A stretch of 64,000 bases of DNA from a virus. Positions within the stretch are counted from its first letter, which is position 1. Every line of letters begins with the position of its first letter. The stretch lies in the UHGV virus genome UHGV-1366828; one strand, written 5' to 3'. This document shows, piece after piece, positions 1-64,000 of this stretch. The translations under genes were made by a program, and so were the position numbers. The notes beneath the pieces are model-generated. The model worked only from the letters and a program-made list of their open reading frames with translations. It was not told the origin of the DNA and made no database searches.

Positions 1-2349
1 GGGACATTCTGTAGCCTGCCGTAACCGAGCTACCATTGACAAAATGTTTGCTGTAGACATATCTACTTTGTCGACCTGGTCAACAATACCTGCTTGAATG
101 TTGGAGTAGAATGTTTCCTGTGTGGGGTTCATTTCTACAATCTGCGTAATTATTGTCTTTTCTGGGAGGTCAAGAAGATCTTTCGTTCTTCTTAGTGAAC
201 ACTCGTTAAGCTGTTCCTTTAACGTATCAACATTTCTGTAACCTACAAAATCGTTGTTGAAGAACCCTGTATAGTTACAGTAGTAATACTTAAAGTTACT
301 AAAACTGCAATGTTCCTTACCAATCCACTTCAATGGAATGTAAGCATCAAGAGGACTATTAAGAAGTAACGTTCCCGTTAAAGCTACTCGATACTTTGCA
401 GAAGTTAACTTCAGAAAATTCTTAGACTGAACAGCTGTAGGATTCTTACAACGATGGACTTCATCAATGATAATGAGGTCGAACTTATTTGCGCCTTTAT
501 TGATTCCTTTTACAACATTTGCATCTCTTAAAGTTTCAATGTTTGTTACAACAAAGAATTCATCAATGGTCCTGTTTAGATCAGCAACTCTGTCATTCAC
601 ACTTCCGATTGTGAATTTACCAGATTTTGTAATACGTTGACCTAATATGTAACAACTTTCCTTAGTATGTTTTTCAATTTCTCTTTTCCAGTTGAATTTA
701 AGGTTGTTAACACCACAAATAATTAAACAGTGCTCAATCCCTTCACGCTTTTTCAGTTCGAGAGCCAAGTAAAGCATCTGCAACGTATTATGTGTTACAC
801 AGCACCCTTCGATTAGATACGTCTTTGAAGGGCTGTCAACAGTAATACATCGTCCAACTTTCAAAGTTATGGGCTCAATTTTAGCAAACCGCCTTCTCGG
901 ATTACCTCCATTGCTTCTTGCTCTTAACAACTCTTTCTTACGTGGCAGGGTTACAAACAAGGAAGGGTCGGCTACACGTATGGTTAGACTATAGGACAAT
1001 CCTGTACACTTCCCGTTATATTTAGCTTGTCCTACATGTTTATGACATATTCCTCCTAGGGACTCTACAATTTCACGAACATCGTCACACAATTTCTCAG
1101 AGACAGTTGAGTAATCTAAGTGATTATCCTTAGCAGCATAACCATCTGTGTCAAACAGTCCTCGAAGAACGTCCATTCTAACTTCAACAGTGTTGTACTT
1201 ATAGACATCAGGAATAAATTTGGTGTGAGAAGTACAACCAAACAATCCCAGGTCAAGAAGGTCTTGATGCAAGGGATTTCCAGCTTCTCTTCTGTACGAC
1301 CACCTAGACCCGGCATATAAACTGTTTTGATTAATACTATATTTTATTTCGTCCAATTTTTTATACATAAGATTAGTATTATCTGTCGGCAACCCTAGAT
1401 ATCTGCACACCTCTTTACCTGACCCAATTCTAACGCCGTCCGCATACCATACGTAACCTCTGTTTGTAATAACTTGTCCCTCTTTCTGGCATATTCTATA
1501 GGATATTGGGGCGCACTTTTTCAACTGTAAATCTTCGGGAAGGTTTTCCCTTACTTTGTTTACAATATGTTCATCCACAGTTGTAATATCAATGGATTTT
1601 GAGATGCTACCGTCACCAAGTAAGACCCCTAACAAATAGGGTTGAATTGGGACATTTTGATGAACAAACTGAATGGGTTTTGTTAGGGGCACATAGTAAG
1701 GCGTTTCTTTTGAGTCAATACGTCTGTAAGATTTTCTACAATCATTCTCAAGAAACCACTTAGTAGGAACAACTCTTCCGTCGGATAATAACCACAAATG
1801 GTCTTCGCAACAGTCAACAGTTAAGCCATCTGTGAATGTAACTCTGTACATATTCAGGTTATCGTGGTCATACACTGCTAACACTTTGCAAGGATTGCCC
1901 TCTTTGTCTATAACAAAATCTCCTACTTTTAATTCTCCCATTGTGGTTTTACCCGTAGGAGTATACACACTAGTATCTAAACTAACGGCTTTTCCAAGAC
2001 CGGGTGCGTCAAGAAGTAGCCATTTATCATGAGACAGGCCAAATTTTATCCCGTCGGCTTGATATGGAAACGGAGTTGTTTTAAACTCGCTAAGTTGAAC
2101 ATCTTTAACAGGATGTTTCTTTTCATCAGGCTTCAACTTTAACTCAATATCGTCAAAAACATTAACACTATTTATAATTGAAGCAAGGTCAGTAACAGGG
2201 ACTTCCCACATCTTACTTTTCTTGTCATAGTTAGCTACAGTAACACTGTTTTTAAGTGCTTCTATAATGTCTTTGTTGTACTCAAAGCTAACATACAGAG
2301 AAGAGGTGCCGGGAACCTTGCTGTTTAATTTTTCTTCAATCGTTATCAA
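1..2349 (-). CDS. SNF2-family (DExH) DNA helicase, partial (3' end beyond window start), interrupted in-frame by an intein; probable TTG start about 2349 after an AAGGAG site
   Basis: I hand-translated the minus strand from 2349 down to 421 and it is continuous with no stops. N-terminal part reads ...PYQADGIKFGLSHDKWLLLDAPGLGK (SNF2 motif I). After the intein comes TLQMLYLALELKKREG..., then DLIIIDEVHRCKN (motif II, DEVH) and LTGTLLLNSPLD (motif III). The ORF track lacks it because the stop lies outside the window. Confidence 0.8.
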   Translation of the reverse strand, partial: MITIEEKLNSKVPGTSSLYVSFEYNKDIIEALKNSVTVANYDKKSKMWEVPVTDLASIINSVNVFDDIELKLKPDEKKHPVKDVQLSEFKTTPFPYQADGIKFGLSHDKWLLLDAPGLGKAVSLDTSVYTPTGKTTMGELKVGDFVIDKEGNPCKVLAVYDHDNLNMYRVTFTDGLTVDCCEDHLWLLSDGRVVPTKWFLENDCRKSYRRIDSKETPYYVPLTKPIQFVHQNVPIQPYLLGVLLGDGSISKSIDITTVDEHIVNKVRENLPEDLQLKKCAPISYRICQKEGQVITNRGYVWYADGVRIGSGKEVCRYLGLPTDNTNLMYKKLDEIKYSINQNSLYAGSRWSYRREAGNPLHQDLLDLGLFGCTSHTKFIPDVYKYNTVEVRMDVLRGLFDTDGYAAKDNHLDYSTVSEKLCDDVREIVESLGGICHKHVGQAKYNGKCTGLSYSLTIRVADPSLFVTLPRKKELLRARSNGGNPRRRFAKIEPITLKVGRCITVDSPSKTYLIEGCCVTHNTLQMLYLALELKKREGIEHCLIICGVNNLKFNWKREIEKHTKESCYILGQRITKSGKFTIGSVNDRVADLNRTIDEFFVVTNIETLRDANVVKGINKGANKFDLIIIDEVHRCKNPTAVQSKNFLKLTSAKYRVALTGTLLLNSPLDAYIPLKWIGKEHCSFSNFKYYYCNYTGFFNNDFVGYRNVDTLKEQLNECSLRRTKDLLDLPEKTIITQIVEMNPTQETFYSNIQAGIVDQVDKVDMSTANILSMVARLRQATECP
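787..1989 (-). mobile_element. Intein (about 401 aa) with LAGLIDADG homing-endonuclease domain, inserted in helicase P-loop between GLGK and TLQ
   Basis: Hint block A AVSLDTSVYTPTG..., block B DCCEDHLWLL, LAGLIDADG motifs LLGVLLGDGSIS and LRGLFDTDGY, C-terminal VTHN followed by Thr (+1). Removing it restores canonical GLGKTLQ. The first residue appears to be Ala rather than Cys/Ser. Confidence 0.75.
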
Positions 2350-2457
2350 ACAATTTATCTCCTTTTATAAGGGGTATATAAGAAAGGTAGCTGACAAAGG
2401 TAACCTAACCTTTCAAATAGAAGAAAATGTCAGCTACCCCCGTTGCGTCGTCAAACA

Positions 2458-2772
2458 TCAACTGATACGCCATTTATAGTCGTAATATTTCCGATGAAGG
2501 TTTCCTTTAGATTTAGTTTCCTCGAAATCAATTCTCCGAACACACTTATGAGACATCTTCTTGTGATAAGGGCTACCATAGTAATACTGTTTAAGATACT
2601 TTCTGTTGTAATAGTTGTTCCACCAAACAGCTACAGACGGAGAATCACTAAGCAATCTTTTAAGTTTCTGCTGATATACTTCTTCACGAAAACGACGATA
2701 TTCTGAAGTCCTGTTCAAAAATATTACCCCTTTCTTTATTTCGGGACATGTTTTGCTATCCAACTTACACAT
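2458..2772 (-). CDS. hypothetical protein (104 aa), basic, Tyr-rich
   Basis: Intact ORF in the co-directional gene array; no recognisable motif. The true start may be downstream if the overlapping small ORF is real. Confidence 0.45.
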   Translation of the reverse strand: MCKLDSKTCPEIKKGVIFLNRTSEYRRFREEVYQQKLKRLLSDSPSVAVWWNNYYNRKYLKQYYYGSPYHKKMSHKCVRRIDFEETKSKGNLHRKYYDYKWRIS

Positions 2773-2861
2773 CTGATACCAATAAGAATCAAGCAGAGAT
2801 AAGAAACAATTTCATTCTCTACTAGTGCCATCAGTATAATCAGAAGAAGGCTGGATAACAT
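2736..2861 (-). CDS. small hydrophobic peptide (41 aa, MLSSLLLIILMALVENEIVSYLCLILIGIRCVSWIAKHVPK)
   Basis: ATG 7 nt downstream of TAAGGAGTG; single predicted TM segment. It is below the 60-aa ORF-track cutoff and overlaps the annotated start of the 104-aa ORF. Confidence 0.3.
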   Translation of the reverse strand: MLSSLLLIILMALVENEIVSYLCLILIGIRCVSWIAKHVPK

Positions 2862-2890
2862 TTTAAACACTCCTTAAAAATAATGATATA

Positions 2891-3196
2891 TCAATCTTCT
2901 GGGAGTAGAATTTTATCCGTGGCTAATATAGTTGTATAATCTTCGTTGAAATTATGGTCTGTATCTTCTTTAGCACTAAAACTAATCTTTGCGCTTATTC
3001 TGAATGGAGTATCACAATAGTTACATGTATAACATTCTTCCGTGTCTATATCTGTTCCGTAAACTTCTAAAATCTTATGAGTGTCTCCGGATCTTTCAAT
3101 ATAGTTAGCCTTTCCAAAAAAAGCTGTAGGTAAATAGATTTCTTGTGCCAAATATTCTGCACCACAACGTGGGCAAGTTATAACTGTTCTTTTCAT
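2891..3196 (-). CDS. zinc-ribbon protein (101 aa; CPRCG ... CNYCD)
   Basis: Two CxxC pairs; AGGAGC 9 nt upstream of the ATG. Confidence 0.55.
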   Translation of the reverse strand: MKRTVITCPRCGAEYLAQEIYLPTAFFGKANYIERSGDTHKILEVYGTDIDTEECYTCNYCDTPFRISAKISFSAKEDTDHNFNEDYTTILATDKILLPED

Positions 3197-3224
3197 TCTA
3201 TAAGCTCCTGTTTTCTACAATAAT

Positions 3225-3253
3225 ATTCTATTATATATAGATACTGAAATCAA
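3225..3253 (-). promoter_or_regulatory. sigma70-like promoter (minus strand): -35 TTGATT, 17-nt spacer, -10 TAGAAT, about 25 nt upstream of the 3196 start
   Basis: Read directly on the minus strand in the AT-rich 265-bp gap. It follows the terminator of the upstream late operon. Confidence 0.4.
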
Positions 3254-3329
3254 CTTGAAATTTCTTAATTTCAAAATATATAATTTAATACTATTATTTG
3301 TTAATTTTATATTGTTATTATTTGTCCTA

Positions 3330-3390
3330 ACTTAGTTAAGAACAGGCTGTTAACTTAGTAAAGAACAAGCCGTTTACTTAGTTAAGAACT
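3330..3390. repeat. Three direct repeats ACTTAGT(T/A)AAGAAC with 23-24 bp spacing (iteron/operator-like)
   Basis: Copies at 3330-3343, 3353-3366 and 3377-3390 in an AT-rich intergenic region between two transcription units. Confidence 0.6.
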
Positions 3391-3404
3391 TATGTTTACT
3401 TTCT

Positions 3405-3445
3405 ATACAACAAAATGAGGACATCCATTACAGATGCCCTCAAGT
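3405..3445 (-). terminator. Candidate rho-independent terminator ending the long structural operon
   Basis: Minus-strand RNA GAGGGCAUCuguaauGGAUGUCCUC (stem with one mismatch) followed by AUUUUGUUGU; lies 20 nt past the stop at 3462. Confidence 0.45.
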
Positions 3446-3461
3446 AGCGTGTATATTTTAG

Positions 3462-3992
3462 TTATTCAATAACTCCGCCGTCAATAACTGACAGGTCAAG
3501 TGAGTCTTTAGAGAACCGAATCTTACTTTCTTCGGGAACTTTCCAACTTCCGTCGTTATCTAGTTGCGCCAACTTAAGGGTCTTTACAACACCTGAATGT
3601 TGTGCTGTATACTCAAGGGCATTGTCAATTACAAGGCCTGTGTAAAGATTATTGTCGTCTTGCCCCCACAGTTCGTTATATACAAGACCGTCGTCAGCTG
3701 TTGCTGAAACTAATTCTATATGAGCATATACACTACCAGAGGTGTAGGTAGTTCCTAGCCCGATAGAACTTACAGGGTCTTCAATACGGAAATAATATCC
3801 AAATAGATTAAATTCTAGAGGCGCATCATCTGTTAATACATCTACATCGGATATGACGAATCCGTCTAAATCAATTAGTTTGTTTGTAATACCAACAAGT
3901 GCTTGTTCTGACATCAGCTTAGCAAGGGGTTTACTCCCGCCACGTCTTGTTGCTGGGAATACATTTATTTTGTTTGAAGTTATCGTTGCCAT
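3462..3992 (-). CDS. hypothetical tail/baseplate-associated protein (176 aa)
   Basis: Last ORF of the tail module; no motif recognised. Confidence 0.45.
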   Translation of the reverse strand: MATITSNKINVFPATRRGGSKPLAKLMSEQALVGITNKLIDLDGFVISDVDVLTDDAPLEFNLFGYYFRIEDPVSSIGLGTTYTSGSVYAHIELVSATADDGLVYNELWGQDDNNLYTGLVIDNALEYTAQHSGVVKTLKLAQLDNDGSWKVPEESKIRFSKDSLDLSVIDGGVIE

Positions 3993-4002
3993 TTATTTCT
4001 CC

Positions 4003-4515
4003 TTAGCCTTCATCTGGGTTTGTCATTCTCATTGCCCATTCAATTATAGCATTTACACCAGGGACAATTCTTGACAACTGTTCTGCTGGAATTTCTAGTC
4101 TTGCCAAATCTCTTTTTCCTGTTTTATCTTCTGTGTCCGTCACTAGATATAACATGAACACATCTGTAGAATCAACAGGAACAGCGGCGTATAACATATC
4201 GCTTGAGATTACCGCTGTAAAGTTAGCAACAAATCTTCCTTGATTGTCTACCTTCCAGCTTGCTCCTGTTAACGGAAGTCTATTTATTGTTAAATAGGAC
4301 AGGAAGTCATTGGTACTGCCAGGTACTAGCTTTCTTACGTCAATGTACTTCGGAATGTCACAATCCCCTCGGTAGTTTCCGCTCATTATTCTTGCAAAAG
4401 ACTCAAACAAAGCAGGCAGTCCTTCATTGTGGGACTGGAAGGAGAATACTCGGTCCTTTATTTTTAATTTTACATTAACATTTCCATTGTACCAAGTTTC
4501 AGTTATATTTTTCAC
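4003..4515 (-). CDS. hypothetical tail protein (170 aa)
   Basis: Intact ORF, tightly packed with its neighbours. Confidence 0.45.
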   Translation of the reverse strand: MKNITETWYNGNVNVKLKIKDRVFSFQSHNEGLPALFESFARIMSGNYRGDCDIPKYIDVRKLVPGSTNDFLSYLTINRLPLTGASWKVDNQGRFVANFTAVISSDMLYAAVPVDSTDVFMLYLVTDTEDKTGKRDLARLEIPAEQLSRIVPGVNAIIEWAMRMTNPDEG

Positions 4516-5624
4516 TTCGTTCTCCGATCTGGATCTTCCAATCCGTAGGCTTGTAGTATATATCTTGCAAAATTACACTCTTCCCATACACCGTTTAACT
4601 GTAAGTAGTATTTTCCCTCACAGTATACTAGAGAGATTTGTGGGAGACCTAGTTGTGCTTTCAGTTCAATTGTTTTTTTACGAGAAGTCCTTCTTGAACG
4701 AGGAATTGACGGAACAGTTCCCTTGAAATCAATTCTTCCAAATTCTAAGTTTCCATTCTCAGCATCTATTCCAGTTACAATAACAGGCTCTCCCCTGCCC
4801 ATAGCATCGTTTACTATTGCTACGGTATACAACTTTTCTGTAAGAGTATTTATGTAATTTTCTGCGTCTTCCAGTTTGGTGTAGTATCCAACAAATCTTG
4901 GGCTGTTGTAACTTGTTGTAGAAATGACAGGGGCAGTGTTTGCTGCACCCACACGGTATTTAGTTTCCGCATTTGACATCCCTTGAGGAGTTCCCCTTAC
5001 TTCAGCATTCAAGTTATCCGAAACAAAGATTAACTCTGCGGAGTCTACATTATACAATACAATATCGGGAAGTTCGACGTTCTTATCAAATTCTATGTAG
5101 TAATTTATACCGGCAGGCAGAATATAGCGAAAAATTTCTTCTAGTACTGTAATGTCGGGTTTTGTTGAAAATGAGTGTATTTTTACTACTAAGCTGTTGT
5201 TTTCTGGAAATTTTCCATTTGCTAACACACAAGGCATTGCTTCAGAAAAAGGTTTACTGTATGGGGTTTTTAAGTAGTAAACTTCCAAATCAGAAGAAAC
5301 GGAATACATTCTTAAGAACAAGTATAACGTTTCTTTTATTGCTTTTAACGACCCTTTATTCTTTACTAGGATCGGGAAACATTCTAGAACTTTACGGAGT
5401 TTTTCGTCGTCTATTTTCTTTTCAGTAAAGAAGCCTAATTTAGTTTGTAGTAGTTGTAATATACTAGTTCTACACTGTTGCGTATCTATCAATTCTACAA
5501 TTGAATCCGTATCGAATTTCATTCCATTGAATACACAATCATATAAACGAGACAAAAGCTGAAAGTCTCTTGACTCCTCAGTGTAGATCTGAGGAGTCAT
5601 TTCTTGTACATTTATTATACTCAT
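4512..5624 (-). CDS. baseplate protein (370 aa), occupying the position of P2 gpI / T4 gp7-like wedge component
   Basis: Overlaps the upstream 1524-aa gene by 1 nt and follows the W/J-like genes; call is by synteny only. Confidence 0.4.
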   Translation of the reverse strand: MSIINVQEMTPQIYTEESRDFQLLSRLYDCVFNGMKFDTDSIVELIDTQQCRTSILQLLQTKLGFFTEKKIDDEKLRKVLECFPILVKNKGSLKAIKETLYLFLRMYSVSSDLEVYYLKTPYSKPFSEAMPCVLANGKFPENNSLVVKIHSFSTKPDITVLEEIFRYILPAGINYYIEFDKNVELPDIVLYNVDSAELIFVSDNLNAEVRGTPQGMSNAETKYRVGAANTAPVISTTSYNSPRFVGYYTKLEDAENYINTLTEKLYTVAIVNDAMGRGEPVIVTGIDAENGNLEFGRIDFKGTVPSIPRSRRTSRKKTIELKAQLGLPQISLVYCEGKYYLQLNGVWEECNFARYILQAYGLEDPDRRTK

Positions 5625-8600
5625 TATCTCTTACCTGCTATATAGATTGAAGTTTTGTCGGAAGAGTCAAACTGACATATTGTGAACTTGTTATAGATGT
5701 GATTCGTATTTAGGAAGGAAGCAGCTTCGAGAGGATTTGCAATCAACTCATCGTCATCTACTTGATATGTGTAGTTGAATATGTTGTCTACATCAAATCT
5801 TGGAATCAACGTTAACATACGTTCAAAATACTCTTCGCTAATACTGTCAGGATGCGTATACAAGAACGGGTTCTGAAGCGTTATTGTAACTTCTTCTGTT
5901 GACATTGTTCTGGTAACGGTTAACTGATGATTGCTCGTAATAGTATCGTCTGTAACTTCAAATGTTAAGTAATATGTACGTTGTCCCTTCAAATCAGTTT
6001 GTGTTGAGTTAAGAGAAGTTAGATTTTCTCCATCAAACTGTATTGTCAACGAATCATTGTCAGGGAACTTATTTGTATTACTAAACGGAATCAAGTATCT
6101 TCCCTTAGGAAGAATGAACTGAATTGTAGCTGTTTTTCCGGAAGCTCCCGCAACCAATTTAATCTTAACATCGTCTTTTCCATATACAACAGTATCTGTG
6201 GAAAGTTGCTTCTGGTAGACAAGAAGATTCATATAACGTCTATTTCCTTCGCTGTCTACAATATAGGTAGGAAGTTTATCCGAACTACCATCAGAATCAA
6301 TAGACATTGAAGAAATAAGAGCTGTTTGATAATAGTTATTGGACTCTTTATCTGCACCCGTTATTACATAAGAAGAAAAATCAGAAGCATTTGCTGTTTG
6401 GAATTCAATGGTCTGATTTGACAGGAGTACTCGTTCTGTGTCCGGACCAACCTTCAGGTTTAACAACGATTGCGCATTCCAAGAGACAACATTTCCACTA
6501 CTATTCTGAAGCTCCATCTGAGGTAGAAACACCCAAGCGTTATCTTCTGGGCTCTGGTACCCGATTGTAAATCCTTGTAATGTCAACGAAGTTGGGTCAG
6601 TTGTATTCTCTGCGTAGGTGTATGTAACAACTACTGTTGCGCCATTCGGAATAACACCTGTATCAACTGTGCAGGTTTGAGCTCCTTGATTGAAGGTATA
6701 GTTGGTAACTGTTACGGCACCTTCCCCTGTTGTCGTATAAACAACGGACACAATTCCTGTAACACTTGTTTGAGTAAATGTTATTGTATTGCTTGTACCG
6801 TCAACCCAGGAATTAACTGTTTTAGATGTTGTGTGTGGAGTTACATTTGATCCTGACTTTACACCGCCTCGATTGAATACTCTAGACCAAGATGCAAGAT
6901 TGTCATTCACAAGCCTGAATTTTGTTCCTGCATTCAATGTGTATATCTTATTCTCTGTTAACTCTACATATCCATTTGTTGGAATTTCTTTCCAGTAGTT
7001 AGCAAGAGCAGATGCGCCAGAGTTTAAGATAACAGAAGAATCTAGAACTTTAACTCTCCACATATTTATTTCTGTGTTAGGCTCTACAACGTGAACTCTT
7101 GTTCCGGAACCCAGAATTGACATCTCGCTCAGGTCAGCATTTGAATATATGAAATACTCTCCTGCATCTAATAACCTGTCGTGTGTTGTATCATTTCCGT
7201 GGTTTACGGGAAATTCATAATACTGTAAATCTTCAGTTGTTTCGTTTAGTATCCAGTAACAATAACAACCATCAGAAGAGTTGATAGTAACTTCATTTAT
7301 TTTCTTGATGACAAGAGTTTTTGTGCCTGACAAGATATTTGCAGCAGAATTCAAGTTTAGACCAACTGCACTTGAAAGATCTGCTAGGTATCCCATATTG
7401 TCCGTACTGGTGTAATTATTCGGGCTCAAGTCTGTTTCTGACTGTAAGAAAGCTCCTCCAACAGACGTATTACTAGAGGTCAGTTCAAATGTAGGACAGA
7501 CGATATGACCTTTACCATAACTAGCAAATCTGTAGTAAGCATCTTTGTTGTCGCTATCTTTCCAGTACAGGAACAAATACTCATTTGGGAGTAACTGATA
7601 GTTTGTATTAGCGTTTATTACTTTACTAGAAGCATTGGGTGTATAGAACTCAAACTTAACATAGTTTGAATAACTTGTTGCATCTATCAGGTTTGGTGAG
7701 TAGAACTGAATGCTTTCATTGTCTCTGAGTGTATACTCATTTGAAGTGTTACTCACAGCTATGTCAACATTAGTTCTTACATATTTAACATCGTTTACTT
7801 CATATTTATCTTGTGCTTCATTGTTTGGACGGTTGCTGTTGTAAGTCTGGTCAAAACGATGTGTGTATTTATTTCCGGAAATGATTAACGGAGTTTTTCC
7901 GGCAAGTATAGACTTAGCATATATCTCATCTTCAAACTGTGTCTTATAAGAGATACGTGCCGTAATTTTGTCACCAGTTACAATATTTGACCCTTCAGTC
8001 GACCAATAAGTAATAACAACAGGAACTCCAGTAGATGACGGAGACGGTAAAGTAACAACTTTATTACTAAAGGTTGATCCCGATAACTCAACTCTACTAC
8101 GGGTAACACTCTCTATACGATTTACTGCGTAAGCTACAGTGAACTGTGTTTGATTTGCTGTTGCAATAAATGTCTCTTCATACTTGAAGTAGATACCATA
8201 ATCTGTTAAATTAACATTTGTTGTGTTTAGTTTCCAGTTTGGACTACTATAAACAAACGTAATAGGCTCGTAGTTTGTCTCGCCTGCTTTCCGCATAAAC
8301 ACTTGAGGGTCGGCAATAGGAACAGACTCGTTCGTAAACTGATATGATATGTCAACTTTATCTTCTGGGGTGTTGATTGCTACTTCAACAAATGGGTAGC
8401 CTGTGTCAACTAGATTTTTATCGTAATACACAGCATATGTAGTAAACTCTATATTTGCCATGTTTACATCTTTTATTCTTGCATCAGAAGCTTGAATAAT
8501 TTCTTTTACTTTTTCCAGTGTTACTTCTGACCCAAAATCAAGTTCTTTTGAACTCAACTTATTATACAGGGCGGATTTTATAGTTCCCATCATGTCAGAA

Positions 8601-10198
8601 GCTTCAACGGAACTTAATGGGTACTGTGTTGTAATACGACAATCAATCGGAAACTTATTCTTGAAAAAGCAGAAGTGAGACGATACGCTACTAGGTGACT
8701 CAAGATTTTTGAAATCATGTTGTAAAGACTTGACATCTTGCAAATAATCTTTAACAGTATCCTGTTGATTGTTACTTAACATATTAAATGTTAAACTGTG
8801 TGCAGCAGCTGTTGTAACTGCTGGCATATACTGTAAAAGATATAACTTTAATGAAAAGGCATCAAAGTTTGGTGTTGAAGAAACTTCGTCAAATGCTCCT
8901 TTAACAAGATTGTATACTTTACCAGAATCGAGGTCGTAGCAATAAGATGTTCCTATCTGCTCCGCTGTATACGCATTGTAGTATATTGTTCCTACTTTTC
9001 CTGCATAAAATGTTGTTCCTGACAGATACCCAGGAATAGCATCTTTTTCAATAACATGTACAGAGGATAGAATACTATCTTTAAGTGTAACTATGTTGTA
9101 AGTATTCTGTAAATCGTTTGTTCTGTCGCAAACAAAACCATTAGAAACAAGTTCAGAATTGAGTAAATAATTCAGGTAGTCTCTTAATGTTACAAGGGTA
9201 TCAAATGTTCCTATAGTTCTCTTGTAATGTTTGTATCCATCTTCAATAGTTTCCGGGTCTTTCCCGTCAACTGCACTGTAGATATTCATTACCTTTACTC
9301 TGTCTGCGTTGATGGTTACAGAGGTGTCTTCAACAGGGGCAAATGAATAATAGAAGTCAGTAAGTACATTTGCCGCAACATTTCCCGCAAGACCATCTGT
9401 TCTAAGATATGTTATGTTGATGCCGTTTTTAAATAGTAGCTCAGCATCTTCGGGGAATTCCAGATAGCAATATGCACCGTCTGACGTTGTTCCGAAACGA
9501 TAGATTGTCTGTCCCGGTTCTTCTACTAACAGATTGTCCTTCTTTACCCACTCATTGTAATTGGTGTTGTCAGAGTTTGTTATGAAGATTCCGTTTTCTG
9601 CTATCATGTTGGTATCAAAATACAACCTATTCTTCGTATCCAAATGAGAAACATTGATGTTTGTTTCACCATTTATTGAATAAGTTGTAGCAACACCTTC
9701 CATAACAACTGCAGAAGAAATTGTTCCGTCAGTTAAAAGATGAACATCACTAACGCTTCGGTCGATTTCTTGCGTGCCGGACGTTCCGATAATGGAATAA
9801 ATGATTTCACGTTCACTGTCTGTCACCATAGTAAACTTAGGAATTGTATAAGACGGTACTTCTGTTGTATCCCCTATATACTTCATAGATATAATGGTAG
9901 AAGCGGAACGGTACCATTTCATGAAATAGCCTAACTGTGCAAATAGTTGTCGAGCGTTGGACAACTGCGAAACAGTTTCTGGAAAACATTCAAGAATGTT
10001 ATTGTCGATGTTATAGTTTATCTTGTCCGCTATTAAAGCATTCAGTTTAAGCAGAATAACCCCAGGGTCAGATTCATTTGACACCGAGGGGTCCCACTTA
10101 TATGTTAATTTCTTAACTAGGTCTAGTAACTCTACGTATACACTTTCAAAATCTTTGTTTGTATAACTAAGAGGTCCTAATGGATTTTGTATACTCAT
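5624..10198 (-). CDS. very large baseplate wedge / fiber-anchoring structural protein (1524 aa), in gpJ/gp6-like position
   Basis: Immediately downstream of the gp25/W-like gene; long beta-rich sequence with many N/T/S/Y residues typical of baseplate and fiber proteins. Confidence 0.5.
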   Translation of the reverse strand: MSIQNPLGPLSYTNKDFESVYVELLDLVKKLTYKWDPSVSNESDPGVILLKLNALIADKINYNIDNNILECFPETVSQLSNARQLFAQLGYFMKWYRSASTIISMKYIGDTTEVPSYTIPKFTMVTDSEREIIYSIIGTSGTQEIDRSVSDVHLLTDGTISSAVVMEGVATTYSINGETNINVSHLDTKNRLYFDTNMIAENGIFITNSDNTNYNEWVKKDNLLVEEPGQTIYRFGTTSDGAYCYLEFPEDAELLFKNGINITYLRTDGLAGNVAANVLTDFYYSFAPVEDTSVTINADRVKVMNIYSAVDGKDPETIEDGYKHYKRTIGTFDTLVTLRDYLNYLLNSELVSNGFVCDRTNDLQNTYNIVTLKDSILSSVHVIEKDAIPGYLSGTTFYAGKVGTIYYNAYTAEQIGTSYCYDLDSGKVYNLVKGAFDEVSSTPNFDAFSLKLYLLQYMPAVTTAAAHSLTFNMLSNNQQDTVKDYLQDVKSLQHDFKNLESPSSVSSHFCFFKNKFPIDCRITTQYPLSSVEASDMMGTIKSALYNKLSSKELDFGSEVTLEKVKEIIQASDARIKDVNMANIEFTTYAVYYDKNLVDTGYPFVEVAINTPEDKVDISYQFTNESVPIADPQVFMRKAGETNYEPITFVYSSPNWKLNTTNVNLTDYGIYFKYEETFIATANQTQFTVAYAVNRIESVTRSRVELSGSTFSNKVVTLPSPSSTGVPVVITYWSTEGSNIVTGDKITARISYKTQFEDEIYAKSILAGKTPLIISGNKYTHRFDQTYNSNRPNNEAQDKYEVNDVKYVRTNVDIAVSNTSNEYTLRDNESIQFYSPNLIDATSYSNYVKFEFYTPNASSKVINANTNYQLLPNEYLFLYWKDSDNKDAYYRFASYGKGHIVCPTFELTSSNTSVGGAFLQSETDLSPNNYTSTDNMGYLADLSSAVGLNLNSAANILSGTKTLVIKKINEVTINSSDGCYCYWILNETTEDLQYYEFPVNHGNDTTHDRLLDAGEYFIYSNADLSEMSILGSGTRVHVVEPNTEINMWRVKVLDSSVILNSGASALANYWKEIPTNGYVELTENKIYTLNAGTKFRLVNDNLASWSRVFNRGGVKSGSNVTPHTTSKTVNSWVDGTSNTITFTQTSVTGIVSVVYTTTGEGAVTVTNYTFNQGAQTCTVDTGVIPNGATVVVTYTYAENTTDPTSLTLQGFTIGYQSPEDNAWVFLPQMELQNSSGNVVSWNAQSLLNLKVGPDTERVLLSNQTIEFQTANASDFSSYVITGADKESNNYYQTALISSMSIDSDGSSDKLPTYIVDSEGNRRYMNLLVYQKQLSTDTVVYGKDDVKIKLVAGASGKTATIQFILPKGRYLIPFSNTNKFPDNDSLTIQFDGENLTSLNSTQTDLKGQRTYYLTFEVTDDTITSNHQLTVTRTMSTEEVTITLQNPFLYTHPDSISEEYFERMLTLIPRFDVDNIFNYTYQVDDDELIANPLEAASFLNTNHIYNKFTICQFDSSDKTSIYIAGKR

Positions 10199-10220
10199 CT
10201 ACATTCTCCAATTCTACTGC

Positions 10221-10598
10221 TTAGATTTCTTCTGTGTCTGTCAGTTGTATTCTATATAAATCTAAAGTATAATCAGTTGCACTAACAGCTTTTATTTCAG
10301 CATACAACTTATCATCTTCAGCAATAATCGAAATGTCTTTTCTTTCAACAAGCATCTGCGGCATATAAGTCTTAATTGCCGTGTATATTTCGTCAATAAC
10401 TAAGTCCCTCAATACAAAATCATTTTGAGAATATATTGTTTGCATAAGTCTTGTTCCGTATCCGGGGTCTCCGAATAAAGAAGTGGCTTCTGTCGCAAGC
10501 AAGAGCTTGAGATTTGTTAATGTAGCCTGTTTGTCTTTATATAAGTTAACGCTTTCACTAGAAAACATATTAGGAAAAGCTAAAGAATATAACGCCAT
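10221..10598 (-). CDS. baseplate wedge protein, GPW/gp25-like (125 aa)
   Basis: The size and the stretch LFGDPGYGTRLMQTIYSQNDF...ERKDISI resemble the GPW_gp25 signature (GER..P.FG...L...F, EPRI). Confidence 0.55.
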   Translation of the reverse strand: MALYSLAFPNMFSSESVNLYKDKQATLTNLKLLLATEATSLFGDPGYGTRLMQTIYSQNDFVLRDLVIDEIYTAIKTYMPQMLVERKDISIIAEDDKLYAEIKAVSATDYTLDLYRIQLTDTEEI

Positions 10599-10645
10599 AA
10601 ATACACTCCTAATATACTATTGTTGTTTATTGATACAATATTTTG

Positions 10646-11230
10646 CTATCCACATCGTTTCCAGGTTCCATTTACATTCAACCAGATAGTTACTCTTTTC
10701 CATGTTCCATTAACATTAAGCCAAGGCTGTACTCGTTTCCATGTTCCACTCACATTCAACCAAGTTCCCCCAAGTAGTGTATAATCACACGTAACCGTAA
10801 CATATGTGATTTCATTAACACCATAATACACATTCCCATTAGTGTTTAATTCAACACGCATATAATGAGCCTGTCCCGATGTTAACCCTTGTGTGGGGGA
10901 CCATTGTATGTAACCAGTTTGTCCTTGAGAAAAGGAAGTCTCGTTGGACAAAACATATGCGGTTCTATCCCAGAACCTTAACGGGTTCGTATTGTAATTA
11001 TTAGTATATTTGTTAGAAACTCCACAGGTTATAGTAACACTGTTTATACGAGCATTGCTGGGCAGGACAAAGTAGAAGTCGTAATAATAGATGTACCCAT
11101 TACCCAACACATCGTTCCAAGGAGATCCCGAATGACCCACCGCCGGATGACTATTTTCAGAGTAATTAGCATTGGCAGCCGCCATTGTAACTACAACCTC
11201 GTCTGTAACTGTCAGATTAACTGTCGGCAT
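10646..11230 (-). CDS. tail fiber tip / receptor-binding protein candidate (194 aa) with C-terminal 3 x 13-aa WLNVNGTWKRV repeats
   Basis: 3 x 39-bp tandem DNA repeat at 10667-10783 encoding GTWLNVSGTWKRVQPWLNVNGTWKRVTIWLNVNGTWKR. Confidence 0.5.
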   Translation of the reverse strand: MPTVNLTVTDEVVVTMAAANANYSENSHPAVGHSGSPWNDVLGNGYIYYYDFYFVLPSNARINSVTITCGVSNKYTNNYNTNPLRFWDRTAYVLSNETSFSQGQTGYIQWSPTQGLTSGQAHYMRVELNTNGNVYYGVNEITYVTVTCDYTLLGGTWLNVSGTWKRVQPWLNVNGTWKRVTIWLNVNGTWKRCG

Positions 11231-11242
11231 TAGTTTTCCTCC

Positions 11243-13459
11243 TTAAGAATACTGAAAATACAATTTTCCGCTCCACCAACCAGAAGGCTCTGCGGTACCA
11301 CAACTATTAGACAAATAATTGTTGTCTAAGAAGAATCCACCCTCCCCCGCATAGAAATACTTCGCGAACATTGACCCGTCAGTTCCCATACGAATTGAAG
11401 TTTCTGCTTTGTTATTTCCCGCATTATAGTTTTCATCTGAAACAAAACTGAAGTAGTAATCGTTTCCTAGTGACCCGACCTCCCAAGTTCCTATGTTACA
11501 TTTTGAAGAAGTAACGGGCCAGAATGCCTGTTTAGATGCATCAAAGTCAGCATTTCTTACTAATGCCTGGTCACGTGCACCTCCCCAGCTTGAAGCTCCG
11601 CCTTTTGGTCTAACAACCCCGTTTCCATTTTCTGATTCAAGTTGTAGCCGTTGTCCATATACCCAAGACCCTGCTCTAACATCTCTTCTTGCATACACGT
11701 CTCCTAATCTGCAATCAACTCCTGCAGCAACTCCAGAATCTCCGTTACCATCAACAAATCCTATACCGTACCAAGATTTAATAGCGATGTTGCAAAATCC
11801 GTCTGCCCCCATTTTGATGCCGTCTCCGTTTCCTTTATATATACCATTGCCAGATCCCCAAGCATCTCCTGAAGCCAGAAGAAGAGCACCGTCAGCATTG
11901 TACTGTGCAAATCCTAAGTTTGTGGGTGAGTTTACACCTACTCTTCCGAAGACAGTTAACTCTTTGTCAGTTGACGAAAGTCCGAAGAATGCAGCTCCAA
12001 GGCCATTGGACTTTAAATTAAGAGTTGCAGCAACACTTGTATTTGTTAAAGTACGTGTTTGAGTAGAAGTTTGCCCAAAAGAGTCAATAGCCAGTACTTC
12101 AATCAGATACGAGGCTGTTGTTGCAATGTTTCCTCCCCCAACAGGATCTGATTTCACATTGTTCTGTATGTCGGTATAATCGCTGTACGAACCTCCAAAC
12201 ACTTGCCAACGAGTCCTTATCAACAGCCAGTTATTTCCATCGTATGAAGTATGTGAAACTGACGGTGTTACTGCATAGTAAGTTCCCGAAGAAGATTCGT
12301 TACCAGAGGAGTCACATCGTATTACAGACAGGCTGTTAAATGATGGAGGGTAGTACGCTTTACCGACAATCGTTTTAGTATAAGTTGTGCCCAACCCTCG
12401 AGAGTCATATGCTGTTATAGTTACAATATTGTTACCAGTAATTGCTTTTCCCAGATTAAACGTTCCTGATTCAGTTATGCTGGTATTGAATGAATTACAG
12501 CTTATTCTAACTTCTCTTAATGTGGAGCCATAGTTACAGGTTATTTTACTTGTATCTAGTGTAGCCTTTACCTCACTAAAGCCCGCCACACAGTTTCCTG
12601 CTTTAACTTCATAAGTAGCAGAAGCCCATCCGGCGGCACATGTAGGAGGTCGGTTGTTAGTCGGGATGCTCAACGTGAACTCCGCAGAAGTTTCTCCTAC
12701 TTTAGCACCGCCACTGTTATAAGAATATACATAGATTCTGAACGACCCTGAAGTAGCATTCGGTATGTTGCTTGCAAGAGAATCTGAGGGGGCAGTATAC
12801 CACATAGACCCGCCCGTAACTTTTTCGCCGATTAACTGCATTCCGCTATGATGTACAAAGGAGTACCAAACATCATACTTGTAATCTGATCTGGACGGAT
12901 TCCATACGATCTGAAACTGCTGGTCCATATACAGCGTTGTAGAAACACTGATGGAGGTTGCAGGGGTTTCCGGCCTTATTTCACTCAGTGAACAAGATAT
13001 GTTTGTTACACCCTTCATAAACGGGTTAAGAGAATTTGTCCCGTTCGTTGTTAAAAACATATAATATGTTCCAGAGGACGTTATATTGCAGGGAACATTT
13101 ACTACAATATTTGCCGTCCCTTCCCAACCGTTAATCCAGGCCACGGATCTTCCGATAACCGCAGTGCTAGGAGCTTCAGTACTAAACGCCGATACAGGGT
13201 CGTAGTCATAAATCAACGCATAAACCGTTACGTTTTCATAGCTATCATTGGAGGCAATATTTCCAATGTTGAAATTCAACCCGGTAACTTGATACCCTGC
13301 AGTTACTGAAATCGGCATCGTATAAACAACACCCTGGTCCCAGAAGCTAGCGTTGTCGTATCCCATCACTATAGGATTTGTTGTTGAATCTACCCATGTT
13401 AATCCTACATTGGGCAGACCTTGTCTGGCTTTATAAAATGATAATGAAACAGTACTCAT
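11243..13459 (-). CDS. tail fiber / receptor-binding protein (738 aa)
   Basis: Beta-rich and S/T/G/N-rich, sitting in the fiber cluster. Confidence 0.5.
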   Translation of the reverse strand: MSTVSLSFYKARQGLPNVGLTWVDSTTNPIVMGYDNASFWDQGVVYTMPISVTAGYQVTGLNFNIGNIASNDSYENVTVYALIYDYDPVSAFSTEAPSTAVIGRSVAWINGWEGTANIVVNVPCNITSSGTYYMFLTTNGTNSLNPFMKGVTNISCSLSEIRPETPATSISVSTTLYMDQQFQIVWNPSRSDYKYDVWYSFVHHSGMQLIGEKVTGGSMWYTAPSDSLASNIPNATSGSFRIYVYSYNSGGAKVGETSAEFTLSIPTNNRPPTCAAGWASATYEVKAGNCVAGFSEVKATLDTSKITCNYGSTLREVRISCNSFNTSITESGTFNLGKAITGNNIVTITAYDSRGLGTTYTKTIVGKAYYPPSFNSLSVIRCDSSGNESSSGTYYAVTPSVSHTSYDGNNWLLIRTRWQVFGGSYSDYTDIQNNVKSDPVGGGNIATTASYLIEVLAIDSFGQTSTQTRTLTNTSVAATLNLKSNGLGAAFFGLSSTDKELTVFGRVGVNSPTNLGFAQYNADGALLLASGDAWGSGNGIYKGNGDGIKMGADGFCNIAIKSWYGIGFVDGNGDSGVAAGVDCRLGDVYARRDVRAGSWVYGQRLQLESENGNGVVRPKGGASSWGGARDQALVRNADFDASKQAFWPVTSSKCNIGTWEVGSLGNDYYFSFVSDENYNAGNNKAETSIRMGTDGSMFAKYFYAGEGGFFLDNNYLSNSCGTAEPSGWWSGKLYFQYS

Positions 13460-13480
13460 ATTTTATCCCTCGTTTGTAGT

Positions 13481-16400
13481 TTAGATATGTTTTATTATCA
13501 ATCCACTTGACGAATCGAATGTTATAACCCATTGTTCGTCTAAAGATAATTTGTTATTCACAGTAGCATTGTTTATATACAATTCTTGGTTAGAAATGTA
13601 CGCTACTTCGGTAGAACCTTCCATGAAACTATTCTTTGTAGGGGACATTTGCTGTTTGAAGTTGCCTTTTCCAAGAGTCATCGTGCTGTTCTGAATATCG
13701 AACTGCATAAATGAGTCAATGTTCTCTTTATATGGAGTAAAGGTAACTGTGTCGAGTTTTGCAGCAAGGACACCGTCTATAGCAGTTAATGTTTGCTGGA
13801 CATGTTGTATATTTTCTGCATTCTGGTGTGTACCGTCTAAAGCATCATTTGCTGTATTTTGGGCATTGTCGGCAGATGATTGAGCGTTATCTGCAGCATC
13901 TTTTGCTTCCTGCGCCTGTAACCAACTTACTACACCAGCATCAAATGCAGCTGACCTTTCAACATTTCCTGCAGTACAGCTATTATCAGAAAAGATAATC
14001 ATCTGGAAAGTGTAGCACAATTTACTGACTGTACCACTGTTTACTATAGGAGCGGAATCCTGCCAAGTAAACGACACTGTTACTTCTTCAGCATCACCAA
14101 CTTTGTTTTTGTACTCACCTGTAGGAACAACAGAAGAATCATTCTCGTCATATACAACGGTGGGAGCAGAGACAAATGTAACATTGTCGACAGTTAACAT
14201 GTACCAACTCTTTAAAGAGCTAGTATCATTCAAATCTTTAATTGTAACTTCGGATAATGTTAATGTTTTTGAAGAAGATACAACTTTACAGATTATTACA
14301 ACTTGACCTCTAACATCAGTTCTAGTTACTGTAACTTTATCCGACGTAGATGTAAGATATTGAATTAGGATTATACTTTCATCTGCAGGGGCTGTATTGA
14401 ATTTAATTGTATCTTTATCAACAACTGTAAATTCTGTAGTAGTAGTTCCGTTTATTGTAATTTCTACTTTAGGACTTGTCGTTGCATTTAAAATGTCAAG
14501 ACCTAAGTCAAATGTTGTTGATGTTCCATTTCCAGTAAACCGCTCTTTAGCAAACCAGTTTAACTGTCCTATTGTTGTAGCCCCGTCTTTTACAACACCT
14601 GTAGCACTTACTGTTAGTTGTTTAACTCCGAGATAAACATCTGCACTCAATGTTGTAGACATAGCTTTTGCATTGAATAGTGTCCCGTTATCTGCTTGAA
14701 TTTCTACAGACAGAACGCTGTCTCCATATACACCGATGATTAAAGCATCTGTTACCGAACCAGACGTGTCGCCATTTGTATAAGTTATTACAGAATAGTT
14801 CCAGAGGTATCTATTGGTGGCATCCATTGACGGAAGGTTCGTAGACCATCCTGTTGTTGGTCGAGTTGTTGTGGCACTAAGCGCGTAATACTCAACAATG
14901 CTAGTTATTCCAACACCAGCAGAACCTGGTTCGCCTTGTGAGCCATATGCGCCTATAATACACGGGTCTGTATATGTCGATACTGTGTTGCTGTATTTAA
15001 CCTCTTCATAATTCCATAAATAAGGTTTGTCAGAACTTATTGTCTGGATATCTGTTGTCCAGCCTTCCGTGTCTCTTGTTACACCTGTACTTACATTGGT
15101 TGCTAGATAATAATTTAGGACTGCTGTAATACTTGTTCCATCTGCGCCGTCTTGACCATTCTGCACTAGAATTACAGGTGTTGCCCATTCGTCTGGAGTA
15201 ATTGTGTCTGTATTTTCTACAGACGCTGCTGTTGCCGCTGTAACATATAACGGGTCTGTTCCTGAAGGGATTGTAGAACTCCACCCAGTAGGAACAGTTG
15301 TAAGCTTCTTTGTCGTAAAGTTGTAAGTTAGGGTAGTAGTCCAGTTAATTGTTGCAGTAGTTGCGCTACGTTTGTACAAGTATACAATGGCAGTATTAAC
15401 ACCATTAGTACCATCTGTACCGTCTTTACCGTCTGTGCCATTTTGGCCCGGTGCGCCGTCTTCAACTAATTTAACAATTGAGCTCCATTCAGAAGGGAGT
15501 ATTGTGTCAGTAGCTTCAGAACTTACAGCTGTTGCTTGAATTGAAAAGCACGGATTTCCATCAGATGCGGGAATTGTTCTTGACCATCCTGCAAGATTTC
15601 CTGACAGTTCTCCTGTAGCAAAAGTATATGTTAAATTGACTGTTGGTTTAGTCAATCCCGTGTCTGTAGAAGCTCTCTTGTAAAGAAATATAGAAGCGGT
15701 ATTCAGACCATTTGTGCCGTCAGTTCCTGGTGCACCATCCTGACCATTCTGCCCATTTTGCGCAAGTATAACAGGTGTTGCCCACTCAGATGAGGGAATT
15801 GAATCGTTACTGGTGTTGGAAGATGCAGTAGCTGCTGTTACAAAAATCGGAGCTGTGCCAGACGGTATTTCTTCATACCAACCTTTAGGAACATTGGTTA
15901 TTGACTTTGTGTCAAAGTTGTATATTAAATCATTTGTCCAGTCAATTGTTGCGGAGTCAGCTCTCTTGTAAAGATATACAACAGCGGAGTTTCTACCGTC
16001 AGTTCCGTCTTTACCGTCAATACCATTGGTGCCATTTCTGCTTACTGAGTAGGAGGTAGAGCTTGTATCATCTGTATATTCAATGACTGTTCGTGTCCAT
16101 AAGTACTGACCCGACCCAGTAGCATCAATTGTATCCTTCCATCCTGTTTGTGGAATATCCGTTCCACTATCCGAAACAACATATGAAATTGTTGTCTGTT
16201 TGATGCCTACACCGTCAGCACCCGGACTACCGTCAGTACCATTTACGCCATTCTTACTTACAGAATAAGATACGGAAGATGTGTTATTTGTATACTCAAT
16301 GGTTGTCCTTGTCCACAAGAATTTACCTTGAGCAACTTCTGGAATGTCCGCCTGCCAACCTGATTGAGGAAACTGAACACCATTATCAAAAACAGCATAC

Positions 16401-18460
16401 TCAATAGTAGTGGTTTTAATTCCGATGCCTGCTTCGCCGTCTTTACCATCTGTACCATTTTTACCATCTGAAACTAACTCAGTAATACTGCTCCACTCTG
16501 ACGGAGAAATTGTATCTGTCTCGCCTGTGCCGATGGCTGTCGCCTGTATAACAAAACAAGGATTTCCGTCGGAGGCAGGAATTGATTGTTTCCATCCACC
16601 GAGTTGTCCTGATAAAGTTCCTGTTGCGAATGTATATGTTAGTGTTCCTGTAGGCTTTGTAATACTGCTAGCAGATGCAGCTCGCTGGTAAAGAAAAACA
16701 GCAGCTGCACTTAATCCAGGAGCACCCTCCTCACCAGGTGCAGAATACATCGAGATTACTGTAGGAGTTGTTTCTTTACTGTCTCCTGTTGTGTAGTGAA
16801 TAATCTCGTACTTCCACAAATACTTATTCTGTGGTGTAGGAGTAATAGGGTTGTCTCCCCAAACCGCTGAACCTTTGGCGGGAGGATTTTCGGGGTCGTT
16901 GTTCAAGGCGAACTTGTCTTCTATGTCTTGAATACCTTTTCCCGTTTCTGCAAAGGTTGTTATAATATGAGGACTTGTTTTTATATATCCCGATATAGTA
17001 TAATGTGTAACCTCTGCATTCCACAGATATTTATTGCTTGCAGAAAGTTCGAGAGAACTCATGTCCTGAGTCCAACCAAGATCCGTCCATTCAGTTTCTA
17101 CTTCAATGTCCGCCGTAGGAGAGGTTGGGGTGTTAGTATTGTTTGTTACAATATACCAATCTACTACAGGTTGGTCAATGTAATCAGAGTTACCATCTTT
17201 AGCTAACACTGTTGGAGCGGACCACGAATTCTTTTGAATCGTATAAGTATCTCCATATCCGATAGCTGTTGCTTGTGTCACATAACAAGGATTGCCGTCC
17301 GTATTAGGAATGGTTAACGACCAGCCATCAGGAGAGGTAGGTTGAATAGCTCCGGTACTAAATGTATAGGTCACTGCAGTTGAAGGAGTTGCAGGGGTAC
17401 TTCCATAACGCTTATATAAGAGAACTGTTTTGGAATTAAGACCACTGGTACTAAATAAGGTAGGAATTGACCATTCTGCTGGAAGGATAGTTGCTTGAGC
17501 TGTTATAGAACTTGCAGTTGCTGCTGTTACGTATAAAGGCTCTGAGCCAGAAGGAATCTCTTCACTCCAGCCTGCTGGTGCTGCAGTTAATTTTTTGTTA
17601 TCAAAATCGTATGTAAGATTCTCTGTCCAATCAATTGCTGTAATCTCATCGACAGAACGTTTATATAGATATACTATTGCAGAGTTTGTACTTACACGGG
17701 AGACACCAAACGCACTATTTGTTTTACCATCTGAAAATCTAGTGTACGTCCATGACCATAAGTAAGGGTTAACATCTGTTGTTTTTGGGGGGTTAGGAAA
17801 CCATATTCCGCTTTGTGTAATATCAGGAGGAGTTGTACCGTTACTACTTATAGCATACTTAACATACGTTTCTTCGATTGTAGCACCTGAACCTGCAGAA
17901 CCTTGTGCTCCTTGTATACAGGTCATACTACGCATGATAGTTCCATCTTCATATGTGACAGTTGTTCTTTGCCACATAAACTTTCCAGGCCAATACTGAG
18001 GTGCTTGCTCAGACCAATTACTAAAGCTGTCGTAGTGGTCTTGATAGTTAGACAATGAGTATTGAATTGAAATTGCTTTTACATTGTTGGAATACTTATC
18101 GTTCAGCTTTTTCAGGGAATCCGGAGTGACTTCACCTATCAGCGTATTTTCTGATAGATTTGTATTTACATTTACTACAAGAGAGTCTGCTGTGATGTCG
18201 GTAGACCCTTCAGGCATACCTTCACGATAAAGTAATCCAATTATGATTGGGAATGAAAGATCGTCATTCTCAAAATCAACAATAACAACATCGCCCTCTT
18301 GATAGTTAGGGCTACAACCAGGTAAGGTTTGGATTGTAGCTGTGTATAATTCATTTGTAGGGGTAGCTGTAGGATCGGACTTTACTTTATTGTATACTGG
18401 TATCCGAACCTTCATGGAATACTTATCTAGTTTCTTTTCAATAATTGCTTTCTGTAACAT
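13481..18460 (-). CDS. giant fiber protein (1659 aa) with about 8 tandem modules, each starting with a collagen-like G-x-x stretch
   Basis: Repeated GTDGKDGEAGIGIK, NGVNGTDGSPGADGVGIK, QNGQNGQDGAPGTDGTNG, GAPGQNGTDGKDGTDGTNG, each followed by a conserved ...VYLYKR...TLTYTF.TG.L.GW...IP..DGNPC..QATA block. Diverged 330-360-bp DNA repeats are visible around 15000-17600. Confidence 0.7.
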   Translation of the reverse strand: MLQKAIIEKKLDKYSMKVRIPVYNKVKSDPTATPTNELYTATIQTLPGCSPNYQEGDVVIVDFENDDLSFPIIIGLLYREGMPEGSTDITADSLVVNVNTNLSENTLIGEVTPDSLKKLNDKYSNNVKAISIQYSLSNYQDHYDSFSNWSEQAPQYWPGKFMWQRTTVTYEDGTIMRSMTCIQGAQGSAGSGATIEETYVKYAISSNGTTPPDITQSGIWFPNPPKTTDVNPYLWSWTYTRFSDGKTNSAFGVSRVSTNSAIVYLYKRSVDEITAIDWTENLTYDFDNKKLTAAPAGWSEEIPSGSEPLYVTAATASSITAQATILPAEWSIPTLFSTSGLNSKTVLLYKRYGSTPATPSTAVTYTFSTGAIQPTSPDGWSLTIPNTDGNPCYVTQATAIGYGDTYTIQKNSWSAPTVLAKDGNSDYIDQPVVDWYIVTNNTNTPTSPTADIEVETEWTDLGWTQDMSSLELSASNKYLWNAEVTHYTISGYIKTSPHIITTFAETGKGIQDIEDKFALNNDPENPPAKGSAVWGDNPITPTPQNKYLWKYEIIHYTTGDSKETTPTVISMYSAPGEEGAPGLSAAAVFLYQRAASASSITKPTGTLTYTFATGTLSGQLGGWKQSIPASDGNPCFVIQATAIGTGETDTISPSEWSSITELVSDGKNGTDGKDGEAGIGIKTTTIEYAVFDNGVQFPQSGWQADIPEVAQGKFLWTRTTIEYTNNTSSVSYSVSKNGVNGTDGSPGADGVGIKQTTISYVVSDSGTDIPQTGWKDTIDATGSGQYLWTRTVIEYTDDTSSTSYSVSRNGTNGIDGKDGTDGRNSAVVYLYKRADSATIDWTNDLIYNFDTKSITNVPKGWYEEIPSGTAPIFVTAATASSNTSNDSIPSSEWATPVILAQNGQNGQDGAPGTDGTNGLNTASIFLYKRASTDTGLTKPTVNLTYTFATGELSGNLAGWSRTIPASDGNPCFSIQATAVSSEATDTILPSEWSSIVKLVEDGAPGQNGTDGKDGTDGTNGVNTAIVYLYKRSATTATINWTTTLTYNFTTKKLTTVPTGWSSTIPSGTDPLYVTAATAASVENTDTITPDEWATPVILVQNGQDGADGTSITAVLNYYLATNVSTGVTRDTEGWTTDIQTISSDKPYLWNYEEVKYSNTVSTYTDPCIIGAYGSQGEPGSAGVGITSIVEYYALSATTTRPTTGWSTNLPSMDATNRYLWNYSVITYTNGDTSGSVTDALIIGVYGDSVLSVEIQADNGTLFNAKAMSTTLSADVYLGVKQLTVSATGVVKDGATTIGQLNWFAKERFTGNGTSTTFDLGLDILNATTSPKVEITINGTTTTEFTVVDKDTIKFNTAPADESIILIQYLTSTSDKVTVTRTDVRGQVVIICKVVSSSKTLTLSEVTIKDLNDTSSLKSWYMLTVDNVTFVSAPTVVYDENDSSVVPTGEYKNKVGDAEEVTVSFTWQDSAPIVNSGTVSKLCYTFQMIIFSDNSCTAGNVERSAAFDAGVVSWLQAQEAKDAADNAQSSADNAQNTANDALDGTHQNAENIQHVQQTLTAIDGVLAAKLDTVTFTPYKENIDSFMQFDIQNSTMTLGKGNFKQQMSPTKNSFMEGSTEVAYISNQELYINNATVNNKLSLDEQWVITFDSSSGLIIKHI

Positions 18461-18477
18461 CTATGCTAGCCCTCTCT

Positions 18478-18723
18478 TCAAAATGTCCTTACTTTAATTG
18501 TGTTACTGTTAATAAAGAAGGTTCCCGTTCTTATTGAAACTTTTCCGTAGTAAGTGTTTATCTGTTGGCAGGCTGTGTCGGAACTTAACTGCCCTGCAAA
18601 CCTTGTTAGATTTGAATCAAAATAATAGGGAGTAAAAGCAGGGCAGTATACATAATTTATTATTTTATTCTTATTTTGAAGTATTGTTGTAATACGTTGC
18701 GTATTTATAACTTTTACGCTCAA
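18478..18723 (-). CDS. hypothetical small protein (81 aa) between hub and fiber (possible spike-tip protein)
   Basis: ORF only; no PAAR motif recognised. Confidence 0.3.
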   Translation of the reverse strand: MSVKVINTQRITTILQNKNKIINYVYCPAFTPYYFDSNLTRFAGQLSSDTACQQINTYYGKVSIRTGTFFINSNTIKVRTF

Positions 18724-18735
18724 CTACATCACCTC

Positions 18736-21324
18736 TTAATTGGAAGTGGTAAAGGTTAAAGTATTGTCACCTGTAACTCTTGTTAGCGAAAGAATTGTTC
18801 TGTAACCACTTGCATCTACAATATCTTGTTGCTTTGTTATTACATACAATCCGCTAGACACGTGACGTTGACCATAGAATAAGGAGTTTATTCTAACATA
18901 GCTCATTAACATAGCAGGACGTAACAGACCTTTAAGTGTTAACTTCGCTTTGACAGGGAATTGTGTCATCTGTGTCCACCAAGTTTTCTGTGCCTGCGTA
19001 GTTTTATGATATCTGCTAGAAGTTGTTGAGTTAGGTGAGTATTCCGTTGTAACATTTCCTGCGTTGTCTATGTTGTATACATAATCTTCTGTAGGAATCT
19101 GTTGAGAATATTTGTATAGTAGACTCCACGAATCATCATTTTCTATCTGGAAATTCATAACATAGTTACTTGGTGTGTCTCCTACATATCCGGAATATCC
19201 AACATCTACTTCATATACATCAGAGCCACTTAACGATTCCGCAGAAGCGTCTGCTGTAACTTTTACAACTCTAAAGTATGGTCCATTGTATTCGTTTGTT
19301 ATATCATCAACAATGGTTAAGTGATATGTAGATTTTCCTAGAGACGTAGTTTGGTCACCAGAGGGGGACATTTCCGATACAAGATAGTTTAGATATGTTA
19401 TCGGGCTCATTCCCTCTTTAGGTTCTAGATGTGTCTCTCTGTCGTCACCAGCTATAAGTCTTCTAGCAATGGTCTTATTCTTCATTCCAGTGAAGACTTG
19501 TCGCAAGCCATATTTTTCAGAGAACAAGATTTCAATTATCTTGTCGCTGGGCTTACAAACAACTCCAGGGAAGTTATAAGAACGAGATGCTAACTGTAAA
19601 GCATTGCTAGTACAGAACAGAGTATATGTTATTCTCGAAGAAGAAAAATCAATGTTTGAAGTCAGTTTAGTTATGATAGCTTCTTCTTCTCTGAATATGA
19701 AGGATGGCGAGCTGTAATCACCATAACTTATTTTTATTTTACCGTAGCCAACACTACTAAATATCTTGTCCAGTAGATTTGGGTCTTGACCAGGTTCAAT
19801 CTGATATACCATGTTGATTGTGTACTGATTTACTGTACCGTTTACTTTTACTATATTGATACTTTGCATATAGTTAGGATAATCAACCCTGACAGTATTT
19901 TCAGACTTTCTATATTTATATGTACCAAATGTGTAGTTTCCTATTTGTAAAGTGATAAACGGACTTTCAACAAATGTTCCTACACTCAGTAGTCCTGTAG
20001 AACGCTGTGTAGAAATGTTTGTAGGAGTTTCATTTATTGTAACTCTTCTCACAACTTCTGCTTCGTCTACGGGACCAGCACTTCTTAATCTACGCTGTGC
20101 TTCAACATATTCTGCATAAGAGGAGTATTTTTTATTTAAATCAGTGTCATTATCAAATTGTTGTTTGCTAATAATGTTAGAGATTGTTTTCTTCCAGTTG
20201 TCAATGGTTCCGCTTATTGCGTTGCCTAATTTATTAACACCTTCATTGAAAGCATTTTCAACGGAAGAGCCTGTTGACTCGGAATTTTCGGGTCCTATAA
20301 CTCCTGTAGCTGCATCTCTGTAACGAAGAACAACTTGCCAAGAACATTCTCTGTAATAATTTCTAGTTGCTATACCGGTTGGAGTACACTCGACCATTCT
20401 ACCATTTCCAATAAACATTGCAGTATGTCCGTTAGCTCCTGCACCAGATGTGCCCGTAGCATTCCAGACAAGGACGTCTCCGGCTCGCATTCCGGTTCCG
20501 TTATCAATGTTTACCATGGAACGAACATCGGTGAACCCGTTCGCTACAAAACAACGTTTCATGTCGCCTGTATAAGAAGCGCCTGTTTGAACGCCTGCTT
20601 TGTTCCATGCAGAAATAATAAAAGCAGAACAGTCATATGAGGTGGGTCCCCATCTATTTGTCATGCTGTACGTATAACCTTTATTGCACTGAGCAACTGC
20701 CCACTGGATTGCTTTGTCTGTTGCAGTGGGTTGACTTGTTCCGTATAATGAATTTGTTGAAGATGTATAAGGAGCAGTGTACCCACTGTACTTGTTATAG
20801 AAAGCATACGCATGAGATCTACGAACATCATAATTATAAACAGCAGGACGTTCATATTGCTCAAGGACTAAGTCACAAGCAGCACGAACGTCCGTAGCTC
20901 TCTTTAATTGATTTCCCCAAGATGCATTACTAAAGGCATTGTCAGCAAAGGTTAACTGTGTGTCAAGATTTCCAACTGAAGTACCACGTTGTTTTGCAAG
21001 CTCATAAAGGTCTCTTTTATATGTCCACCAAGTCCATTGAGCAAGTCCGTATCCTATAGAATCGTGAACAAATTTATCTTTGGAGTATGCTCCACTATCT
21101 ACCTGTTGAGTATAGTCAGCATCAGACCAACCATATCCGTTTTGAACATTGTTTGCAATAAGTGCACTTTCTGCTTGGAAGTTGCCCATTATACCGGCGA
21201 TGCCTTCAGAGCTGTACCCTTTAGACCGGAAAAATGACCATATCTGTTGTTCAACTGTTTGATTTGTTCTGTTTATAGCGTTAGCTCTTAGTCCGCTGCC
21301 CTCAATGTCTTGATATACTTGCAT
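18736..21324 (-). CDS. baseplate hub / tail-associated lysin (862 aa): N-terminal lysozyme-like domain + Cys-His peptidase (CHAP/NlpC-P60-like) + C-terminal structural domain
   Basis: GIMGNFQAESALIANNVQNGYGW...GYGLAQWTWWTYKRDLYELAKQRG...EQYERPA is paralogous to the domain in the 62538-63953 endolysin. CSAFIISAWNKAG ... GHTAMFIGNG gives the Cys/His peptidase signature. Confidence 0.65.
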   Translation of the reverse strand: MQVYQDIEGSGLRANAINRTNQTVEQQIWSFFRSKGYSSEGIAGIMGNFQAESALIANNVQNGYGWSDADYTQQVDSGAYSKDKFVHDSIGYGLAQWTWWTYKRDLYELAKQRGTSVGNLDTQLTFADNAFSNASWGNQLKRATDVRAACDLVLEQYERPAVYNYDVRRSHAYAFYNKYSGYTAPYTSSTNSLYGTSQPTATDKAIQWAVAQCNKGYTYSMTNRWGPTSYDCSAFIISAWNKAGVQTGASYTGDMKRCFVANGFTDVRSMVNIDNGTGMRAGDVLVWNATGTSGAGANGHTAMFIGNGRMVECTPTGIATRNYYRECSWQVVLRYRDAATGVIGPENSESTGSSVENAFNEGVNKLGNAISGTIDNWKKTISNIISKQQFDNDTDLNKKYSSYAEYVEAQRRLRSAGPVDEAEVVRRVTINETPTNISTQRSTGLLSVGTFVESPFITLQIGNYTFGTYKYRKSENTVRVDYPNYMQSINIVKVNGTVNQYTINMVYQIEPGQDPNLLDKIFSSVGYGKIKISYGDYSSPSFIFREEEAIITKLTSNIDFSSSRITYTLFCTSNALQLASRSYNFPGVVCKPSDKIIEILFSEKYGLRQVFTGMKNKTIARRLIAGDDRETHLEPKEGMSPITYLNYLVSEMSPSGDQTTSLGKSTYHLTIVDDITNEYNGPYFRVVKVTADASAESLSGSDVYEVDVGYSGYVGDTPSNYVMNFQIENDDSWSLLYKYSQQIPTEDYVYNIDNAGNVTTEYSPNSTTSSRYHKTTQAQKTWWTQMTQFPVKAKLTLKGLLRPAMLMSYVRINSLFYGQRHVSSGLYVITKQQDIVDASGYRTILSLTRVTGDNTLTFTTSN

Positions 21325-21334
21325 AGGCTAATCC

Positions 21335-21649
21335 TCACTGAAATTCAATACTCGACAGAATTGGAATATTTAATGTACTTCCTTCAACAGGCTTTCTAAA
21401 TGGGTCTGATATGTTATTAAAATCACATATTGCCCAAAAGTATACAGGAGAGTTATAAAAAGCAAGAGATAGAGAGTCATATGTGTCATTCTTTTTTACA
21501 ACATATGCTGTATACGGAGTTGTTTTGTCGAGGTGTCGTGTAGTTCCGTAGATATATTTTCCATCTGACTTGTTATAGTAATAAGGAAATGAGCTATATC
21601 TAGAAACTCTTTTATAACTCTTATAAGTTTTGTTAGTTAATTTATCCAT
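21335..21649 (-). CDS. LysM-domain tail protein (P2 gpX-like, 104 aa)
   Basis: YVVKKNDTYDSLSLAFYNSPVYFWAICDFNNISDP matches the LysM pattern (..V..GDTL..IA..y......I...N.i). Confidence 0.55.
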   Translation of the reverse strand: MDKLTNKTYKSYKRVSRYSSFPYYYNKSDGKYIYGTTRHLDKTTPYTAYVVKKNDTYDSLSLAFYNSPVYFWAICDFNNISDPFRKPVEGSTLNIPILSSIEFQ

Positions 21650-21660
21650 ACACCGCTACC

Positions 21661-22314
21661 TCATCTCGGATTAGAATAAGCAGAAAAGGGCTGTGCTGCT
21701 ACGTACAGATTTCTTGCAAGAGATGTGTTTAGCCCTCTGGAACTGCCCATTTGTGCAGCTATAAGGGCATCGTAAGGCTCTGTTTCGGTTACTCCAAAGG
21801 CGACGTCAACTAATGCATACTTACCGTCGCTTAGAATTGGATAACGATAAGTAACGCCTACAGAACCTGTTATAACACCTTTTATAAACAGGTCTTGACC
21901 TAGTCTTAAAGCAACCTGAGGAGGATTTACCATCTTCTTTGCTACTTCATATGTAGGAAGAGCGGCTGCTTGAATATATTTAATTAAAAGGTCTGTGTAA
22001 TCATCGTTGCTGTTGTTTTCAATCATCGCTGTGCTAACACCGTAGTTGATCTGCTTCATCATATCTCTGTGTAGATTGAATGATACCTGTAAAGTACGAG
22101 GACCCGAACTGGAATAAGAATAGATTGGGGCAGACCTTGCAAGGGGTGTAGACGAGTTGAAGTTAACATTCTGGGTATCAGTTACTGAGTCAGCGTAAGC
22201 TGGCAGCAAAATACATACACCCATTGTACCTTTGTTATTTGGCACATGATATAGATACAGATAGTTGTCTGGCATGACATATCTACTATATCTGTTGTTA
22301 TATGTTACAGCCAT
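21661..22314 (-). CDS. hypothetical tail protein (217 aa)
   Basis: Lies between the tape measure and hub genes; no motif recognised. Confidence 0.4.
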   Translation of the reverse strand: MAVTYNNRYSRYVMPDNYLYLYHVPNNKGTMGVCILLPAYADSVTDTQNVNFNSSTPLARSAPIYSYSSSGPRTLQVSFNLHRDMMKQINYGVSTAMIENNSNDDYTDLLIKYIQAAALPTYEVAKKMVNPPQVALRLGQDLFIKGVITGSVGVTYRYPILSDGKYALVDVAFGVTETEPYDALIAAQMGSSRGLNTSLARNLYVAAQPFSAYSNPR

Positions 22315-23486
22315 TACATGTATCCTTTCATTATTGCATTTTCGACATCTTTATCAACATATCCGGTGATGTCAATTTTTCTTGTGTGTTTACTTAAAAG
22401 ATAGTCTCTATAAACAGCTCTTCGTAAATTATTATCCCAAACACCTGTTTGTGTCATTCTATTTCGTTGGGCAATCTTTATGTCAAGAGAACATTCATCT
22501 CTTGGAGTAATCACATTGTTAAGAAGATACTCAATCAGTCTGTTTGAAAACGGACGTTGCTCCTTGTTACTAAATTGTAACAAATCGAGTTCCGTTAGCA
22601 TCATCTTGTCCAATTCAGGAGGGGAAATCTCATTCTTTTCCTGTTTTACTTTATCGTCATACGACACATCTAACACAGGCTCGAAGTTGTAAATCTCATT
22701 ACAAGATAGGTTTGTGTAGTCTCCTTCAAGAACCATAAGACTCGTCTCTACAGTAGACATAAACTGAATTAGAAGGTATAAGAATTTTTCGTTACGTTGA
22801 TGTACCTTTGCGTTTCTGTCTCCTTCATGATTCTTTACCTCTACAGTGAATGGACGTCTGAAGGAGCAAGACAGCTCTTTGTGTACATTAACGTACTCAT
22901 TACGAGAACAAAGGTCACTGGTCAAGTCAAACGAAACTGAACCCGACCAGGCAGGAACAAGCTGATTATTTTCTTGATATATTGGAGCAATCATTACAGC
23001 AGAGCTAGAGTCGGCTGCGATTGTATATTTTCGGTTAAACTTTATTGGAACCATTGCCACTTTATATGATGAGTTATCACCTTGTACAACTCCTGTTGAG
23101 TCAATGTAGTAATTAGAAATGTACTGTTTTCCCCAGCAGTTATAAAATGGCATTAAATCTATATTAAAACAATCTCGAATAGTTCGTAGATAATTTCCTA
23201 ATTGACGATGTGTTTTTACATCATAGTATAGGTTATCTGATTTGAAAGGCTCTGTAAACTTTGGATAATAATCTCCAAAAGAGTAGTGCTGTAATACTTG
23301 AACTTCCGCATCTTCAGAGAATCGCCCACTCTTTGTACACTTGAATATGTTACATCTGTTTATGTAGATAAAGGGAGAAAGAATATAATCTCCCTCCCGT
23401 ACTGTGTCGCAAATCGGAAGAGGAGTATTACTGAGTAAGTTTTTTATCAGTTTACTCTCAATAGTGTTAGTGTAGTACTCACTCAT
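22314..23486 (-). CDS. hypothetical tail protein (390 aa), distal-tail/baseplate assembly position
   Basis: Immediately downstream of the tape measure gene. Confidence 0.4.
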   Translation of the reverse strand: MSEYYTNTIESKLIKNLLSNTPLPICDTVREGDYILSPFIYINRCNIFKCTKSGRFSEDAEVQVLQHYSFGDYYPKFTEPFKSDNLYYDVKTHRQLGNYLRTIRDCFNIDLMPFYNCWGKQYISNYYIDSTGVVQGDNSSYKVAMVPIKFNRKYTIAADSSSAVMIAPIYQENNQLVPAWSGSVSFDLTSDLCSRNEYVNVHKELSCSFRRPFTVEVKNHEGDRNAKVHQRNEKFLYLLIQFMSTVETSLMVLEGDYTNLSCNEIYNFEPVLDVSYDDKVKQEKNEISPPELDKMMLTELDLLQFSNKEQRPFSNRLIEYLLNNVITPRDECSLDIKIAQRNRMTQTGVWDNNLRRAVYRDYLLSKHTRKIDITGYVDKDVENAIMKGYM

Positions 23487-23488
23487 AA

Positions 23489-26110
23489 TTATAATCTCCT
23501 AACTGTGTCAAGTATCTGCATCATATAGGTTGCGCTGTTGTCATTTGTTGGAATTGTGTTCTGAATCTGTTGTAAAAGAATCTTCATTCCTTCGGGGTCT
23601 AGTTGAAGTATTAAGTTGCTGAGCTGGTCAAATGAAGATTTTTCTAACTCTGCCAACTTTACTCTAATCGGATTTGATTGTGTTTCAAATAGCTCTTTGT
23701 AAATGTCATTGGCACCTGTATTTATCTGCTCGCTCATTCCTGTAATTGCTGTTGTTGCATTTGCAAGGTTTGTAGCGTTAGTTACCAAGTTATTTATTGT
23801 GCTGCTTGCTCCTGTTGTATTGTAGTAAGCACTTGAGCTAAGTCCTTCCACAACAGGGGCTTCATATCCGAATGTAGACCCAGTAATGACAACATCATTA
23901 TAACTCTGCTGTGCAGCTCTGTAGCTACCAGTTAATCCACCGACACCTCCGGAGTATGTAACTCCTCTAATACCTTGTGTATAGTCGGTTCCTCTCATTG
24001 TGAACGGGTCCCAATCAAATCCCATAAGAGATTTATTCTGGCCTGCCATCGTGTCAAACATATTACCGACAGCCGAGCCCAATGCACTCGCAATATTAAA
24101 CGGAAGAGTAAGTATATTTCCTAGAGAGCCGAGGACGCCCATTATGCCTCCGCCGCTTGTGTTGAAAGCAAAGCTAGTATTAGAAATATCCCCAAGAGTT
24201 TCAGACAAACTCGAAAGCATCGGAAGAGCACTAATAACCTTGGTAATCATACCAACTGTGCTGTTCTGTAATCCTACAGCACCTAACAATTGGTCTACAA
24301 ACTGTGTAGCGTACCACGTCATGTACTGGGCATCATTCTGTGCCATATTCATTCCCCAGTTAAACATGAAGTTGTCTGCCATGGTCTGCACTCTTTCAGA
24401 GGCAGCAGTTCTTCCTACTACTGTTTGAAGTTGATTTTTCGTTTCATTTATCGACTGGTCATATGTAGTATTTGACCTGTATATAGCAGAAATATCATTG
24501 TTTGTAAGGTTACTAACAGCTCTTAAGTCTGTTAATGTTATTCCTAAAACATCAGACCACTGTGAACGTAATACCTGATTGTCTGTTGTATTTTCTGCAA
24601 TTGTTCCCAAATAGTCAACCATTGAACGCATTAAATCATTAACATTGGAAGCATTCAATCCCTGCGTTAACAAATCAGAATATGACAGCCCAGCATTCGT
24701 CGCTGACATATTCATTAAAACTGATAATGGTTGGTTACCGTTTAAGGTATTTATGTTACCTGATGCAAGAGCGTTGATGCCGGATGCAATCGAGGCAACA
24801 GCCTGGTCTGATAATCCTACACTATACAAAGATGCAAGCCATTTTTGCACCGCATATGTAAATGATGTAGCATTATTCTTATCCATGCTAGAGATGGAAT
24901 CTGTTAAAGCAGCTAACACGCTGTCATACATTGTGTTAAGATATGATGTATCTTCAAACTGGCTGTTTAAGAATTTTGTTAACTGAGCTTCTGAACCCAA
25001 CTGTGACATTGTAAGGTCTGCTTGTTGAATTCGAATCATACGTTGTAAAGTGTTGTCAAGAACATCAAATGTTGTCACCATTTTGTCCGACAATGTAGCT
25101 AACATAGCTCTTTGTTCTATGTTGTAAGCAATGCCATTTTCAGTTAACTTTGCAACATTCTGCAGTAATTCTTTCTGAGAAACAAATCTACTTGCACCAA
25201 TTGTATTCTGAACATCGTCTGTTATCTGTTTAAAGAACCCTGTTTGAGCTTCCTCACTTTGTAGCCGAGCATCAACTTTACCCATATACTGGTTCTGGAA
25301 GTTTGCTGCTTGAGTAAAGTTTTGTGACATTTTTTTGCTAATGCCAGACACAACATCAAGAATCTTACCAAAGGTAGAAAGTCCTTCTGCAGAACTTGCA
25401 GAGGAGAACCCAGACTCTGCTAATGCCGAGGCATTTCGAGTCTCGTTATCTTTTTGTTCTTGGGCAATACGTTCTCTTGCGGCAGCTCTTTCTTCTTCCG
25501 TACTAGCAGTATCTTCAATAATTGCTTGATTTTCACGAAGAATACGTTGATGAAGTTTTTGGTTTTCTTTCTGTTTCTCTACAAACTTGTTAGCTCTTTG
25601 TTGTGCATTAGCAAACCGTTCTGCTCTTGTTGCATTTTCCTGTGCGCCTTTTGCTATATGCTCGTCTATTTTTACTTGACGTTTCTTTGCATTTTCAAGC
25701 AGCAGTTGTGTGCTAAGAGACTGTTGGTCTAGAGCTTTCAGTTTCTCATTTATTTCAGCACGTTGATTTTCATCTTCTACTTGGTCTCTTTGCAATTTCA
25801 GCATATACTCTTTTTGCTGTTGCTGTTTCTGTTGGTTTTGTAAGTATTCTATATTCTGTTTATTTATTGCAGCCTGTTGATTTAGCTCAAGGTTTGCTAA
25901 TTGATAACGTTGACGAGCTCTCACAGCACGCTCTATTTCAAACTTCTGCGTATCCGTCAATGTTTTACCAATCTTTTCTTGTAGCTTTGCCTGGTCCGCC
26001 AACGCCTTGTTAATCATTTGTTGTGTCTTAGCTTCAGAAGCAAAGTCAGCAGCTTTTCGTTGGTTGGAGGCTTCTATTCGATCCATCAAATCGTCTACAT
26101 TAAAGGCCAT
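23489..26110 (-). CDS. tail tape measure protein (873 aa)
   Basis: Long Q/E/K/A/R-rich coiled-coil N-terminal half and G/S/T-rich C-terminal half; sits downstream of the sheath/tube/chaperone genes; AGGTGA site before the ATG. Confidence 0.7.
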   Translation of the reverse strand: MAFNVDDLMDRIEASNQRKAADFASEAKTQQMINKALADQAKLQEKIGKTLTDTQKFEIERAVRARQRYQLANLELNQQAAINKQNIEYLQNQQKQQQQKEYMLKLQRDQVEDENQRAEINEKLKALDQQSLSTQLLLENAKKRQVKIDEHIAKGAQENATRAERFANAQQRANKFVEKQKENQKLHQRILRENQAIIEDTASTEEERAAARERIAQEQKDNETRNASALAESGFSSASSAEGLSTFGKILDVVSGISKKMSQNFTQAANFQNQYMGKVDARLQSEEAQTGFFKQITDDVQNTIGASRFVSQKELLQNVAKLTENGIAYNIEQRAMLATLSDKMVTTFDVLDNTLQRMIRIQQADLTMSQLGSEAQLTKFLNSQFEDTSYLNTMYDSVLAALTDSISSMDKNNATSFTYAVQKWLASLYSVGLSDQAVASIASGINALASGNINTLNGNQPLSVLMNMSATNAGLSYSDLLTQGLNASNVNDLMRSMVDYLGTIAENTTDNQVLRSQWSDVLGITLTDLRAVSNLTNNDISAIYRSNTTYDQSINETKNQLQTVVGRTAASERVQTMADNFMFNWGMNMAQNDAQYMTWYATQFVDQLLGAVGLQNSTVGMITKVISALPMLSSLSETLGDISNTSFAFNTSGGGIMGVLGSLGNILTLPFNIASALGSAVGNMFDTMAGQNKSLMGFDWDPFTMRGTDYTQGIRGVTYSGGVGGLTGSYRAAQQSYNDVVITGSTFGYEAPVVEGLSSSAYYNTTGASSTINNLVTNATNLANATTAITGMSEQINTGANDIYKELFETQSNPIRVKLAELEKSSFDQLSNLILQLDPEGMKILLQQIQNTIPTNDNSATYMMQILDTVRRL

Positions 26111-26126
26111 CTATATATCACCTGCC

Positions 26127-26385
26127 GTGGCTAACGTTTATTTTTGCTTGCGGCTTCTCGTTTATGTTTCTCAATCAATTCTTGTTGCTGTTGTAAATCT
26201 TGAATAATCAGTTGTAACAGAATTTCTCTTTCTGTGGGTGTTATGTCTTTTGTGTCGTTATATGAAGTGTGTGTATTTTTTGAAATCAGATAACGTTCGT
26301 TTACGATGTCTCTAAATCTTACTGGGGCATATAACTTATTCTCCTTTTCAGATATCCAGAGAGGGTCGAAAAAACTCTCTGTCAG
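26127..26385 (-). other. Start-codon-less +1-frame ORF (about 85 codons) overlapping the 3' end of the upstream gene: candidate programmed-frameshift extension of a tail assembly chaperone
   Basis: The +1 frame opens at a TAA 37 nt before the 0-frame stop (26348) and runs to a TAG at 26127 without any ATG/GTG. A U6 run (mRNA GAG UUU UUU CGA, forward A6 at 26369-26374) lies inside the overlap window. Confidence 0.3.
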
Positions 26386-27124
26386 CTCTTAGGCTGACGT
26401 TATAATCAAGACCGCAGACATCGCACATACAATGAAGTGTGTTGTCTACACCGAAAGAGCTGTTTGCTTTGTCTGCATATACAAGTATTGTATTGGTGTC
26501 CGCCATTGGAAGATTCTTCACCCATTCAGTAATCTTTACTGGGTTTACGGGAGATCCATCAATACTCTTTATCAACTCTTGAATTGTAAACACCGTTGTG
26601 TAGTCAACTGTTTGTCCGCTCTTCTTCCGATACTCTTTTGCGTTATACTGCGCGCTGTCTACCATACGAGGGGTCTGTAGATATATTTCAATCTTACTTT
26701 TTGTCATTGGAAGTTCAAACGAAAGGTACTTTGAAACCTCTTCTTGGTTGTATGCTTTTAACGGTAATTTTGTAAGATCTATGGTATCTACATTACCACA
26801 GCCACAATAAGGACAAGTTGTGCTTAGCTTATAGTTATTTCCGTATGTAACTACACGGAGCATATACAACAAAAATCGGTAGTCCGCAAGACACATATCG
26901 CGACTTGAAATGTTACAAGGAGAAATAATACAGTCGTCGATAATCTCACAAATGTTCTTATATGGCATATCAGAAGGAGAGAGTCGTTTCATCTCTTCTT
27001 GTGTTGTCATAGAACGAAGTGTGATGTCTGGGCCTACCAGTTCACTATATATTTTACCTTCACTGGGAAGAGTAAAAGTCTGATTGATTGTGTAATCTTT
27101 TTGATTCATTTGACCATTCTCCAT
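26348..27124 (-). CDS. Cys-rich protein (258 aa) in the tail assembly chaperone position (between tube and tape measure)
   Basis: CPYCGCG ... CMCDVCG motifs; GGAGAA site upstream; position matches G/GT- or E/E'-type chaperones. Confidence 0.4.
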   Translation of the reverse strand: MENGQMNQKDYTINQTFTLPSEGKIYSELVGPDITLRSMTTQEEMKRLSPSDMPYKNICEIIDDCIISPCNISSRDMCLADYRFLLYMLRVVTYGNNYKLSTTCPYCGCGNVDTIDLTKLPLKAYNQEEVSKYLSFELPMTKSKIEIYLQTPRMVDSAQYNAKEYRKKSGQTVDYTTVFTIQELIKSIDGSPVNPVKITEWVKNLPMADTNTILVYADKANSSFGVDNTLHCMCDVCGLDYNVSLRADREFFRPSLDI

Positions 27125-27134
27125 ATAAAATAAT

Positions 27135-27172
27135 ATTTAGTTAAATAAATTATCTTATATATCAATGTCAAA
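27135..27172 (-). promoter_or_regulatory. possible internal promoter in the 156-bp AT-rich gap (perfect TTGACA; three AAGATAA repeats)
   Basis: Minus strand TTGACAttgatatataagataattt; no well-spaced -10 element, hence low confidence. Confidence 0.25.
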
Positions 27173-27280
27173 TGTTATCTTAACAATTTATAACGTTATC
27201 TTGATATATAAAATAATAGGTAATCCCTTAAGGAAATCATATTCATGACTGTCCCTATTACTTTATACAATTTAATTCAA

Positions 27281-27889
27281 TTAGATGTCAGCATCCAACT
27301 TAGCGTGGTCATACTGAATTGTTGCAGAAACTTTACGAGCAGAGTTGCCATTGTCGCTGTCAAAGTCGTCTTCTGACAGACCGCTAATCCAGCAACCGTA
27401 AAGTGTCCAGCTTCTAACAACTTGATAATCAGGGCTATACTCAATAAGAGTACAATTCTTCTTGTAGTCCTGAACCAGGCCCACCTTTTCCGTAATTACA
27501 TTGTAGGAAAGGTTCTGCCATGCCATTAAGTAGTCTTTTGTTCCAGCTCCGATGTAATCGTTTACAATCAGGCTTCCTTCTCCGAATGTCGGGACTCCCG
27601 CGTACTTCAGGAGGTTGTTACCTCTACGAACCTGAATTACTTCCTGCGTGAAGTGAGGAACAGATGCTCTAGTAACTGACATACGAATAATCTCTTGACC
27701 CTTTTGCAGCTTCGTCATGTTACTGTCGTTACTGCTAGCAGGTTGAAGGTTGTCAAAATCAGAGATTAGAAACTCGAAGTTATTAGAACGAGCAATTTCG
27801 TATAGGTTCGGATTGTCTGCAAGATTGTAAGTACCGATAGCAAAATTGGAGCTAACATCAACTGTACTGGGATTGTATTTGATACTCAT
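27281..27889 (-). CDS. tail tube protein candidate (202 aa)
   Basis: Directly downstream of the sheath-like gene; AAGGAGG site; size fits. Confidence 0.5.
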   Translation of the reverse strand: MSIKYNPSTVDVSSNFAIGTYNLADNPNLYEIARSNNFEFLISDFDNLQPASSNDSNMTKLQKGQEIIRMSVTRASVPHFTQEVIQVRRGNNLLKYAGVPTFGEGSLIVNDYIGAGTKDYLMAWQNLSYNVITEKVGLVQDYKKNCTLIEYSPDYQVVRSWTLYGCWISGLSEDDFDSDNGNSARKVSATIQYDHAKLDADI

Positions 27890-27912
27890 ATTATTCTATC
27901 CTCCTTATCCCG

Positions 27913-29253
27913 TTACGCCACAGTCACGTCATCGTCGGTCATGTAAACCGTGATATCAAAGCTCTCAACAGCGTAAATCGGATAAATGCGAATCGATGCG
28001 CTAATCTTCGTCGGACTGTCGGAAGTATTACGGATAATTCTATATCCAGAAATTCCACTACCAGAAACCATCTGGTCAAGCAGCGGAGTCAGATAAGACT
28101 TGAAGTTTGTCCACAGTGTAGCGGTATTCTGCTCGTACAGAAGATTGATGCAAGCAGTGTAAATCTGCTTCTTAACATCACACGTAAGGTTACGAAGATT
28201 CAGATAAGACATTGCCTGAAGGCCTAATGTACCGTTCTGTCTGAGAGTTCTGTTACCCCAGATGCAATATCCATAAGGCTTGATACGAGTGATGGCGTTA
28301 ACATAGATGCCGTTAAGAGATGTGCTAGTACCGAAATTCTGATAGCCATCTGCAATAGCATTTGTTAACACTTCATTTGTATGAAGTTCTTTAAGTCCCG
28401 GAACAAGTCCTCTGCTAACACCCGCCACGACATTCCAGTTATAGTTGGTTTGAAGTGATTGAGCAAGAGATGTCAGATAAGCAAATGAACCAGGAAGACT
28501 TACTGCTGAATAGTTGTCGTTTGTGTAAACTGCTTGCGGATAAATCGCCCAAGGAGTAAACATTGCTCCGAATGCGCCGTTAGTGAAGCTATTTGAGTAA
28601 GTATTATTCAATGCGTAAACAACAGAGGTTGTTGCTGATGCACTTAATGCTCTTCCAGGATTGTCTGTATGGTCAATGAGAGCGACAGCATCTCCACGAG
28701 TGGCACAGATACTTAGCATATCAATAACAATACTGTTAGTCTCGTACTCGAATACAGGATATCCGCCTGAGGTCAGATACTTGAAATCAAAGTCGCCTTT
28801 ACTGATTAGATTTGTTGTAGCTGCTGCATACAGTGTTGACAGCTGAGCATAAAGGTCTTTTGCAGTTCCTGTAAACTTACCATTTTCATTGATCTGCTCA
28901 TCTGTATTTATCTTACAGTAGACAACCTGTAACCCCTGAGACAGAAGCTTGGCTGCATAAATCCAAGACGGATCAGGTTCATCTGCATCAAATAGATTAC
29001 CTTCTGCGGGAACAGCGTTTGTTGCAAAACCTTTTAAGTCGCCAAACACATCATAAGCAGACGCTGCATTAAACAACACCGGGAAAGAACCGAAGGCGGT
29101 GTAGAACTCTGAAAGCGTGCTGCAAGCAACAGGAGCATACTGTTCAACGGTTTTTACAGAAGACAATCCAGGGATAAAAACAATGTCTGTATTAGAAAGG
29201 GCTTCAACCGATTGTGTTAAGTCCTTTTCAGAAATATTTATTCTGAGAGCCAT
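27913..29253 (-). CDS. tail sheath protein candidate (446 aa)
   Basis: Gene order (sheath, tube, chaperone, tape measure), size, AAGGAG site; shows myovirus-type organisation. Confidence 0.55.
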   Translation of the reverse strand: MALRINISEKDLTQSVEALSNTDIVFIPGLSSVKTVEQYAPVACSTLSEFYTAFGSFPVLFNAASAYDVFGDLKGFATNAVPAEGNLFDADEPDPSWIYAAKLLSQGLQVVYCKINTDEQINENGKFTGTAKDLYAQLSTLYAAATTNLISKGDFDFKYLTSGGYPVFEYETNSIVIDMLSICATRGDAVALIDHTDNPGRALSASATTSVVYALNNTYSNSFTNGAFGAMFTPWAIYPQAVYTNDNYSAVSLPGSFAYLTSLAQSLQTNYNWNVVAGVSRGLVPGLKELHTNEVLTNAIADGYQNFGTSTSLNGIYVNAITRIKPYGYCIWGNRTLRQNGTLGLQAMSYLNLRNLTCDVKKQIYTACINLLYEQNTATLWTNFKSYLTPLLDQMVSGSGISGYRIIRNTSDSPTKISASIRIYPIYAVESFDITVYMTDDDVTVA

Positions 29254-29264
29254 TTATTGTCTCC

Positions 29265-29903
29265 TTAATCTATATTGATTGTTTCTTTAATAAAAGTTTT
29301 CTCGTCCGGGTTTCTTACGTATAGCATATTTTCATCTTCAATTGTGAGGTTATTTGCTACACGAAGATCCCACAGATAAGCGTCGTCTATATTTACTGTA
29401 ACAGATAATCTAGTAAACTGTCCGTTAAATAAACGAATAGAAGTATTCGATGTATCCATTACGTCAGAGTTAATTCGTATGTTGGCGTTATGTTTGAAAT
29501 TTATGTCCCTATACGGAATGATAATACTTAGGGTGGGGTAGTTGATAATATTAAATACAAGATTTCTCATGTACATATCAGCTTCTTTTTGATACCGAGT
29601 ATATATATCAAATTGATACTGAATGTTTATAGGTACCTGAGCCAACATAGAAGCTGTCTTTTCTCCTTGGACAACTTTTATGCCGTTATACGTTGTAGGC
29701 TTCTTATTTGTATTTGATATTGTATATCCCTTGGGTCTTGTTACTGTAAGTATTGGAAGTTTTATAGGGCTGTCCTTAGTCTCATCTGCAACAACTTGAA
29801 AAAGGTCTCGAATTTCATCAACACCATATACGTGGAGGTTTGTTTTTTCTGTCCAATACTTTATCTTACTTAGTAAAGCATCGTCATACAGATATACGCT
29901 CAT
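29265..29903 (-). CDS. hypothetical protein (212 aa), tail completion/terminator position
   Basis: Synteny only. Confidence 0.35.
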   Translation of the reverse strand: MSVYLYDDALLSKIKYWTEKTNLHVYGVDEIRDLFQVVADETKDSPIKLPILTVTRPKGYTISNTNKKPTTYNGIKVVQGEKTASMLAQVPINIQYQFDIYTRYQKEADMYMRNLVFNIINYPTLSIIIPYRDINFKHNANIRINSDVMDTSNTSIRLFNGQFTRLSVTVNIDDAYLWDLRVANNLTIEDENMLYVRNPDEKTFIKETINID

Positions 29904-30442
29904 TTACCCTCCTCGTTAAATGTTGGATATTCAAACATTGAATCATTCTCCTGATTTAGAAGATTGAAACTTGAATCAGAATAATCTTCAATTTCCGTCT
30001 TCACTAGTGTATCTTCATACTCTGGAGCGATTTCACAAGCTACTGAAGAGGGAAAAATCATAATGTTTGAAATCTTTATTACTCTAAACAATCTGCCTTC
30101 ACTGTTATCAAGTCCTCCCGGAACAACAAATAAAGCTCCTTGTTGTAAATCTGGCAAGTCATATCTAACATGAATAATAGAGCTTGTATCTTGTAATTCA
30201 GATACCCAACCTAATTTCTTCAATGTTTGTTGCGATGGGTAGTCTTCAAAGATGCAATATTCCAACATAGGCTTCTGGTAGTTACTTTCTATTTCAGCAT
30301 ATGTTGTATAGTGTTTATCTTTAGCAGGAGCTCTATAGATAACACGTATTCCAAGAAGTTTTGCCATTTCTTTGAAATACATACGATGTAGTTTTGTATT
30401 AGAATTAACTAATAACCCATAATTTTCATCATACGGGGTCAT
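29900..30442 (-). CDS. hypothetical protein (180 aa), neck/tail completion position
   Basis: Synteny only. Confidence 0.35.
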   Translation of the reverse strand: MTPYDENYGLLVNSNTKLHRMYFKEMAKLLGIRVIYRAPAKDKHYTTYAEIESNYQKPMLEYCIFEDYPSQQTLKKLGWVSELQDTSSIIHVRYDLPDLQQGALFVVPGGLDNSEGRLFRVIKISNIMIFPSSVACEIAPEYEDTLVKTEIEDYSDSSFNLLNQENDSMFEYPTFNEEGK

Positions 30443-30491
30443 CTATAACACCTACCTTACTAAATTAAAATCTCTTTGTAAATAGTTAACG

Positions 30492-31811
30492 TCACTTAGA
30501 ATTGGCGCCTGTTTTTCTCTTAGAATCGGGGGACCGTTGACCTTCGCCCGCAAGAATAAAATCATACACATATTTCAAAGCTGCATAATGATTTTTCTTT
30601 GCTTGAAGAACCTGAAGGAACTGCTGCGCCTTTGCGCCACCCTTATCAGCGAGAATGTCCCGGCAAGCCTTTACCAGCTCTTCTTTAGAAGCTGCACCGT
30701 CAATTGCTTCCTTGTTGTCTAGAAGAAGCTTATTGATGCTGTTTCCTTTTTCAGACAAGTTAACTTCTTGAGCTTCTGTAAGAGAATTAGTTTTTAAAGT
30801 CCCGTAAATTCTAGTTGATTTACCAGCTTCGTTCTTTGTCATATAGTTGTAATTGAATCTTTCAGTAATGAATGATTTATTCTCATTAAGTGTGCCCGTA
30901 AGGGTAAATGCTTTACGACCTCTGGTAATATTCTTATTCTCGCCAATGAAACGTAACTTGTTATTCTTTGTAGCAGTTTTTGCTTCAAAGACAAACTTTG
31001 TGGGCTTCATCTTACCAGAGTTGAACTTAATCAAACCTTCAACAACTAATGTATTTCCCTGTGAAGAAACGTCTGTTGTTTTATATGAACTCACGTTTTC
31101 ATAAACGGCTTTAAGATACGCTTCTCCTAACTCATCAAAAGAATCTGAATCAAAATCTTCAACATCGTAGTCAACTTCATCTTCAGGCCAAGGACTTTCC
31201 TCAGTTTCCTCAATCGTGTCCGCTACTTCTGTTGGAACAGGAGCAAGAACTTCTGCTTCTTCTTCAGTATCTTTAACAGGTTCAGCTTCAATTGTAAGTT
31301 TTCCGTCATCATCAGCATCCAGTGTAACCTTTTGATCTTCAGTAGCGACTTCTACGGTTTCAAATTCTTCTGTGAGTTCTTCGTCAACATGTTCTTCGGA
31401 CTCTTTTTCTTCTTCAGAAGAGTCCTCCTTCTCATCTTCCTGTTCGTCTTCTTCGTCTTTTCCCTCTTCGAACGGACTTACAATACCAATTACTTTAAAG
31501 CCCTCGGAAGTGTAACAATAGGGGCATTCTTCCCCAACATTGACAAGCTCTTCTACGTCGTCCTTAACAATATCCTCCAGCTTTTTATATACCATGGAGT
31601 TACAAACAGGGCAGTGAAGAATTACTTTCCCGATATAAGTATCTTGCAATTCATCCTCAGTTTCCGCCTCTGGATCAATTACGTCTTGAGAGGGAGTACC
31701 GGGGTCTGCTAAAAGTTGCCCCATATCGTCAATGGAGTCAGTATTATATAGCGAAAAGTCCTCTTCCGTAAGAAAGTCTAATTTCTTGAAAGCTTCGCTC
31801 AGATAATTCAT
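30492..31811 (-). CDS. highly acidic protein (439 aa) with central D/E-rich low-complexity region
   Basis: ORF with a CPVC...CPYC zinc-ribbon-like pair near the N-terminus, then an E/D-rich linker. Confidence 0.4.
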   Translation of the reverse strand: MNYLSEAFKKLDFLTEEDFSLYNTDSIDDMGQLLADPGTPSQDVIDPEAETEDELQDTYIGKVILHCPVCNSMVYKKLEDIVKDDVEELVNVGEECPYCYTSEGFKVIGIVSPFEEGKDEEDEQEDEKEDSSEEEKESEEHVDEELTEEFETVEVATEDQKVTLDADDDGKLTIEAEPVKDTEEEAEVLAPVPTEVADTIEETEESPWPEDEVDYDVEDFDSDSFDELGEAYLKAVYENVSSYKTTDVSSQGNTLVVEGLIKFNSGKMKPTKFVFEAKTATKNNKLRFIGENKNITRGRKAFTLTGTLNENKSFITERFNYNYMTKNEAGKSTRIYGTLKTNSLTEAQEVNLSEKGNSINKLLLDNKEAIDGAASKEELVKACRDILADKGGAKAQQFLQVLQAKKNHYAALKYVYDFILAGEGQRSPDSKRKTGANSK

Positions 31812-31857
31812 TTATTAAATCTCCTCGTCTATTTATCCGAATAATTATCCGACGTCA

Positions 31858-32595
31858 TCAATCAACCGCATTGTAGAAAAGGGCTGTGTTTGACGACAAC
31901 GTTTGTCTTAACTCTTGCAGCTCAGAGGTTCCTTCAGCTAGAATATCTCGACCGTCTTGCGTCCATATTGCATTCGACTGTGTGTACCTACTACGAACTC
32001 TTCCTGCTACAATCTTTGTTTTAGCTACAGCCATCCGTATCAAAACATCCGTCCAATAATCTGAAGTGATTTCAGACACATCTTGATAGATTGGTATATA
32101 TTCTACAGTTATATTACTTGGAGCATTACTTGCAACATTTATATACAATTTTTGTGAGTCTCTGTCGTATATATATGCCAGATCCGTACTAGTCGTATTT
32201 CTCATCTGAAGGATAGTGTTATACGACATGTAATTCAGCATATAATCCTGAAAGCCTCTCATGTTACCTGTTCCCGAGATTAACTGCCACTGTGCTGCTT
32301 GCATCGGATCTACAGCTTTTGTCAACGATGTACTAGCCTCTCCGTACCCTTCTGTACGATAAACTCTAAATACATTGCTGACGTATATCTTCTGGTCATT
32401 AGTTTGCTTTGGATCCGATAAGTCAATACAACGACTAAAAGGAATGGTTACAATCTTTGTACTGGTTATGTAGCGTTGTAATTCTCGTAGAGAGCTAGCT
32501 ATGATGCTGTCTACAGTAGTTGGGGTTAATTCTAATTCAAGTAGTTGACCTGTGAGCATCAATGTGACTTCGTCACGAACTTGATCCTGTGTCAT
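31858..32595 (-). CDS. hypothetical virion protein (245 aa)
   Basis: GAGGTGA site upstream. Confidence 0.4.
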   Translation of the reverse strand: MTQDQVRDEVTLMLTGQLLELELTPTTVDSIIASSLRELQRYITSTKIVTIPFSRCIDLSDPKQTNDQKIYVSNVFRVYRTEGYGEASTSLTKAVDPMQAAQWQLISGTGNMRGFQDYMLNYMSYNTILQMRNTTSTDLAYIYDRDSQKLYINVASNAPSNITVEYIPIYQDVSEITSDYWTDVLIRMAVAKTKIVAGRVRSRYTQSNAIWTQDGRDILAEGTSELQELRQTLSSNTALFYNAVD

Positions 32596-32634
32596 TGATT
32601 ATACTCACCTCACATCTTAACATATACGCTTATA

Positions 32635-32658
32635 GGGGCAAGGTATAACACTTGCCCC
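32635..32658 (-). other. perfect 8-bp GC-rich stem-loop (GGGGCAAG-8nt-CTTGCCCC)
   Basis: Lies between the small 56-aa ORF and the 32595 start; followed by a weakly U-rich stretch. Possible attenuator or mRNA stabiliser. Confidence 0.45.
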
Positions 32659-32673
32659 TTTGATATGTCTATT

Positions 32674-32844
32674 TTAAGTATTGATGTCAGTTCCTTCTAC
32701 TTGAATGTGAACCTTATCTGCGTTGTCTTTATAGATGCATACATCGGGAGTTCCAGACGTTGGCATCTGGCTATTCTGGAACATAATGTTCAAGCACTCA
32801 ACTTCAACACCGCTCACTAATTTCTTTCCTTCATATATAAACAT
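32674..32844 (-). CDS. small protein (56 aa, MFIYEGKKLVSGVEVECLNIMFQNSQMPTSGTPDVCIYKDNADKVHIQVEGTDINT)
   Basis: ATG 8 nt after AAGAGGT; fills an otherwise empty 284-bp gap; below the ORF-track size cutoff. Confidence 0.4.
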   Translation of the reverse strand: MFIYEGKKLVSGVEVECLNIMFQNSQMPTSGTPDVCIYKDNADKVHIQVEGTDINT

Positions 32845-32879
32845 ATGTCAAATACCTCTTATAAGTCTATTTTTGATTG

Positions 32880-33299
32880 TCAGGTTTCTGCAGCAGCTGT
32901 CACAGTAAACGTAACATCAACAGAATCATTGTCATCTGAAACAGTGTAAATCCATGTGCCCGCTGTTGCATCTGCTGTTGCGGTCACAGTGATTTCATTA
33001 CCACTGATGGTTTTAGTTAGCCCTGTAGACGTTGATCCTTCAGCTTTCTTAATACACTTCAGGGTTCCTGTCACATTACTTGCTGTAAGTTTAACAGTAC
33101 TTCCTCCGGCTGTAATATTTGCTGTTGTGGGAGTAACTTTGAGAGCTCCGTTAGTATCTAGAGCCTTATTCCCGATTAAAATTTCAACTTTACCGGATTC
33201 CTTTGTGAGAGTAATGTCAGGACTCGATAAATCTAAATTTTCTTGTGCTCCTTGTTCTAAGATGAACATTAGGGCGCCGTCTTTTTCATATATGAGCAT
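32880..33299 (-). CDS. Ig-like (Big_2-type) domain protein (139 aa), decoration/Hoc-like candidate
   Basis: T/S/A-rich beta sequence VKLTASNVTGTLKC...VTATADATAGTWIYTVSDDNDSVDVTFTVTA. Confidence 0.45.
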   Translation of the reverse strand: MLIYEKDGALMFILEQGAQENLDLSSPDITLTKESGKVEILIGNKALDTNGALKVTPTTANITAGGSTVKLTASNVTGTLKCIKKAEGSTSTGLTKTISGNEITVTATADATAGTWIYTVSDDNDSVDVTFTVTAAAET

Positions 33300-34907
33300 T
33301 TAGGTTTCCTCTCTTTTCAGAAGAGCATCAATTTCATTGTTTGCTCTGTCAATTCTAGCTTTTGAATTTTGATTTGCATCATCATAATACTTCTTTAGAG
33401 AATCAATTCGACTTTCGTATTGTGCTTTTAGCTTATTTATTTTAGCATCTTGTTCTGCTTGTGAATTGTCTACGAACTGTTGTGCTTCTTTTCTTCTCTG
33501 TAAAATGTCTTTCATGTTACGAACATTTTTTGTCATTTGCTGGTTATCAGCTATACGTTCCATTCGTTGATACTTCGTACTATTCCAGTACTCGTCATTA
33601 TTAACTTGGTGTTCTCTTTCATAATCAGGAGCCGGGGAAAAGTAGTCACCTACAAACCGATTAGCGTTTTCTCCGCGTTCTGGGCGTTTTCTTGCGCGAT
33701 CTGCATAATTGATTTTGTCAAAACGTCTGTAGATACCTCCTGTTTTTGAATCTATTCTGGGTACTACATCGTCTCTATTAAAGATATACACGTTATTATT
33801 AGGAATGTCGCGTCTTACTGAGCCAACATTCTTTATATATGTGTCTCTTCCTAAATTGTATTTCTGTAATACTGCTTTCTCCTCGGGAGTTAGAGATGCG
33901 TTGGCTCTCTCTTGTGTCTTTCTAAAAATCTGTTTTAGAATTTCAGAGTCATGTTTGTCTTCGTCTGACATTTCAGCTTCATTTAAAGAGTTCAGTTTTT
34001 CTTCAATAGCACGTCTAAGAGATTCTTTTCTTAGCAGCTTGTTAATTTTGCTGGTTGCATCAGCTACACCTTGCTGACCTCTTTCAGACTCTTTCTGTCT
34101 TTGCTCATCAGCATATGCCATCGCATCATCGAATCTTCTGCGAGCATCAGCAACATTTCTTGCATAATTCAAATTGACATTATCAAGATCTTTCTGATTT
34201 TCTTTTCTAGATGCTAAGGCCGCTTTCATATCTCTTACTGGCTGAGACATCTGTTTATTTACTGCAACACGGTCCTTTTCTACATCGGTTAAATCCGCAT
34301 CTGCGCCGCCGTTTCCTGCAATTGTAGCCGGCCTGTTATGCTCCTTATCCCACTGGTCCTGACCAAATCTTCCGGTATTATCATGCGTAAATGTATTGTC
34401 CCCAAAAGTGTCAACATCCGTAACTGGTGCATAATGAGACACTTTACGATACGGACGATCTTGAGCGGGACCTTTTTCTTTACGCTTTCTGATAAAGTCC
34501 GCAATATTAGTTTCTTTGTTAACTTTAACTCTGTCAAGATCCCCTGCTAAGGTACGAATCTGCCTGTTTAGTCCAGATCCTCTCTCATAATCAACATCAT
34601 TATCTTTGATAGGAGTGATGTCCCTGGCACCATTCCACCTCTTAGTTCTTTGTGGAAGTGTTAGATTATATTTGTCTGCAATATCTAATTCTTGAGGTGT
34701 CCACCTAATAGCTCTTCGTTTATCATAACTAAAATCTCTAGCTTTTGAAAGTATCTGACGAAGCACTTCATTGTCTCTTCTGTCTTCATCAGACATAGTA
34801 GCTTCCTTAAGTGTATTCAAGATAGAAGTTATCTGATTAACTACGCTTTCTTGAAGAACGTTGAATTGGTTTAATTCAAATCCTTCGTTTAGAAATTTTA
34901 AACTCAT
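33300..34907 (-). CDS. basic/charged repeat-containing protein (535 aa), internal virion protein candidate
   Basis: Internal duplication (MSDEDRRDNEVLRQILSKARD ... MSDEDKHDSEILKQIFRKTQE); R/K/D/E-rich. Confidence 0.4.
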   Translation of the reverse strand: MSLKFLNEGFELNQFNVLQESVVNQITSILNTLKEATMSDEDRRDNEVLRQILSKARDFSYDKRRAIRWTPQELDIADKYNLTLPQRTKRWNGARDITPIKDNDVDYERGSGLNRQIRTLAGDLDRVKVNKETNIADFIRKRKEKGPAQDRPYRKVSHYAPVTDVDTFGDNTFTHDNTGRFGQDQWDKEHNRPATIAGNGGADADLTDVEKDRVAVNKQMSQPVRDMKAALASRKENQKDLDNVNLNYARNVADARRRFDDAMAYADEQRQKESERGQQGVADATSKINKLLRKESLRRAIEEKLNSLNEAEMSDEDKHDSEILKQIFRKTQERANASLTPEEKAVLQKYNLGRDTYIKNVGSVRRDIPNNNVYIFNRDDVVPRIDSKTGGIYRRFDKINYADRARKRPERGENANRFVGDYFSPAPDYEREHQVNNDEYWNSTKYQRMERIADNQQMTKNVRNMKDILQRRKEAQQFVDNSQAEQDAKINKLKAQYESRIDSLKKYYDDANQNSKARIDRANNEIDALLKREET

Positions 34908-34976
34908 AAATAACTTTCTCCATTTAATTTAATACGGTAGGGATTACTTATAGTAGTATATACAATATATCTGTTT

Positions 34977-35936
34977 TTACTCTAGTATCAATTGGTTGAT
35001 GTAAGTTTTGTAATTTCCTACACCTTGTAACTGCCCTCCTACACTTATAATTTGATTTCCTGTAATGTCAGATAAATCCATGGTGTATGTAGTATCTGAG
35101 CTATTGAGTTGTACATACTTTGTGTATGTAGTATTGGTCGTAGAAGTATTACTTTGTCCTATCCCTACTAAGCCATAAGCGTTACCACTAGTGGTAGCAT
35201 GACCTACAATGGTCAATGTAGAATACTCAGTCAGGTCAATTTCAGAAGAGTTAGCGCGGGCAGTGTACGTTCCGCTTCCCCTAACAACATAAAAGTATGC
35301 GTACAAATAACCATCAGAGTTCAGAGCATACCCGTCTAAGCCGTTGTTTGTAAACGCTACACCGGCTGTACCATTGTTATAAACATAAAACTTTTCTTTC
35401 TTAGGAATCCACTCTCCGTTGACTTTAAGGTAAACCCCACTGGACTGTTGCCAAACTCCGTTTACCTTAACATACACAGCGTCTGCTAACTTCCATACAC
35501 CGCCTACCTTAACATAAACTTCATTGGCAGTAACTTTTTCTGGCACAGTTAACGTAACGGAGCTTGCTGTATGCCCGCTTGAGCCGTCTTCCACCCCAGC
35601 ACGTATTGTTGCCTCACTGTAAGATGCGGGAAACACTGCATACCAAGTAAATTTCAGACTGAAACCGTCACCTACGAGATATCTTTCTGAAGGAGACTCA
35701 CTGTCTCCAGCCCATGCATGAAAGTAAAACTGTTGAGTAGCATTGTAACCGGCGTAATTGGATGTGTACAACTTTACCCGAACGCACAGCTCATTATTCC
35801 GTAACCTTGCAATGGCGCATGCCGAATAAAACCTATACCCATAACTACCCTTTTTATATCTATAAACCACTGTACCACTAGTTTCTGTAGACCATGAAAC
35901 TACATTACTTGGTTCAGTTGTCTTCCATGTTGGCAT
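34977..35936 (-). CDS. fiber protein (319 aa) with 3 x 13-aa (Y)xKVNGxW repeats
   Basis: VYVKVGGVWKLADAVYVKVNGVWQQSSGVYLKVNGEWIP encoded by a 39-bp-period DNA repeat around 35400-35520; same motif family as the 10646-11230 protein. Confidence 0.5.
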   Translation of the reverse strand: MPTWKTTEPSNVVSWSTETSGTVVYRYKKGSYGYRFYSACAIARLRNNELCVRVKLYTSNYAGYNATQQFYFHAWAGDSESPSERYLVGDGFSLKFTWYAVFPASYSEATIRAGVEDGSSGHTASSVTLTVPEKVTANEVYVKVGGVWKLADAVYVKVNGVWQQSSGVYLKVNGEWIPKKEKFYVYNNGTAGVAFTNNGLDGYALNSDGYLYAYFYVVRGSGTYTARANSSEIDLTEYSTLTIVGHATTSGNAYGLVGIGQSNTSTTNTTYTKYVQLNSSDTTYTMDLSDITGNQIISVGGQLQGVGNYKTYINQLILE

Positions 35937-35947
35937 AATAACACTCC

Positions 35948-37549
35948 TTATGTAGTAGGGTATTTAATATATATGTCTCCGTTATTTCCTGTCGAATTGT
36001 CAGGGACATCTGTGCCTTCTAGTATTGGATGATATTCTTGTTGGTTTATGTATAACACACCCTCATTTACTCCAATCATCCATTTGTTCGTAACATAGGA
36101 AAATATACCGTGCCAAGAGTTATTTGACTCGGGGCCTACATACATCGAAACAGACGTGTCAGGATTCGTACTGTGTACTCCCGGCAGATAATTAGAGTTG
36201 ATATACAAAATATGTTTATGTAGTTCTCCGTCGGGAGAGATCTGCATCAGCAATATACTATCATCCTTATTATTATTATTTGCAGCTTGATAAAACTTAT
36301 AGCAGCCACCAGTTTCATAGAAGTCTATGCTATTATGGTCATGGTACCCGAAATCTATTGCATGGTTGTATCCGTCCGCACCTTCATTACGAAGTCTTCT
36401 AGCAGTAAGATACCCCGTATCGTTGTCTCCCGTACTCAGGTGAGGAGCCACGATAGATCCCGTTGCTGTACCTCCGGAAAGGGGCAGAAACATATTTCCT
36501 TCGACGATTAACAATGGCTCAGTTCCGCGCTTGCGGATTGTTATTGAATCACCCACACGCGTAAGTTCGATACTTCCGCCGGTAAGCTCGAACCACTCAT
36601 TGTTCATTGCGTATACGACATTCATGTCATTCAGCCATGAAAACGTGAATTTTCCAGCATACATATACTTAACAACGGTAAAGGAAAAGTCGGCGGGCAG
36701 AGCATTTAATTCGGTCAAGCCGCAGGTAAATAGGACGTCATTTGCAGATGTGTCGGCATAAACTATGCCCCCGTTGAAAGGTACTACATTTACAAATGTA
36801 TAATTGCTATTGATCGACCAAGAAGGAGGCGTTTTTGCATCGTTTGCAAATTTCGCTCGAGTTACAATACCATCAGCAATATTATTCGTACCAACAGCCC
36901 CTGCATCAGAAGAGAGAGCACCCACATCTGCAGCGCCAAGATTTACTTCGCCCGTTTTCCCATTTACACTTGTAACAGGAGCAGACTGTAATGCAGTGTC
37001 TGCTTTTCCAAGGGACGCTTGAACTGCATCCGATAAATCAGTTTTCGGAATTCCGCCCGCAGGTTTTGAATAAGTTCCAGTATTTTTTGTAAACCCTTTT
37101 GCAGCAACATCTTCTTCAAGAGTGGCTTTATCCTGTTTTCCACTTATGTCTTGATGTTGAGTAAGAAAGCCGGAGTCATTCTGTAACTCACTTGTCTTTG
37201 AAGGAATCGTGGGCTTATCGCTTAAATCAGTATAACTCCCACTAAAATTTGATGTTCCTGCACCTATTGCAGCTCTAGCCCCCGCAGCAGTACTTGCCCC
37301 TGTTCCGCCTGAGTCAAGGGGTAGTGGTGTTGTTTTAAAGGCTGCTCTAATAAATGTTTCAATCTTTGATTTTATTTCTGACCACAGAGTCTTCTTTGTT
37401 ACTCCTGCACTTTTATCAAACTGTACAAGATAATCGTTGTCTTGTAATTCAGTTGTGATTGTGGCATACTGAATCTTACCTTCTTTATCAGACAAGTCTG
37501 TATAGACTACGGGGTCGTAATCTGAAGATCTTTTACCTAAATATTTCAT
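35948..37549 (-). CDS. tail fiber protein (533 aa)
   Basis: N-terminal PLPLDSGGTGASTAAGARAAIGAGT motif common at tail-fiber N-termini. Confidence 0.6.
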   Translation of the reverse strand: MKYLGKRSSDYDPVVYTDLSDKEGKIQYATITTELQDNDYLVQFDKSAGVTKKTLWSEIKSKIETFIRAAFKTTPLPLDSGGTGASTAAGARAAIGAGTSNFSGSYTDLSDKPTIPSKTSELQNDSGFLTQHQDISGKQDKATLEEDVAAKGFTKNTGTYSKPAGGIPKTDLSDAVQASLGKADTALQSAPVTSVNGKTGEVNLGAADVGALSSDAGAVGTNNIADGIVTRAKFANDAKTPPSWSINSNYTFVNVVPFNGGIVYADTSANDVLFTCGLTELNALPADFSFTVVKYMYAGKFTFSWLNDMNVVYAMNNEWFELTGGSIELTRVGDSITIRKRGTEPLLIVEGNMFLPLSGGTATGSIVAPHLSTGDNDTGYLTARRLRNEGADGYNHAIDFGYHDHNSIDFYETGGCYKFYQAANNNNKDDSILLMQISPDGELHKHILYINSNYLPGVHSTNPDTSVSMYVGPESNNSWHGIFSYVTNKWMIGVNEGVLYINQQEYHPILEGTDVPDNSTGNNGDIYIKYPTT

Positions 37550-38065
37550 TTAACTTTTCACTCCATATATAAGGCAGTACCAATAAGTTCCTATAAACGA
37601 GATATACCCTGTCGCATTAACCACTCCATTTTCAACATTTATGTATGAATTACTGTTTGTATTCGATTCGATGATCCACACATCTCGTATGACACCACCA
37701 GCTGATGCAACAGGTGCCGCATTACTGAAATACCCGAACGATTTTTTAGAAGTAAAAAACAACTGCTGAATACTAGCAGGAATATCTTCCCGAACATTCC
37801 AGTAATTTGTACACAGGAGATATCCTGCCAGTATATTATCTGATTTAGGCAGTGTCCATGTTGTAGCTGAGGTATTGAACGTTACGGTTCCAGTAAGTAT
37901 CTCCGTGAAGGGTGCTACATCTGCAACATTCAAGGAAGAGATCTCTTGTGGCATCTGATTCAATGTCATTGTAGAAGTTTTTCCGGACTTACTACGTATT
38001 GCATCAGCAACGGACGTTAATTTACTGTCGAATGCTGTTGAATCTATTGCTTTGTCAATTGCCAT
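37550..38065 (-). CDS. hypothetical tail fiber-associated protein (171 aa)
   Basis: ORF abutting the fiber gene. Confidence 0.35.
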   Translation of the reverse strand: MAIDKAIDSTAFDSKLTSVADAIRSKSGKTSTMTLNQMPQEISSLNVADVAPFTEILTGTVTFNTSATTWTLPKSDNILAGYLLCTNYWNVREDIPASIQQLFFTSKKSFGYFSNAAPVASAGGVIRDVWIIESNTNSNSYINVENGVVNATGYISFIGTYWYCLIYGVKS

Positions 38066-38115
38066 TAGTAGTTACCCCCCCCCGTGTATACTGGTAGCTG
38101 ATTTAGCATTGCTTG

Positions 38116-38826
38116 TTATACTGCTGCGGGTGTTTGTACGGGTCCGATTATTATAACTCTGAATTCTCCTGCGGGAATATTCGTACCGGAAGGGGCTCGA
38201 AAAGCATATGTGGAGATGCTCATATCATAATACAACCCAACAGTAACACTGTAGTCAGTGGGGGAAACTTTTACGTCACCTAGTACCTGTTCCCCCGTTG
38301 ACTTATATATCGAAACCAATACATTGTTAGAGCTGAACCCGTGGTCAGACGCAGGAATTGTCCAAGTAAAATAACCATAGTCATCTCCAAAAGTTTCAGG
38401 ATTCTCCGCAGAATATACCGTACAAGGAACCAACGTACCCGTAATTGTTTCCCCCTTTGCATTATGTGCTGTTGTTCCTAGCAGTAATGTTTCTGGCGAT
38501 ACTGTGTCAGAGGTTAAGTCCAACACAGTAACGCCGTTTAGATCTACTTTATTCACATTGGAGGCCGGAAGTAGCATTGCATTACTTCTTAGAAATTGAA
38601 GTAAGCTACCCACAGGATAGTCATCCATCTCGATAATTTTATACCCATCGTTTGTCCACCCTGATGAAGCGCTGTATGCAACATATTGACCGTCTGAAAC
38701 ATATAGTAATGTATTAGCGGTTACACTGATTTGTTGAAATGTTTTTCCATTGCTCCTAAATGGAATATAATAACTACCTGTAGGAGATAACGTTAAAACA
38801 TCTTTAAACTTCCATTTGTAAGACAA
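38116..38826 (-). CDS. hypothetical structural protein (236 aa)
   Basis: ORF only. Confidence 0.35.
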   Translation of the reverse strand: MSYKWKFKDVLTLSPTGSYYIPFRSNGKTFQQISVTANTLLYVSDGQYVAYSASSGWTNDGYKIIEMDDYPVGSLLQFLRSNAMLLPASNVNKVDLNGVTVLDLTSDTVSPETLLLGTTAHNAKGETITGTLVPCTVYSAENPETFGDDYGYFTWTIPASDHGFSSNNVLVSIYKSTGEQVLGDVKVSPTDYSVTVGLYYDMSISTYAFRAPSGTNIPAGEFRVIIIGPVQTPAAV

Positions 38827-38832
38827 GCGTCA

Positions 38833-39423
38833 TCACGCTCCGATCTTCAGTGTCTGACCTCCAGCTTCGTTGTCAGTGTAAGTAACAGGAATTGCATTGA
38901 CTGTGACAGATGACAGGTAGTTGTAATCAGGACTGTCAGGTGTAACCTCTTGAGCTTCAAATGTTGGGGTTACAGTTTTTGCTTGAGGCTTTGCATCTTC
39001 TGTTCCTGACATTGTACCCGTTACACCAAGGATTGCAATACCGTCACGAATATTTTCAGGAATGATCTTTGCAGCTTCTGTCGGGTCAATCTGAGCCTTA
39101 CCGGAGCCATCGTGGAAGCCCATCGGAATTGTTACAGGCGTTGCCTTCTTTGTTATGTTAAGTGTCTTAGCGCCGTTGTTCGGCATCGTACCGGTAATTT
39201 TTGCACCGGCCTTGTAAGCTGTTTTACCTAAAAGAATCTCTGCTGCAGTAGCAGTAGCGTCTTTCGTATCAGCGTCAAACGTACTAGTACCTACAATAGG
39301 TGCGCCTGACTTGTCGTGAGCCTTTATACCTTTTGCAAGTTTTTCAGGTGTAATATCGTCTTGCGTAAGGTCAAATTTTACTTCTTCGCCAACAATAAGT
39401 TTATTGATATATGTATTTGGCAT
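38833..39423 (-). CDS. hypothetical structural protein (196 aa), two internal repeats
   Basis: Repeated KITGTMPNNG / ILGVTGTMSG segments. Confidence 0.35.
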   Translation of the reverse strand: MPNTYINKLIVGEEVKFDLTQDDITPEKLAKGIKAHDKSGAPIVGTSTFDADTKDATATAAEILLGKTAYKAGAKITGTMPNNGAKTLNITKKATPVTIPMGFHDGSGKAQIDPTEAAKIIPENIRDGIAILGVTGTMSGTEDAKPQAKTVTPTFEAQEVTPDSPDYNYLSSVTVNAIPVTYTDNEAGGQTLKIGA

Positions 39424-39424
39424 A

Positions 39425-39700
39425 TTAGTCTACTCCTAATATAAGTGTTTTTCCCCCAGCGTCATTTCCGACTTCATACTGGGGAATCTTTAATACAGTT
39501 ATGTCATCTTTAGGAACTGTTCCCTTTGTTGGTAATTCGATATCTTGATATAACTTAGGTGTTACTTCATATGGACCTTTGTAAGGTAACCCTGTACCGG
39601 TTACTAATGCAGCTTGAAACTCAAAATCTAATGGGTTTATTGGTGTTGCTTCAAACGATATCTTCGGCGTATTTATCTCAAAAGAGACAACAGGTCTCAT
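39425..39700 (-). CDS. hypothetical protein (91 aa)
   Basis: ORF; related C-terminus (GKTLILGVD) to the following gene's GQTLKIGA. Confidence 0.3.
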   Translation of the reverse strand: MRPVVSFEINTPKISFEATPINPLDFEFQAALVTGTGLPYKGPYEVTPKLYQDIELPTKGTVPKDDITVLKIPQYEVGNDAGGKTLILGVD

Positions 39701-40005
39701 ATAATCTCCTTAGATAACGATACGTCAACATCTATTTTTTGAGTAGGAGTTTTAAACACATCGCCATTCTCAAACTTTATTCGAGCCTGAGCCTCTACAA
39801 TTCTAGGAAGCGAAAACGTCTCTTCCTGTGTTACAGGGAAGAAAAACGTACCGTCCGAAAACGAAACTTCATCCGGATACATCCGTGTTGTATCGTGCAA
39901 TGTAAATTCAATCTTTTCAACATTTGAAACATCTAGTGGTTCATCGTTGAATTTAATTGTCATTGCTATGTTATATTGGTCTCCCTGAGAAATTCTACCG
40001 GACAT
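39697..40005 (-). CDS. hypothetical protein (102 aa)
   Basis: ORF only. Confidence 0.3.
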   Translation of the reverse strand: MSGRISQGDQYNIAMTIKFNDEPLDVSNVEKIEFTLHDTTRMYPDEVSFSDGTFFFPVTQEETFSLPRIVEAQARIKFENGDVFKTPTQKIDVDVSLSKEII

Positions 40006-40052
40006 CGCATCACCTCCTTAATGTTATATTACTTCATCGTAAAGCAACACAG

Positions 40053-40583
40053 TTATTTGTTCTTGTCCCACTTCTTGTCATACCAGGAAGGAGCATCGTA
40101 TTCAACTAGCCCTGATTTCAATAACGCGATTTCTGTGACTGTCTTTCCGCCGACACTAAATTGAACAAGAATGCCATCATAGCCCTGTTCTCTAGCTATC
40201 TTGTGATAAAATACTTGTAAATCATCCAGACCCGTGGACATTCTATAGAAAGAATCTTTATACTTAATATATACAAAATTTCCTTCTTTAGTACGTTCAC
40301 GAGCAATTATTCGTGTTCCAAGAATATCGTTCAAGTCATTTCCTAAATACACACTGGTTACATCAGGCTGTTTTCCAAGGTCTATGAGATTGACTTTATC
40401 TAAATCTATTACAGAGGTTAACAGGGCTCCTTCGTCATCTGTACCGTCTTGCCAATATGATGTAGCCTCGTCTTTGGAAACAGTCCACCACTCAGCTCTT
40501 CCGTCCCCTTCTACATTCGGCTGTAGACCTTTAATAACCCCTCTATAGACTGGAATTTTTTCTTCACGTAGTAAAAATCTCAT
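40053..40583 (-). CDS. hypothetical protein (176 aa); weak ADP-ribosyltransferase-like hints (VYRG, TSV)
   Basis: Only short motifs; not a secure call. Confidence 0.25.
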   Translation of the reverse strand: MRFLLREEKIPVYRGVIKGLQPNVEGDGRAEWWTVSKDEATSYWQDGTDDEGALLTSVIDLDKVNLIDLGKQPDVTSVYLGNDLNDILGTRIIARERTKEGNFVYIKYKDSFYRMSTGLDDLQVFYHKIAREQGYDGILVQFSVGGKTVTEIALLKSGLVEYDAPSWYDKKWDKNK

Positions 40584-41443
40584 TCGGCGTTCTCCGAATC
40601 TGAAATTAGATTATCAAAATCAATCTGTCGTTTCATTGGCCTGTTCTGCTTTTGGAATCTGTACTCGTTACCCTTCTGGAACTGTGTCTTAGTTCTTGCC
40701 CACTTGTTGGCAACATTAAGTAGATCTTTATCTGCACTAACTGAGATGTCGGGTTGTCCTTCTTCTGGTTTCTCCTCAGGCGGCTGTAGTTGTAGCTGAA
40801 CATCGCCCGTATACTCACGTTGATATATCGCAGGATATATTACATCTGCATACATGTTAGGGTAATGTTGTTCCATGTATCTGATGTAATTAAAGATTAC
40901 AGAAGCTACTTTAGTTAGCCAACTATTATTTGACAACACTAACAGTATATGTTTGCAACCCCTGCCCTTGGTGTCATTTGGGTTTGTAATATTAGAAGGC
41001 CTAGTTTCCTTGTCTCCTACAATAATGTCATGCACGCTTAGATAATAGCCAAATCTATACTGAAAATCGGGACAACTACATCTAACGTAAACATTCTCCC
41101 CGTTAAAGGAGCTTACAAGAGCTCTGATAACACACCGTAGGTTTAATACGTCATTGTTTGCTGCTAGTTGTTTGTGTATTTGGTCAAGTACTTCTCCAAA
41201 ACTGATTCGAACAATATAATCGTTAGTTTCTCCTCTTACTTTTACGTCTACGTCAAGAATGTTATTCTGGAAGAACTTATTCATATCAATGGAATTCATT
41301 TCTCTTACAGAATTAGCAACTCTGCTATGTAGACGTCTTTCATAACGATTCTTTCCACGAAACTGATTTTCAGGAGCATAATTATCTGCGTGTTTTGAGT
41401 TTGAAATCAGCTCTTGTCTCTTATCTTCTAAAAGTTTGTTCAC
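40580..41443 (-). CDS. SWIM zinc-finger domain protein (287 aa)
   Basis: CSCPDFQYR ... CKHILLVL matches the CxC-x(n)-CxH SWIM signature. Confidence 0.55.
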   Translation of the reverse strand: MNKLLEDKRQELISNSKHADNYAPENQFRGKNRYERRLHSRVANSVREMNSIDMNKFFQNNILDVDVKVRGETNDYIVRISFGEVLDQIHKQLAANNDVLNLRCVIRALVSSFNGENVYVRCSCPDFQYRFGYYLSVHDIIVGDKETRPSNITNPNDTKGRGCKHILLVLSNNSWLTKVASVIFNYIRYMEQHYPNMYADVIYPAIYQREYTGDVQLQLQPPEEKPEEGQPDISVSADKDLLNVANKWARTKTQFQKGNEYRFQKQNRPMKRQIDFDNLISDSENAE

Positions 41444-41468
41444 AGAATAATTATACCTCCTTCTTTAA

Positions 41469-42098
41469 TTATTTTGTAGCTACGATTAGTTTTCCTTTTA
41501 CTTCAACATTATCTTGACCAAACACTTCGCCAATCTCTTCAGCGTAGTCCTCAAGCTTCATAAATGTTTGATACTTATCTCCGCCAGTAGGTCTACCTTG
41601 ACCTGTACCAGCACCCGCACCACAACCAACATATACATCAAAATAAGCAGTTCCACCAGGCTTCAAAATTGAGTAAATATTTGCTATGATTTCATTTACT
41701 CTAATGTCTTTTTCTTTTACAACATTCAGAACATTAGCGCAAGTTGCTGTGTCAGTGTGTCCGCCGACTTCGTCGAGTTTGTCAAGAGAAGCACTCTGCT
41801 CTTCTGCACTTTGATTATACTTATCAAACCCAATATAGTCTACGCCCTTTTCAGCTAAGAAATTAGCAATCTGAGCCTGAGTTGTTGCTTCCCCACAACC
41901 GTAGTCAAAATTAACAGTCCCGGGCTTCCAGTTACGAACGTTCTTGAATAGAGCAGGGACTCTACCCATTCCTTTATTTGCTACGCCGTTACCATGAGCA
42001 GTTGACTTGGAAGTGAACTCCTGTTCCTTGTCATAGGAAAATCTTCCTTCTTCCAAGGCCTTTAGCTTGTCGAAAGCTTCACTAATAATATAGTTCAT
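41469..42098 (-). CDS. class I SAM-dependent methyltransferase-like protein (209 aa)
   Basis: Motif I FDYGCGEA, motif II VDYIGFD, motif III ILKPGGTAYF. Confidence 0.5.
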   Translation of the reverse strand: MNYIISEAFDKLKALEEGRFSYDKEQEFTSKSTAHGNGVANKGMGRVPALFKNVRNWKPGTVNFDYGCGEATTQAQIANFLAEKGVDYIGFDKYNQSAEEQSASLDKLDEVGGHTDTATCANVLNVVKEKDIRVNEIIANIYSILKPGGTAYFDVYVGCGAGAGTGQGRPTGGDKYQTFMKLEDYAEEIGEVFGQDNVEVKGKLIVATK

Positions 42099-42120
42099 TT
42101 ATGACCTCACACGTTAACAA

Positions 42121-42438
42121 TCAAGAATTATAGAATAGTCTACGTAGCTGTGCCTTAACAAGGGCAGTAACAAGCTGGTCAGCAACTGAAAATTGATCCT
42201 TGTAATCTGCTGTGTCATAATCCTCTTTGGCCCACTTTGCGTCATATTCACGCACCAAGGTCTGAATGTCTTCAGGGTCAACATAAAGGCCGGGGCTGTC
42301 AAGAAATTCCGAAACCTGGTCCTCATAAAAGTCTTCAAGAATGCCGTAAACCTTATTACGAGCCTGTCGATAATCCTTTTCAAGCTCCTCAGCTTCATTC
42401 AGTTTACGAAAAGATTCATTTACTAATGCTTTATTCAT
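42121..42438 (-). CDS. small acidic protein (105 aa)
   Basis: ORF; D/E/Y-rich. Confidence 0.35.
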   Translation of the reverse strand: MNKALVNESFRKLNEAEELEKDYRQARNKVYGILEDFYEDQVSEFLDSPGLYVDPEDIQTLVREYDAKWAKEDYDTADYKDQFSVADQLVTALVKAQLRRLFYNS

Positions 42439-42443
42439 ATTAT

Positions 42444-43181
42444 TTACTCCTCAAATAGATTTATAAACTTCCCTGTGTATATGTAATGTTCAAGGGACAA
42501 TTTTCTTGACAAACAATTCGTTAACGCTTCCTTCAATAAAGAAAGCTCTCCTCGGTCACGTAACGTTTTAAAGATTTCATTCCCTCTACCGTATTCTCCT
42601 TCAATAGAAATTGAATTCTTTCGCATTAAGTAGAGGGCATCTAAAACATCAGTAATCTGCTCGTAGTCCTTTGACGTAATTGCCGCGTGAATTCTTTCAG
42701 TCCAAGCATCTAATTCTTGTGTTAGATCTCGCTTCTCAATCGTAATTGGTTTGGGTTCTTTCACCCACTTATTTCTACGAATAGAATAAATACCGTTAGA
42801 TTGAACGGACGAATGTAAATCTTCAACATAGAGTTCAACAGGAATTTCTTTTATCTTTATGTCAAATTCTTTATTGAAAGCTGTCTTCTTTAGATTAAAG
42901 ACTAACGTCTGTATATCTTCAGGAACACCTTCTGTTAGTTCAGTGTTAACAATTAAGTGAACATCGATGTCGGAATGCTGTGTATAGTTGTAAGATGCAT
43001 TACTTCCTACCAAAACTACATCTACAATATGCATCGGTATTTCAACATACTCTTCAAAATTGTCTGCAATTTCAAGTAGCTTTTGTCTAACTTCAGGTAT
43101 CAATGTGTTATCTTTCCATAACTTTGGGTTTAAAGTTTCATGCAACTGAAAATCTTCAAGTACGTTCTTCATATGTCTCAT
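42444..43181 (-). CDS. nucleotidyltransferase (Pol-beta superfamily) domain protein (245 aa)
   Basis: VLVGSNASYNYTQHSDIDVHLIV matches the minimal NTase fold signature (GS..x9-13..D.D). Confidence 0.55.
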   Translation of the reverse strand: MRHMKNVLEDFQLHETLNPKLWKDNTLIPEVRQKLLEIADNFEEYVEIPMHIVDVVLVGSNASYNYTQHSDIDVHLIVNTELTEGVPEDIQTLVFNLKKTAFNKEFDIKIKEIPVELYVEDLHSSVQSNGIYSIRRNKWVKEPKPITIEKRDLTQELDAWTERIHAAITSKDYEQITDVLDALYLMRKNSISIEGEYGRGNEIFKTLRDRGELSLLKEALTNCLSRKLSLEHYIYTGKFINLFEE

Positions 43182-43450
43182 AAAAGATCCGCCAATCTAA
43201 TAATGTCTGAACTAGAAATCTTATTATTATGGTGAAGAGCAGTATGTGCGCTGCTTCCGTGTTCAGAGCTTTTTCTTACCAGACTAAGATTAGTTATACT
43301 ATAATTAGAGTGGTCTTTATCTTCATGATGTAACACCCAATCATCAGGGTCAATTGAAACTCCTGTAAGATACTGTACTAAAGCACACACTACTTTTTTG
43401 GCTTCGGTCTGCCCTCTAAATCCTTCTTCTAGTAATTTAAATCTCATTCT
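43178..43450 (-). CDS. small HNH endonuclease (about 90 aa); real start probably the internal Met MRFKLLEEG (the 135-aa ORF overlaps QueH)
   Basis: WVLHHEDKDHSNYSITNLSLVRKSSEH gives the HNH pattern (HH..D..N...NL....H). Confidence 0.5.
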   Translation of the reverse strand, partial: RMRFKLLEEGFRGQTEAKKVVCALVQYLTGVSIDPDDWVLHHEDKDHSNYSITNLSLVRKSSEHGSSAHTALHHNNKISSSDIIRLADLL

Positions 43451-43967
43451 TTGAATACTCACACCCACAATAATTCTGTTGATATAAATTATACTTCTCG
43501 CACAGTTGCAATGATCTAGGAAACAGATATCCGAAATCAAACGGCATATACATAACTCCCACAGACCCGCCAACAGCGGTTCCAATACTGTTTATAACAG
43601 CTGAATCTTTATACGGACTGATTGTTAATGTAGTTGAAAAATATCCAAATCCATTATTGTTTGCATATATTGCAGCACCCTTCAATCTCTGACCGATACA
43701 TACCTTGCATCTTTTTCCACCCTCGGGTTCATTACTTAAAGAAGAACATGCGTTATAATATTCCTCCGGATAGAAATCTGCAATAACTACCGGTACATTA
43801 TAAAGTTTACCGAGTCGGATAAGCTCGTCGGATCTTTTATAGTATTCAATTTCATCTGTAATACAAGGATTGTAATAATACAACGTTATATCAAAATACT
43901 TTGAGTACTCATCAATAACAGCACTACTACAGGGTGCGCAACAAGCATGAAGTAATAATTTATCCAT
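43437..43967 (-). CDS. queH: epoxyqueuosine reductase QueH (DUF208)-like protein (about 176 aa from MDKLLLHACCAPCS)
   Basis: N-terminal LLLHACCAPCS plus the downstream CKVC / CGCE cysteine pairs, as I recall for the DUF208/QueH family; size fits. Confidence 0.55.
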   Translation of the reverse strand: MDKLLLHACCAPCSSAVIDEYSKYFDITLYYYNPCITDEIEYYKRSDELIRLGKLYNVPVVIADFYPEEYYNACSSLSNEPEGGKRCKVCIGQRLKGAAIYANNNGFGYFSTTLTISPYKDSAVINSIGTAVGGSVGVMYMPFDFGYLFPRSLQLCEKYNLYQQNYCGCEYSKNEI

Positions 43968-43984
43968 CTGTTCAGTTCCTCCGA

Positions 43985-45397
43985 TCAATTCTTTTTCCAC
44001 ATGTAACATGACTGACCACAATCATATATCTCTACAAAACTGTGTGCGATCATTAACTCATCGTTTGATGTTCCTTTACCATAATGTGTTCCAAATAGCT
44101 GGTCAAAGCCTCTTTGTCTTAACAGGTTGTCTGTAATATGTTGACCCGTGTTTATGTTAAACCAGTGTCGTGTTGGAATACCATAATCGCGAAGTTCAAA
44201 CCCCAAGGAAGTATAAACGTCGCCGTTAAATTTACTGTTATCACAATAGGATATAATGGACGACGGAGAATAGTTCTTTACAAAATAACTAAATAACTTT
44301 TCAGCTCCGCCAACTACATATCTGTGAGAACAGTATCTTATAAGCTCGTATTCGTAATTCTTGTTATATCTTGGACGACCGAACGTCATAATTGAAACTA
44401 GTTCATCATTACAGTAAAGTCCCAAATCAATTGTGCTTTTAGCATAACCTTGTAGATGATATTTGTTCAGATAATTTATACAATCTTTCTTGTTGACTTG
44501 TTTTACAACACAGTTACGAGCATATACTTTTTCTCTGGGCAGAAGCAAAGAAACAATTTTATCCCAATCATCCCAATCCCAAACATGAATACATCTATAG
44601 CCGTTATCTTGAGCTACTTTACTCTTCTTATAATGATAATCTTTCTGAAGTGTTGTTGACCCAGGAATAGGACAGAATGTCACGTTGTGACAAGGCCAAG
44701 GATTTATTTCTATAAGAATGTCGTTTACTTTGAAGTCGTATTTAAAATGTTTGTTGTCATATCCGATGTAGAATTCTCTTGTATATTCAATTCCTGCAGT
44801 ATCCAACAATTCTGAAAACTTGGCGTTAGGCTTACTATCATTTGTATATTTTGCAAGGGCAAAAGAATTTACAACTCCATACTTGTCAAGGTTTGTAGCT
44901 GACCTTGCATGTTTAGCATGCTCAATCTTTTCTGGAACATTGAAATAATGTTTGTATCGTTCTTCAATTAGATGTTGTAATTCTTCATGAGATTTTTTAC
45001 CCCATGCAGCTTTACAACCTTCCGACACCTTTTCATAATGTTCTTCTTTTGTTATCCCCTTGCTTTGTAGATTGGCAAGCATCGTAGCGTAAACTTGTTT
45101 GTCATATTTTTCTTTGCTTCCTGCATTCTTATACTTAGTTTTAAGAACTAACCTTGCAGACTGCTTGCGTGGCTTTCTTATACCGTATTCTTTTATGACT
45201 TTATCTAATGTCCAAGATGTAATGTTGTACTTCTTCATCAGAAAGTCATAAGTACAGTTTTTATTCAAATATAAATCCGTAATTTCTTCACGTGGAATTT
45301 TTGACAATACATTCTTTTCAAACTTTTCTCTGTTAATTCTTTTAAGAGTTTCTGATGTTCCATTAGACATTTTACTGTTACTCCTGTGTGTAAACAA
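43985..45397 (-). CDS. endonuclease-like protein, paralog A (470 aa): N-terminal module + conserved C-terminal domain shared with the 45485-46987 gene
   Basis: C-terminal about 230 aa nearly collinear with paralog B (GYRCIHVWDWDDWDKIVSLLLPREKVYARNCVVKQV ... YELIRYC ... GGAEKLF.YFVK.YSP.S..SYCD.SKF.G.VY..LGF). EINPWPCHN + YHYKKSK is reminiscent of a PD-(D/E)xK-type nuclease core. Confidence 0.5.
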   Translation of the reverse strand: MFTHRSNSKMSNGTSETLKRINREKFEKNVLSKIPREEITDLYLNKNCTYDFLMKKYNITSWTLDKVIKEYGIRKPRKQSARLVLKTKYKNAGSKEKYDKQVYATMLANLQSKGITKEEHYEKVSEGCKAAWGKKSHEELQHLIEERYKHYFNVPEKIEHAKHARSATNLDKYGVVNSFALAKYTNDSKPNAKFSELLDTAGIEYTREFYIGYDNKHFKYDFKVNDILIEINPWPCHNVTFCPIPGSTTLQKDYHYKKSKVAQDNGYRCIHVWDWDDWDKIVSLLLPREKVYARNCVVKQVNKKDCINYLNKYHLQGYAKSTIDLGLYCNDELVSIMTFGRPRYNKNYEYELIRYCSHRYVVGGAEKLFSYFVKNYSPSSIISYCDNSKFNGDVYTSLGFELRDYGIPTRHWFNINTGQHITDNLLRQRGFDQLFGTHYGKGTSNDELMIAHSFVEIYDCGQSCYMWKKN

Positions 45398-45407
45398 ATA
45401 AAAAAAT

Positions 45408-45445
45408 ATGGAGAAGGGAGCTAAAGTCCCCTCCCCATAATATAT
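45408..45445 (-). terminator. rho-independent terminator between the two paralogs
   Basis: Minus-strand GGGGAGGGGA-cuuuagc-UCCCUUCUCC (10-bp stem, 2 G.U pairs) followed by AUAUUUUUUUAUUUGUUU. Confidence 0.6.
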
Positions 45446-45484
45446 TATAAGGTGTTTCTAAATTGTAAACAACTTGACCGTCTC

Positions 45485-46987
45485 TCAACTGAAAAATGTG
45501 TACTTGGCTTGACCCGCATCATATACCTCTACAAAACCGTGTTGAATCATCAGTTCTCTATTTGATGTGCCTTTACCATAATTGGTATGAAACAGATTGT
45601 CAAAGCCCACTTTGTTTACAGAAGAATCTAGTATATGTTGTTTACTATTCATGTTGTACCAGTGTTTACTAATATTTATACTTTCCAAGGTCATGTTTAA
45701 TTTCTGGTACACATTACCAGAAAATTTGCTCATATCACAGTAGGAAACAACCGATTTTGGAGAATACTTCTTTACAAAATAATCAAACAGTTTCTCCGCT
45801 CCTCCAATAACAGACTTACAACTACAATAACGAATCAACTCGTATTCATACTTATCTGTATACCGAGGTTTACCAAACGTCATCAAAGAGATTAAATCGT
45901 CATTGTAAAATAGACCGACTGCTATGTCCGAAGATATATAACCTTGTAAATGATAGTTATTTAGAAACTCTTTCGTTTCTTCTTTAGGTAGTTCTTTAAC
46001 AGTACATTTTCTGGCATATACTTTTTCTTGAGGACGAAGTAAAGAAATTATCTTCCCCTTATCATCCCAGTCCCAAATATGAATACACCTGTAACCATTC
46101 TGAGAAGCTAACCTAGATTTGTCTCTATGATATGTAGGACTTTTAACGTTATCATCACCAAAAGGTGACCATGTTGAATTGTGTGTAGCAGAAGGATTTA
46201 CTTCTACTAGTATATTTTGTCCTGTTAATTCAAAATCAAAACTTTTGTTAATAAGTGTTTTTTCTCTACTGAATTCTATGTTGTTATCAGACAACAATAT
46301 TCCAAATTCTTGATTAGGAGAAGATAGACTGCTGTTCCCCTTACTAAATTGACATTGAGGAAGCAATGTAGGAAACTCTACTCCATACTTTTCTAAGCAT
46401 GTTTGCTTCATGCTCTCTATAGCTTTTTCACGACTGCCAGGAAGCTGAGAAACATTTGTTATACCGTATCGTTCAATCAAGTTATTTTTCTGAGATTCTG
46501 CTATATGATCATAGGCTGCAGAAATTGAACCATAAGTTCTAATAAAACCTTCTTGAACTAGGTCAACACGTTGAAAAGGATTGTCTACACCATATCGTTC
46601 TTGGCAAGTCTTTTTAATTTTCTTCCGAATATCTGTGTTACCCGAAGCTGATGGTGTCCCGTATCTTTCAATACACGTTTCCTTAATCTTTTCTGTGTTG
46701 TTGTAATTAGGGTCTCCATATCTAGACTCTTTGGATTGCTTTATCCGATTCTTTATCGTATCGGATTTTGACGGATTGTCTACACCGTACTTCTCTATGC
46801 AGGTATATCTAGTTTCCTGTTGTCTACTATGAATCGGAATGCCTTGTTTCTCAAGAGCATTAACAACTACATACTTTGACGTATTATAATGTTTAGAAAT
46901 ATAATCCGCAGAGTGCGAACTATACAACCTTTCCAGTTCTTCTTTGTTTACAAAATCAAGAAATAGCTGTGTTTTATTTTTTCTCAT
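45485..46987 (-). CDS. endonuclease-like protein, paralog B (500 aa) with 4-5 N-terminal repeats C(I/L)E(K/R)YGV.NP...K.K.T
   Basis: Repeats CIEKYGVDNPSKSD / CIERYGTPSASGN / CQERYGVDNPFQ / ERYGITNVSQ / CLEKYGVEFPTL, then the conserved C-terminal domain shared with paralog A. Confidence 0.5.
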   Translation of the reverse strand: MRKNKTQLFLDFVNKEELERLYSSHSADYISKHYNTSKYVVVNALEKQGIPIHSRQQETRYTCIEKYGVDNPSKSDTIKNRIKQSKESRYGDPNYNNTEKIKETCIERYGTPSASGNTDIRKKIKKTCQERYGVDNPFQRVDLVQEGFIRTYGSISAAYDHIAESQKNNLIERYGITNVSQLPGSREKAIESMKQTCLEKYGVEFPTLLPQCQFSKGNSSLSSPNQEFGILLSDNNIEFSREKTLINKSFDFELTGQNILVEVNPSATHNSTWSPFGDDNVKSPTYHRDKSRLASQNGYRCIHIWDWDDKGKIISLLRPQEKVYARKCTVKELPKEETKEFLNNYHLQGYISSDIAVGLFYNDDLISLMTFGKPRYTDKYEYELIRYCSCKSVIGGAEKLFDYFVKKYSPKSVVSYCDMSKFSGNVYQKLNMTLESINISKHWYNMNSKQHILDSSVNKVGFDNLFHTNYGKGTSNRELMIQHGFVEVYDAGQAKYTFFS

Positions 46988-47043
46988 CTAGCTGTCTCCT
47001 TACAGACATATAAGTAAATCAAGCAGTAATCTTGAAGTAAGGT

Positions 47044-47101
47044 TCAAGAAACAGTTTCGAACCTGCTGTCCTGCTTGATGTGTAACACTTTATACAATTT
47101 T
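47044..47101 (-). other. nested inverted-repeat RNA structure 60 nt downstream of the capsid gene stop
   Basis: Outer 7-bp pair CAAGCAG/CTGCTTG enclosing CTTGAA-gtaagg-TTCAAG and a palindromic GTTTCGAAC; no U-tract. Confidence 0.4.
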
Positions 47102-47136
47102 GCTAGAGGGTCTGTTCCTTTGAGTATTATTTATCC

Positions 47137-48156
47137 TCAGGCCTTGATCTTACCCGCTACCAGGAGGCTAGGATTGAGAAGCTTCAGGTCGTACATCGTA
47201 CTCCAGCCTTGTGTGGTTCCACCATCGGCGAACTGAAGCAGCTGAGTAGGAACAACGCTCATGTAAGGAGCATAAACAGCGGCGGAGCTCATTAAATCGC
47301 TGCCGTTGACACCTACAATGAACTTACCAGCTTCAAGAGCAGGAGAAACGAACACCTTAAGAGAACCGAGAGTACCAGCGAAGTAAGGACCGTTAACATC
47401 GCTCACAGGAGCAGGAGTCCAGTCACGAATGAAAGCAAACACCGGAAGAAGGTCGCTGGCGCAAATCATGTAGTTAGGAACAAATTTCTTTGTACGGTCG
47501 TACACTACGCGCTTGGCATCTTCAACAGTTTCCATGAATCCCTGATAGTGCTCTGTTTTGGAAACACCTACATTAGGAGTCTTGCTCCATTCAAGGGTTG
47601 TGTCGGTCGGGGTATTGTCGATAAGAAGCTGAACAACTTCTGTGTCGATTTCATATTCGAGCTGACCAACAGCCTTCTCTGCAAGCTGGTCACCAAGGTC
47701 GAAACCGTAGTCGGTCTTAGCCTGGAAAGCAGCAATCTGAGAGTAGTAAACAGCGATACGACGAGCCTTCGCAACAAGAGCGATATTCTTCATCTCTGCC
47801 TTGAGCATCGGAAGGTCGTTCTGAGGAACAACTACGTTGTCGTAGTAATAAGCTACACGGTCAGTGGCAACAAGAGTTGTGGTAATTGTCTTGCCGTCAG
47901 CGCCAACATTCACATAAGTGGGATCACCAGTTGCGTGAGTAACCTTAACGTCGTACTTAACGCCGTCCTTCTCAAACGCGCCCTTAACAACAGGAGTCCA
48001 GGAAAGAGCAAGAGAAGCACCAGCCGTCGGAGTTTCAACAACACGGTCACCAGTGTAATCAGCATCGACATCGCCGAGAGCGAACGGGCTGTTCAGAAGC
48101 TTACCAGCAGTGGTCTGACCCTTGGTCTTACCAGCAGTATACTCAATGTAAGTTAT
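47137..48156 (-). CDS. major capsid protein (T4 gp23-like), exon 2 (339 codons)
   Basis: The frame stays open upstream of the annotated TTG back to a TAG at 48223-48225; no Shine-Dalgarno site; sequence continues exon 1 across the junction (...PMSSMSGF|ITYIEYTAGKTKG, compare T4 ...PMNSPTGQVFALRAVYGKDP); C-terminal ...AAVYAPYMSVVP resembles gp23 ...GIYYAPYVALTP. Confidence 0.7.
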   Translation of the reverse strand: MTYIEYTAGKTKGQTTAGKLLNSPFALGDVDADYTGDRVVETPTAGASLALSWTPVVKGAFEKDGVKYDVKVTHATGDPTYVNVGADGKTITTTLVATDRVAYYYDNVVVPQNDLPMLKAEMKNIALVAKARRIAVYYSQIAAFQAKTDYGFDLGDQLAEKAVGQLEYEIDTEVVQLLIDNTPTDTTLEWSKTPNVGVSKTEHYQGFMETVEDAKRVVYDRTKKFVPNYMICASDLLPVFAFIRDWTPAPVSDVNGPYFAGTLGSLKVFVSPALEAGKFIVGVNGSDLMSSAAVYAPYMSVVPTQLLQFADGGTTQGWSTMYDLKLLNPSLLVAGKIKA

Positions 48157-49151
48157 CAAATGTGTTACGAATAATTCATCTATCTTTATACTAATTTTTT
48201 GAAGGGATTTGTTAACCTTCCTCTAACATAACCTTCAGGAGGATCGCCAATAAACATATGCTCTTCTTTTCCGTTATTCCACCAACGAGAACCTTTATGT
48301 GCTTCTATACTTCTTTGTATAGAATATTCCGTGGGTTTCTGCCCTTTACTAGATTCTCTCATCTTGAGAATTGTTTCTTCTGAGCGTTTCTTACCAGTAT
48401 TCGCTTTAGCTCTTTTTAGTTTAGTTTCTTCAGATTGTTTTTTTCCTGTCCAGTAAGCTAACTTGTACCTTAATTCTGGAACAAGATTAACATTACCGTC
48501 TCCACCATCAGTTAGATTATACCCATTAGGATATCTACACTGTAGCGTTTCAATCCAGAAACTTTCTTTTTCGTTTAATTCTTCAAGAGTTTCAGCTGTA
48601 TCAATAAGCTCTCGCGAAAAATTTTCTAGCCCATAGAACTTAATGCTACTTTTAATATAAGTTCCGCTAGTAATGTAATTCTCATCAAGTTTTGGAAAAG
48701 AATATTTATGTTTACCAACATACACTTTATGTGTAATCAGGTTTGTTAGTTTATACACATAACCATACATATTTTAATCTCCTCTAAAGATAAAATATAT
48801 TAAAAAGTAGTAATTCAAATATTAGAGGTATTTGAAAAAGGGAGCTAACCTCTGTCCTACTTTATAACTAAGTTATAAAGATATCAAATTATTCTCTTTA
48901 TGTTACCATAAAGTTCAGACTATATCATCATCCTATATTGTTTTATCCTCTATAGGACGCCTCGCACTTGGACCTCATTTGAGGTCTACTCTACTCTTTT
49001 ACTCGCATAAGTTTTTCTCTTATGCTACAATTTCGATAGTCGTTGAGCCTTCTCTAATTATTAGAGCTTGGCTGCTGATTGTCCCGTCGGGATTTTCCAG
49101 CAATTCACGAGGTTTTTTACTATATATTACTATATAGGGATTCTAAACTTA
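48157..49151 (-). mobile_element. Group I intron (995 nt) carrying a GIY-YIG homing endonuclease ORF
   Basis: P1: exon GGAUUU pairs with intron GAAUCC (U.G at the splice site), and the intron starts with an in-frame UAA. Core elements P AAUUGCUGGAAA, Q AAUCAGCAGC, R GCUCAACGACUAUCG and S GAUAUAGUCUG are present. Intron ends ...CACAUUUG (omega-G). The HE ORF lies 3' of S. Confidence 0.7.
48186..48770 (-). CDS. GIY-YIG homing endonuclease with NUMOD3 DNA-binding repeats (194 aa), intron-encoded
   Basis: YGYVYKLTNLITHKVYVGKH (GIY...YIG), R..E...N.. core, tandem GKKQSEETKLK / GKKRSEETILK NUMOD3-like motifs; AGAGGAG site upstream. Confidence 0.75.
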   Translation of the reverse strand: MYGYVYKLTNLITHKVYVGKHKYSFPKLDENYITSGTYIKSSIKFYGLENFSRELIDTAETLEELNEKESFWIETLQCRYPNGYNLTDGGDGNVNLVPELRYKLAYWTGKKQSEETKLKRAKANTGKKRSEETILKMRESSKGQKPTEYSIQRSIEAHKGSRWWNNGKEEHMFIGDPPEGYVRGRLTNPFKKLV

Positions 49152-49439
49152 AAATCCAGACATAGAGCTCATCGGGTGGACAATTACTAGCTCATTAGCA
49201 ATTAAGTTAGGAAGAGCAACAGTTGTAAGGTTCAGGCAGAATTTCTTATAGAGTCCGAGATCTGAACGCTGTGTGCCAGAAGCAGCATCAAAAGCTTCAG
49301 AAAGGAACTTTGAAGTATTGTCAAGCACCTTAGCAATAACTAGCTTCTTGTGGTTATCCATCTTCTCGCCGTTGTGAGTTCTGCCGTAAACGGATTCAGA
49401 AACTGCAAGACGACCTTTGTATTGTTCTAAAAGATTCAT
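49152..49439 (-). CDS. major capsid protein (gp23-like), exon 1 (96 codons)
   Basis: KKLVIAKVLDNTSKFL ... LTTVALPNLIANELVIVHPMSSMSGF parallels the T4 gp23 N-terminus (KQAIIAKIFENQEKDF ... MVRRAIPNLIAFDICGVQPMNSPTG). Confidence 0.7.
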
Positions 49440-49459
49440 TATATTTACCTCTTTATATT

Positions 49460-50980
49460 TTATTTAAGTCGTGCTAGAGACAGTAAGTCATCGTCTACTA
49501 AATCGTCTTGAACGAAAGGAATTATTTCCTTCTTAGGAGACGTAATCTTAGCACTTAACTTCTCCTGTAGTTGCATTGACTGAAATGGTAACTTACTTAA
49601 GTTAAGATTTACAGACTGTAGACTTTCGCATACAGAATCAATATCGTCAAATGTGTAACTATCAGGCAATCTATTTAAAATTTCATTCTTCGATACACCA
49701 AGTCTCACTGATTGCGATTCAACATAACGGTTAACCGCACCAGCGGCTATCTTCTTGTACTTTTCAACAAGATTGTTTGAAGCACTTAACTTCTTGGTGT
49801 ATTCTGTCTTCTTTTGAGCTAAGTCTTTCTGAACTGTCGAAAGTTTTTCAGTTAAAGAAGTGATTTCTTTACTGCTATCTTCATTAGCAATCTTCAGCTG
49901 TTCGGTTAGTTCCGCAACTTTACTTCTGCTCGAAGTAACTGATTCAGCTAACGCCTTAGAACGTTCAGTTAAACTATTCTTAGACTTAATAGCTTCATAT
50001 TTAGCGGAAGCTAACTGTTCGTTTAACTGACTAACTTGCTGCTCATAATTACTTAACTTCTCTTGTAGAGAAACAACTTTCTTCGCTTCCTCTGATAACT
50101 TCAGAATCGCTTGTTTGTACTTAGTCATCTTTTCGTTACATGACGCTTCTTTAGTATAACTAACTGACAACTTCTCCTGTAACTCAATTAGCTGCTGTTC
50201 TTTCTCTTTATTTTCTTTCAAGGAGGCTTGAAGCTGTTCTAACAAATCTGCTTCGGTAGTATCGACTGCAACGCCTTCGTTAACAACTTCTTTATAATTA
50301 ACAGAAGAAGGTTTTTCTACATTTTCTTCTTCTGGGGTATATTCAATCTGGAGAGTATTCAATGTCTCCTGCATAATTTTTCTGTCTGACGCAGACGCTT
50401 TTTCTAGAGATTCCTGTAATGCCTTTTTTAACGGAATAGTGGAATTTCCAACAGACTCCGTAACGTATTCCATACGAGCAGCCTTTACTGCGGGTAGAAG
50501 AACAACGTCAAAGCAACTAAAATCATATGTGTCTTCGTCTACAGATTCATTTCCATCAATATCTGTTGACACATCTCCTGAACCTCTAGAGGAGATTCCC
50601 ATCTTATATCCATAGTCGCAAAGGGTCTTTAAGATGCGACCATTCGGAGTGTCAAGAATGTCAAAAGAGCTAATCAGCTGCCCTTTATTATTCTTCTGAG
50701 GAGGATTGGGCATACAAATAGCAATCTTCTCCATGTCAATCTCTTGACGGTCAGCAGGGTGACCAAGTTCTCCGAAATATCCACCATTTTCAAATGTTTC
50801 CTGAGCTATAGGACTGTTAAAAACATTCTCCCAAAGCTGTTCAGAATATTTTCTTCCATTACGAGTAGGATTTATAATGTCAGCAACTGGTCCGGACAGA
50901 CGACCTAATATAGGGCTGCCTTTTTCGCTGACTAGAGCTGATCTGTCAAAGGTCAACTCTTCGTTTGACTTTCTATCCAT
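49460..50980 (-). CDS. prohead protease-scaffold fusion (506 aa): N-terminal protease-like domain + long coiled-coil + C-terminal tail
   Basis: Sits between portal and capsid genes; residues 200-440 are a heptad-rich Q/E/K/L/S coiled coil; call is by position and composition. Confidence 0.5.
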   Translation of the reverse strand: MDRKSNEELTFDRSALVSEKGSPILGRLSGPVADIINPTRNGRKYSEQLWENVFNSPIAQETFENGGYFGELGHPADRQEIDMEKIAICMPNPPQKNNKGQLISSFDILDTPNGRILKTLCDYGYKMGISSRGSGDVSTDIDGNESVDEDTYDFSCFDVVLLPAVKAARMEYVTESVGNSTIPLKKALQESLEKASASDRKIMQETLNTLQIEYTPEEENVEKPSSVNYKEVVNEGVAVDTTEADLLEQLQASLKENKEKEQQLIELQEKLSVSYTKEASCNEKMTKYKQAILKLSEEAKKVVSLQEKLSNYEQQVSQLNEQLASAKYEAIKSKNSLTERSKALAESVTSSRSKVAELTEQLKIANEDSSKEITSLTEKLSTVQKDLAQKKTEYTKKLSASNNLVEKYKKIAAGAVNRYVESQSVRLGVSKNEILNRLPDSYTFDDIDSVCESLQSVNLNLSKLPFQSMQLQEKLSAKITSPKKEIIPFVQDDLVDDDLLSLARLK

Positions 50981-51127
50981 CTATATTCCTTTCAACACAT
51001 CATTTCTAATCTAACACGAACATTCTGTAGCTGCCCTATCTACAGCTGTTTTCACCGGGATCAATTTGTATTGACTGTATAAATTTAGCACTAAAGTTTT
51101 GATAAAATAAGTTTTTCTACAAATTAC

Positions 51128-52078
51128 TTAAAAAACAATCTTATCGTCAATCTTAGGCGGGTCATTTTTAATCTCTTTTCTTGTAATAGCTGTATATGCA
51201 GGCTTTGCTGCTGTATTCACATAAGTTTCAGAAACGGGATAAAAATCTCTATAACCTCTTGCCCATGTTTGTTTGACAATTTCTCTTGCTAAATCAGTTC
51301 TGCCCTTTGCATACTGCAAAAGATGTTCTAGTCTCATCTTCCATTGGGTGACATTTATTGATTTATACAATTTCTGATCCACTAAATAATTGTTTACATA
51401 TTCAGCAAGATCTGTATCAGAGATAAGTTCAAAAGTTAAATCAGTACACTGTTCTAGATTAGATTTCTTCTTTGGCTTTGTAGCTATCTGTTTAGTTTCA
51501 TTTTCTAAAAGATTAGATACTTTTCCTGAATTGTTAATAAACGGTGTAGCTGTTAAAACTATATTGTTATTTTTATTTGTTAATGGTATATTGTTATTAT
51601 TTGTCTTTACTGAGTTAAGATCTTGTTCTTTACTTTCTTTACTACTTGCTGTTAACTCAGTTAAGCACTTATCACAAGTTTCTTTACTACTTGTTGAGTC
51701 CTGGTCGTTATTATTATCTTCATCGTCTTCAAGCAATATAGCGTAGAACTGTTCTTCATTGATGCGAAAGTATCTTTTAGCAGGCATTCCTGCTACTTTA
51801 ACATCAAGTATTTTCAATTCTACAAGATGCTTAATAATTGAACGTTGTTGATAATCAGACAACGTTGTCGATTCCATGACATTTTCAACAGTGCTATAGA
51901 AATAGCCGTCATCTGTCAGGCTGTGCATTTTATTCCAGTAGTCATACTCTGAAATAATTTCGCCAAGAAAAATACTCTCGTGGAGTCCTATCTTCTTGGC
52001 GAGTGTTTTATTATATAGCCCGTAATTGTTACTGGCGAATTGTGTTAGCAATTTCTTTTCTCTGATTGAAAGCCCCAT
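51128..52078 (-). CDS. hypothetical protein (316 aa) with a possible N-terminal winged-helix domain and N/S-rich linker
   Basis: Unexpected location inside the head-assembly block. Confidence 0.35.
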   Translation of the reverse strand: MGLSIREKKLLTQFASNNYGLYNKTLAKKIGLHESIFLGEIISEYDYWNKMHSLTDDGYFYSTVENVMESTTLSDYQQRSIIKHLVELKILDVKVAGMPAKRYFRINEEQFYAILLEDDEDNNNDQDSTSSKETCDKCLTELTASSKESKEQDLNSVKTNNNNIPLTNKNNNIVLTATPFINNSGKVSNLLENETKQIATKPKKKSNLEQCTDLTFELISDTDLAEYVNNYLVDQKLYKSINVTQWKMRLEHLLQYAKGRTDLAREIVKQTWARGYRDFYPVSETYVNTAAKPAYTAITRKEIKNDPPKIDDKIVF

Positions 52079-52103
52079 AATCTGTTCTCCTTAGTTTAAA
52101 ATA

Positions 52104-52301
52104 TTATCTGTTGTTACGACGTTCGTCAACGTACTGCTTCAGCATTTCAAGTGTTTCGGGAGTATTCTTGAAAATGAAGTCACAATAACGAGGGTTCTGA
52201 ACGTTTACTTTCTTTCCTTCGCAACGGATTCCCGCATTGACCAATCTGTCAGCGAGTTTAAGACTATGAATGTATAGATATTCTGATTCAATATGATCCA
52301 T
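52104..52301 (-). CDS. hypothetical small protein (65 aa)
   Basis: ORF only. Confidence 0.3.
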   Translation of the reverse strand: MDHIESEYLYIHSLKLADRLVNAGIRCEGKKVNVQNPRYCDFIFKNTPETLEMLKQYVDERRNNR

Positions 52302-52369
52302 TTGGATTACATACCTCCGTAATTTTATATTTTATATTATAGTTAATTCTAGGTGATTATTCAACTTTG

Positions 52370-52831
52370 TTATCTGTAGCATGTTTCAAGAACTTTTATG
52401 TCCGCCTTTATCATGGACAATAGCTTTATACAAGGAGTCAAGTCATATGTTTTTGTGTAGTAATACAAACACTGATACACTTCTTGTAGTCTTGAGAATC
52501 TATAAAACATCTGTTTATTCTGAAGTTGTTCAGAAAACAGTGTTGCCTGTAAGGAGTAAGAATTCAAGGTTGATAAAACTTTGTTTATATTTTCAGGGTC
52601 GGGGTCTTTCATTAAGTTTATATATAATGTTGATTTCTTGTTGTTGTAACTCTTGCGTAGCTTTTCGTAGAACATTGCTAAATCAAGAGGCCGGTTGTCG
52701 TTTATGAATTTCAGTACCTCTACAGTAGGACCGGAAGATCTCAACAATGTTTTTACTTCATTCGAGCAATCAATACCCGATTCTTGAAGTTCATTCAGTA
52801 GTATTAAACAGTCTGTTTTTGATATTGCCAT
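52370..52831 (-). CDS. hypothetical protein (153 aa)
   Basis: ORF only. Confidence 0.35.
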   Translation of the reverse strand: MAISKTDCLILLNELQESGIDCSNEVKTLLRSSGPTVEVLKFINDNRPLDLAMFYEKLRKSYNNKKSTLYINLMKDPDPENINKVLSTLNSYSLQATLFSEQLQNKQMFYRFSRLQEVYQCLYYYTKTYDLTPCIKLLSMIKADIKVLETCYR

Positions 52832-52861
52832 ACTTTGTCCTTTCCAATATTATTGGCTAAT

Positions 52862-54781
52862 TTATAGGTTTGCTGTGTTTGTCATGTCAATTCCTAGATC
52901 TGCGGGAGAAGGTAGAGGAGCAATAGTTTCTTCCTCTGCGGGAGCAGGAGGCATTTCATCAGCAGAATCTTCAGTAGGAACAGGAAGTTCTACATCTCCT
53001 GCGTGTCCTCCGGATCGAGGCATTCTAACATTTACATCAATGTCCCTGTCATCAGGTTCGTTATTTTCTTCTTCTGCCAGTGCTCCTTCTTCTTCCATTT
53101 TATCAATTTCTTCTTGAATGACATTTATTACTTCTGGATTATCAATAATCTCAGCAAGTAAGATCTTAAGAATACGAAGCCTCTGAGACGGGTCCTCTAC
53201 ATCAGACAGTAGGTTCATAACATCTTGTGTAATTCCTACCTTTGATGACAGATTGTCTCGTCTATCAATTTCTTCTTGAGTTGTCGGAGGTTGCATCTTG
53301 ATAGTGAATTTGTTTACATAAGAAACTAGTCCTTTATCAAGAAGCAGAAGATTAATCAGGTCAGTAACTAACTGAATAAGTGTGTTCTGAATACGTTTAA
53401 TAGTTTTTGCGTATCTAGCAGAAATCAGTGACAGAGAAGCTCCGCCATTGAAGCCGGCTCCGTCCTCAGTGTCTCCCATATACTGTTTCGGAATTTTTAA
53501 TCCGCCGAAAAGTTTATTCTTAAAGTAGTCTATGTCAGTAAGACCCTTTACATCAACGTCTCCGCCGATTTGCTGAGTGGATATGCTTCCTATTCCGTTG
53601 TGCATCGGAACGTATATACAGTTTTCCATTGGTCCTGGATTTGTATACTCGGACATAATATTACCAGTGTCAAGAGACGCTTTTCGTTCAAATAGCGCCT
53701 TTATGCCCATCATATGTTTTCCAACATTCTCTTGTGGCATATCGCCTACTTCAACATTGATAACTCTTAATATAGAACTCTTAGTAAGGCGATTCAGAAG
53801 TAGTGAGTTCTCAAGTAGTGTAAGAGTTCTCCATAGTTTGTATACAGAGTATAGAATAGATTGTCCGTGTCGCACAGTATAACTTAACTTATTTGTGTCA
53901 TCGGAGGTGTTCATATCGTTATTGAGAAAGATGTCTACTAATTCAGGAAAACGTTGAAAATCATCTTCTAAAGAGGCGTGAACAAAGGCAGTTGCATCGT
54001 ACAAGGTTACATCAGAACGATTAAACCGATATCTCCAAGAAGGAATATCAATTGAAGATTGCTTCTGTTGTAGACCCGATCTAACAGGCGCTTTGATGTA
54101 GGCATATGTTTTGCCGAATTTAGTTAACTCAAACATTTCAGCGGGATTAGACACCATCTCTACGTATTGAGCATAACGGTCATCTTTTGAATTAGCGTGT
54201 ACCATAACTGATTCGTCTAGTTTAGAGTTTTCTCTGTTTTCGTGAATCTTTTCCAGTTCTTCTTTAAGATACTTTTTCTTGTCGGAAACATCGTCGGAAT
54301 TGAATAACCCGTCTTCTATATCAGAGTTACGGTACATACGAAGATAAACGTCCCCGTACTTACACAAACAGTAAGCCCATTTAAAGATGTTCTTGTCCAC
54401 ATTCAAAACATCTAACAGATATGTTATATACTTTAAAACATCTTCGTCGTCTGATTGGCAACAAACAATGCGACCATTCTCGGAAAGCTCTGTTGAATCT
54501 TCTGTGTATATTTCAAGTGCAGAAGCTATCGTAGTGTCTTCACACATAGTGTCAATGACTTCATAAAGAAGTTCTCTGTTCTGTGAAACTTGAGTAAAGG
54601 ATTCTAACTTACTGATGTCCATCATACTGGACTTAACACCATTTATCAGAGCATCATAAAACTCTCCGTCTGTGTCTATGCCAATATTTCTTTTCGGAGT
54701 AGGTACGGGGTTTAATTTTGTTCCGTACAAATCCGTTGCATCAGCAAATACAGACTCACTATTTTTTAAATCGTTTTCCAT
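52862..54781 (-). CDS. portal protein (639 aa)
   Basis: Immediately downstream of the terminase large subunit; size; acidic/proline-rich C-terminal tail. Confidence 0.6.
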   Translation of the reverse strand: MENDLKNSESVFADATDLYGTKLNPVPTPKRNIGIDTDGEFYDALINGVKSSMMDISKLESFTQVSQNRELLYEVIDTMCEDTTIASALEIYTEDSTELSENGRIVCCQSDDEDVLKYITYLLDVLNVDKNIFKWAYCLCKYGDVYLRMYRNSDIEDGLFNSDDVSDKKKYLKEELEKIHENRENSKLDESVMVHANSKDDRYAQYVEMVSNPAEMFELTKFGKTYAYIKAPVRSGLQQKQSSIDIPSWRYRFNRSDVTLYDATAFVHASLEDDFQRFPELVDIFLNNDMNTSDDTNKLSYTVRHGQSILYSVYKLWRTLTLLENSLLLNRLTKSSILRVINVEVGDMPQENVGKHMMGIKALFERKASLDTGNIMSEYTNPGPMENCIYVPMHNGIGSISTQQIGGDVDVKGLTDIDYFKNKLFGGLKIPKQYMGDTEDGAGFNGGASLSLISARYAKTIKRIQNTLIQLVTDLINLLLLDKGLVSYVNKFTIKMQPPTTQEEIDRRDNLSSKVGITQDVMNLLSDVEDPSQRLRILKILLAEIIDNPEVINVIQEEIDKMEEEGALAEEENNEPDDRDIDVNVRMPRSGGHAGDVELPVPTEDSADEMPPAPAEEETIAPLPSPADLGIDMTNTANL

Positions 54782-54803
54782 ATTTACCCCTTTGTAAAAC
54801 TAT

Positions 54804-56312
54804 TTATAAAACAATACCATTTGCAAGATAGCTGGAATACAGTTCGCTTGCTTTCCCCATTCCAAAATCAAGAAATGTTGATTTATAGGGTTGTATTGAG
54901 TCTAATTTTTTAAGCTCTTCTTCAAAGTTTAATACAATTTGTGCTCGGTCCACTTCCGTTGTTGCTTGACTTACATCGATTGTTGTTTGTATCGTTTCTC
55001 CCCAGTCAAAAGAAAATTCTTCCGCATGTTGTGAAGCATTGTAGAGAGCTCCGCATACACCGTCTGCCGCGTCTTTTCTGCCCATGGGAGTGTGGTCAAT
55101 TTTTCCGTTTCCGTCTTTTTCAAGATCAAGAAGTTCCTCTACAAGTTCCGTTGTAGGATACATATCAAATCGTTCTTCGTAGATTGCATTCTTAAACGTC
55201 AGATATGGTAAACACACCTTCTGTTCTCTATCTACTCGGTCAACAGATATAATTGAAGTGTTAAAATGTTCTCCCTTTAACACTTGTAATAAATCATAGG
55301 ACTGGAAGGTATCTGCGGATACGCCTTTAATGTTAAATCCTTCTTGACGTAGCCAACGAATGAAGTTTCTGTTCTTTTCAAATGATACTTGACAACCTTT
55401 AGGAGCTTTTATACTTACATGAAATGCTAGAGTGTAATACAAATCTTTTGACGGGTCTTCTCCTGGCTTTGTTGGTTTCTTTCCGTTAATCCAAACTCCT
55501 CCGATACCTGTAGCGTCTCCTGACACTGACATATCAAGGTGTATGTACAACGGACGAGATTTTAGTTTTGGATCTATACGAGTTTTATCAATAAAGTCTG
55601 AATATTGTGTCTTGTCATCTGCCCCGTCTCCGACAGATATGATTTCTTTTGTAAATAGATTTTTGCGTTTTTCATTTCTGACAGCCGCAATTCTATTTCC
55701 TGCAAAATATTTAGTTGTTCCTGAAGTAGAGATGCCTGCAATATCTGTCAAAGCAATGTTGATATCATCTATAAAGTTCTCGTAATATCCCATAGGGACA
55801 TCTATGAGGGTGTATCCTCGGTCTCTATATGTTTGTAAATCTTCCTCGGTAGAATTCAGCGGAACTACTTCACTGTTAAGAAATTTATTACCTACAGCTA
55901 CTTTGAATTTTACTGCGCTGTCTTTATCAGTTCTTATCACCCACTGAGGCTCATCAACTATGTATGTTGTTTTACTGTCGTTATTCTTTTTTCCTTCAAT
56001 GAACGTTTCCATGTAAGACTGCTCAGTTCGTTTTGACGATGCAAGAATAAGCAATGTAGGATTGTGTTCTCCATGCATAAAACGAGATTGCATACGAGCA
56101 CTTGCTGTGTTAACAAGGTCTTTTGCTTTCTTTTTCTGCATTTCTACGTCTTGTGTTGGTACAAAAGAGACCTCGTCGCAGAAACAGTTGTGAGAAACTA
56201 CGTACGAGGAATTTGTTTTAACAAGAAAATTATTGTACGGATTAGCATTTATAACATCATAGAATTTTTTTGGTGTAGTTAAAGTAATTCGGGTTATACT
56301 TTTTATTTTCAT
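54804..56312 (-). CDS. terminase large subunit, C-terminal fragment: C-intein (42 aa) + C-extein (Walker B end + RNaseH-like nuclease domain)
   Basis: Probable start MKIKSITRITLTTPKKFYDVINANPYNNFLVKTNSSYVVSHN|CFCDE..., preceded by AGAGGA; the IntC resembles DnaE IntC (MIKIATRKYLGKQNVYDIGVERDHNFALKNGFIASN). Nuclease motifs LYIHLDMSVSGDATGIGGVWI and GVCGALYNA. The track's TTG 'MEDERKV' start is probably an artefact. Confidence 0.7.
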   Translation of the reverse strand: MKIKSITRITLTTPKKFYDVINANPYNNFLVKTNSSYVVSHNCFCDEVSFVPTQDVEMQKKKAKDLVNTASARMQSRFMHGEHNPTLLILASSKRTEQSYMETFIEGKKNNDSKTTYIVDEPQWVIRTDKDSAVKFKVAVGNKFLNSEVVPLNSTEEDLQTYRDRGYTLIDVPMGYYENFIDDINIALTDIAGISTSGTTKYFAGNRIAAVRNEKRKNLFTKEIISVGDGADDKTQYSDFIDKTRIDPKLKSRPLYIHLDMSVSGDATGIGGVWINGKKPTKPGEDPSKDLYYTLAFHVSIKAPKGCQVSFEKNRNFIRWLRQEGFNIKGVSADTFQSYDLLQVLKGEHFNTSIISVDRVDREQKVCLPYLTFKNAIYEERFDMYPTTELVEELLDLEKDGNGKIDHTPMGRKDAADGVCGALYNASQHAEEFSFDWGETIQTTIDVSQATTEVDRAQIVLNFEEELKKLDSIQPYKSTFLDFGMGKASELYSSYLANGIVL

Positions 56313-56503
56313 TGATCGTATATGTCCTCTCGTAATCCAACATACTTTTCTTTCATCTTCCAACTTAGATTATCAATAACATACTGAAATTTATTTTTTA
56401 TACAAGTACCGTATTCATTATAGAATAATTTATAATTAACAGCTTGTGATAAGGCACATTGTCTCCTAAGTTTGCAAGTCTCAAGCTCCCTGTTAAATAC
56501 TAT

Positions 56504-57442
56504 TTAATTAAATACAATATCTTCTAGTTCATCTTCCATTGTAAGGTCTTGCGCTTCTTTATACTCACCATTCTTAAGCATGAATCTATGATTCGGTGTA
56601 CAGTGTATAACAGTGCCGTCTTCTAGTTCTATTTCATACTCCTCTGTAAAAACACCTGTTTCTTTAACAGTACACTCTTCGCTTAACGTCAGTGTATGTT
56701 CATCCGATATAGTCGGAACACGAATAATTTTATTTTCTAAATCACGAATCTTGGCTTCCCCGTTTTCTGTCATGATCAGTGTATCGCCATCAAGACAAGA
56801 AAACACAGCTCTTCCGAGTATATGTCGAGGTAATGAACCATAAAGCAGGTCAATACCTTTTGGAGGAACCCAGACAATGTTTGTGCTACCTGACAAAGAA
56901 CCATTCTTCATAAACCAAGGAGAATTTTGTAACAGCTCTTGACATTTTTGCCAGCCTACACCAGCAGCTGCATCCATTGTTATGTTGATGAATGCAAAAG
57001 TAATTTTATCAATAGGCTGTAACCCATAGTGTAAGTAAGGGTCTTTAAGGCACATCATTCTATATAATTGATAAAGGATGCAAAGAACAGCCATGAAAGA
57101 TTTACCAATACCAATTGAACCAGTCAATGCAAGAGTATTATATGCTGTGTCAACATTTGTAGGAAAAATCTTTTTCAGTGTATCAACCCAGTATGGATAT
57201 ACAGTTTTCCTGCCTTCAGCATCTATAAGACTCTTTCCTAGATAGTATTCGTTGTAAAGAAATGTTTCTATATCCACAGGAATTTCTTCGTAGTCTTGAT
57301 ATACCAAATCTTGATAAACATCGGAAGACCCCGACTGTGAATACTGTTTTAGTATTTCAATGGCAACTTTCTTTTCATCCTCTGTTAGGTTGTTTAGTTC
57401 TTTCTGAATGTCTGAACTTATAAAACTTAAAGTGTCAGGCAC
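56504..57442 (-). CDS. terminase large subunit, N-terminal fragment: ATPase N-part (Walker A GSIGIGKS) + N-intein (97 aa), ends at a stop codon
   Basis: ...ILGRAVFS|CLDGDTLIMTENGEAKIRDL...LEDGTVIHCTPNHRFMLKNGEY...DIVFN*. Hint block A CLDGDTLI, block B TPNH, closely paralleling DnaE IntN (CLSYETEIL...LEDGSLIRATKDHKFMT). Confidence 0.7.
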   Translation of the reverse strand: MPDTLSFISSDIQKELNNLTEDEKKVAIEILKQYSQSGSSDVYQDLVYQDYEEIPVDIETFLYNEYYLGKSLIDAEGRKTVYPYWVDTLKKIFPTNVDTAYNTLALTGSIGIGKSFMAVLCILYQLYRMMCLKDPYLHYGLQPIDKITFAFINITMDAAAGVGWQKCQELLQNSPWFMKNGSLSGSTNIVWVPPKGIDLLYGSLPRHILGRAVFSCLDGDTLIMTENGEAKIRDLENKIIRVPTISDEHTLTLSEECTVKETGVFTEEYEIELEDGTVIHCTPNHRFMLKNGEYKEAQDLTMEDELEDIVFN

Positions 57443-57463
57443 AGTCTGCTCACCCCTTTTATC

Positions 57464-57910
57464 TTACCATATTCTGTTACTGTAATCGTCCTCTATAACA
57501 TAAAAGTCTTTTCTATTTGTAACTGTTTTTAATACAAGATTACCAGAGCTGTCTTTTACTTTAACTCTGATCTGATATTTGTATTGTCCAGGGAAGATTT
57601 TCATTGTGTCTTCCTCAGTTAATGTGACAATAATATTTCCTTTATCGTCAATGTTATTTAGTACTTTTGTAGTAGAGGCTTTATCATTACTAAACTCTGT
57701 AATAACACTCCCGTCAGTACTAAATGTCTTTTTCATTACAAATTCATAGTTAATGGAATTAGGAATGAAAATATAGAAAAACAGCATACAACCGTCGTTT
57801 TTCTCAAACTTGTATGCTGTTTCACTATTGTCGACATAAACAGGAAATGTATAACTGAAATCGTCTCCGCGACTCAAATATATATTCTTGTGTTGGTCAA
57901 CTCTATACAT
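57464..57910 (-). CDS. hypothetical beta-rich protein (148 aa) upstream of the terminase
   Basis: ORF only; does not look like a helical TerS. Confidence 0.35.
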   Translation of the reverse strand: MYRVDQHKNIYLSRGDDFSYTFPVYVDNSETAYKFEKNDGCMLFFYIFIPNSINYEFVMKKTFSTDGSVITEFSNDKASTTKVLNNIDDKGNIIVTLTEEDTMKIFPGQYKYQIRVKVKDSSGNLVLKTVTNRKDFYVIEDDYSNRIW

Positions 57911-57918
57911 ATTGCACC

Positions 57919-59061
57919 TTATTCTTCGTCTGGAAGATTATCTAGAACTTTTTCCGCCTCTTCCATAGTGTATCCTTCTGGAATGTAGATGGTGCAAGCA
58001 AACGCTTGGTTCTTATTCCGAGTGCTTCCGAGACCAACTTTGAACTTAAGCCCATATGCTTCAGCAACATTGATTGCATTCTGAAGTTTGTCTTTTACAG
58101 GAGCATATACAGTAATGTTGCCATCTGCGTCGGTTGACAGGGCATTATATGTGTATCTCTGAGAAGCTTTCTTATTCACACGATTTTTAGATCCGTCAGT
58201 GTCTTTCTCTAGTTCATTGTAAATAATTCCCCAGAGTGAACTATTCATTTCATCTTCGTCGCGTTTCTGTTCAGGAGTCAGAACTTCTCTATTCTTACGA
58301 CCATCTTCGTTGAGAGCTTCTTCAACCTTTTCATCAACAACGGAGTCCATGATGTGTTCCTTTACTTCGTTGATGCCCTGGATAGCGTCGTCATATGTAT
58401 TGTACTTCTGCATGAAGATTCTTTGTGGATTGGGGTTACCTGTATCTTCTGTAACATCAACCCAGATGTAATCAGGAGTTTCAACAGAGCCTCTAGGAGA
58501 AATTACAAAAGTGTACTGTTTGTTGTTAAAATCTCGAATAGTGTGCAGAGCGGTCTTTCGGTTTTTAATTTTTTCTACAAGATCTGCAGGATCAAACTCT
58601 TCAAGTGTTCCGTTGATAAACGTAAACTGTCCCGCTTCAGTAAGCTGCTCGTCAAGTTCTGTTATAGCGTCTGCGGAATCAATGAGCTCATTTGCAAGGT
58701 CTTTCACTATATCAGCTAATTCCTCATAAGTTTCTGCTCCGTGAGTAGCGTAGCTACCTCTAACACAGTTGTCAATTTCGTACTTAACATCAGCCAGTTT
58801 TTCTAAAACCTGTACTAGGTCAGAGTCTTCTAGATCCCATCCATCGCTATCGTAGTCTTCAGTAAGCCCTTTGTTTTCCTCAATCTTATCGTCTTTTGTC
58901 CCAAGAACGGGCTTTTCCATAGGTTCGGTTTCTTTCTCGAAGTTCTTTTGTGTTTTCTTTGACATTGCAACAGCATCTCCCATAATAGGATTCAAGGAGG
59001 TAACTTTATTTTCAGCTTCGTCAAAGTTGTTAATATTTTCAGTAAGTTTTCTAATTTTCAT
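57919..59061 (-). CDS. hypothetical acidic protein (380 aa)
   Basis: ORF only. Confidence 0.35.
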   Translation of the reverse strand: MKIRKLTENINNFDEAENKVTSLNPIMGDAVAMSKKTQKNFEKETEPMEKPVLGTKDDKIEENKGLTEDYDSDGWDLEDSDLVQVLEKLADVKYEIDNCVRGSYATHGAETYEELADIVKDLANELIDSADAITELDEQLTEAGQFTFINGTLEEFDPADLVEKIKNRKTALHTIRDFNNKQYTFVISPRGSVETPDYIWVDVTEDTGNPNPQRIFMQKYNTYDDAIQGINEVKEHIMDSVVDEKVEEALNEDGRKNREVLTPEQKRDEDEMNSSLWGIIYNELEKDTDGSKNRVNKKASQRYTYNALSTDADGNITVYAPVKDKLQNAINVAEAYGLKFKVGLGSTRNKNQAFACTIYIPEGYTMEEAEKVLDNLPDEE

Positions 59062-59073
59062 TACACGTTCCCC

Positions 59074-60027
59074 TTAAGAAAAATACATATTATATTCATT
59101 TCGAGGAGTTTCTCCTCCCTCATACACGCTGTAAACGAACATACTGTTCTCTACTCTTACTCCATCTAGCTCCCAAGGAACTGTCCAGCTCTTGGCTCCA
59201 GGAGCATAATCTTGCGGAGGTCCCATGACAGTAACGTCAACACCTTCGTCAGCAAGTTCCCCAAACATCTTGCCGATGGCAGCAGGATCTTGCCAACCGT
59301 TGTATCGGTTAACAATGGAGTTCAGTTTACGACGAATACGTTCATTTATTTTGCCCGTACGCTCTAAATTGTTATGCTCTTTCTCAGTTAGCTCTTCATT
59401 TACAACGTTCAGCTGTTGAGCTGCTTCAGACTCCCCTGCTGCAATATTCTCAACATTAGGAGAAAGCATAGCAAGAGCAGCTTGAAGTCTACCAATATGA
59501 TTGTTAATGTCAGCAACAATGTCTTTTGCCAGATTAGCAATATTGGGTTGATTATTTGCATCGGCGTTTACAATAAGGTCGGTGTAGGCGCTGTTCATAC
59601 CCCAATTCTGAATAATCAAATTGTTAATAAGGCCTGCTACTCCTGCATCGGGACCCGCTGTAACAGTTTCTTTACTAGGCTCTACATCTGCAACAATTTC
59701 AATTTCTTCAGATGGGAGAACATCGTTGATGTCTTCTAAAACAGTATTGACGCATTCGTCAAGGTCTTCGTCTTCGAAACCATTATAGTTGTTGTACCAC
59801 TCAGTTGCTTCGTCGTTAGTGTCACAAGTCCAGTCAGCATTGTATGGATCGGGTCCGTACACATCTTCATCACCGAATATAAAGAAATAATTATCCTCAT
59901 CGGGATTATAGTACATCGTATAATCCGTATAAAATCCGTCGCTGTCCATTACTTGTTTGGAAATTATTCTCTGATACTTACCGGTGTCGAAAGTTTCTTC
60001 CAAAATCATTACTGTTGTTCCTCCCAC
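59074..60027 (-). CDS. hypothetical acidic protein (317 aa)
   Basis: ORF only. Confidence 0.35.
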   Translation of the reverse strand: MGGTTVMILEETFDTGKYQRIISKQVMDSDGFYTDYTMYYNPDEDNYFFIFGDEDVYGPDPYNADWTCDTNDEATEWYNNYNGFEDEDLDECVNTVLEDINDVLPSEEIEIVADVEPSKETVTAGPDAGVAGLINNLIIQNWGMNSAYTDLIVNADANNQPNIANLAKDIVADINNHIGRLQAALAMLSPNVENIAAGESEAAQQLNVVNEELTEKEHNNLERTGKINERIRRKLNSIVNRYNGWQDPAAIGKMFGELADEGVDVTVMGPPQDYAPGAKSWTVPWELDGVRVENSMFVYSVYEGGETPRNEYNMYFS

Positions 60028-61310
60028 GCTTTAATTGCTGCGTCAAATGTAGTCTTTAGCTTTTCGTACAAACGAATAAATTCATCTGTTTCCCAATCTT
60101 CAAGTCTCGGGGCAAGACGTTTGTCAACTTCATATAGACGTTTATAGTCAGACAGAAGATTCTGTGCACTTTCAACGGAGTCAACAGCGACTGAAAATTG
60201 TGTGTCGTCCATCCAATCTTCCCAGTTCTGATAGATATATCCGTCAGGAAAATCCCACTCCATGGAATTTGCAAAGTCAAGGAACTCTATCACTGCCTTC
60301 TTCAGTTTGTTGAACAACTGGTCTGTATAATCTTCTTTAAGATTCTCGTCCTTCTGTTTGTACTTTCCATTAAGGTAAGCGGAAATAATCTCAGGGTCAT
60401 TTGTAGAATTTACTACTTTACGAAGTTCCTCTTTCTCATCCGGCGTCATGTTGGGAGTGACTGCTTCAAAAAGATTTCTTAAGTCAAGGTAATTTCCGTT
60501 GTCCAAACAAGCTTCATCCATACGACTTAACTTCTGTCTTACTGTAAGGCTTTCCTCATATGTCTCATCAGGAATATCGTATTCAGCATCATATGCTTTC
60601 TGCTCAGCTTGTCTATTACGAGTCTCAGCAAACTCACGCATTACATCTTCAATGTCAGCAGCATCTTGAAGTCTATTAGCAATACGGAAAAGTTGCTGAT
60701 CCGTATATTTATCAAAGTCATAATTCTTTCCGAAAGATCTAATCTTCTGAATAAGATTGGTTCTGTCAGCGTTTTCAGTTTTTGCTTCACATATATTTTT
60801 ACGACTGTAATTTTCGTTCATCATTCCGTCCACCGCATTTACATATTTTCTACCAGAAGTTTCATCGGGGAAATACAGAAACAGACCCGTTGGTGTGTTT
60901 TCTGCAACAAGATGCGCACCAAACATTTCATATTCAACTGCATTTTCTTTTCCTTTATATACAGGCCCAATCTTCTGACCAACTTCTGTCATGTAGTATT
61001 TTGGGTCATACTCGTTGTTACGGTCAAGCATGACGACAAGGTCGTCCATATTTCGTACACGAAGTTTACGAGCAATACGAGCAAACAATTTCAAATCAGC
61101 ATCAAGTTGGTCTTCGGACATATTTGCCATAAGGTCATCTAACATATCAGACATGTATCGAACGTCTTTATGTGCCCAATCTTCCGACATCGCAGTAATA
61201 TTTACATCGTCTCCTGTTGAGTTGTTAAATCGTTCTGCGTTCTTTTCTGGGTCTCCTGCATCAAGTGTTGCAAAATAACTTAAAGCGCCTTTCTTTTTCT
61301 TAACGTTCAT
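60009..61310 (-). CDS. hypothetical protein (433 aa)
   Basis: ORF only. Confidence 0.35.
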   Translation of the reverse strand: MNVKKKKGALSYFATLDAGDPEKNAERFNNSTGDDVNITAMSEDWAHKDVRYMSDMLDDLMANMSEDQLDADLKLFARIARKLRVRNMDDLVVMLDRNNEYDPKYYMTEVGQKIGPVYKGKENAVEYEMFGAHLVAENTPTGLFLYFPDETSGRKYVNAVDGMMNENYSRKNICEAKTENADRTNLIQKIRSFGKNYDFDKYTDQQLFRIANRLQDAADIEDVMREFAETRNRQAEQKAYDAEYDIPDETYEESLTVRQKLSRMDEACLDNGNYLDLRNLFEAVTPNMTPDEKEELRKVVNSTNDPEIISAYLNGKYKQKDENLKEDYTDQLFNKLKKAVIEFLDFANSMEWDFPDGYIYQNWEDWMDDTQFSVAVDSVESAQNLLSDYKRLYEVDKRLAPRLEDWETDEFIRLYEKLKTTFDAAIKAWEEQQ

Positions 61311-61324
61311 TTGTGTCTCCTTAC

Positions 61325-61717
61325 TTAAACAAAGTCTTTATATGACATTCCGGACCCGTTGTCATCACCATAGTCCGCTTCTTCAGTATATTCATCTACT
61401 GCATCATCATAGAAGAAGTCATACGCATCTTCATCGAACAAGTCGGTATTTTCTGCGACACTTTGAACTAGTTCAGAAAATTTTTCTTCTGAGGTTAGTT
61501 CGTCATATCCTTCTGGGAGTCCGTCTACATCTCTTAAAGCATCTTCTAGCTCTGCAACATAGCCTTTGTCATAATAGTCGTTTACTAAATATTTTGCAAA
61601 ACGATAATTATCTTCGATAGAAGGTTCAAATTCATATTCTACTTCACCAGCACCGTCCCAAGAAGGAAATAGCGTATAGTGAATAGTTGTTAAGTTTTCG
61701 TTCAGTTTAAATTTCAT
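61325..61717 (-). CDS. small acidic protein (130 aa), first gene of the long late operon
   Basis: AAGAGG site 8 nt before the ATG; promoter immediately upstream. Confidence 0.4.
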   Translation of the reverse strand: MKFKLNENLTTIHYTLFPSWDGAGEVEYEFEPSIEDNYRFAKYLVNDYYDKGYVAELEDALRDVDGLPEGYDELTSEEKFSELVQSVAENTDLFDEDAYDFFYDDAVDEYTEEADYGDDNGSGMSYKDFV

Positions 61718-61739
61718 ATTTCAATACCTCTTACTTATG

Positions 61740-61790
61740 TATACAATATGTTATAATTTAGCAGAAAATAATACAATATTCAACTGTTAT
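61740..61790 (-). promoter_or_regulatory. sigma70-like promoter (minus strand): -35 TTGAAT, 17-nt spacer, -10 TAAATT
   Basis: Read on the minus strand between the terminator at 61805-61840 and the gene start at 61717. Confidence 0.4.
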
Positions 61791-61804
61791 TTAATTTTAT
61801 TAAA

Positions 61805-61840
61805 TTAAAAACGCCCTCTAATACAGAGAGCGTTCTAATC
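61805..61840 (-). terminator. rho-independent terminator after the lysis cassette
   Basis: Minus-strand ACGCUCUCU-guauu-AGAGGGCGU stem (one mismatch) followed by UUUUUAAUUUAAU. Confidence 0.5.
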
Positions 61841-61854
61841 AGGATAACACGATA

Positions 61855-62166
61855 TTACTCTGTCTTAAGCTGTTTATGAAGTTTAAGTACTTCAGCTTCA
61901 ATCATGTTTTCAAGAGTTTCCATGTCAACTGTGAGACCTTGCTTCTTAAGCATTTCGGTAAGATAGTTAACAACATACTCTTTCTTTGCTTTACCTTCGT
62001 CAGTAGCAAATAGCTGGTCTGCAGCGTGCACAGCAATTTCTACATAGGTCATTACTTTGTTTAGCTTCTCTTGACCAAACTTCTGTTTAAGCAGGGGAAT
62101 AACGAATGTTGCTACAAGGGCATAAATTAGCAGAATTACAAGCTGAAAAATGTTGGTGATGTCCAT
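61855..62166 (-). CDS. holin-like small membrane protein (103 aa; one N-terminal TM then charged tail)
   Basis: IFQLVILLIYALVATFVIPLL hydrophobic segment; adjacent to the endolysin. Confidence 0.45.
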   Translation of the reverse strand: MDITNIFQLVILLIYALVATFVIPLLKQKFGQEKLNKVMTYVEIAVHAADQLFATDEGKAKKEYVVNYLTEMLKKQGLTVDMETLENMIEAEVLKLHKQLKTE

Positions 62167-62189
62167 GATGTTTTCTTCTCCTTAATTTA

Positions 62190-62522
62190 TTATAGATGTT
62201 TTCCTTCATACTTAGGGCGTTGCTGATTAAATTCATTACATTGCTCTTCTATAAGCATTTTTATCTCTAGGTCTGTAATAACAATACTCTTATTTGCCAG
62301 AATCTCTTTTATGGATTCAACCGCCTTTGCGTATTTCTCTGCGCCTAACATTTCTGGGTAGAGTTGTTCTACAGCTCTTACACAAGTTTTAACAGTGTCT
62401 CTCTTTTGTTTTTCTTGGCAGTTTTTCTGATACTTTTTTCCAATCCATGCTCCAACAGCTGTTATAATACCTGTTAGTATGGTGTAAAGTATCTGGTTAC
62501 CATATAATACAAGAAATTGCAT
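62190..62522 (-). CDS. holin/antiholin-like small membrane protein (110 aa)
   Basis: ILYTILTGIITAVGAWIG TM segment then a charged C-terminal region. Confidence 0.45.
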   Translation of the reverse strand: MQFLVLYGNQILYTILTGIITAVGAWIGKKYQKNCQEKQKRDTVKTCVRAVEQLYPEMLGAEKYAKAVESIKEILANKSIVITDLEIKMLIEEQCNEFNQQRPKYEGKHL

Positions 62523-62537
62523 ACTTTGTCCTCTTTA

Positions 62538-63953
62538 TTAAAATGTTCCAGAATCTACCCAACCATAAACTGTTGAACCCTGCCCCGGAACCTTAACTAA
62601 ATGATACGGGTGTTTACCGTTACGGTTAATAGCTGTAATTGTAGCCTTTCCTGGTCTGCATCTAAATCCAAATGCAAATGCTGATGAACTTGTATAGTGT
62701 GTGTTACCCTTAAAATTGACTACATCGCCCACTTCAGCAACTTTTGGAGCAACAGGAGTTGCAGGAGTCGGCGTAGGGGCAGGGGTTACATTTCCGTACT
62801 TTTTTAGGAATGTTTCTCCCATATTGGCTCTTGCCGCTTTCACTGCCTCGGACTGGTTTGCAGGTCGTTCGTAGTTTACTAAAATGAAGTCCGATGCTGC
62901 ACGAACATCTTTTGCATTCTTTATTGTGTCGACTAGACCTTGATAACCTGCCATTTCGGAAACCATAAATTCCAACTGCATCTTCGGGTCGCCAATTGAT
63001 CTGTTATTGGACTTAGCGTAGTTGTATAGTGCTTTCTTCCGTGACCAGTATGTCCACTGTACTAGACCATAGCCAACAGCATCGTTAACAAAGTTTGTGT
63101 ACGTACCATTGTCTACGCTTTCAGTATATGTCTTGTCGTTGTACCCCAAAGCTGCTTCGTAGGAATTCTGCATATTATTTGCTTGTAAAGCACTTTCTGC
63201 ATAAAGGTTTCCCATGATTGCAGCTACACCATACGGATTGTTGTAAACAGACATTAGGTAGTCCCACATCTGTTTTTCTGTCATTGCAGTTGTATTTCCA
63301 ACCGGAACAGCAGGAATAATATTCGATACATCGGTTGTTGTAGAACCTTCTGCAAGTACAATGTCCTTGATGTTAATCGGTGACATGATGCTGTTTGTAC
63401 CGCTTGCATTCTTATCGATAACTACGCGGTCACCGTTTATAGCTAATACAACCCAGACGTCATTCTTTACAAAATCAGGAATAAATCCTCCAGTGTACCA
63501 GGTATTTCCAATAACTTTAACTTTACTTCCAACCTGAATATTCGTGTTAGGAACAGTTATTGAAGGTGCGGCAGGAACACTTGTAGCAGCATCATCATAT
63601 TTCGGAAGTCCATATCCTCTAATATATCTGCTGTTAACTTGTCTGTTGGTAAATGCAACTGAATTATTGCAGTTTCCTTCAATAATTGTCATGTTCGTTC
63701 CCACAACAGAATAAACAATTCCTACGTGGTCAGCTACTCCTGTATTGTCTCCAAAGCCAGAATCTTGCCAATCATAGAAGATAATATCTCCTGGCTTTGG
63801 AGTATACGAATCATCTTCCATCCAACGGTTATGTTGCTGGAATAGTTGGATCATTCTAGGACAACTACATTCTGGGTAGATAATATCAGTGGCTCCGACC
63901 TTTTGTGCCACAGCAGATACAAATGTTGCACACCAAGGGTCAGTGTACGTCAT
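62538..63953 (-). CDS. endolysin (471 aa): CHAP peptidase + SH3-like + lysozyme-like domain + C-terminal SH3-like binding domain
   Basis: CHAP Cys/His (DPWCATFVS ... DHVGIVYS); AAIMGNLYAESALQANNMQNSYEAALGYND...GYGLVQWTYWSRKKALYNYAKSNN...NYERPA is paralogous to the hub-protein domain. The reading frame stays open to the window edge, so the N-terminus could extend further. Confidence 0.65.
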   Translation of the reverse strand: MTYTDPWCATFVSAVAQKVGATDIIYPECSCPRMIQLFQQHNRWMEDDSYTPKPGDIIFYDWQDSGFGDNTGVADHVGIVYSVVGTNMTIIEGNCNNSVAFTNRQVNSRYIRGYGLPKYDDAATSVPAAPSITVPNTNIQVGSKVKVIGNTWYTGGFIPDFVKNDVWVVLAINGDRVVIDKNASGTNSIMSPINIKDIVLAEGSTTTDVSNIIPAVPVGNTTAMTEKQMWDYLMSVYNNPYGVAAIMGNLYAESALQANNMQNSYEAALGYNDKTYTESVDNGTYTNFVNDAVGYGLVQWTYWSRKKALYNYAKSNNRSIGDPKMQLEFMVSEMAGYQGLVDTIKNAKDVRAASDFILVNYERPANQSEAVKAARANMGETFLKKYGNVTPAPTPTPATPVAPKVAEVGDVVNFKGNTHYTSSSAFAFGFRCRPGKATITAINRNGKHPYHLVKVPGQGSTVYGWVDSGTF

Positions 63954-64000
63954 TCTATAGCCTGCAGGTAACGGGGTTATAGTATTATAAGTATCAATTA

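Follow-up and report, generated by a model that had tools for sequence, protein, structure and literature searches.

Why does the major capsid gene of a phage, an essential, late and very highly expressed gene whose product is assembled in hundreds of subunits per particle, appear as two open reading frames? This question was raised by positions 48157-49151 of a 64,000-nucleotide stretch of DNA (hereafter the window) from an uncultured phage of approximately 140 kb, which carries a T4-like module and originates from gut metagenomes. The analysis below indicated that this segment is very probably a mobile group I intron of subgroup IA, inserted after codon 96 of a gp23-type major capsid gene. 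It was the only intron in the 64-kb window. The exons, the intron and all elements within it lie on the minus strand.

The sequence-only reading had regarded a 96-aa ORF and a 340-aa ORF as one split gp23-like gene. Exon 1 (49152..49439) comprises codons 1-96, ends in ...MSSMSGF and aligned colinearly with the first 96 residues of 435-aa homologs that have no interruption. Exon 2 (47137..48156), which starts with AUAACU (ITYIEY), provides codons 97-435 and the stop codon. The joined 435-aa product matched Pfam PF07068 (Gp23) with 100.2 bits (cut-off 24.4), and the match extended over residues 65-411, including the junction at residue 96. The alignment of the joined product with uninterrupted homologs also passed through ...HPMSSMSGF/ITYIEY... 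without a gap, in agreement with that reading; the junction-spanning peptide would be ...MSSMSGF-ITYIEYTAGK / ...LVIVHPMSSMSGFITYIEYTAGK. Neither an ATG nor a purine-rich Shine-Dalgarno (SD) sequence was found for exon 2, as had been proposed, and this exon entered the ORF list solely by way of a TTG made of the last three intron bases. Mis-annotation of the capsid gene had likewise been anticipated correctly, as gene callers gave two or three unrelated ORFs. Upstream of the capsid gene, a T4-like portal gene and an S77 prohead protease gene were found, and a DUF7487 gene (45485-46987) sits just downstream. No phage in GenBank exceeded 30% identity in the capsid protein.

An identical 435-aa protein (P0122) was encoded by uninterrupted genes on the metagenomic phage contigs L201 and L202, with the same flanking genes. 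The possibility that these two represented spliced transcripts was rejected; they are genomic alleles, as judged from their flanking genes, a junction of the intron-less type and 47 synonymous differences. The intron-less alleles L002, L201 and L202 fixed the boundaries of the 995-nt intron (48157..49151) to the exact nucleotide. The intron opened with the claimed in-frame UAA, with TAA read directly after the exon sequence GGATTT, and the intron-final G was read at 48157, immediately 5' of AUAACU. This G closes the 3' tail GUAACACAUUUG (48157..48168), a GUAA-type tail kept throughout the intron family. Excision restored the reading frame exactly, giving a joined CDS colinear with those of L002, L201 and L202. 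The junction expected in the spliced exons is ...AUGUCUGGAUUU joined to AUAACUUACAUU..., and a search of IMG/VR and JGI contigs for the spliced-junction pattern returned 0 matches. The GC content fell from 49% in the exons to 37% in the intron core and to 34% in the endonuclease ORF described below.

The identity of the intervening segment as a group I intron was corroborated on the minus strand by the Rfam model RF00028. The match, the sole Rfam match in the 64-kb window, covered model positions 1-253 of 253 at 48896-49161 (E=7e-28) and scored 106 bits, twice the gathering threshold of 50, a level well above any chance expectation. The Rfam alignment, RNAalifold and pair counts in 22 diverse relatives located the ribozyme core at 48896..49137, consisting of P2, P3, P4 (P/Q), P5, P6/P6a, P7 (R/S), P7.1, P7.2, P8 and P9. 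All four core elements listed in the sequence-only reading were present, namely P (AATTGCTGGAAA, 49105-49094), Q (AATCAGCAGC, 49080-49071), R (GCTCAACGACTATCG, 49048-49034) and S (GATATAGTCTG, 48926-48916). The P1 pairing described there could also be read directly: the internal guide sequence GAAUCC at intron nt 9-14 (49138..49143) pairs with the last 6 nt of exon 1, GGATTT (49157-49152), with a U.G pair at the 5' splice site. A compensatory change of exon and guide, GGAUAU with GUAUCC, was seen in L182 and L190, which have homologous introns at site 96.

Among the 22 diverse related introns, covariation was evaluated in 11 helices with a total of 68 pairs (P3-P9, the P7 pseudoknot, P7.1, P7.2 and a hairpin following P9). 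The pairs were formed at 97.3%, compared with 34-41% in slid controls, and changes on both sides were seen in 59 of the 68; none of 500 shuffles matched the observed values. P7.1 and P7.2, both predicted by RNAalifold, covaried in 7/7 and 6/6 pairs, respectively. The three covarying pairs of P7 were all owed to one single sequence. The location of P7.1 and P7.2 between P7 and P3' indicates the architecture of subgroup IA, the type of the T4 phage introns; the class features used for this assignment followed PMC3984707. RNAalifold also proposed an invariant helix at alignment columns 118-125/174-180, which was discarded as an artefact because the program is unable to draw the P7 pseudoknot.

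The core was followed by a two-part hairpin (48169..48894), here named P9.1/P9.1a, whose expanded loop carries the endonuclease gene. Its outer arms, GAAUAAUU (48894-48887) and AAUUAUUC (48176-48169), covaried in 8/8 pairs, and its inner arms are UAUCUUUAU (48883-48875) and AUAAAGAUA (48189-48181). Sister introns contained compact versions of this hairpin, and an ORF-less intron copy took the P9.1/P9.1a fold with z = -2.5. A candidate P10 may form between exon 2 bases +3 to +6 (AACU) and intron nt 3-6 (AGUU), a pairing of just 4 bp with an offset of 2 nt from the splice site.

The gene in the loop (48186..48770) encodes a 194-aa SegE-like GIY-YIG homing endonuclease with a NUMOD3 module. It is preceded by an SD sequence, GAGGAG (48784-48779), 8 nt upstream of the ATG, and its last codon and stop overlap the 3' arm of the inner stem by 4 nt. 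The earlier assignment to the GIY-YIG/NUMOD3 type was confirmed: a profile of the homologs matched the catalytic domain of I-TevI (1LN0) over residues 4-88 with E=3e-15, and PF07460 (NUMOD3) scored 22.7 against a cut-off of 20.4. The GIY-YIG motif takes the form YVY-(X)10-YVG. Conserved residues in the homolog alignment were Y6, Y17, G19, E69 and N85, of which the nearly invariant E69 and the invariant N85 correspond to the catalytic Glu and Asn of I-TevI (E75, N90). The score for PF19835 (SegE_GIY-YIG), 20.2, was below the cut-off of 25, and PF01541 gave no match; more distant homologs matched both PF01541 and PF07460. A match to phrog_314 was also detected (E=2e-40). At the position of the helix-alpha1 Arg of I-TevI (R27), the protein has Leu (PKLDENY), and the subfamily keeps GKHKY instead. 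The protein showed 32% identity to T-even SegE, with N- and C-terminal motifs in common, and T-even SegE has the same Arg-less variant; the enzyme is thus assigned, by sequence likeness, to the class of T4 SegE rather than to that of I-TevI.

Several further features were sought around this gene. An RBS-sequestering hairpin of the T4-intron style upstream of it was not supported, since the folding was no better than that of shuffles (z = -0.78); a CCUCUAA/UUAGAGG pairing is possible in this region. A sunY-type signature of origin, that is, likeness between the ORF-flanking intron sequence and the exon target, was discarded, as the best local match of 6 nt was equalled by 431-449 of 500 shuffles. 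Resemblance of the sequence upstream of the ORF to the target site, as expected of an operator-like copy, was not significant (297/500 shuffles).

The relatives displayed every stage of intron mobility at site 96. Among capsid alleles 95-100% identical in protein, the site was empty in L002, L131 and L201, occupied by the intron with its ORF in the window and L187, and occupied by the intron without the ORF in L005 and L006. The introns of L005/L006 were otherwise 98% identical and lacked a 648-nt endonuclease cassette (48190..48837) present in the window and L187. Capsid genes of just 44-55% identity also had site-96 introns, in which the ORF was absent or, as in L190, degenerate. The ORF-less copies show that the intron can be maintained when the enzyme is absent. 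The closely related intron-less alleles that were examined (L002-L004, L131, L201 and L202) had one common sequence at the insertion site, ...CCGATGAGCTCTATGAGCGGCTTCATTACTTA..., unlike the flanks of the intron-bearing alleles. Of the 47 synonymous differences that separate the gene from that of L201, six fell within the 12 junction nucleotides, and only 17 of 20000 random placements were as good. This population pattern is homing-like.

It could be argued that the intron still splices while its endonuclease has lost its homing activity, leaving its spread to vertical inheritance, general recombination or another nuclease. The Leu at the canonical catalytic Arg position, the Pfam GIY-YIG models that were not reached, and the ORF-less (L005/L006) and degenerate (L190) copies at the same site, which show the enzyme to be dispensable and subject to decay, all point in this direction. 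The codon differences from the L187 copy, however, were 14 synonymous and only 3 non-synonymous, and the full length of 194 aa was kept in a cluster of 65 members (90% identity); the endonuclease is under purifying selection. The idea that the absent Arg marks a dead enzyme was rejected because T4 SegE, which is experimentally active, has the same variant. Moreover, the intron-less site sequence and the intron flanks differ in the manner expected of a live target and its immune counterpart. We thus consider an inactive enzyme improbable.

Mobilization in trans by the free-standing, endonuclease-like DUF7487 gene, in the way that mobE acts with the T4 nrdB intron, appears far less probable still. 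Trans-homing is documented in T4 (PMC2988022), the DUF7487 gene matched PHROG homing-endonuclease families, and it was found together with the site-96 intron in the window, L005 and L006 and was absent from the intron-less L002, L201 and L202. This co-occurrence failed in L187, which has an intron and endonuclease 98% identical to those of the window but, in place of DUF7487, only a conserved paralogous 461-aa gene; the intron also has a selected endonuclease of its own. The proposal that nothing is spliced, so that the capsid gene is broken or the capsid is built of separate 96-aa and 340-aa polypeptides, draws on the two ORFs listed by gene callers, but it is hardly credible given the intact core scoring far over its threshold, an exon 2 devoid of start codon and SD, exon flanks tuned to P1 and P10 pairing, and the recurrence of the interrupted arrangement of an essential gene on numerous independent contigs, the longest of them 142 kb.

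A splicing intron with an active homing enzyme is the preferred reading, and the following course of events is proposed. The capsid pre-mRNA would be transcribed through the intron, and ribosomes on exon 1 would halt at the UAA with which the intron opens; introns of this kind normally have an in-frame stop at their 5' junction (PMC3073962). The ribozyme would fold as P1-P9 with the long post-P9 hairpin, which would return the distant 3' end to the core. The intron would then excise itself in the two customary transesterification steps, initiated by guanosine, with cuts after the U of the P1 U.G pair and after the terminal G, so that ...GGAUUU is joined to AUAACU.... The outcome would be an mRNA for the normal 435-aa capsid protein. 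In a mixed infection, capsid alleles that lack the intron would be the expected target of the SegE-type endonuclease, with cleavage near the insertion site. Repair of the cut allele by recombination with the intron-bearing genome would then transfer to it the intron and a few adjoining exon bases.

Site 96 was not the only one affected in this phage clade, as the capsid gene was interrupted at about ten different sites. Sister introns gained their endonucleases independently, either at the 5' end or within the loop that follows P9. We only tentatively raise the idea, which we consider possible but rather doubtful, that the conserved N-terminal region of this gene is a battleground of homing elements and that the endonuclease is a weapon in mixed infections, beneficial to its phage. 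By analogy with PhiPA3, in which, according to PMC11620839, the intron endonuclease cuts the RNA polymerase gene of a competitor, the enzyme may cut the capsid gene in competitors that lack the intron. If this is true, the element would be beneficial to the phage and not merely selfish.

The homologous capsid genes number roughly 3200, and public protein collections contained hundreds of 'capsid' fragments consisting of exon 2 only. Together with the split ORF calls, this means that annotation, capsid phylogenies and phage classification are wrong in this group of gut phages unless the introns are removed. The site offers an unusually complete natural series, with empty, endonuclease-containing, endonuclease-free and decayed states as well as co-evolution of exon and guide, and is thus a good system for asking what splicing efficiency is needed to supply the capsid subunits. 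It could also reveal whether capsid-targeting homing enzymes shape the competition among gut phages.

When compared with known systems, the T4 introns td/I-TevI and nrdD(sunY)/I-TevII are likewise phage group I introns with P7.1/P7.2 (subgroup IA), and the T4 introns likewise have a GIY-YIG endonuclease with its own SD and an in-frame stop just after the 5' splice site. In sunY, the ORF is likewise located 3' of the core, so that sunY would be a nearer analogue than td. The sequence-only reading was right in assigning the ORF its own SD and a position 3' of S, but its likening to td/I-TevI did not hold, since the td ORF occupies the P6 loop (PMC3073962) whereas here the loop of the post-P9 hairpin carries the ORF. 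The T4 introns reside in nucleotide-metabolism genes and the present one in a late structural gene, where neither an RBS-sequestering hairpin nor an operator-like target copy of the T4 kind was demonstrable. The likeness to T4 SegE extended over nearly the full length, with GKH...L(D/N)xxY..SG replacing the canonical Arg/His and with a common C-terminal motif, W.NNG...P(E/D)G(Y/F)(V/I)(R/K)GRL. Unlike the protein here, which is intron-encoded and has a NUMOD3 module, SegE is the product of a free-standing gene located between inh and uvsW.

An intron in a capsid gene, the feature that had been singled out as notable, was indeed found, but the claim is weakened by the interrupted major capsid genes already known in the mycobacteriophage LittleE and the lactococcal phage Tuc2009 (PMC3706429) and in the Bacillus phage SP-15, although their capsid families or insertion sites are unlike those here. 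Capsid-gene group I introns are already documented, and nothing here is new in kind. In LittleE, RT-PCR together with N-terminal sequencing through the junction demonstrated splicing; LittleE has an antisense HNH gene, and its intron type was left uncertain (PMC3706429). SP-15 is annotated with a joined CDS around an endonuclease, and its intron core was detectably related to the present one (nhmmer E=3e-10); its endonuclease is Phage_endo_I-like and the insertion is far downstream in the gene. The closest relatives of the intron RNA in cultured phages were those in the RNA polymerase genes of the Bacillus phages AR9/PBS1, with 68% identity over 73% of the core. The introns of AR9/PBS1 and of the gut jumbo 'Jug' phages are in other host genes (RNAP, terL, nrdD and DNA polymerase), and the excerpt of the report on the Jug phages mentions none in capsid genes. 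Several introns in one phage gene have a reported precedent, as orf142 of the Staphylococcus phage Twort is said to contain three group I introns; by comparison, some capsid genes of the present clade, such as that of L198, have four or more interruptions, drawn from a repertoire of approximately ten sites.

The 96-aa ORF at 49439-49152 (-) ended in ATGTCTGGATTT, with TAA directly after it, and 995 nt further on CGTAACACATTTG was followed by ATAACTTACATTGAG, which opened a 340-codon frame at 48156-47137 (-). This second frame possessed neither ATG nor a Shine-Dalgarno sequence, and entered the ORF listing solely through a TTG composed of the last three intervening bases. The 435-aa product obtained by joining the two frames matched the Pfam Gp23 family over residues 65-411, spanning the junction at residue 96, in agreement with the gp23-like capsid gene proposed in the sequence-only reading. 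The best match among 5.8 billion proteins searched was an uninterrupted 435-aa protein (95% identity, full length), and the junction HPMSSMSGF/ITYIEY aligned without gaps to a dozen uninterrupted homologs. The exact joined sequence was present as the protein record P0122; the Logan contigs L201 and L202 each encode it in one unbroken gene, and the genes flanking this capsid gene were the same there as in the window. The window's joined coding sequence differed from them at 47 positions, all synonymous because the proteins are identical; with these differences, L201 and L202 are genomic alleles, and the idea that they were spliced transcripts was rejected. Comparison with L201, L202 and L002, another intron-less locus, set both ends of the insertion, 49151 and 48157, and with them its length of exactly 995 nt. 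Contigs as long as 142 kb also carried ORFs identical to exon 2 and to the endonuclease. The spliced junction sequence was not found in the contig collections searched. Upstream are genes for a T4-type portal and an S77 prohead protease, and the interrupted gene was therefore assigned as the one encoding the capsid protein in a T4-like head module.

The covariance-model search identified the intervening sequence as a group I intron, as had been proposed; Intron_gpI, the sole Rfam family in the whole window, matched end to end at 48896-49161 (-) with 106 bits (gathering score, 50; E=7e-28). The sequence elements named for it, which were GAATCC at intron nt 9-14, the core elements P, Q, R and S, and a 194-aa ORF (48186-48770 (-)) with a Shine-Dalgarno sequence GAGGAG 8 nt 5' of its ATG, were all located. 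Relatives were collected from IMG/VR by the core motif AAGGYTCAACGACTATCGAAA (21 nt, the R element and adjacent bases), present in at least 120 viral contig stretches (L008-L127) with up to four copies within a few kb (L044, L072), and by a capsid-gene locus search (73 loci); nhmmer detected 162 related cores among the fetched loci. Judging from these sequences, uncultured phages harbor this intron family in abundance and often in clusters. A 46-nt core stretch (48895-48939 (-); P8 3' strand through P9, including S) was 91% identical in Aeromonas phages phiA009 and phiA019, where the matching unannotated DNA probably represents unannotated introns.

RNAalifold analysis of 22 diverse copies (alignment A3), in which the long 3' loop of the window copy was trimmed inside so that both arms aligned, recovered P3, P4, P5, P6, P6a, P7.1, P7.2, P8, P9 and a post-P9 hairpin. 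Pair counting used the canonical topology, in which P7 was represented as a pseudoknot: the 68 pairs were 97.3% paired, compared to 34-41% with the 3' partners slid; both-side changes were seen in 59 of them, and none of 500 shuffles reached the observed values. P7.1 and P7.2 between P7 and P3' point to subgroup IA, an architecture typical of phage introns, according to published class features (PMC3984707).

In most family members, P9 was followed by a short hairpin (GAAUAAnU-GGAAACG-AnUUAUUC) with covariation in 8/8 stem pairs, then GUAAYAYAAUUG and the exon. The window intron had both of these arms, one at 48894-48887 and the other at 48176-48169, with 710 nt between them. L005 and L006 carried the same intron at the same site with 98% identity but lacked 648 nt (window 48837-48190), exactly the endonuclease cassette, and the 3' domain of this ORF-less copy was predicted to fold into P9 and a two-part stem (-24.9 kcal/mol, z = -2.5). 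The endonuclease gene was therefore placed in a peripheral loop on the 3' side of the catalytic core. The cassette entered at the top of the inner stem, which the last codon and stop of the ORF overlap by 4 nt. Its position 3' of S had been described correctly, but the likeness drawn to T4 td did not hold, as I-TevI is located in the P6 loop of td (PMC3073962) and the ORF here in the post-P9 loop. Most sister introns of these capsid genes had the ORF 5' of P3, in contrast to the window intron; from these arrangements, the family evidently gained endonucleases more than once. A second related group I intron, not present in the window, interrupted codon 63 of the same capsid gene in L005 (2347-3557), L131 and L187; the L005 copy (Rfam, 69.8 bits; core approximately 80% identical to the window's) encoded a 283-aa GIY-YIG protein 5' of P3 rather than 3' of P9.

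The single endonuclease sequence matched the I-TevI catalytic domain weakly (E=0.002), and a profile of 25 homologs did so at E=3e-15. NUMOD3 scored above the Pfam cut-off and the GIY-YIG models below it, and phrog_314 'homing endonuclease' matched at E=2e-40. The two Tyr motifs were spaced as in I-TevI, the Glu and Asn equivalents were conserved, and a conserved GKHKY followed the YIG motif. The position of the catalytically critical helix-alpha1 Arg (PMC2248736, PMC2988022) aligned to Leu. Exactly the same Arg-less variant and the C-terminal motif W.NNG...PEGYVRGRL are found in T-even SegE (32% identity, E=8e-20), whose activity as a homing endonuclease has been demonstrated experimentally (PMC2988022 Table 1), and the window enzyme was thus filed as SegE-like; the proposed GIY-YIG/NUMOD3 family was retained, on the I-TevI profile and NUMOD3, and the I-TevI-type class was replaced. 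As 14 of 17 codons changed from the 98%-identical L187 copy were synonymous and, in the 65-member cluster at 90% identity, 13 of the 15 members listed had the full 194 aa, the endonuclease appeared to be under purifying selection. An RBS-sequestering hairpin 5' of the endonuclease was not supported (z = -0.78), and neither a sunY-type resemblance of the sequence flanking the ORF to the target site nor an operator-like site was significant.

The distribution of the intron pointed to mobility. Among capsid alleles 95-100% identical in protein, site 96, the insertion point after codon 96, was empty in L002, L201, L202 and L131 (99% identical, with the codon-63 intron instead), held the intron with the endonuclease in the window and L187, and held the intron without it in L005 and L006. 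Related introns occupied the homologous site in L182 (capsid 55% identical), without any ORF of at least 60 aa, and L190 (44%), with an 89-aa NUMOD3 remnant. The exon end and guide were GGAUAU and GUAUCC in these two and GGAUUU and GAAUCC in the window, which is a compensatory change across the exon/intron boundary. The junction was ATGTCTGGATTT/ATAACT in all intron-bearing alleles and ATGAGCGGCTTC/ATTACT in the closely related intron-less alleles L002, L003, L131, L201 and L202 (L004, one base different); GGATTT was seen in none of the intron-less alleles of the set. Relative to L201, the 12 junction nt held six of the 47 synonymous differences, a clustering matched by only 17 of 20000 random placements (binomial probability for this 12-nt span, 5e-6). 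Of these six, two re-establish P1 pairing, the obligatory U.G among it, and one fits a predicted 4-bp P10. Since the Ser codon swap TCT/AGC is unexplained by pairing, its best reading is donor sequence brought in by co-conversion, or immunity of the target site; for I-TevI, co-conversion is documented to favor exon I (PMC2988022). The GC contents of the intron core (37%) and ORF (34%) against the exons (49%) marked the insert as foreign.

Directly downstream of the capsid gene, 45485-46987 (-) encoded a 500-aa DUF7487 protein for which PHROGs gave homing-endonuclease matches (phrog_3339, E=8e-75; phrog_559 'HNH endonuclease', E=1e-52). The window, L005 and L006 carried the gene, and L002, L007, L187, L201 and L202 lacked it; trans-homing of the intron by this gene was unsupported, as L187 has the one without the other. 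The C-terminal approximately 350 aa were approximately 48% identical to the conserved next gene (43985-45397), which makes them tandem paralogs. Comparably, segD of T4 lies between genes 23 and 24 (PMC2988022). Upstream, in the 49460-50980 (-) product, residues 37-176 formed an S77 prohead-protease domain, and a C-terminal region of approximately 330 aa weakly matched the Pfam coiled-coil family TPR_MLP1_2 below the cut-off; the protein may be a protease-scaffold fusion. Across 1-64000, nearly all large ORFs were on the minus strand, no tRNA genes were detected, and Phage_lysozyme2 occurred in two large proteins, 62538-63953 (with CHAP) and 18736-21324 (with Amidase_5/NlpC_P60).

With the ORF position and the enzyme class corrected, the earlier interpretation is supported, and the element is very likely a mobile group I intron with an endonuclease in a capsid gene. 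The capsid pre-mRNA would be transcribed late in infection, with ribosomes on exon 1 halting at the junction UAA; a stop at the 5' junction is the usual arrangement (PMC3073962). The ribozyme would then fold, with the long post-P9 stem drawing the 3' splice site close to the core, and the exons would be ligated in two transesterifications. The endonuclease, translated from its own Shine-Dalgarno sequence, would cleave intron-less alleles in mixed infections, and repair would copy the intron in.

The combination of a group I intron and a GIY-YIG endonuclease is classic among phage elements. The less ordinary aspect, beyond what the earlier reading had claimed, was the multi-site interruption of the capsid gene in this clade: 19 of 73 IMG/VR loci were interrupted, and the breaks mapped to about ten sites, close to residues 39, 63, 69, 78-89, 96, 99, 233, 265, 322 and 395. 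L182 (79-4143) had three introns, at residues 39, 76 and 96, and L198 (365-4294) had four related ribozyme cores, the highest number seen in one capsid gene, with at least five breaks. In gut jumbo phages, approximately 18 group I introns per genome are reported, with metatranscriptome read support for 37 of 76 predicted introns examined (PMC12880540). Cultured relatives were distant: no cultured phage exceeded 30% identity in the capsid protein, and the closest were Staphylococcus phage SEP9 for the endonuclease (42% protein identity) and the AR9/PBS1 introns for the RNA (68%). Capsid-gene introns are already known, from LittleE, confirmed by RT-PCR and protein sequencing, and from Tuc2009, cited in the same study (PMC3706429). 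The major capsid CDS of Bacillus phage SP-15 (L001, KT624200.1 25479-27996) is likewise annotated as joined around a Phage_endo_I-like endonuclease, with a core (L001 2285-2431) related to that of the window (nhmmer E=3e-10) but located elsewhere in the gene. The window intron is a well-documented further case of this kind.

Follow-up and report, generated by a model that had tools for sequence, protein, structure and literature searches.

Architecture of the terminase locus

The window considered here, i.e. the whole stretch of 64,000 nucleotides from the virus genome UHGV-1366828 that was analysed, contains a terminase locus made up of two gene fragments, both of which lie on the minus strand according to their open reading frames and translations (table 1). 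The upstream N-fragment ORF (312 aa, 35.6 kDa) begins with GTG and ends with a TAA stop at 56504..56506; the same gene is found unchanged on contigs L002, L003 and L004, where it carries PF27249. The downstream C-fragment ORF (502 aa, 56.9 kDa) begins with ATG at 56312, and its exact protein is present on 11 contigs. An earlier note, made from the DNA sequence alone, had described a P-loop GSIGIGKS and a 97-aa N-intein with blocks A and B ahead of the first stop, as well as a 42-aa C-intein followed by CFCDEVSF and an RNase H-like nuclease domain in the second ORF, and all of these elements are present. Within the C-intein (IntC), block F reads FYDVINANPYNNF and contains Asp116, whereas block G (VVSHN) provides His138-Asn139; beyond CFCDE, the C-extein encodes the remaining ATPase and then the nuclease domain. 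The distance between the Shine-Dalgarno-like AGAGGA and the ATG of the C-fragment is near the upper limit of that among neighbouring genes of the phage. Because the spacer length is not a multiple of three (191 mod 3 = 2), the N-intein (IntN) and IntC are read in different frames, so that a single base error could not yield a contiguous intein.

Table 1. Coordinates of features at the terminase (TerL) locus of UHGV-1366828.
Feature	Position	Strand	Basis
N-fragment gene: TerL N-extein (215 aa) + IntN (97 aa)	56504..57442	-	ORF, translation
N-extein, TerL residues 1-215, ending ...RHILGRAVFS	56798..57442	-	full-length alignment to intein-less 675-aa homologues
Walker A/P-loop GSIGIGKS, residues 108-115	57098..57121	-	translation
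Walker B strand, first half, within N-extein	56798..56809	-	
IntN, 97 aa, CLDGDT...DIVFN, with Cys1 in block A (CLDGDT)	56507..56797	-	translation, HINT fold
IntN block B, TPNH (T67, H70)	56588..56599	-	
Spacer between the fragment genes, exactly 191 nt	56313..56503	-	
Spacer 5' part, 86 nt, former 5' untranslated leader of endonuclease gene	56418..56503	-	alignment with L003
Spacer 3' part, 105 nt, last ~35 endonuclease codons (...NEYGTCIKNKFQYVIDNLSWKMKEKYVGLREDIYDQ, then stop)	56313..56417	-	L003 alignment, frame translation
Shine-Dalgarno-like AGAGGA, 12-13 nt 5' of the C-fragment ATG	56325..56330	-	
C-fragment gene: IntC (42 aa) + TerL C-extein (460 aa)	54804..56312	-	ORF, translation
IntC, 42 aa, MKIKSITRI...VVSHN	56187..56312	-	translation, HINT fold
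C-extein, TerL residues 216-675, opening CFCDEVSF	54807..56186	-	
Cys+1 nucleophile and Walker B acidic pair, CFCDE	56172..56186	-	

Identity of the interrupted protein

When the intein is removed, the exteins join to a protein of 675 aa (76.4 kDa), which is exactly the length of the intein-less homologues found in ten clusters (97-98% identity, 100% coverage) and replaces the spliced product of about 710 aa that the earlier note had expected. At the junction, AVFS-V-FCDE of the intein-less proteins stands against AVFS-intein-C-FCDE in UHGV-1366828, with AVFSCFCDEVSF... as the predicted splice-junction peptide. The insertion site is located inside the Walker B strand, three residues ahead of the invariant D219-E220; in an AF2 model of TerL, which is of moderate confidence (pLDDT 74.8, pTM 0.45), a beta-strand at 212-219 leads into this acidic pair. 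Among 26 TerL homologues, G108, I110, G111, G113, K114 and S115 are likewise invariant.

Assignment of this protein relies on predicted structure, on homology and on genomic position. The top fold matches of the predicted structure are HK97 TerL (E 2.6e-14) and T4 gp17 (E 1.6e-10), and the nuclease domain of the G20c terminase matches the model with a target TM of 0.61-0.66 and an rmsd of 3.3-3.8 Å. With tblastn, TerL finds genes that GenBank lists as terminase large subunit (E 1e-58); megablast of the locus against GenBank phages gave no match, and relatives were found by tblastn only. PHROG terminase matches are weak (E 9.6e-5 and 2.8e-3), Pfam gave no match and no terminase family on the spliced protein and just one sub-threshold intein match plus noise on the two raw ORFs, and a PDB sequence search with either the single sequence or a 26-sequence profile returned no terminase. 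Directly downstream of TerL there is a Portal_T4 gene, followed by Peptidase_S77 and Gp23, and no second TerL was found in the 64-kb window. Predicted fold, homology to annotated terminases and the position beside a T4-type portal gene thus support a large terminase as the host protein. Elsewhere in the window, Rfam also detects a group I intron in the capsid gene (48896..49161, 106 bits; same library as used for the terminase locus).

Fold and catalytic residues of the intein

A fused IntN-IntC sequence is modelled by AF2 as a HINT fold with high scores (pLDDT 94.4, pTM 0.87). In a Foldseek search against the PDB this model obtained 65 matches at E<=1e-3, and those listed are almost all inteins, plus BIL domains; the best one is Npu DnaE (4kl5; TM 0.84, rmsd 1.8 Å, 22% identity), and Ssp DnaB, NrdJ-1, gp41-1 and 8ubs (TM 0.78) are among the further matches. 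Both halves align to Hint domains. Sequence matches are much weaker: phmmer against Npu and Ssp DnaE gives E of about 0.005, with NrdJ-1 scoring slightly better, and the Pfam family PF14890 (Intein_splicing) is matched with 32.2 bits by the fused intein, i.e. under the cut-off of 35.8, and with a sub-threshold 23.6 bits by the N-fragment alone, while precomputed PF14890 matches are on record for relatives of the intein. In all, the intein has 16 database relatives (E from 1e-43 to 1.7e-5).

The class-1 residues are complete (Cys1, T67-P-N-H70, D116, H138-N139 and Cys+1), and they are kept in relatives of just 54-71% identity in the family alignment as well as in same-site split inteins of the phages SP-15 and vB_BceM-HSE3 that are only 34-36% identical. 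Alignment with contiguous relatives places the break point in the loop where endonucleases insert, after the N-terminal motifs and before block F. To judge from fold, residues and exact insertion, the element is a class-1 intein, for which splicing activity is predicted. Its halves carry net charges of −17 (IntN) and +5 (IntC), and the same acidic/basic pattern is found in Npu DnaE, with net charges of −11 for IntN and +3 for IntC.

Origin of the spacer

The contigs L003 and L004 contain IntN and IntC DNA that is 100% identical to that of UHGV-1366828, but their spacer has 1073 nt and includes a 326-aa ORF. This ORF matches phrog_655 'homing endonuclease' (E 4.8e-29) and phrog_12434 'HNH endonuclease' (E 6.3e-10); the assignment comes from these PHROGs, since Pfam HNH and NUMOD3 stay sub-threshold on the L003 protein and a PDB sequence search with it found no match. 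By DNA alignment, the spacer of UHGV-1366828 is that of L003 with 882 nt removed; the deletion, which shows 2 nt of microhomology, took the ribosome-binding site (RBS), the start codon and 294 of the 326 codons of the endonuclease gene. The 5' part of the spacer differs from L003 4928..5013 by one SNP and breaks off just ahead of the endonuclease RBS. Its 3' part remains recognizable when the L003 endonuclease is compared with the window by tblastn (E 3e-19), and the frame of this tail ends with ...EDIYDQ and a TGA that overlaps the ATG of IntC (ATGA), an overlap kept in UHGV-1366828. Thus, no free-standing homing-endonuclease gene is present between the intein halves of UHGV-1366828, and the 191 nt found there are a deletion remnant of an HNH homing-endonuclease gene. 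Length and AGAGGA of this spacer are as the earlier note had given them, whereas its description as non-coding is too simple for what is left of a gene.

The only endonuclease-less sequences seen, L002 and one similar place, are 100% identical to the window; they may share their source with it and hence not be independent. Folding z-scores of the spacer and of the endonuclease leader are +0.55 and +0.75 in the window, in comparison to −1.1 in L003 and −0.54 in L001, a more distant allele whose intein halves enclose a free-standing homing-endonuclease gene of 382 aa. A hairpin at the RBS in these sibling leaders is only suggestive; in UHGV-1366828, the RBS-sequestering hairpin is half deleted. 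A 20-nt block common to the two endonuclease leaders has no second copy elsewhere in the window. As to promoters, the spacer contains TATAAATT, but a T4-type late promoter was rejected, with TATAAATA occurring just five times on the coding strand and having no clear link to gene starts, and a sigma-70 promoter scan found nothing on this strand.

Group I introns are frequent in phage structural and DNA-metabolism genes, and one does interrupt the capsid gene of this same phage, which makes it conceivable that the spacer, with or without intein codons on either side, splices itself out of the RNA as an intron and so restores one ORF. Yet Rfam gave no match over 56000-56900 even at E up to 10, and nowhere did the TerL region reach the gathering threshold when the whole window was scanned, a scan by which the capsid intron was detected. 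Moreover, the spacer folds no better than shuffled sequence (the z-score of +0.55 given above), it is collinear with the leader and tail of an endonuclease gene, and its flanks already encode complete and complementary intein halves. That RNA splicing operates here, which the earlier note had named as a possible pitfall, is thus hardly credible.

Recurrence of the split

The arrangement in the window is 100% identical to that of L002 across 13.5 kb, with the same stop, spacer and start, and in L003 and L004 the endonuclease gene separates this same stop and start. In the L001 allele, which is 56-67% identical, the intein is split at the same point, and this very break point is also where at least 10 clusters of N-fragments end and at least 9 of C-fragments start, all of less than 50% identity. 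The family also includes contiguous relatives with short linkers across the break point (P0121-P0123, P0125, P0138), contiguous mini-inteins at the same site (P0121-P0123, P0138, P0166) and inteins with an in-frame endonuclease at the break point, either HNH (P0130, P0133, P0152, P0174) or GIY-YIG (P0132), in addition to many split forms. These contiguous mini-inteins, together with the errors that metagenomic contigs may contain, could be taken to mean that the split is an artefact of assembly or sequencing and that the true genome has a contiguous mini- or full intein. We consider this extremely improbable, because stop and gap recur in different assemblies, a second, divergent allele and numerous distant clusters share the break point, and contiguity would require both removal of the stop and a frameshift.

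Split TerL genes are also found in two cultured Bacillus phages, vB_BceM-HSE3 (gp054/gp056; MF418016) and SP-15 (gp024/gp026; KT624200). Their TerL proteins belong to the same family as that of UHGV-1366828 (35-37% identity) and share the insertion point (...DVF/C...HN/C.LDE), and their split inteins are homologous to the one described here over the full length (34-36% identity). The spacer ORFs between their halves (90 aa and 230 aa) are unrelated and have no endonuclease signature. SP-15 TerL, unlike that of UHGV-1366828, has another break upstream plus a P-loop intein. In GenBank, gp054 is labelled 'intein splicing region protein', gp056 and gp026 'putative terminase large subunit' and gp024 'hypothetical protein', and no paper describing the split in either phage was found in the literature. 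TerL breaks without any intein occur in related phages as well (SP-15 gp022/gp024, LIS04 gp51); group I introns around the endonuclease genes that break the N-exteins of LIS04 and SP-15 were considered, and none was detected by Rfam.

Predicted splicing and its significance

Overall, the locus is very probably the single TerL gene of a myovirus with a T4-like module, split by a class-1 intein. The claim with which the earlier note began, i.e. that TerL is encoded as two genes with a naturally split intein at Walker B, is borne out by the exact 675-aa alleles, the HINT fold and the evidence for TerL. This intein is inserted within the Walker B beta-strand (AVFS/CFCDE), where it breaks TerL in two, and is itself split at the loop that normally holds the homing endonuclease. 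We infer that both halves are expressed and undergo trans-splicing, which may proceed as follows. Both fragment genes would be transcribed in the late structural operon and translated separately, with the C-fragment relying on the Shine-Dalgarno sequence and start that formerly overlapped the stop of the endonuclease gene; if its translation was ever coupled to that ORF, this coupling is lost. Acidic IntN and basic IntC would associate into one HINT domain, a thioester formed at Cys1 would be transferred to Cys+1, cyclization of Asn139 would free the intein halves, and an S-to-N shift would establish the peptide bond of a TerL of 675 aa whose Walker B strand is intact. If the halves did not splice, 139 additional residues would remain in the catalytic strand of the ATPase, and packaging is therefore expected to need trans-splicing.

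Alternatively, the element may be decaying and no longer splice, with TerL being either dead, as in a defective phage, or composed of two chains that the intein halves keep together without a covalent link. A split NrdA without intein reportedly works as separate chains in phage Aeh1, and could serve as a model for such a TerL. The inteinless TerL breaks in SP-15 and LIS04 show that interruption of this protein is tolerated, and the homing endonuclease is already gone, which counts as a step towards degeneration in the homing-cycle model. However, a retained 139-aa domain three residues before D219-E220 should disable the ATPase, and all catalytic residues are intact and conserved over divergent alleles. 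Between the UHGV-1366828 and L001 alleles, pN/pS is 0.41 for IntN and 0.34 for IntC, at saturated synonymous sites, which indicates purifying selection on the intein halves; the exteins, with 98% protein identity and a dN/dS of about 0.04, are under strong purifying selection. In addition, the allele is present on 11 contigs and the same arrangement exists in cultured, plaque-forming phages. Decay thus seems improbable, and a trans-splicing intein is the reading preferred here.

With its endonuclease gone, this intein can no longer home and should be a stranded passenger. That it has instead been kept as a packaging checkpoint is an unlikely idea. If true, active TerL would arise only once both late products have accumulated and the catalytic cysteines are reduced, which would make the ATPase and nuclease activities of the terminase dependent on timing or on the redox state of the infected cell, and the many endonuclease-free split forms in divergent terminases, including those of cultured Bacillus phages, would reflect selection rather than slow decay. 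Irrespective of a checkpoint, if trans-splicing is inferred correctly, head filling in this phage and in a wide range of its relatives would rest on post-translational ligation in the active-site strand of an ATPase. The two cultured Bacillus phages make this biology directly testable. Furthermore, the canonical Cys1/Cys+1 split inteins of this family, whose charge complementarity is strong, form a pool by which the orthogonal trans-splicing toolbox could be extended.

Comparison with known systems

The intein of UHGV-1366828 shares its HINT fold, break point and class-1 residues with Npu and Ssp DnaE, NrdJ-1 and gp41-1, but its identity to these canonical split inteins is just 21-24% and its host protein is a different one. 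The halves of cyanobacterial DnaE are encoded at separate chromosomal loci, whereas in UHGV-1366828 both belong to one phage operon, separated by 191 nt. With TerL as host, adjacent halves, 22% identity and an E value of 0.005, the intein falls outside the cyanobacterial DnaE family. Thus, 'DnaE-like', as the earlier note had put it, is appropriate for fold and break point, but not for sequence, which does not track Npu/Ssp position by position, nor for family membership.

Split inteins in terminases have already been published (Dassa et al. 2009, PMC2677866; GOS-TerL/AceL-TerL, PMC11766414). GOS-TerL and AceL-TerL are likewise naturally split inteins in phage large terminases from metagenomes, and AceL-TerL also has Cys1 and Cys+1; judged by published lengths, however, they are atypically split (IntN 25-37 aa, IntC 104-122 aa; PMC11766414, PMC2677866), in contrast to the canonical 97 + 42 aa of UHGV-1366828. 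The contiguous TerL1-e inteins of mycobacteriophage terminases (Kelley et al. 2016, PMC5050341) are located in the Walker B motif of the TerL ATPase as well, a likeness drawn from their description, but interrupt another terminase family (Terminase_1). In Pseudomonas jumbo phage MIJ3 (PMC6892783), again compared by description, a split intein resides in another host gene, DNA polymerase B, and its HNH endonuclease is still there.

The closest parallel is the fractured genes of Dassa et al. 2009 (PMC2677866), in which a split intein breaks a phage gene and of which gp41-7 represents loss of the endonuclease, or 'step III'. [quoted passage not shown] Differences to gp41-7 are the host, i.e. TerL at Walker B rather than gp41 helicase, the base-level mapping of the deletion by comparison with a sibling whose intein is identical, and the RBS-sequestering hairpin, which is half deleted instead of retained. 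UHGV-1366828 is thus in the 'fractured gene, endonuclease lost' state, and its intein family illustrates the 2009 gene-breaking model by a natural series of unusual completeness, the last step of which is mapped to the base. It is a known arrangement at a new host site, by which current concepts are extended rather than changed.

Anatomy of the locus and identity of the host protein

The genes around the TerL locus all lie on the minus strand, and the large terminase (TerL) is distributed over two of them, with the N- and C-terminal halves of an intein (IntN and IntC) at their facing ends (table). The segment lengths given in an earlier note, i.e. 97 aa for IntN, 42 aa for IntC, a gap of 191 nt and an AGAGGA 12 nt before the ATG, are exact, whereas its spliced product of about 710 aa has to be corrected to a predicted ligated product of 675 aa (76.4 kDa), with a junction predicted to read AVFS-CFCDEVSFVPTQDVEMQK. 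With the conceptually spliced TerL as query against 5.8 billion proteins, 10 clusters of uninterrupted TerL were found, each exactly 675 aa long and with 97–98% identity at 100% coverage. The intein-less join reads ...RHIIGRAVFS-V-FCDEVSF, as compared with ...RHILGRAVFS/intein/C-FCDEVSF in the window, and the site in the intein-less relative L006 is ...GCTGTGTTCTCTGTGTTCTGTGAC.... Because intein-less homologues join there, the intein is placed between residues 215 and 216, with its +1 Cys replacing a Val; by this comparison, the two exteins, i.e. the flanking TerL parts, are one gene. In the 60-nt bin at the junction, intein-bearing and intein-less alleles differ by 11 nucleotides, with 0–9 (mostly 2–5) differences in other bins of this size, and such clustering at the insertion would be the pattern expected around a homing site.

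Coordinates of features at the terminase locus, in the capsid gene and in related sequences (slashes mark intein borders)
Feature	Sequence	Coordinates	Strand	Details
N-fragment ORF	window	56504..57442	-	GTG start, 312 aa, with GSIGIGKS, end ...RHILGRAVFS/CLDGDT...DIVFN-TAA
Gap between fragments	window	56313..56503	-	191 nt
C-fragment ORF	window	54804..56312	-	ATG at 56312, 502 aa, MKIKSITRI...VVSHN/CFCDEVSF...
AGAGGA	window		-	12 nt 5' of C-fragment ATG
Deletion junction in spacer	window	56417/56418		2 nt microhomology
Two imperfect 12-nt direct repeats	window	56492..56518	-	ATTGTATTTAAT TAA ATAGTATTTAAC, reading IVFN-stop-IVFN
20-nt block	window	56441..56460	-	AATGTGCCTTNNCACAAGCT
20-nt block	L003	4971..4990
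20-nt block	L001	about 4818..4838
Hairpin at endonuclease start	L003	5001..5023
Hairpin at endonuclease start	L001	4846..4878
Mini-ORF	window	56310..56356	-	15 codons, MKEKYVGLREDIYDQ-stop
Capsid-gene group I intron	window	48154..49161	-	RF00028
Intron core	window	48896..49161
GIY-YIG-type endonuclease ORF	window	48186..48770		after intron core
Flanking capsid ORFs	window	49149..49439 and 47137..48159
TerL in three genes	SP-15 (L009, KT624200)	1459..7013
Intein hot-spot example	SP-15 (L009)	1459..3078
Endonuclease gene near intein site	LIS04 (L007, OQ999172)	1468..5142		HGLG^RDIF

Curated sequence models hardly recognise this TerL: a Pfam search returned no terminase family, a PDB sequence search gave no match even with a profile, and PHROG terminase matches were weak. 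The top three PDB fold matches of an AF2 model of an intein-less homologue (pLDDT 74.8) are HK97 TerL (E 2.6e-14) and T4 gp17 (E 1.6e-10), and the G20c terminase nuclease domain reaches a target TM of 0.61–0.66. In tblastn, cultured-phage genes annotated as terminase large subunit match at E 1e-58, and the TerL gene lies directly upstream of T4-type portal, prohead protease and gp23-type capsid genes. Both the Walker A residues G108, I110, G111, G113, K114 and S115 and the pair D219-E220 are invariant in 26 homologues. Since residues 212–219 form a beta-strand in the AF2 model and D219-E220 are invariant, the intein falls within the Walker B strand, leaving three residues between the insertion point and the catalytic acidic pair. 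Fold, annotated-terminase matches, portal neighbour and acidic pair thus bear out the earlier proposal of a large terminase split at Walker B. The 64-kb window yielded no other terminase, no other intein and no related endonuclease.

Intein fold, catalytic residues and selection

Modelled as one concatenated chain, IntN and IntC form a HINT domain (pLDDT 94.4, pTM 0.87), whose listed PDB neighbours are nearly all inteins, together with a few bacterial intein-like domains; Npu DnaE has the best TM (0.84, rmsd 1.8 Å), and Ssp DnaB, NrdJ-1, gp41-1 and others follow, at 18–24% identity. The catalytic set, i.e. Cys1, T67-x-x-H70, Asp116, His138-Asn139 and Cys+1, is present and conserved in relatives. 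According to the model, the tails of the two fragments make up a single intein. Sequence-only matches to inteins are weak, with E 0.0025–0.006 in phmmer for the fused intein against NrdJ-1 and DnaE and 32.2 bits for the Pfam intein model, below its cut-off of 35.8; the label ‘DnaE-like’ in the earlier note therefore holds for fold and break point, but not as a family name.

IntN is strongly acidic (net charge −17) and IntC basic (+5), the same polarity as in known fast-associating split inteins. Between the window allele and that of L001, a sibling contig with split TerL, pN/pS is 0.41 and 0.34 for the two intein halves at saturated synonymous sites, which indicates purifying selection on the intein.

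The gap is the remnant of an endonuclease gene

The C-fragment protein is found without any change on 11 contigs. The sibling contig L002 matches the window at 100% identity along 13.5 kb, a stretch that takes in the 191-nt gap. Two further siblings, L003 and L004, belong to other assemblies and share ~98% identity with the window in the flanks and 100% in the IntN and IntC DNA. Their spacer of 1073 nt holds a 326-aa ORF whose TGA overlaps the IntC ATG; the PHROG matches of this ORF are phrog_655 ‘homing endonuclease’ (E 4.8e-29) and phrog_12434 ‘HNH endonuclease’ (E 6.3e-10). In the alignment, the window spacer equals the L003 spacer minus 882 nt, with a single SNP: its first 86 nt are the endonuclease leader, its last 105 nt the final endonuclease codons, and the deletion removed RBS, ATG and 294 codons. 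It is because of this correspondence that the gap, described earlier as non-coding, is a remnant of a deleted HNH endonuclease gene and not an intron. A self-splicing RNA intron, which the earlier note had raised as a way of restoring one ORF, is out, since an Rfam scan of the gap yielded no family even at E up to 10, the gap folds no better than shuffles (z +0.55) and, as a positive control, the same Rfam library finds the capsid-gene group I intron in the same window; we give the intron explanation next to no chance.

The gene broken by that capsid intron (106 bits, E 1.7e-26) encodes the gp23-like major capsid protein. At the corresponding place L003, too, carries a group I intron (80.9 bits), and the ~1-kb insertion is missing from the intron-less relative L006.

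Several smaller features of the spacer can be described. Two imperfect direct repeats flank the IntN stop, and in L003 the frame past this stop is open for 32 codons, crossing the full leader and entering the endonuclease ORF itself, for which we estimate a chance probability of roughly 11%; this hints that the split may have arisen from an in-frame intein–endonuclease fusion. The repeat/open-frame feature is not conserved in the L001 allele. A 20-nt block in the leader, AATGTGCCTTNNCACAAGCT, is kept between two intein/endonuclease alleles otherwise ~60% identical, is single-copy in the window and could be a promoter or regulatory element travelling with the endonuclease. In L003 and L001, the endonuclease Shine–Dalgarno sequence lies inside a small hairpin just 5' of the ATG, built from different sequences in the two; these resemble translation-attenuating hairpins reported for free-standing phage endonucleases, with weak z-scores (−1.1 and −0.54), and the 3' arm was lost in the window deletion. 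Finally, an in-frame ATG left in the remnant opens a mini-ORF without a convincing ribosome-binding site, whose stop overlaps the IntC start (ATGA); a role in translational coupling is speculative.

Recurrence of the split in other assemblies and in cultured phages

The split arrangement recurs in separate assemblies. As the IntC frame differs from that of IntN (191 mod 3 = 2) and IntN ends in a stop, no fewer than two independent errors would have to be assumed for the intein to be contiguous in reality; read on past the IntN TAA, the frame passes into the endonuclease tail and terminates at the IntC ATG. The L001 allele has the same break, with 56% (IntN) and 67% (IntC) protein identity between 98% identical exteins, and a different endonuclease of 382 aa, of the same family as the 326-aa one. 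The split is not an artefact, an explanation that we consider extremely improbable.

The best GenBank matches are isolates. In Bacillus phage vB_BceM-HSE3, gp054, annotated ‘intein splicing region protein’, is N-extein plus IntN, gp055 an unrelated 90-aa ORF and gp056 IntC plus C-extein; Bacillus phage SP-15 has the same split (gp024/gp026) and a P-loop intein too. Both split inteins are 34–36% identical to the window intein over their full length. Since these are propagated phages, the split is compatible with productive packaging, which makes them the strongest indirect argument for working trans-splicing. The main residual alternative, and an unlikely one, is a loss of splicing or a TerL that does not need it. 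No paper on the TerL splits of these two phages was found in the searchable literature.

In SP-15, TerL is spread over three genes: its N-extein is also broken, at NITLD^QSYG, by a free-standing endonuclease annotated ‘holliday junction resolvase’, with no intein. In Listeria phage LIS04, four residues separate an endonuclease gene from the intein site downstream of it, so that ‘RDIF + IntN’ is left with no obvious start codon. At neither endonuclease break did Rfam detect a group I intron.

The wider family

With the fused intein as query, a word-indexed search retrieved relatives 48–76% identical, and an exhaustive search, with a profile that also took in flanking extein columns, 6,356 proteins at E <= 1e-3. 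Among inspected sequences, every state is found, by sequence, at the Walker B site: contiguous mini-inteins (database proteins P0121–P0123, P0125, P0138 and P0166), IntN running in-frame into an HNH endonuclease (P0130, P0133) or a GIY-YIG domain (P0132), N-extein, IntN and HNH endonuclease in a single ORF stopping just before IntC (P0152, P0174), N-fragment clusters ending a few residues past a ...DEL motif (n = 10) and C-fragment clusters starting MK(I/V)K... (n = 9). Counted approximately from coordinates, the best 150 clusters comprise ~29 contiguous, at least 20 N-fragment-type and 13 C-fragment-type.

The TerL family is a hot spot for inteins also beyond Walker B, which is one of at least four sites of insertion (P0046, P0067, P0094, P0095 and others, including SP-15). 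In many C-fragments, the nuclease domain contains additional contiguous inteins (at GIN/C...HN/SKD and DAL/C...HN/CGA), and some relatives one in the P-loop (TLALTG/C...HN/SIGIGKS). HNH endonuclease domains occur in many of these inteins, several of which are possible per protein.

Proposed mechanism and relation to known systems

Both TerL fragments would be co-transcribed in a late operon, with the C-fragment starting independently from AGAGGA-N12-ATG, a spacing towards the upper limit for this phage. The intein halves would associate electrostatically, and class-1 trans-splicing would then yield the 675-aa TerL. The account as a whole, a split TerL joined by trans-splicing, appears highly probable to us, given the anatomy, join, fold, residues, selection, spacer origin and recurrence found here, with expression and splicing as its conditional steps.

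Split terminase inteins are already known. A gp17-like terminase is among the eight enzyme types with fractured genes of Dassa et al. (2009), its intein being broken at an unusual point with a 122-aa IntC (PMC2677866), and the related inteins GOS-TerL and AceL-TerL, with an IntN of 25–37 aa, have been called atypical (PMC11766414). Mycobacteriophage terminases are known to carry contiguous inteins in their Walker B motif (PMC5050341), and for a jumbo-phage polymerase a split intein accompanied by an HNH endonuclease has been noted (PMC6892783). In the searchable literature, i.e. mostly that outside subscription journals, no terminase intein was found that is canonically split, lies at Walker B and has an HNH endonuclease. 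In the fractured genes described by Dassa et al. (2009), a free-standing endonuclease sits between the split intein halves and overlaps the start of IntC with its 3' end; gp41-7 is a locus where the endonuclease has been lost, and a stepwise gene-breaking model has been proposed (PMC2677866).
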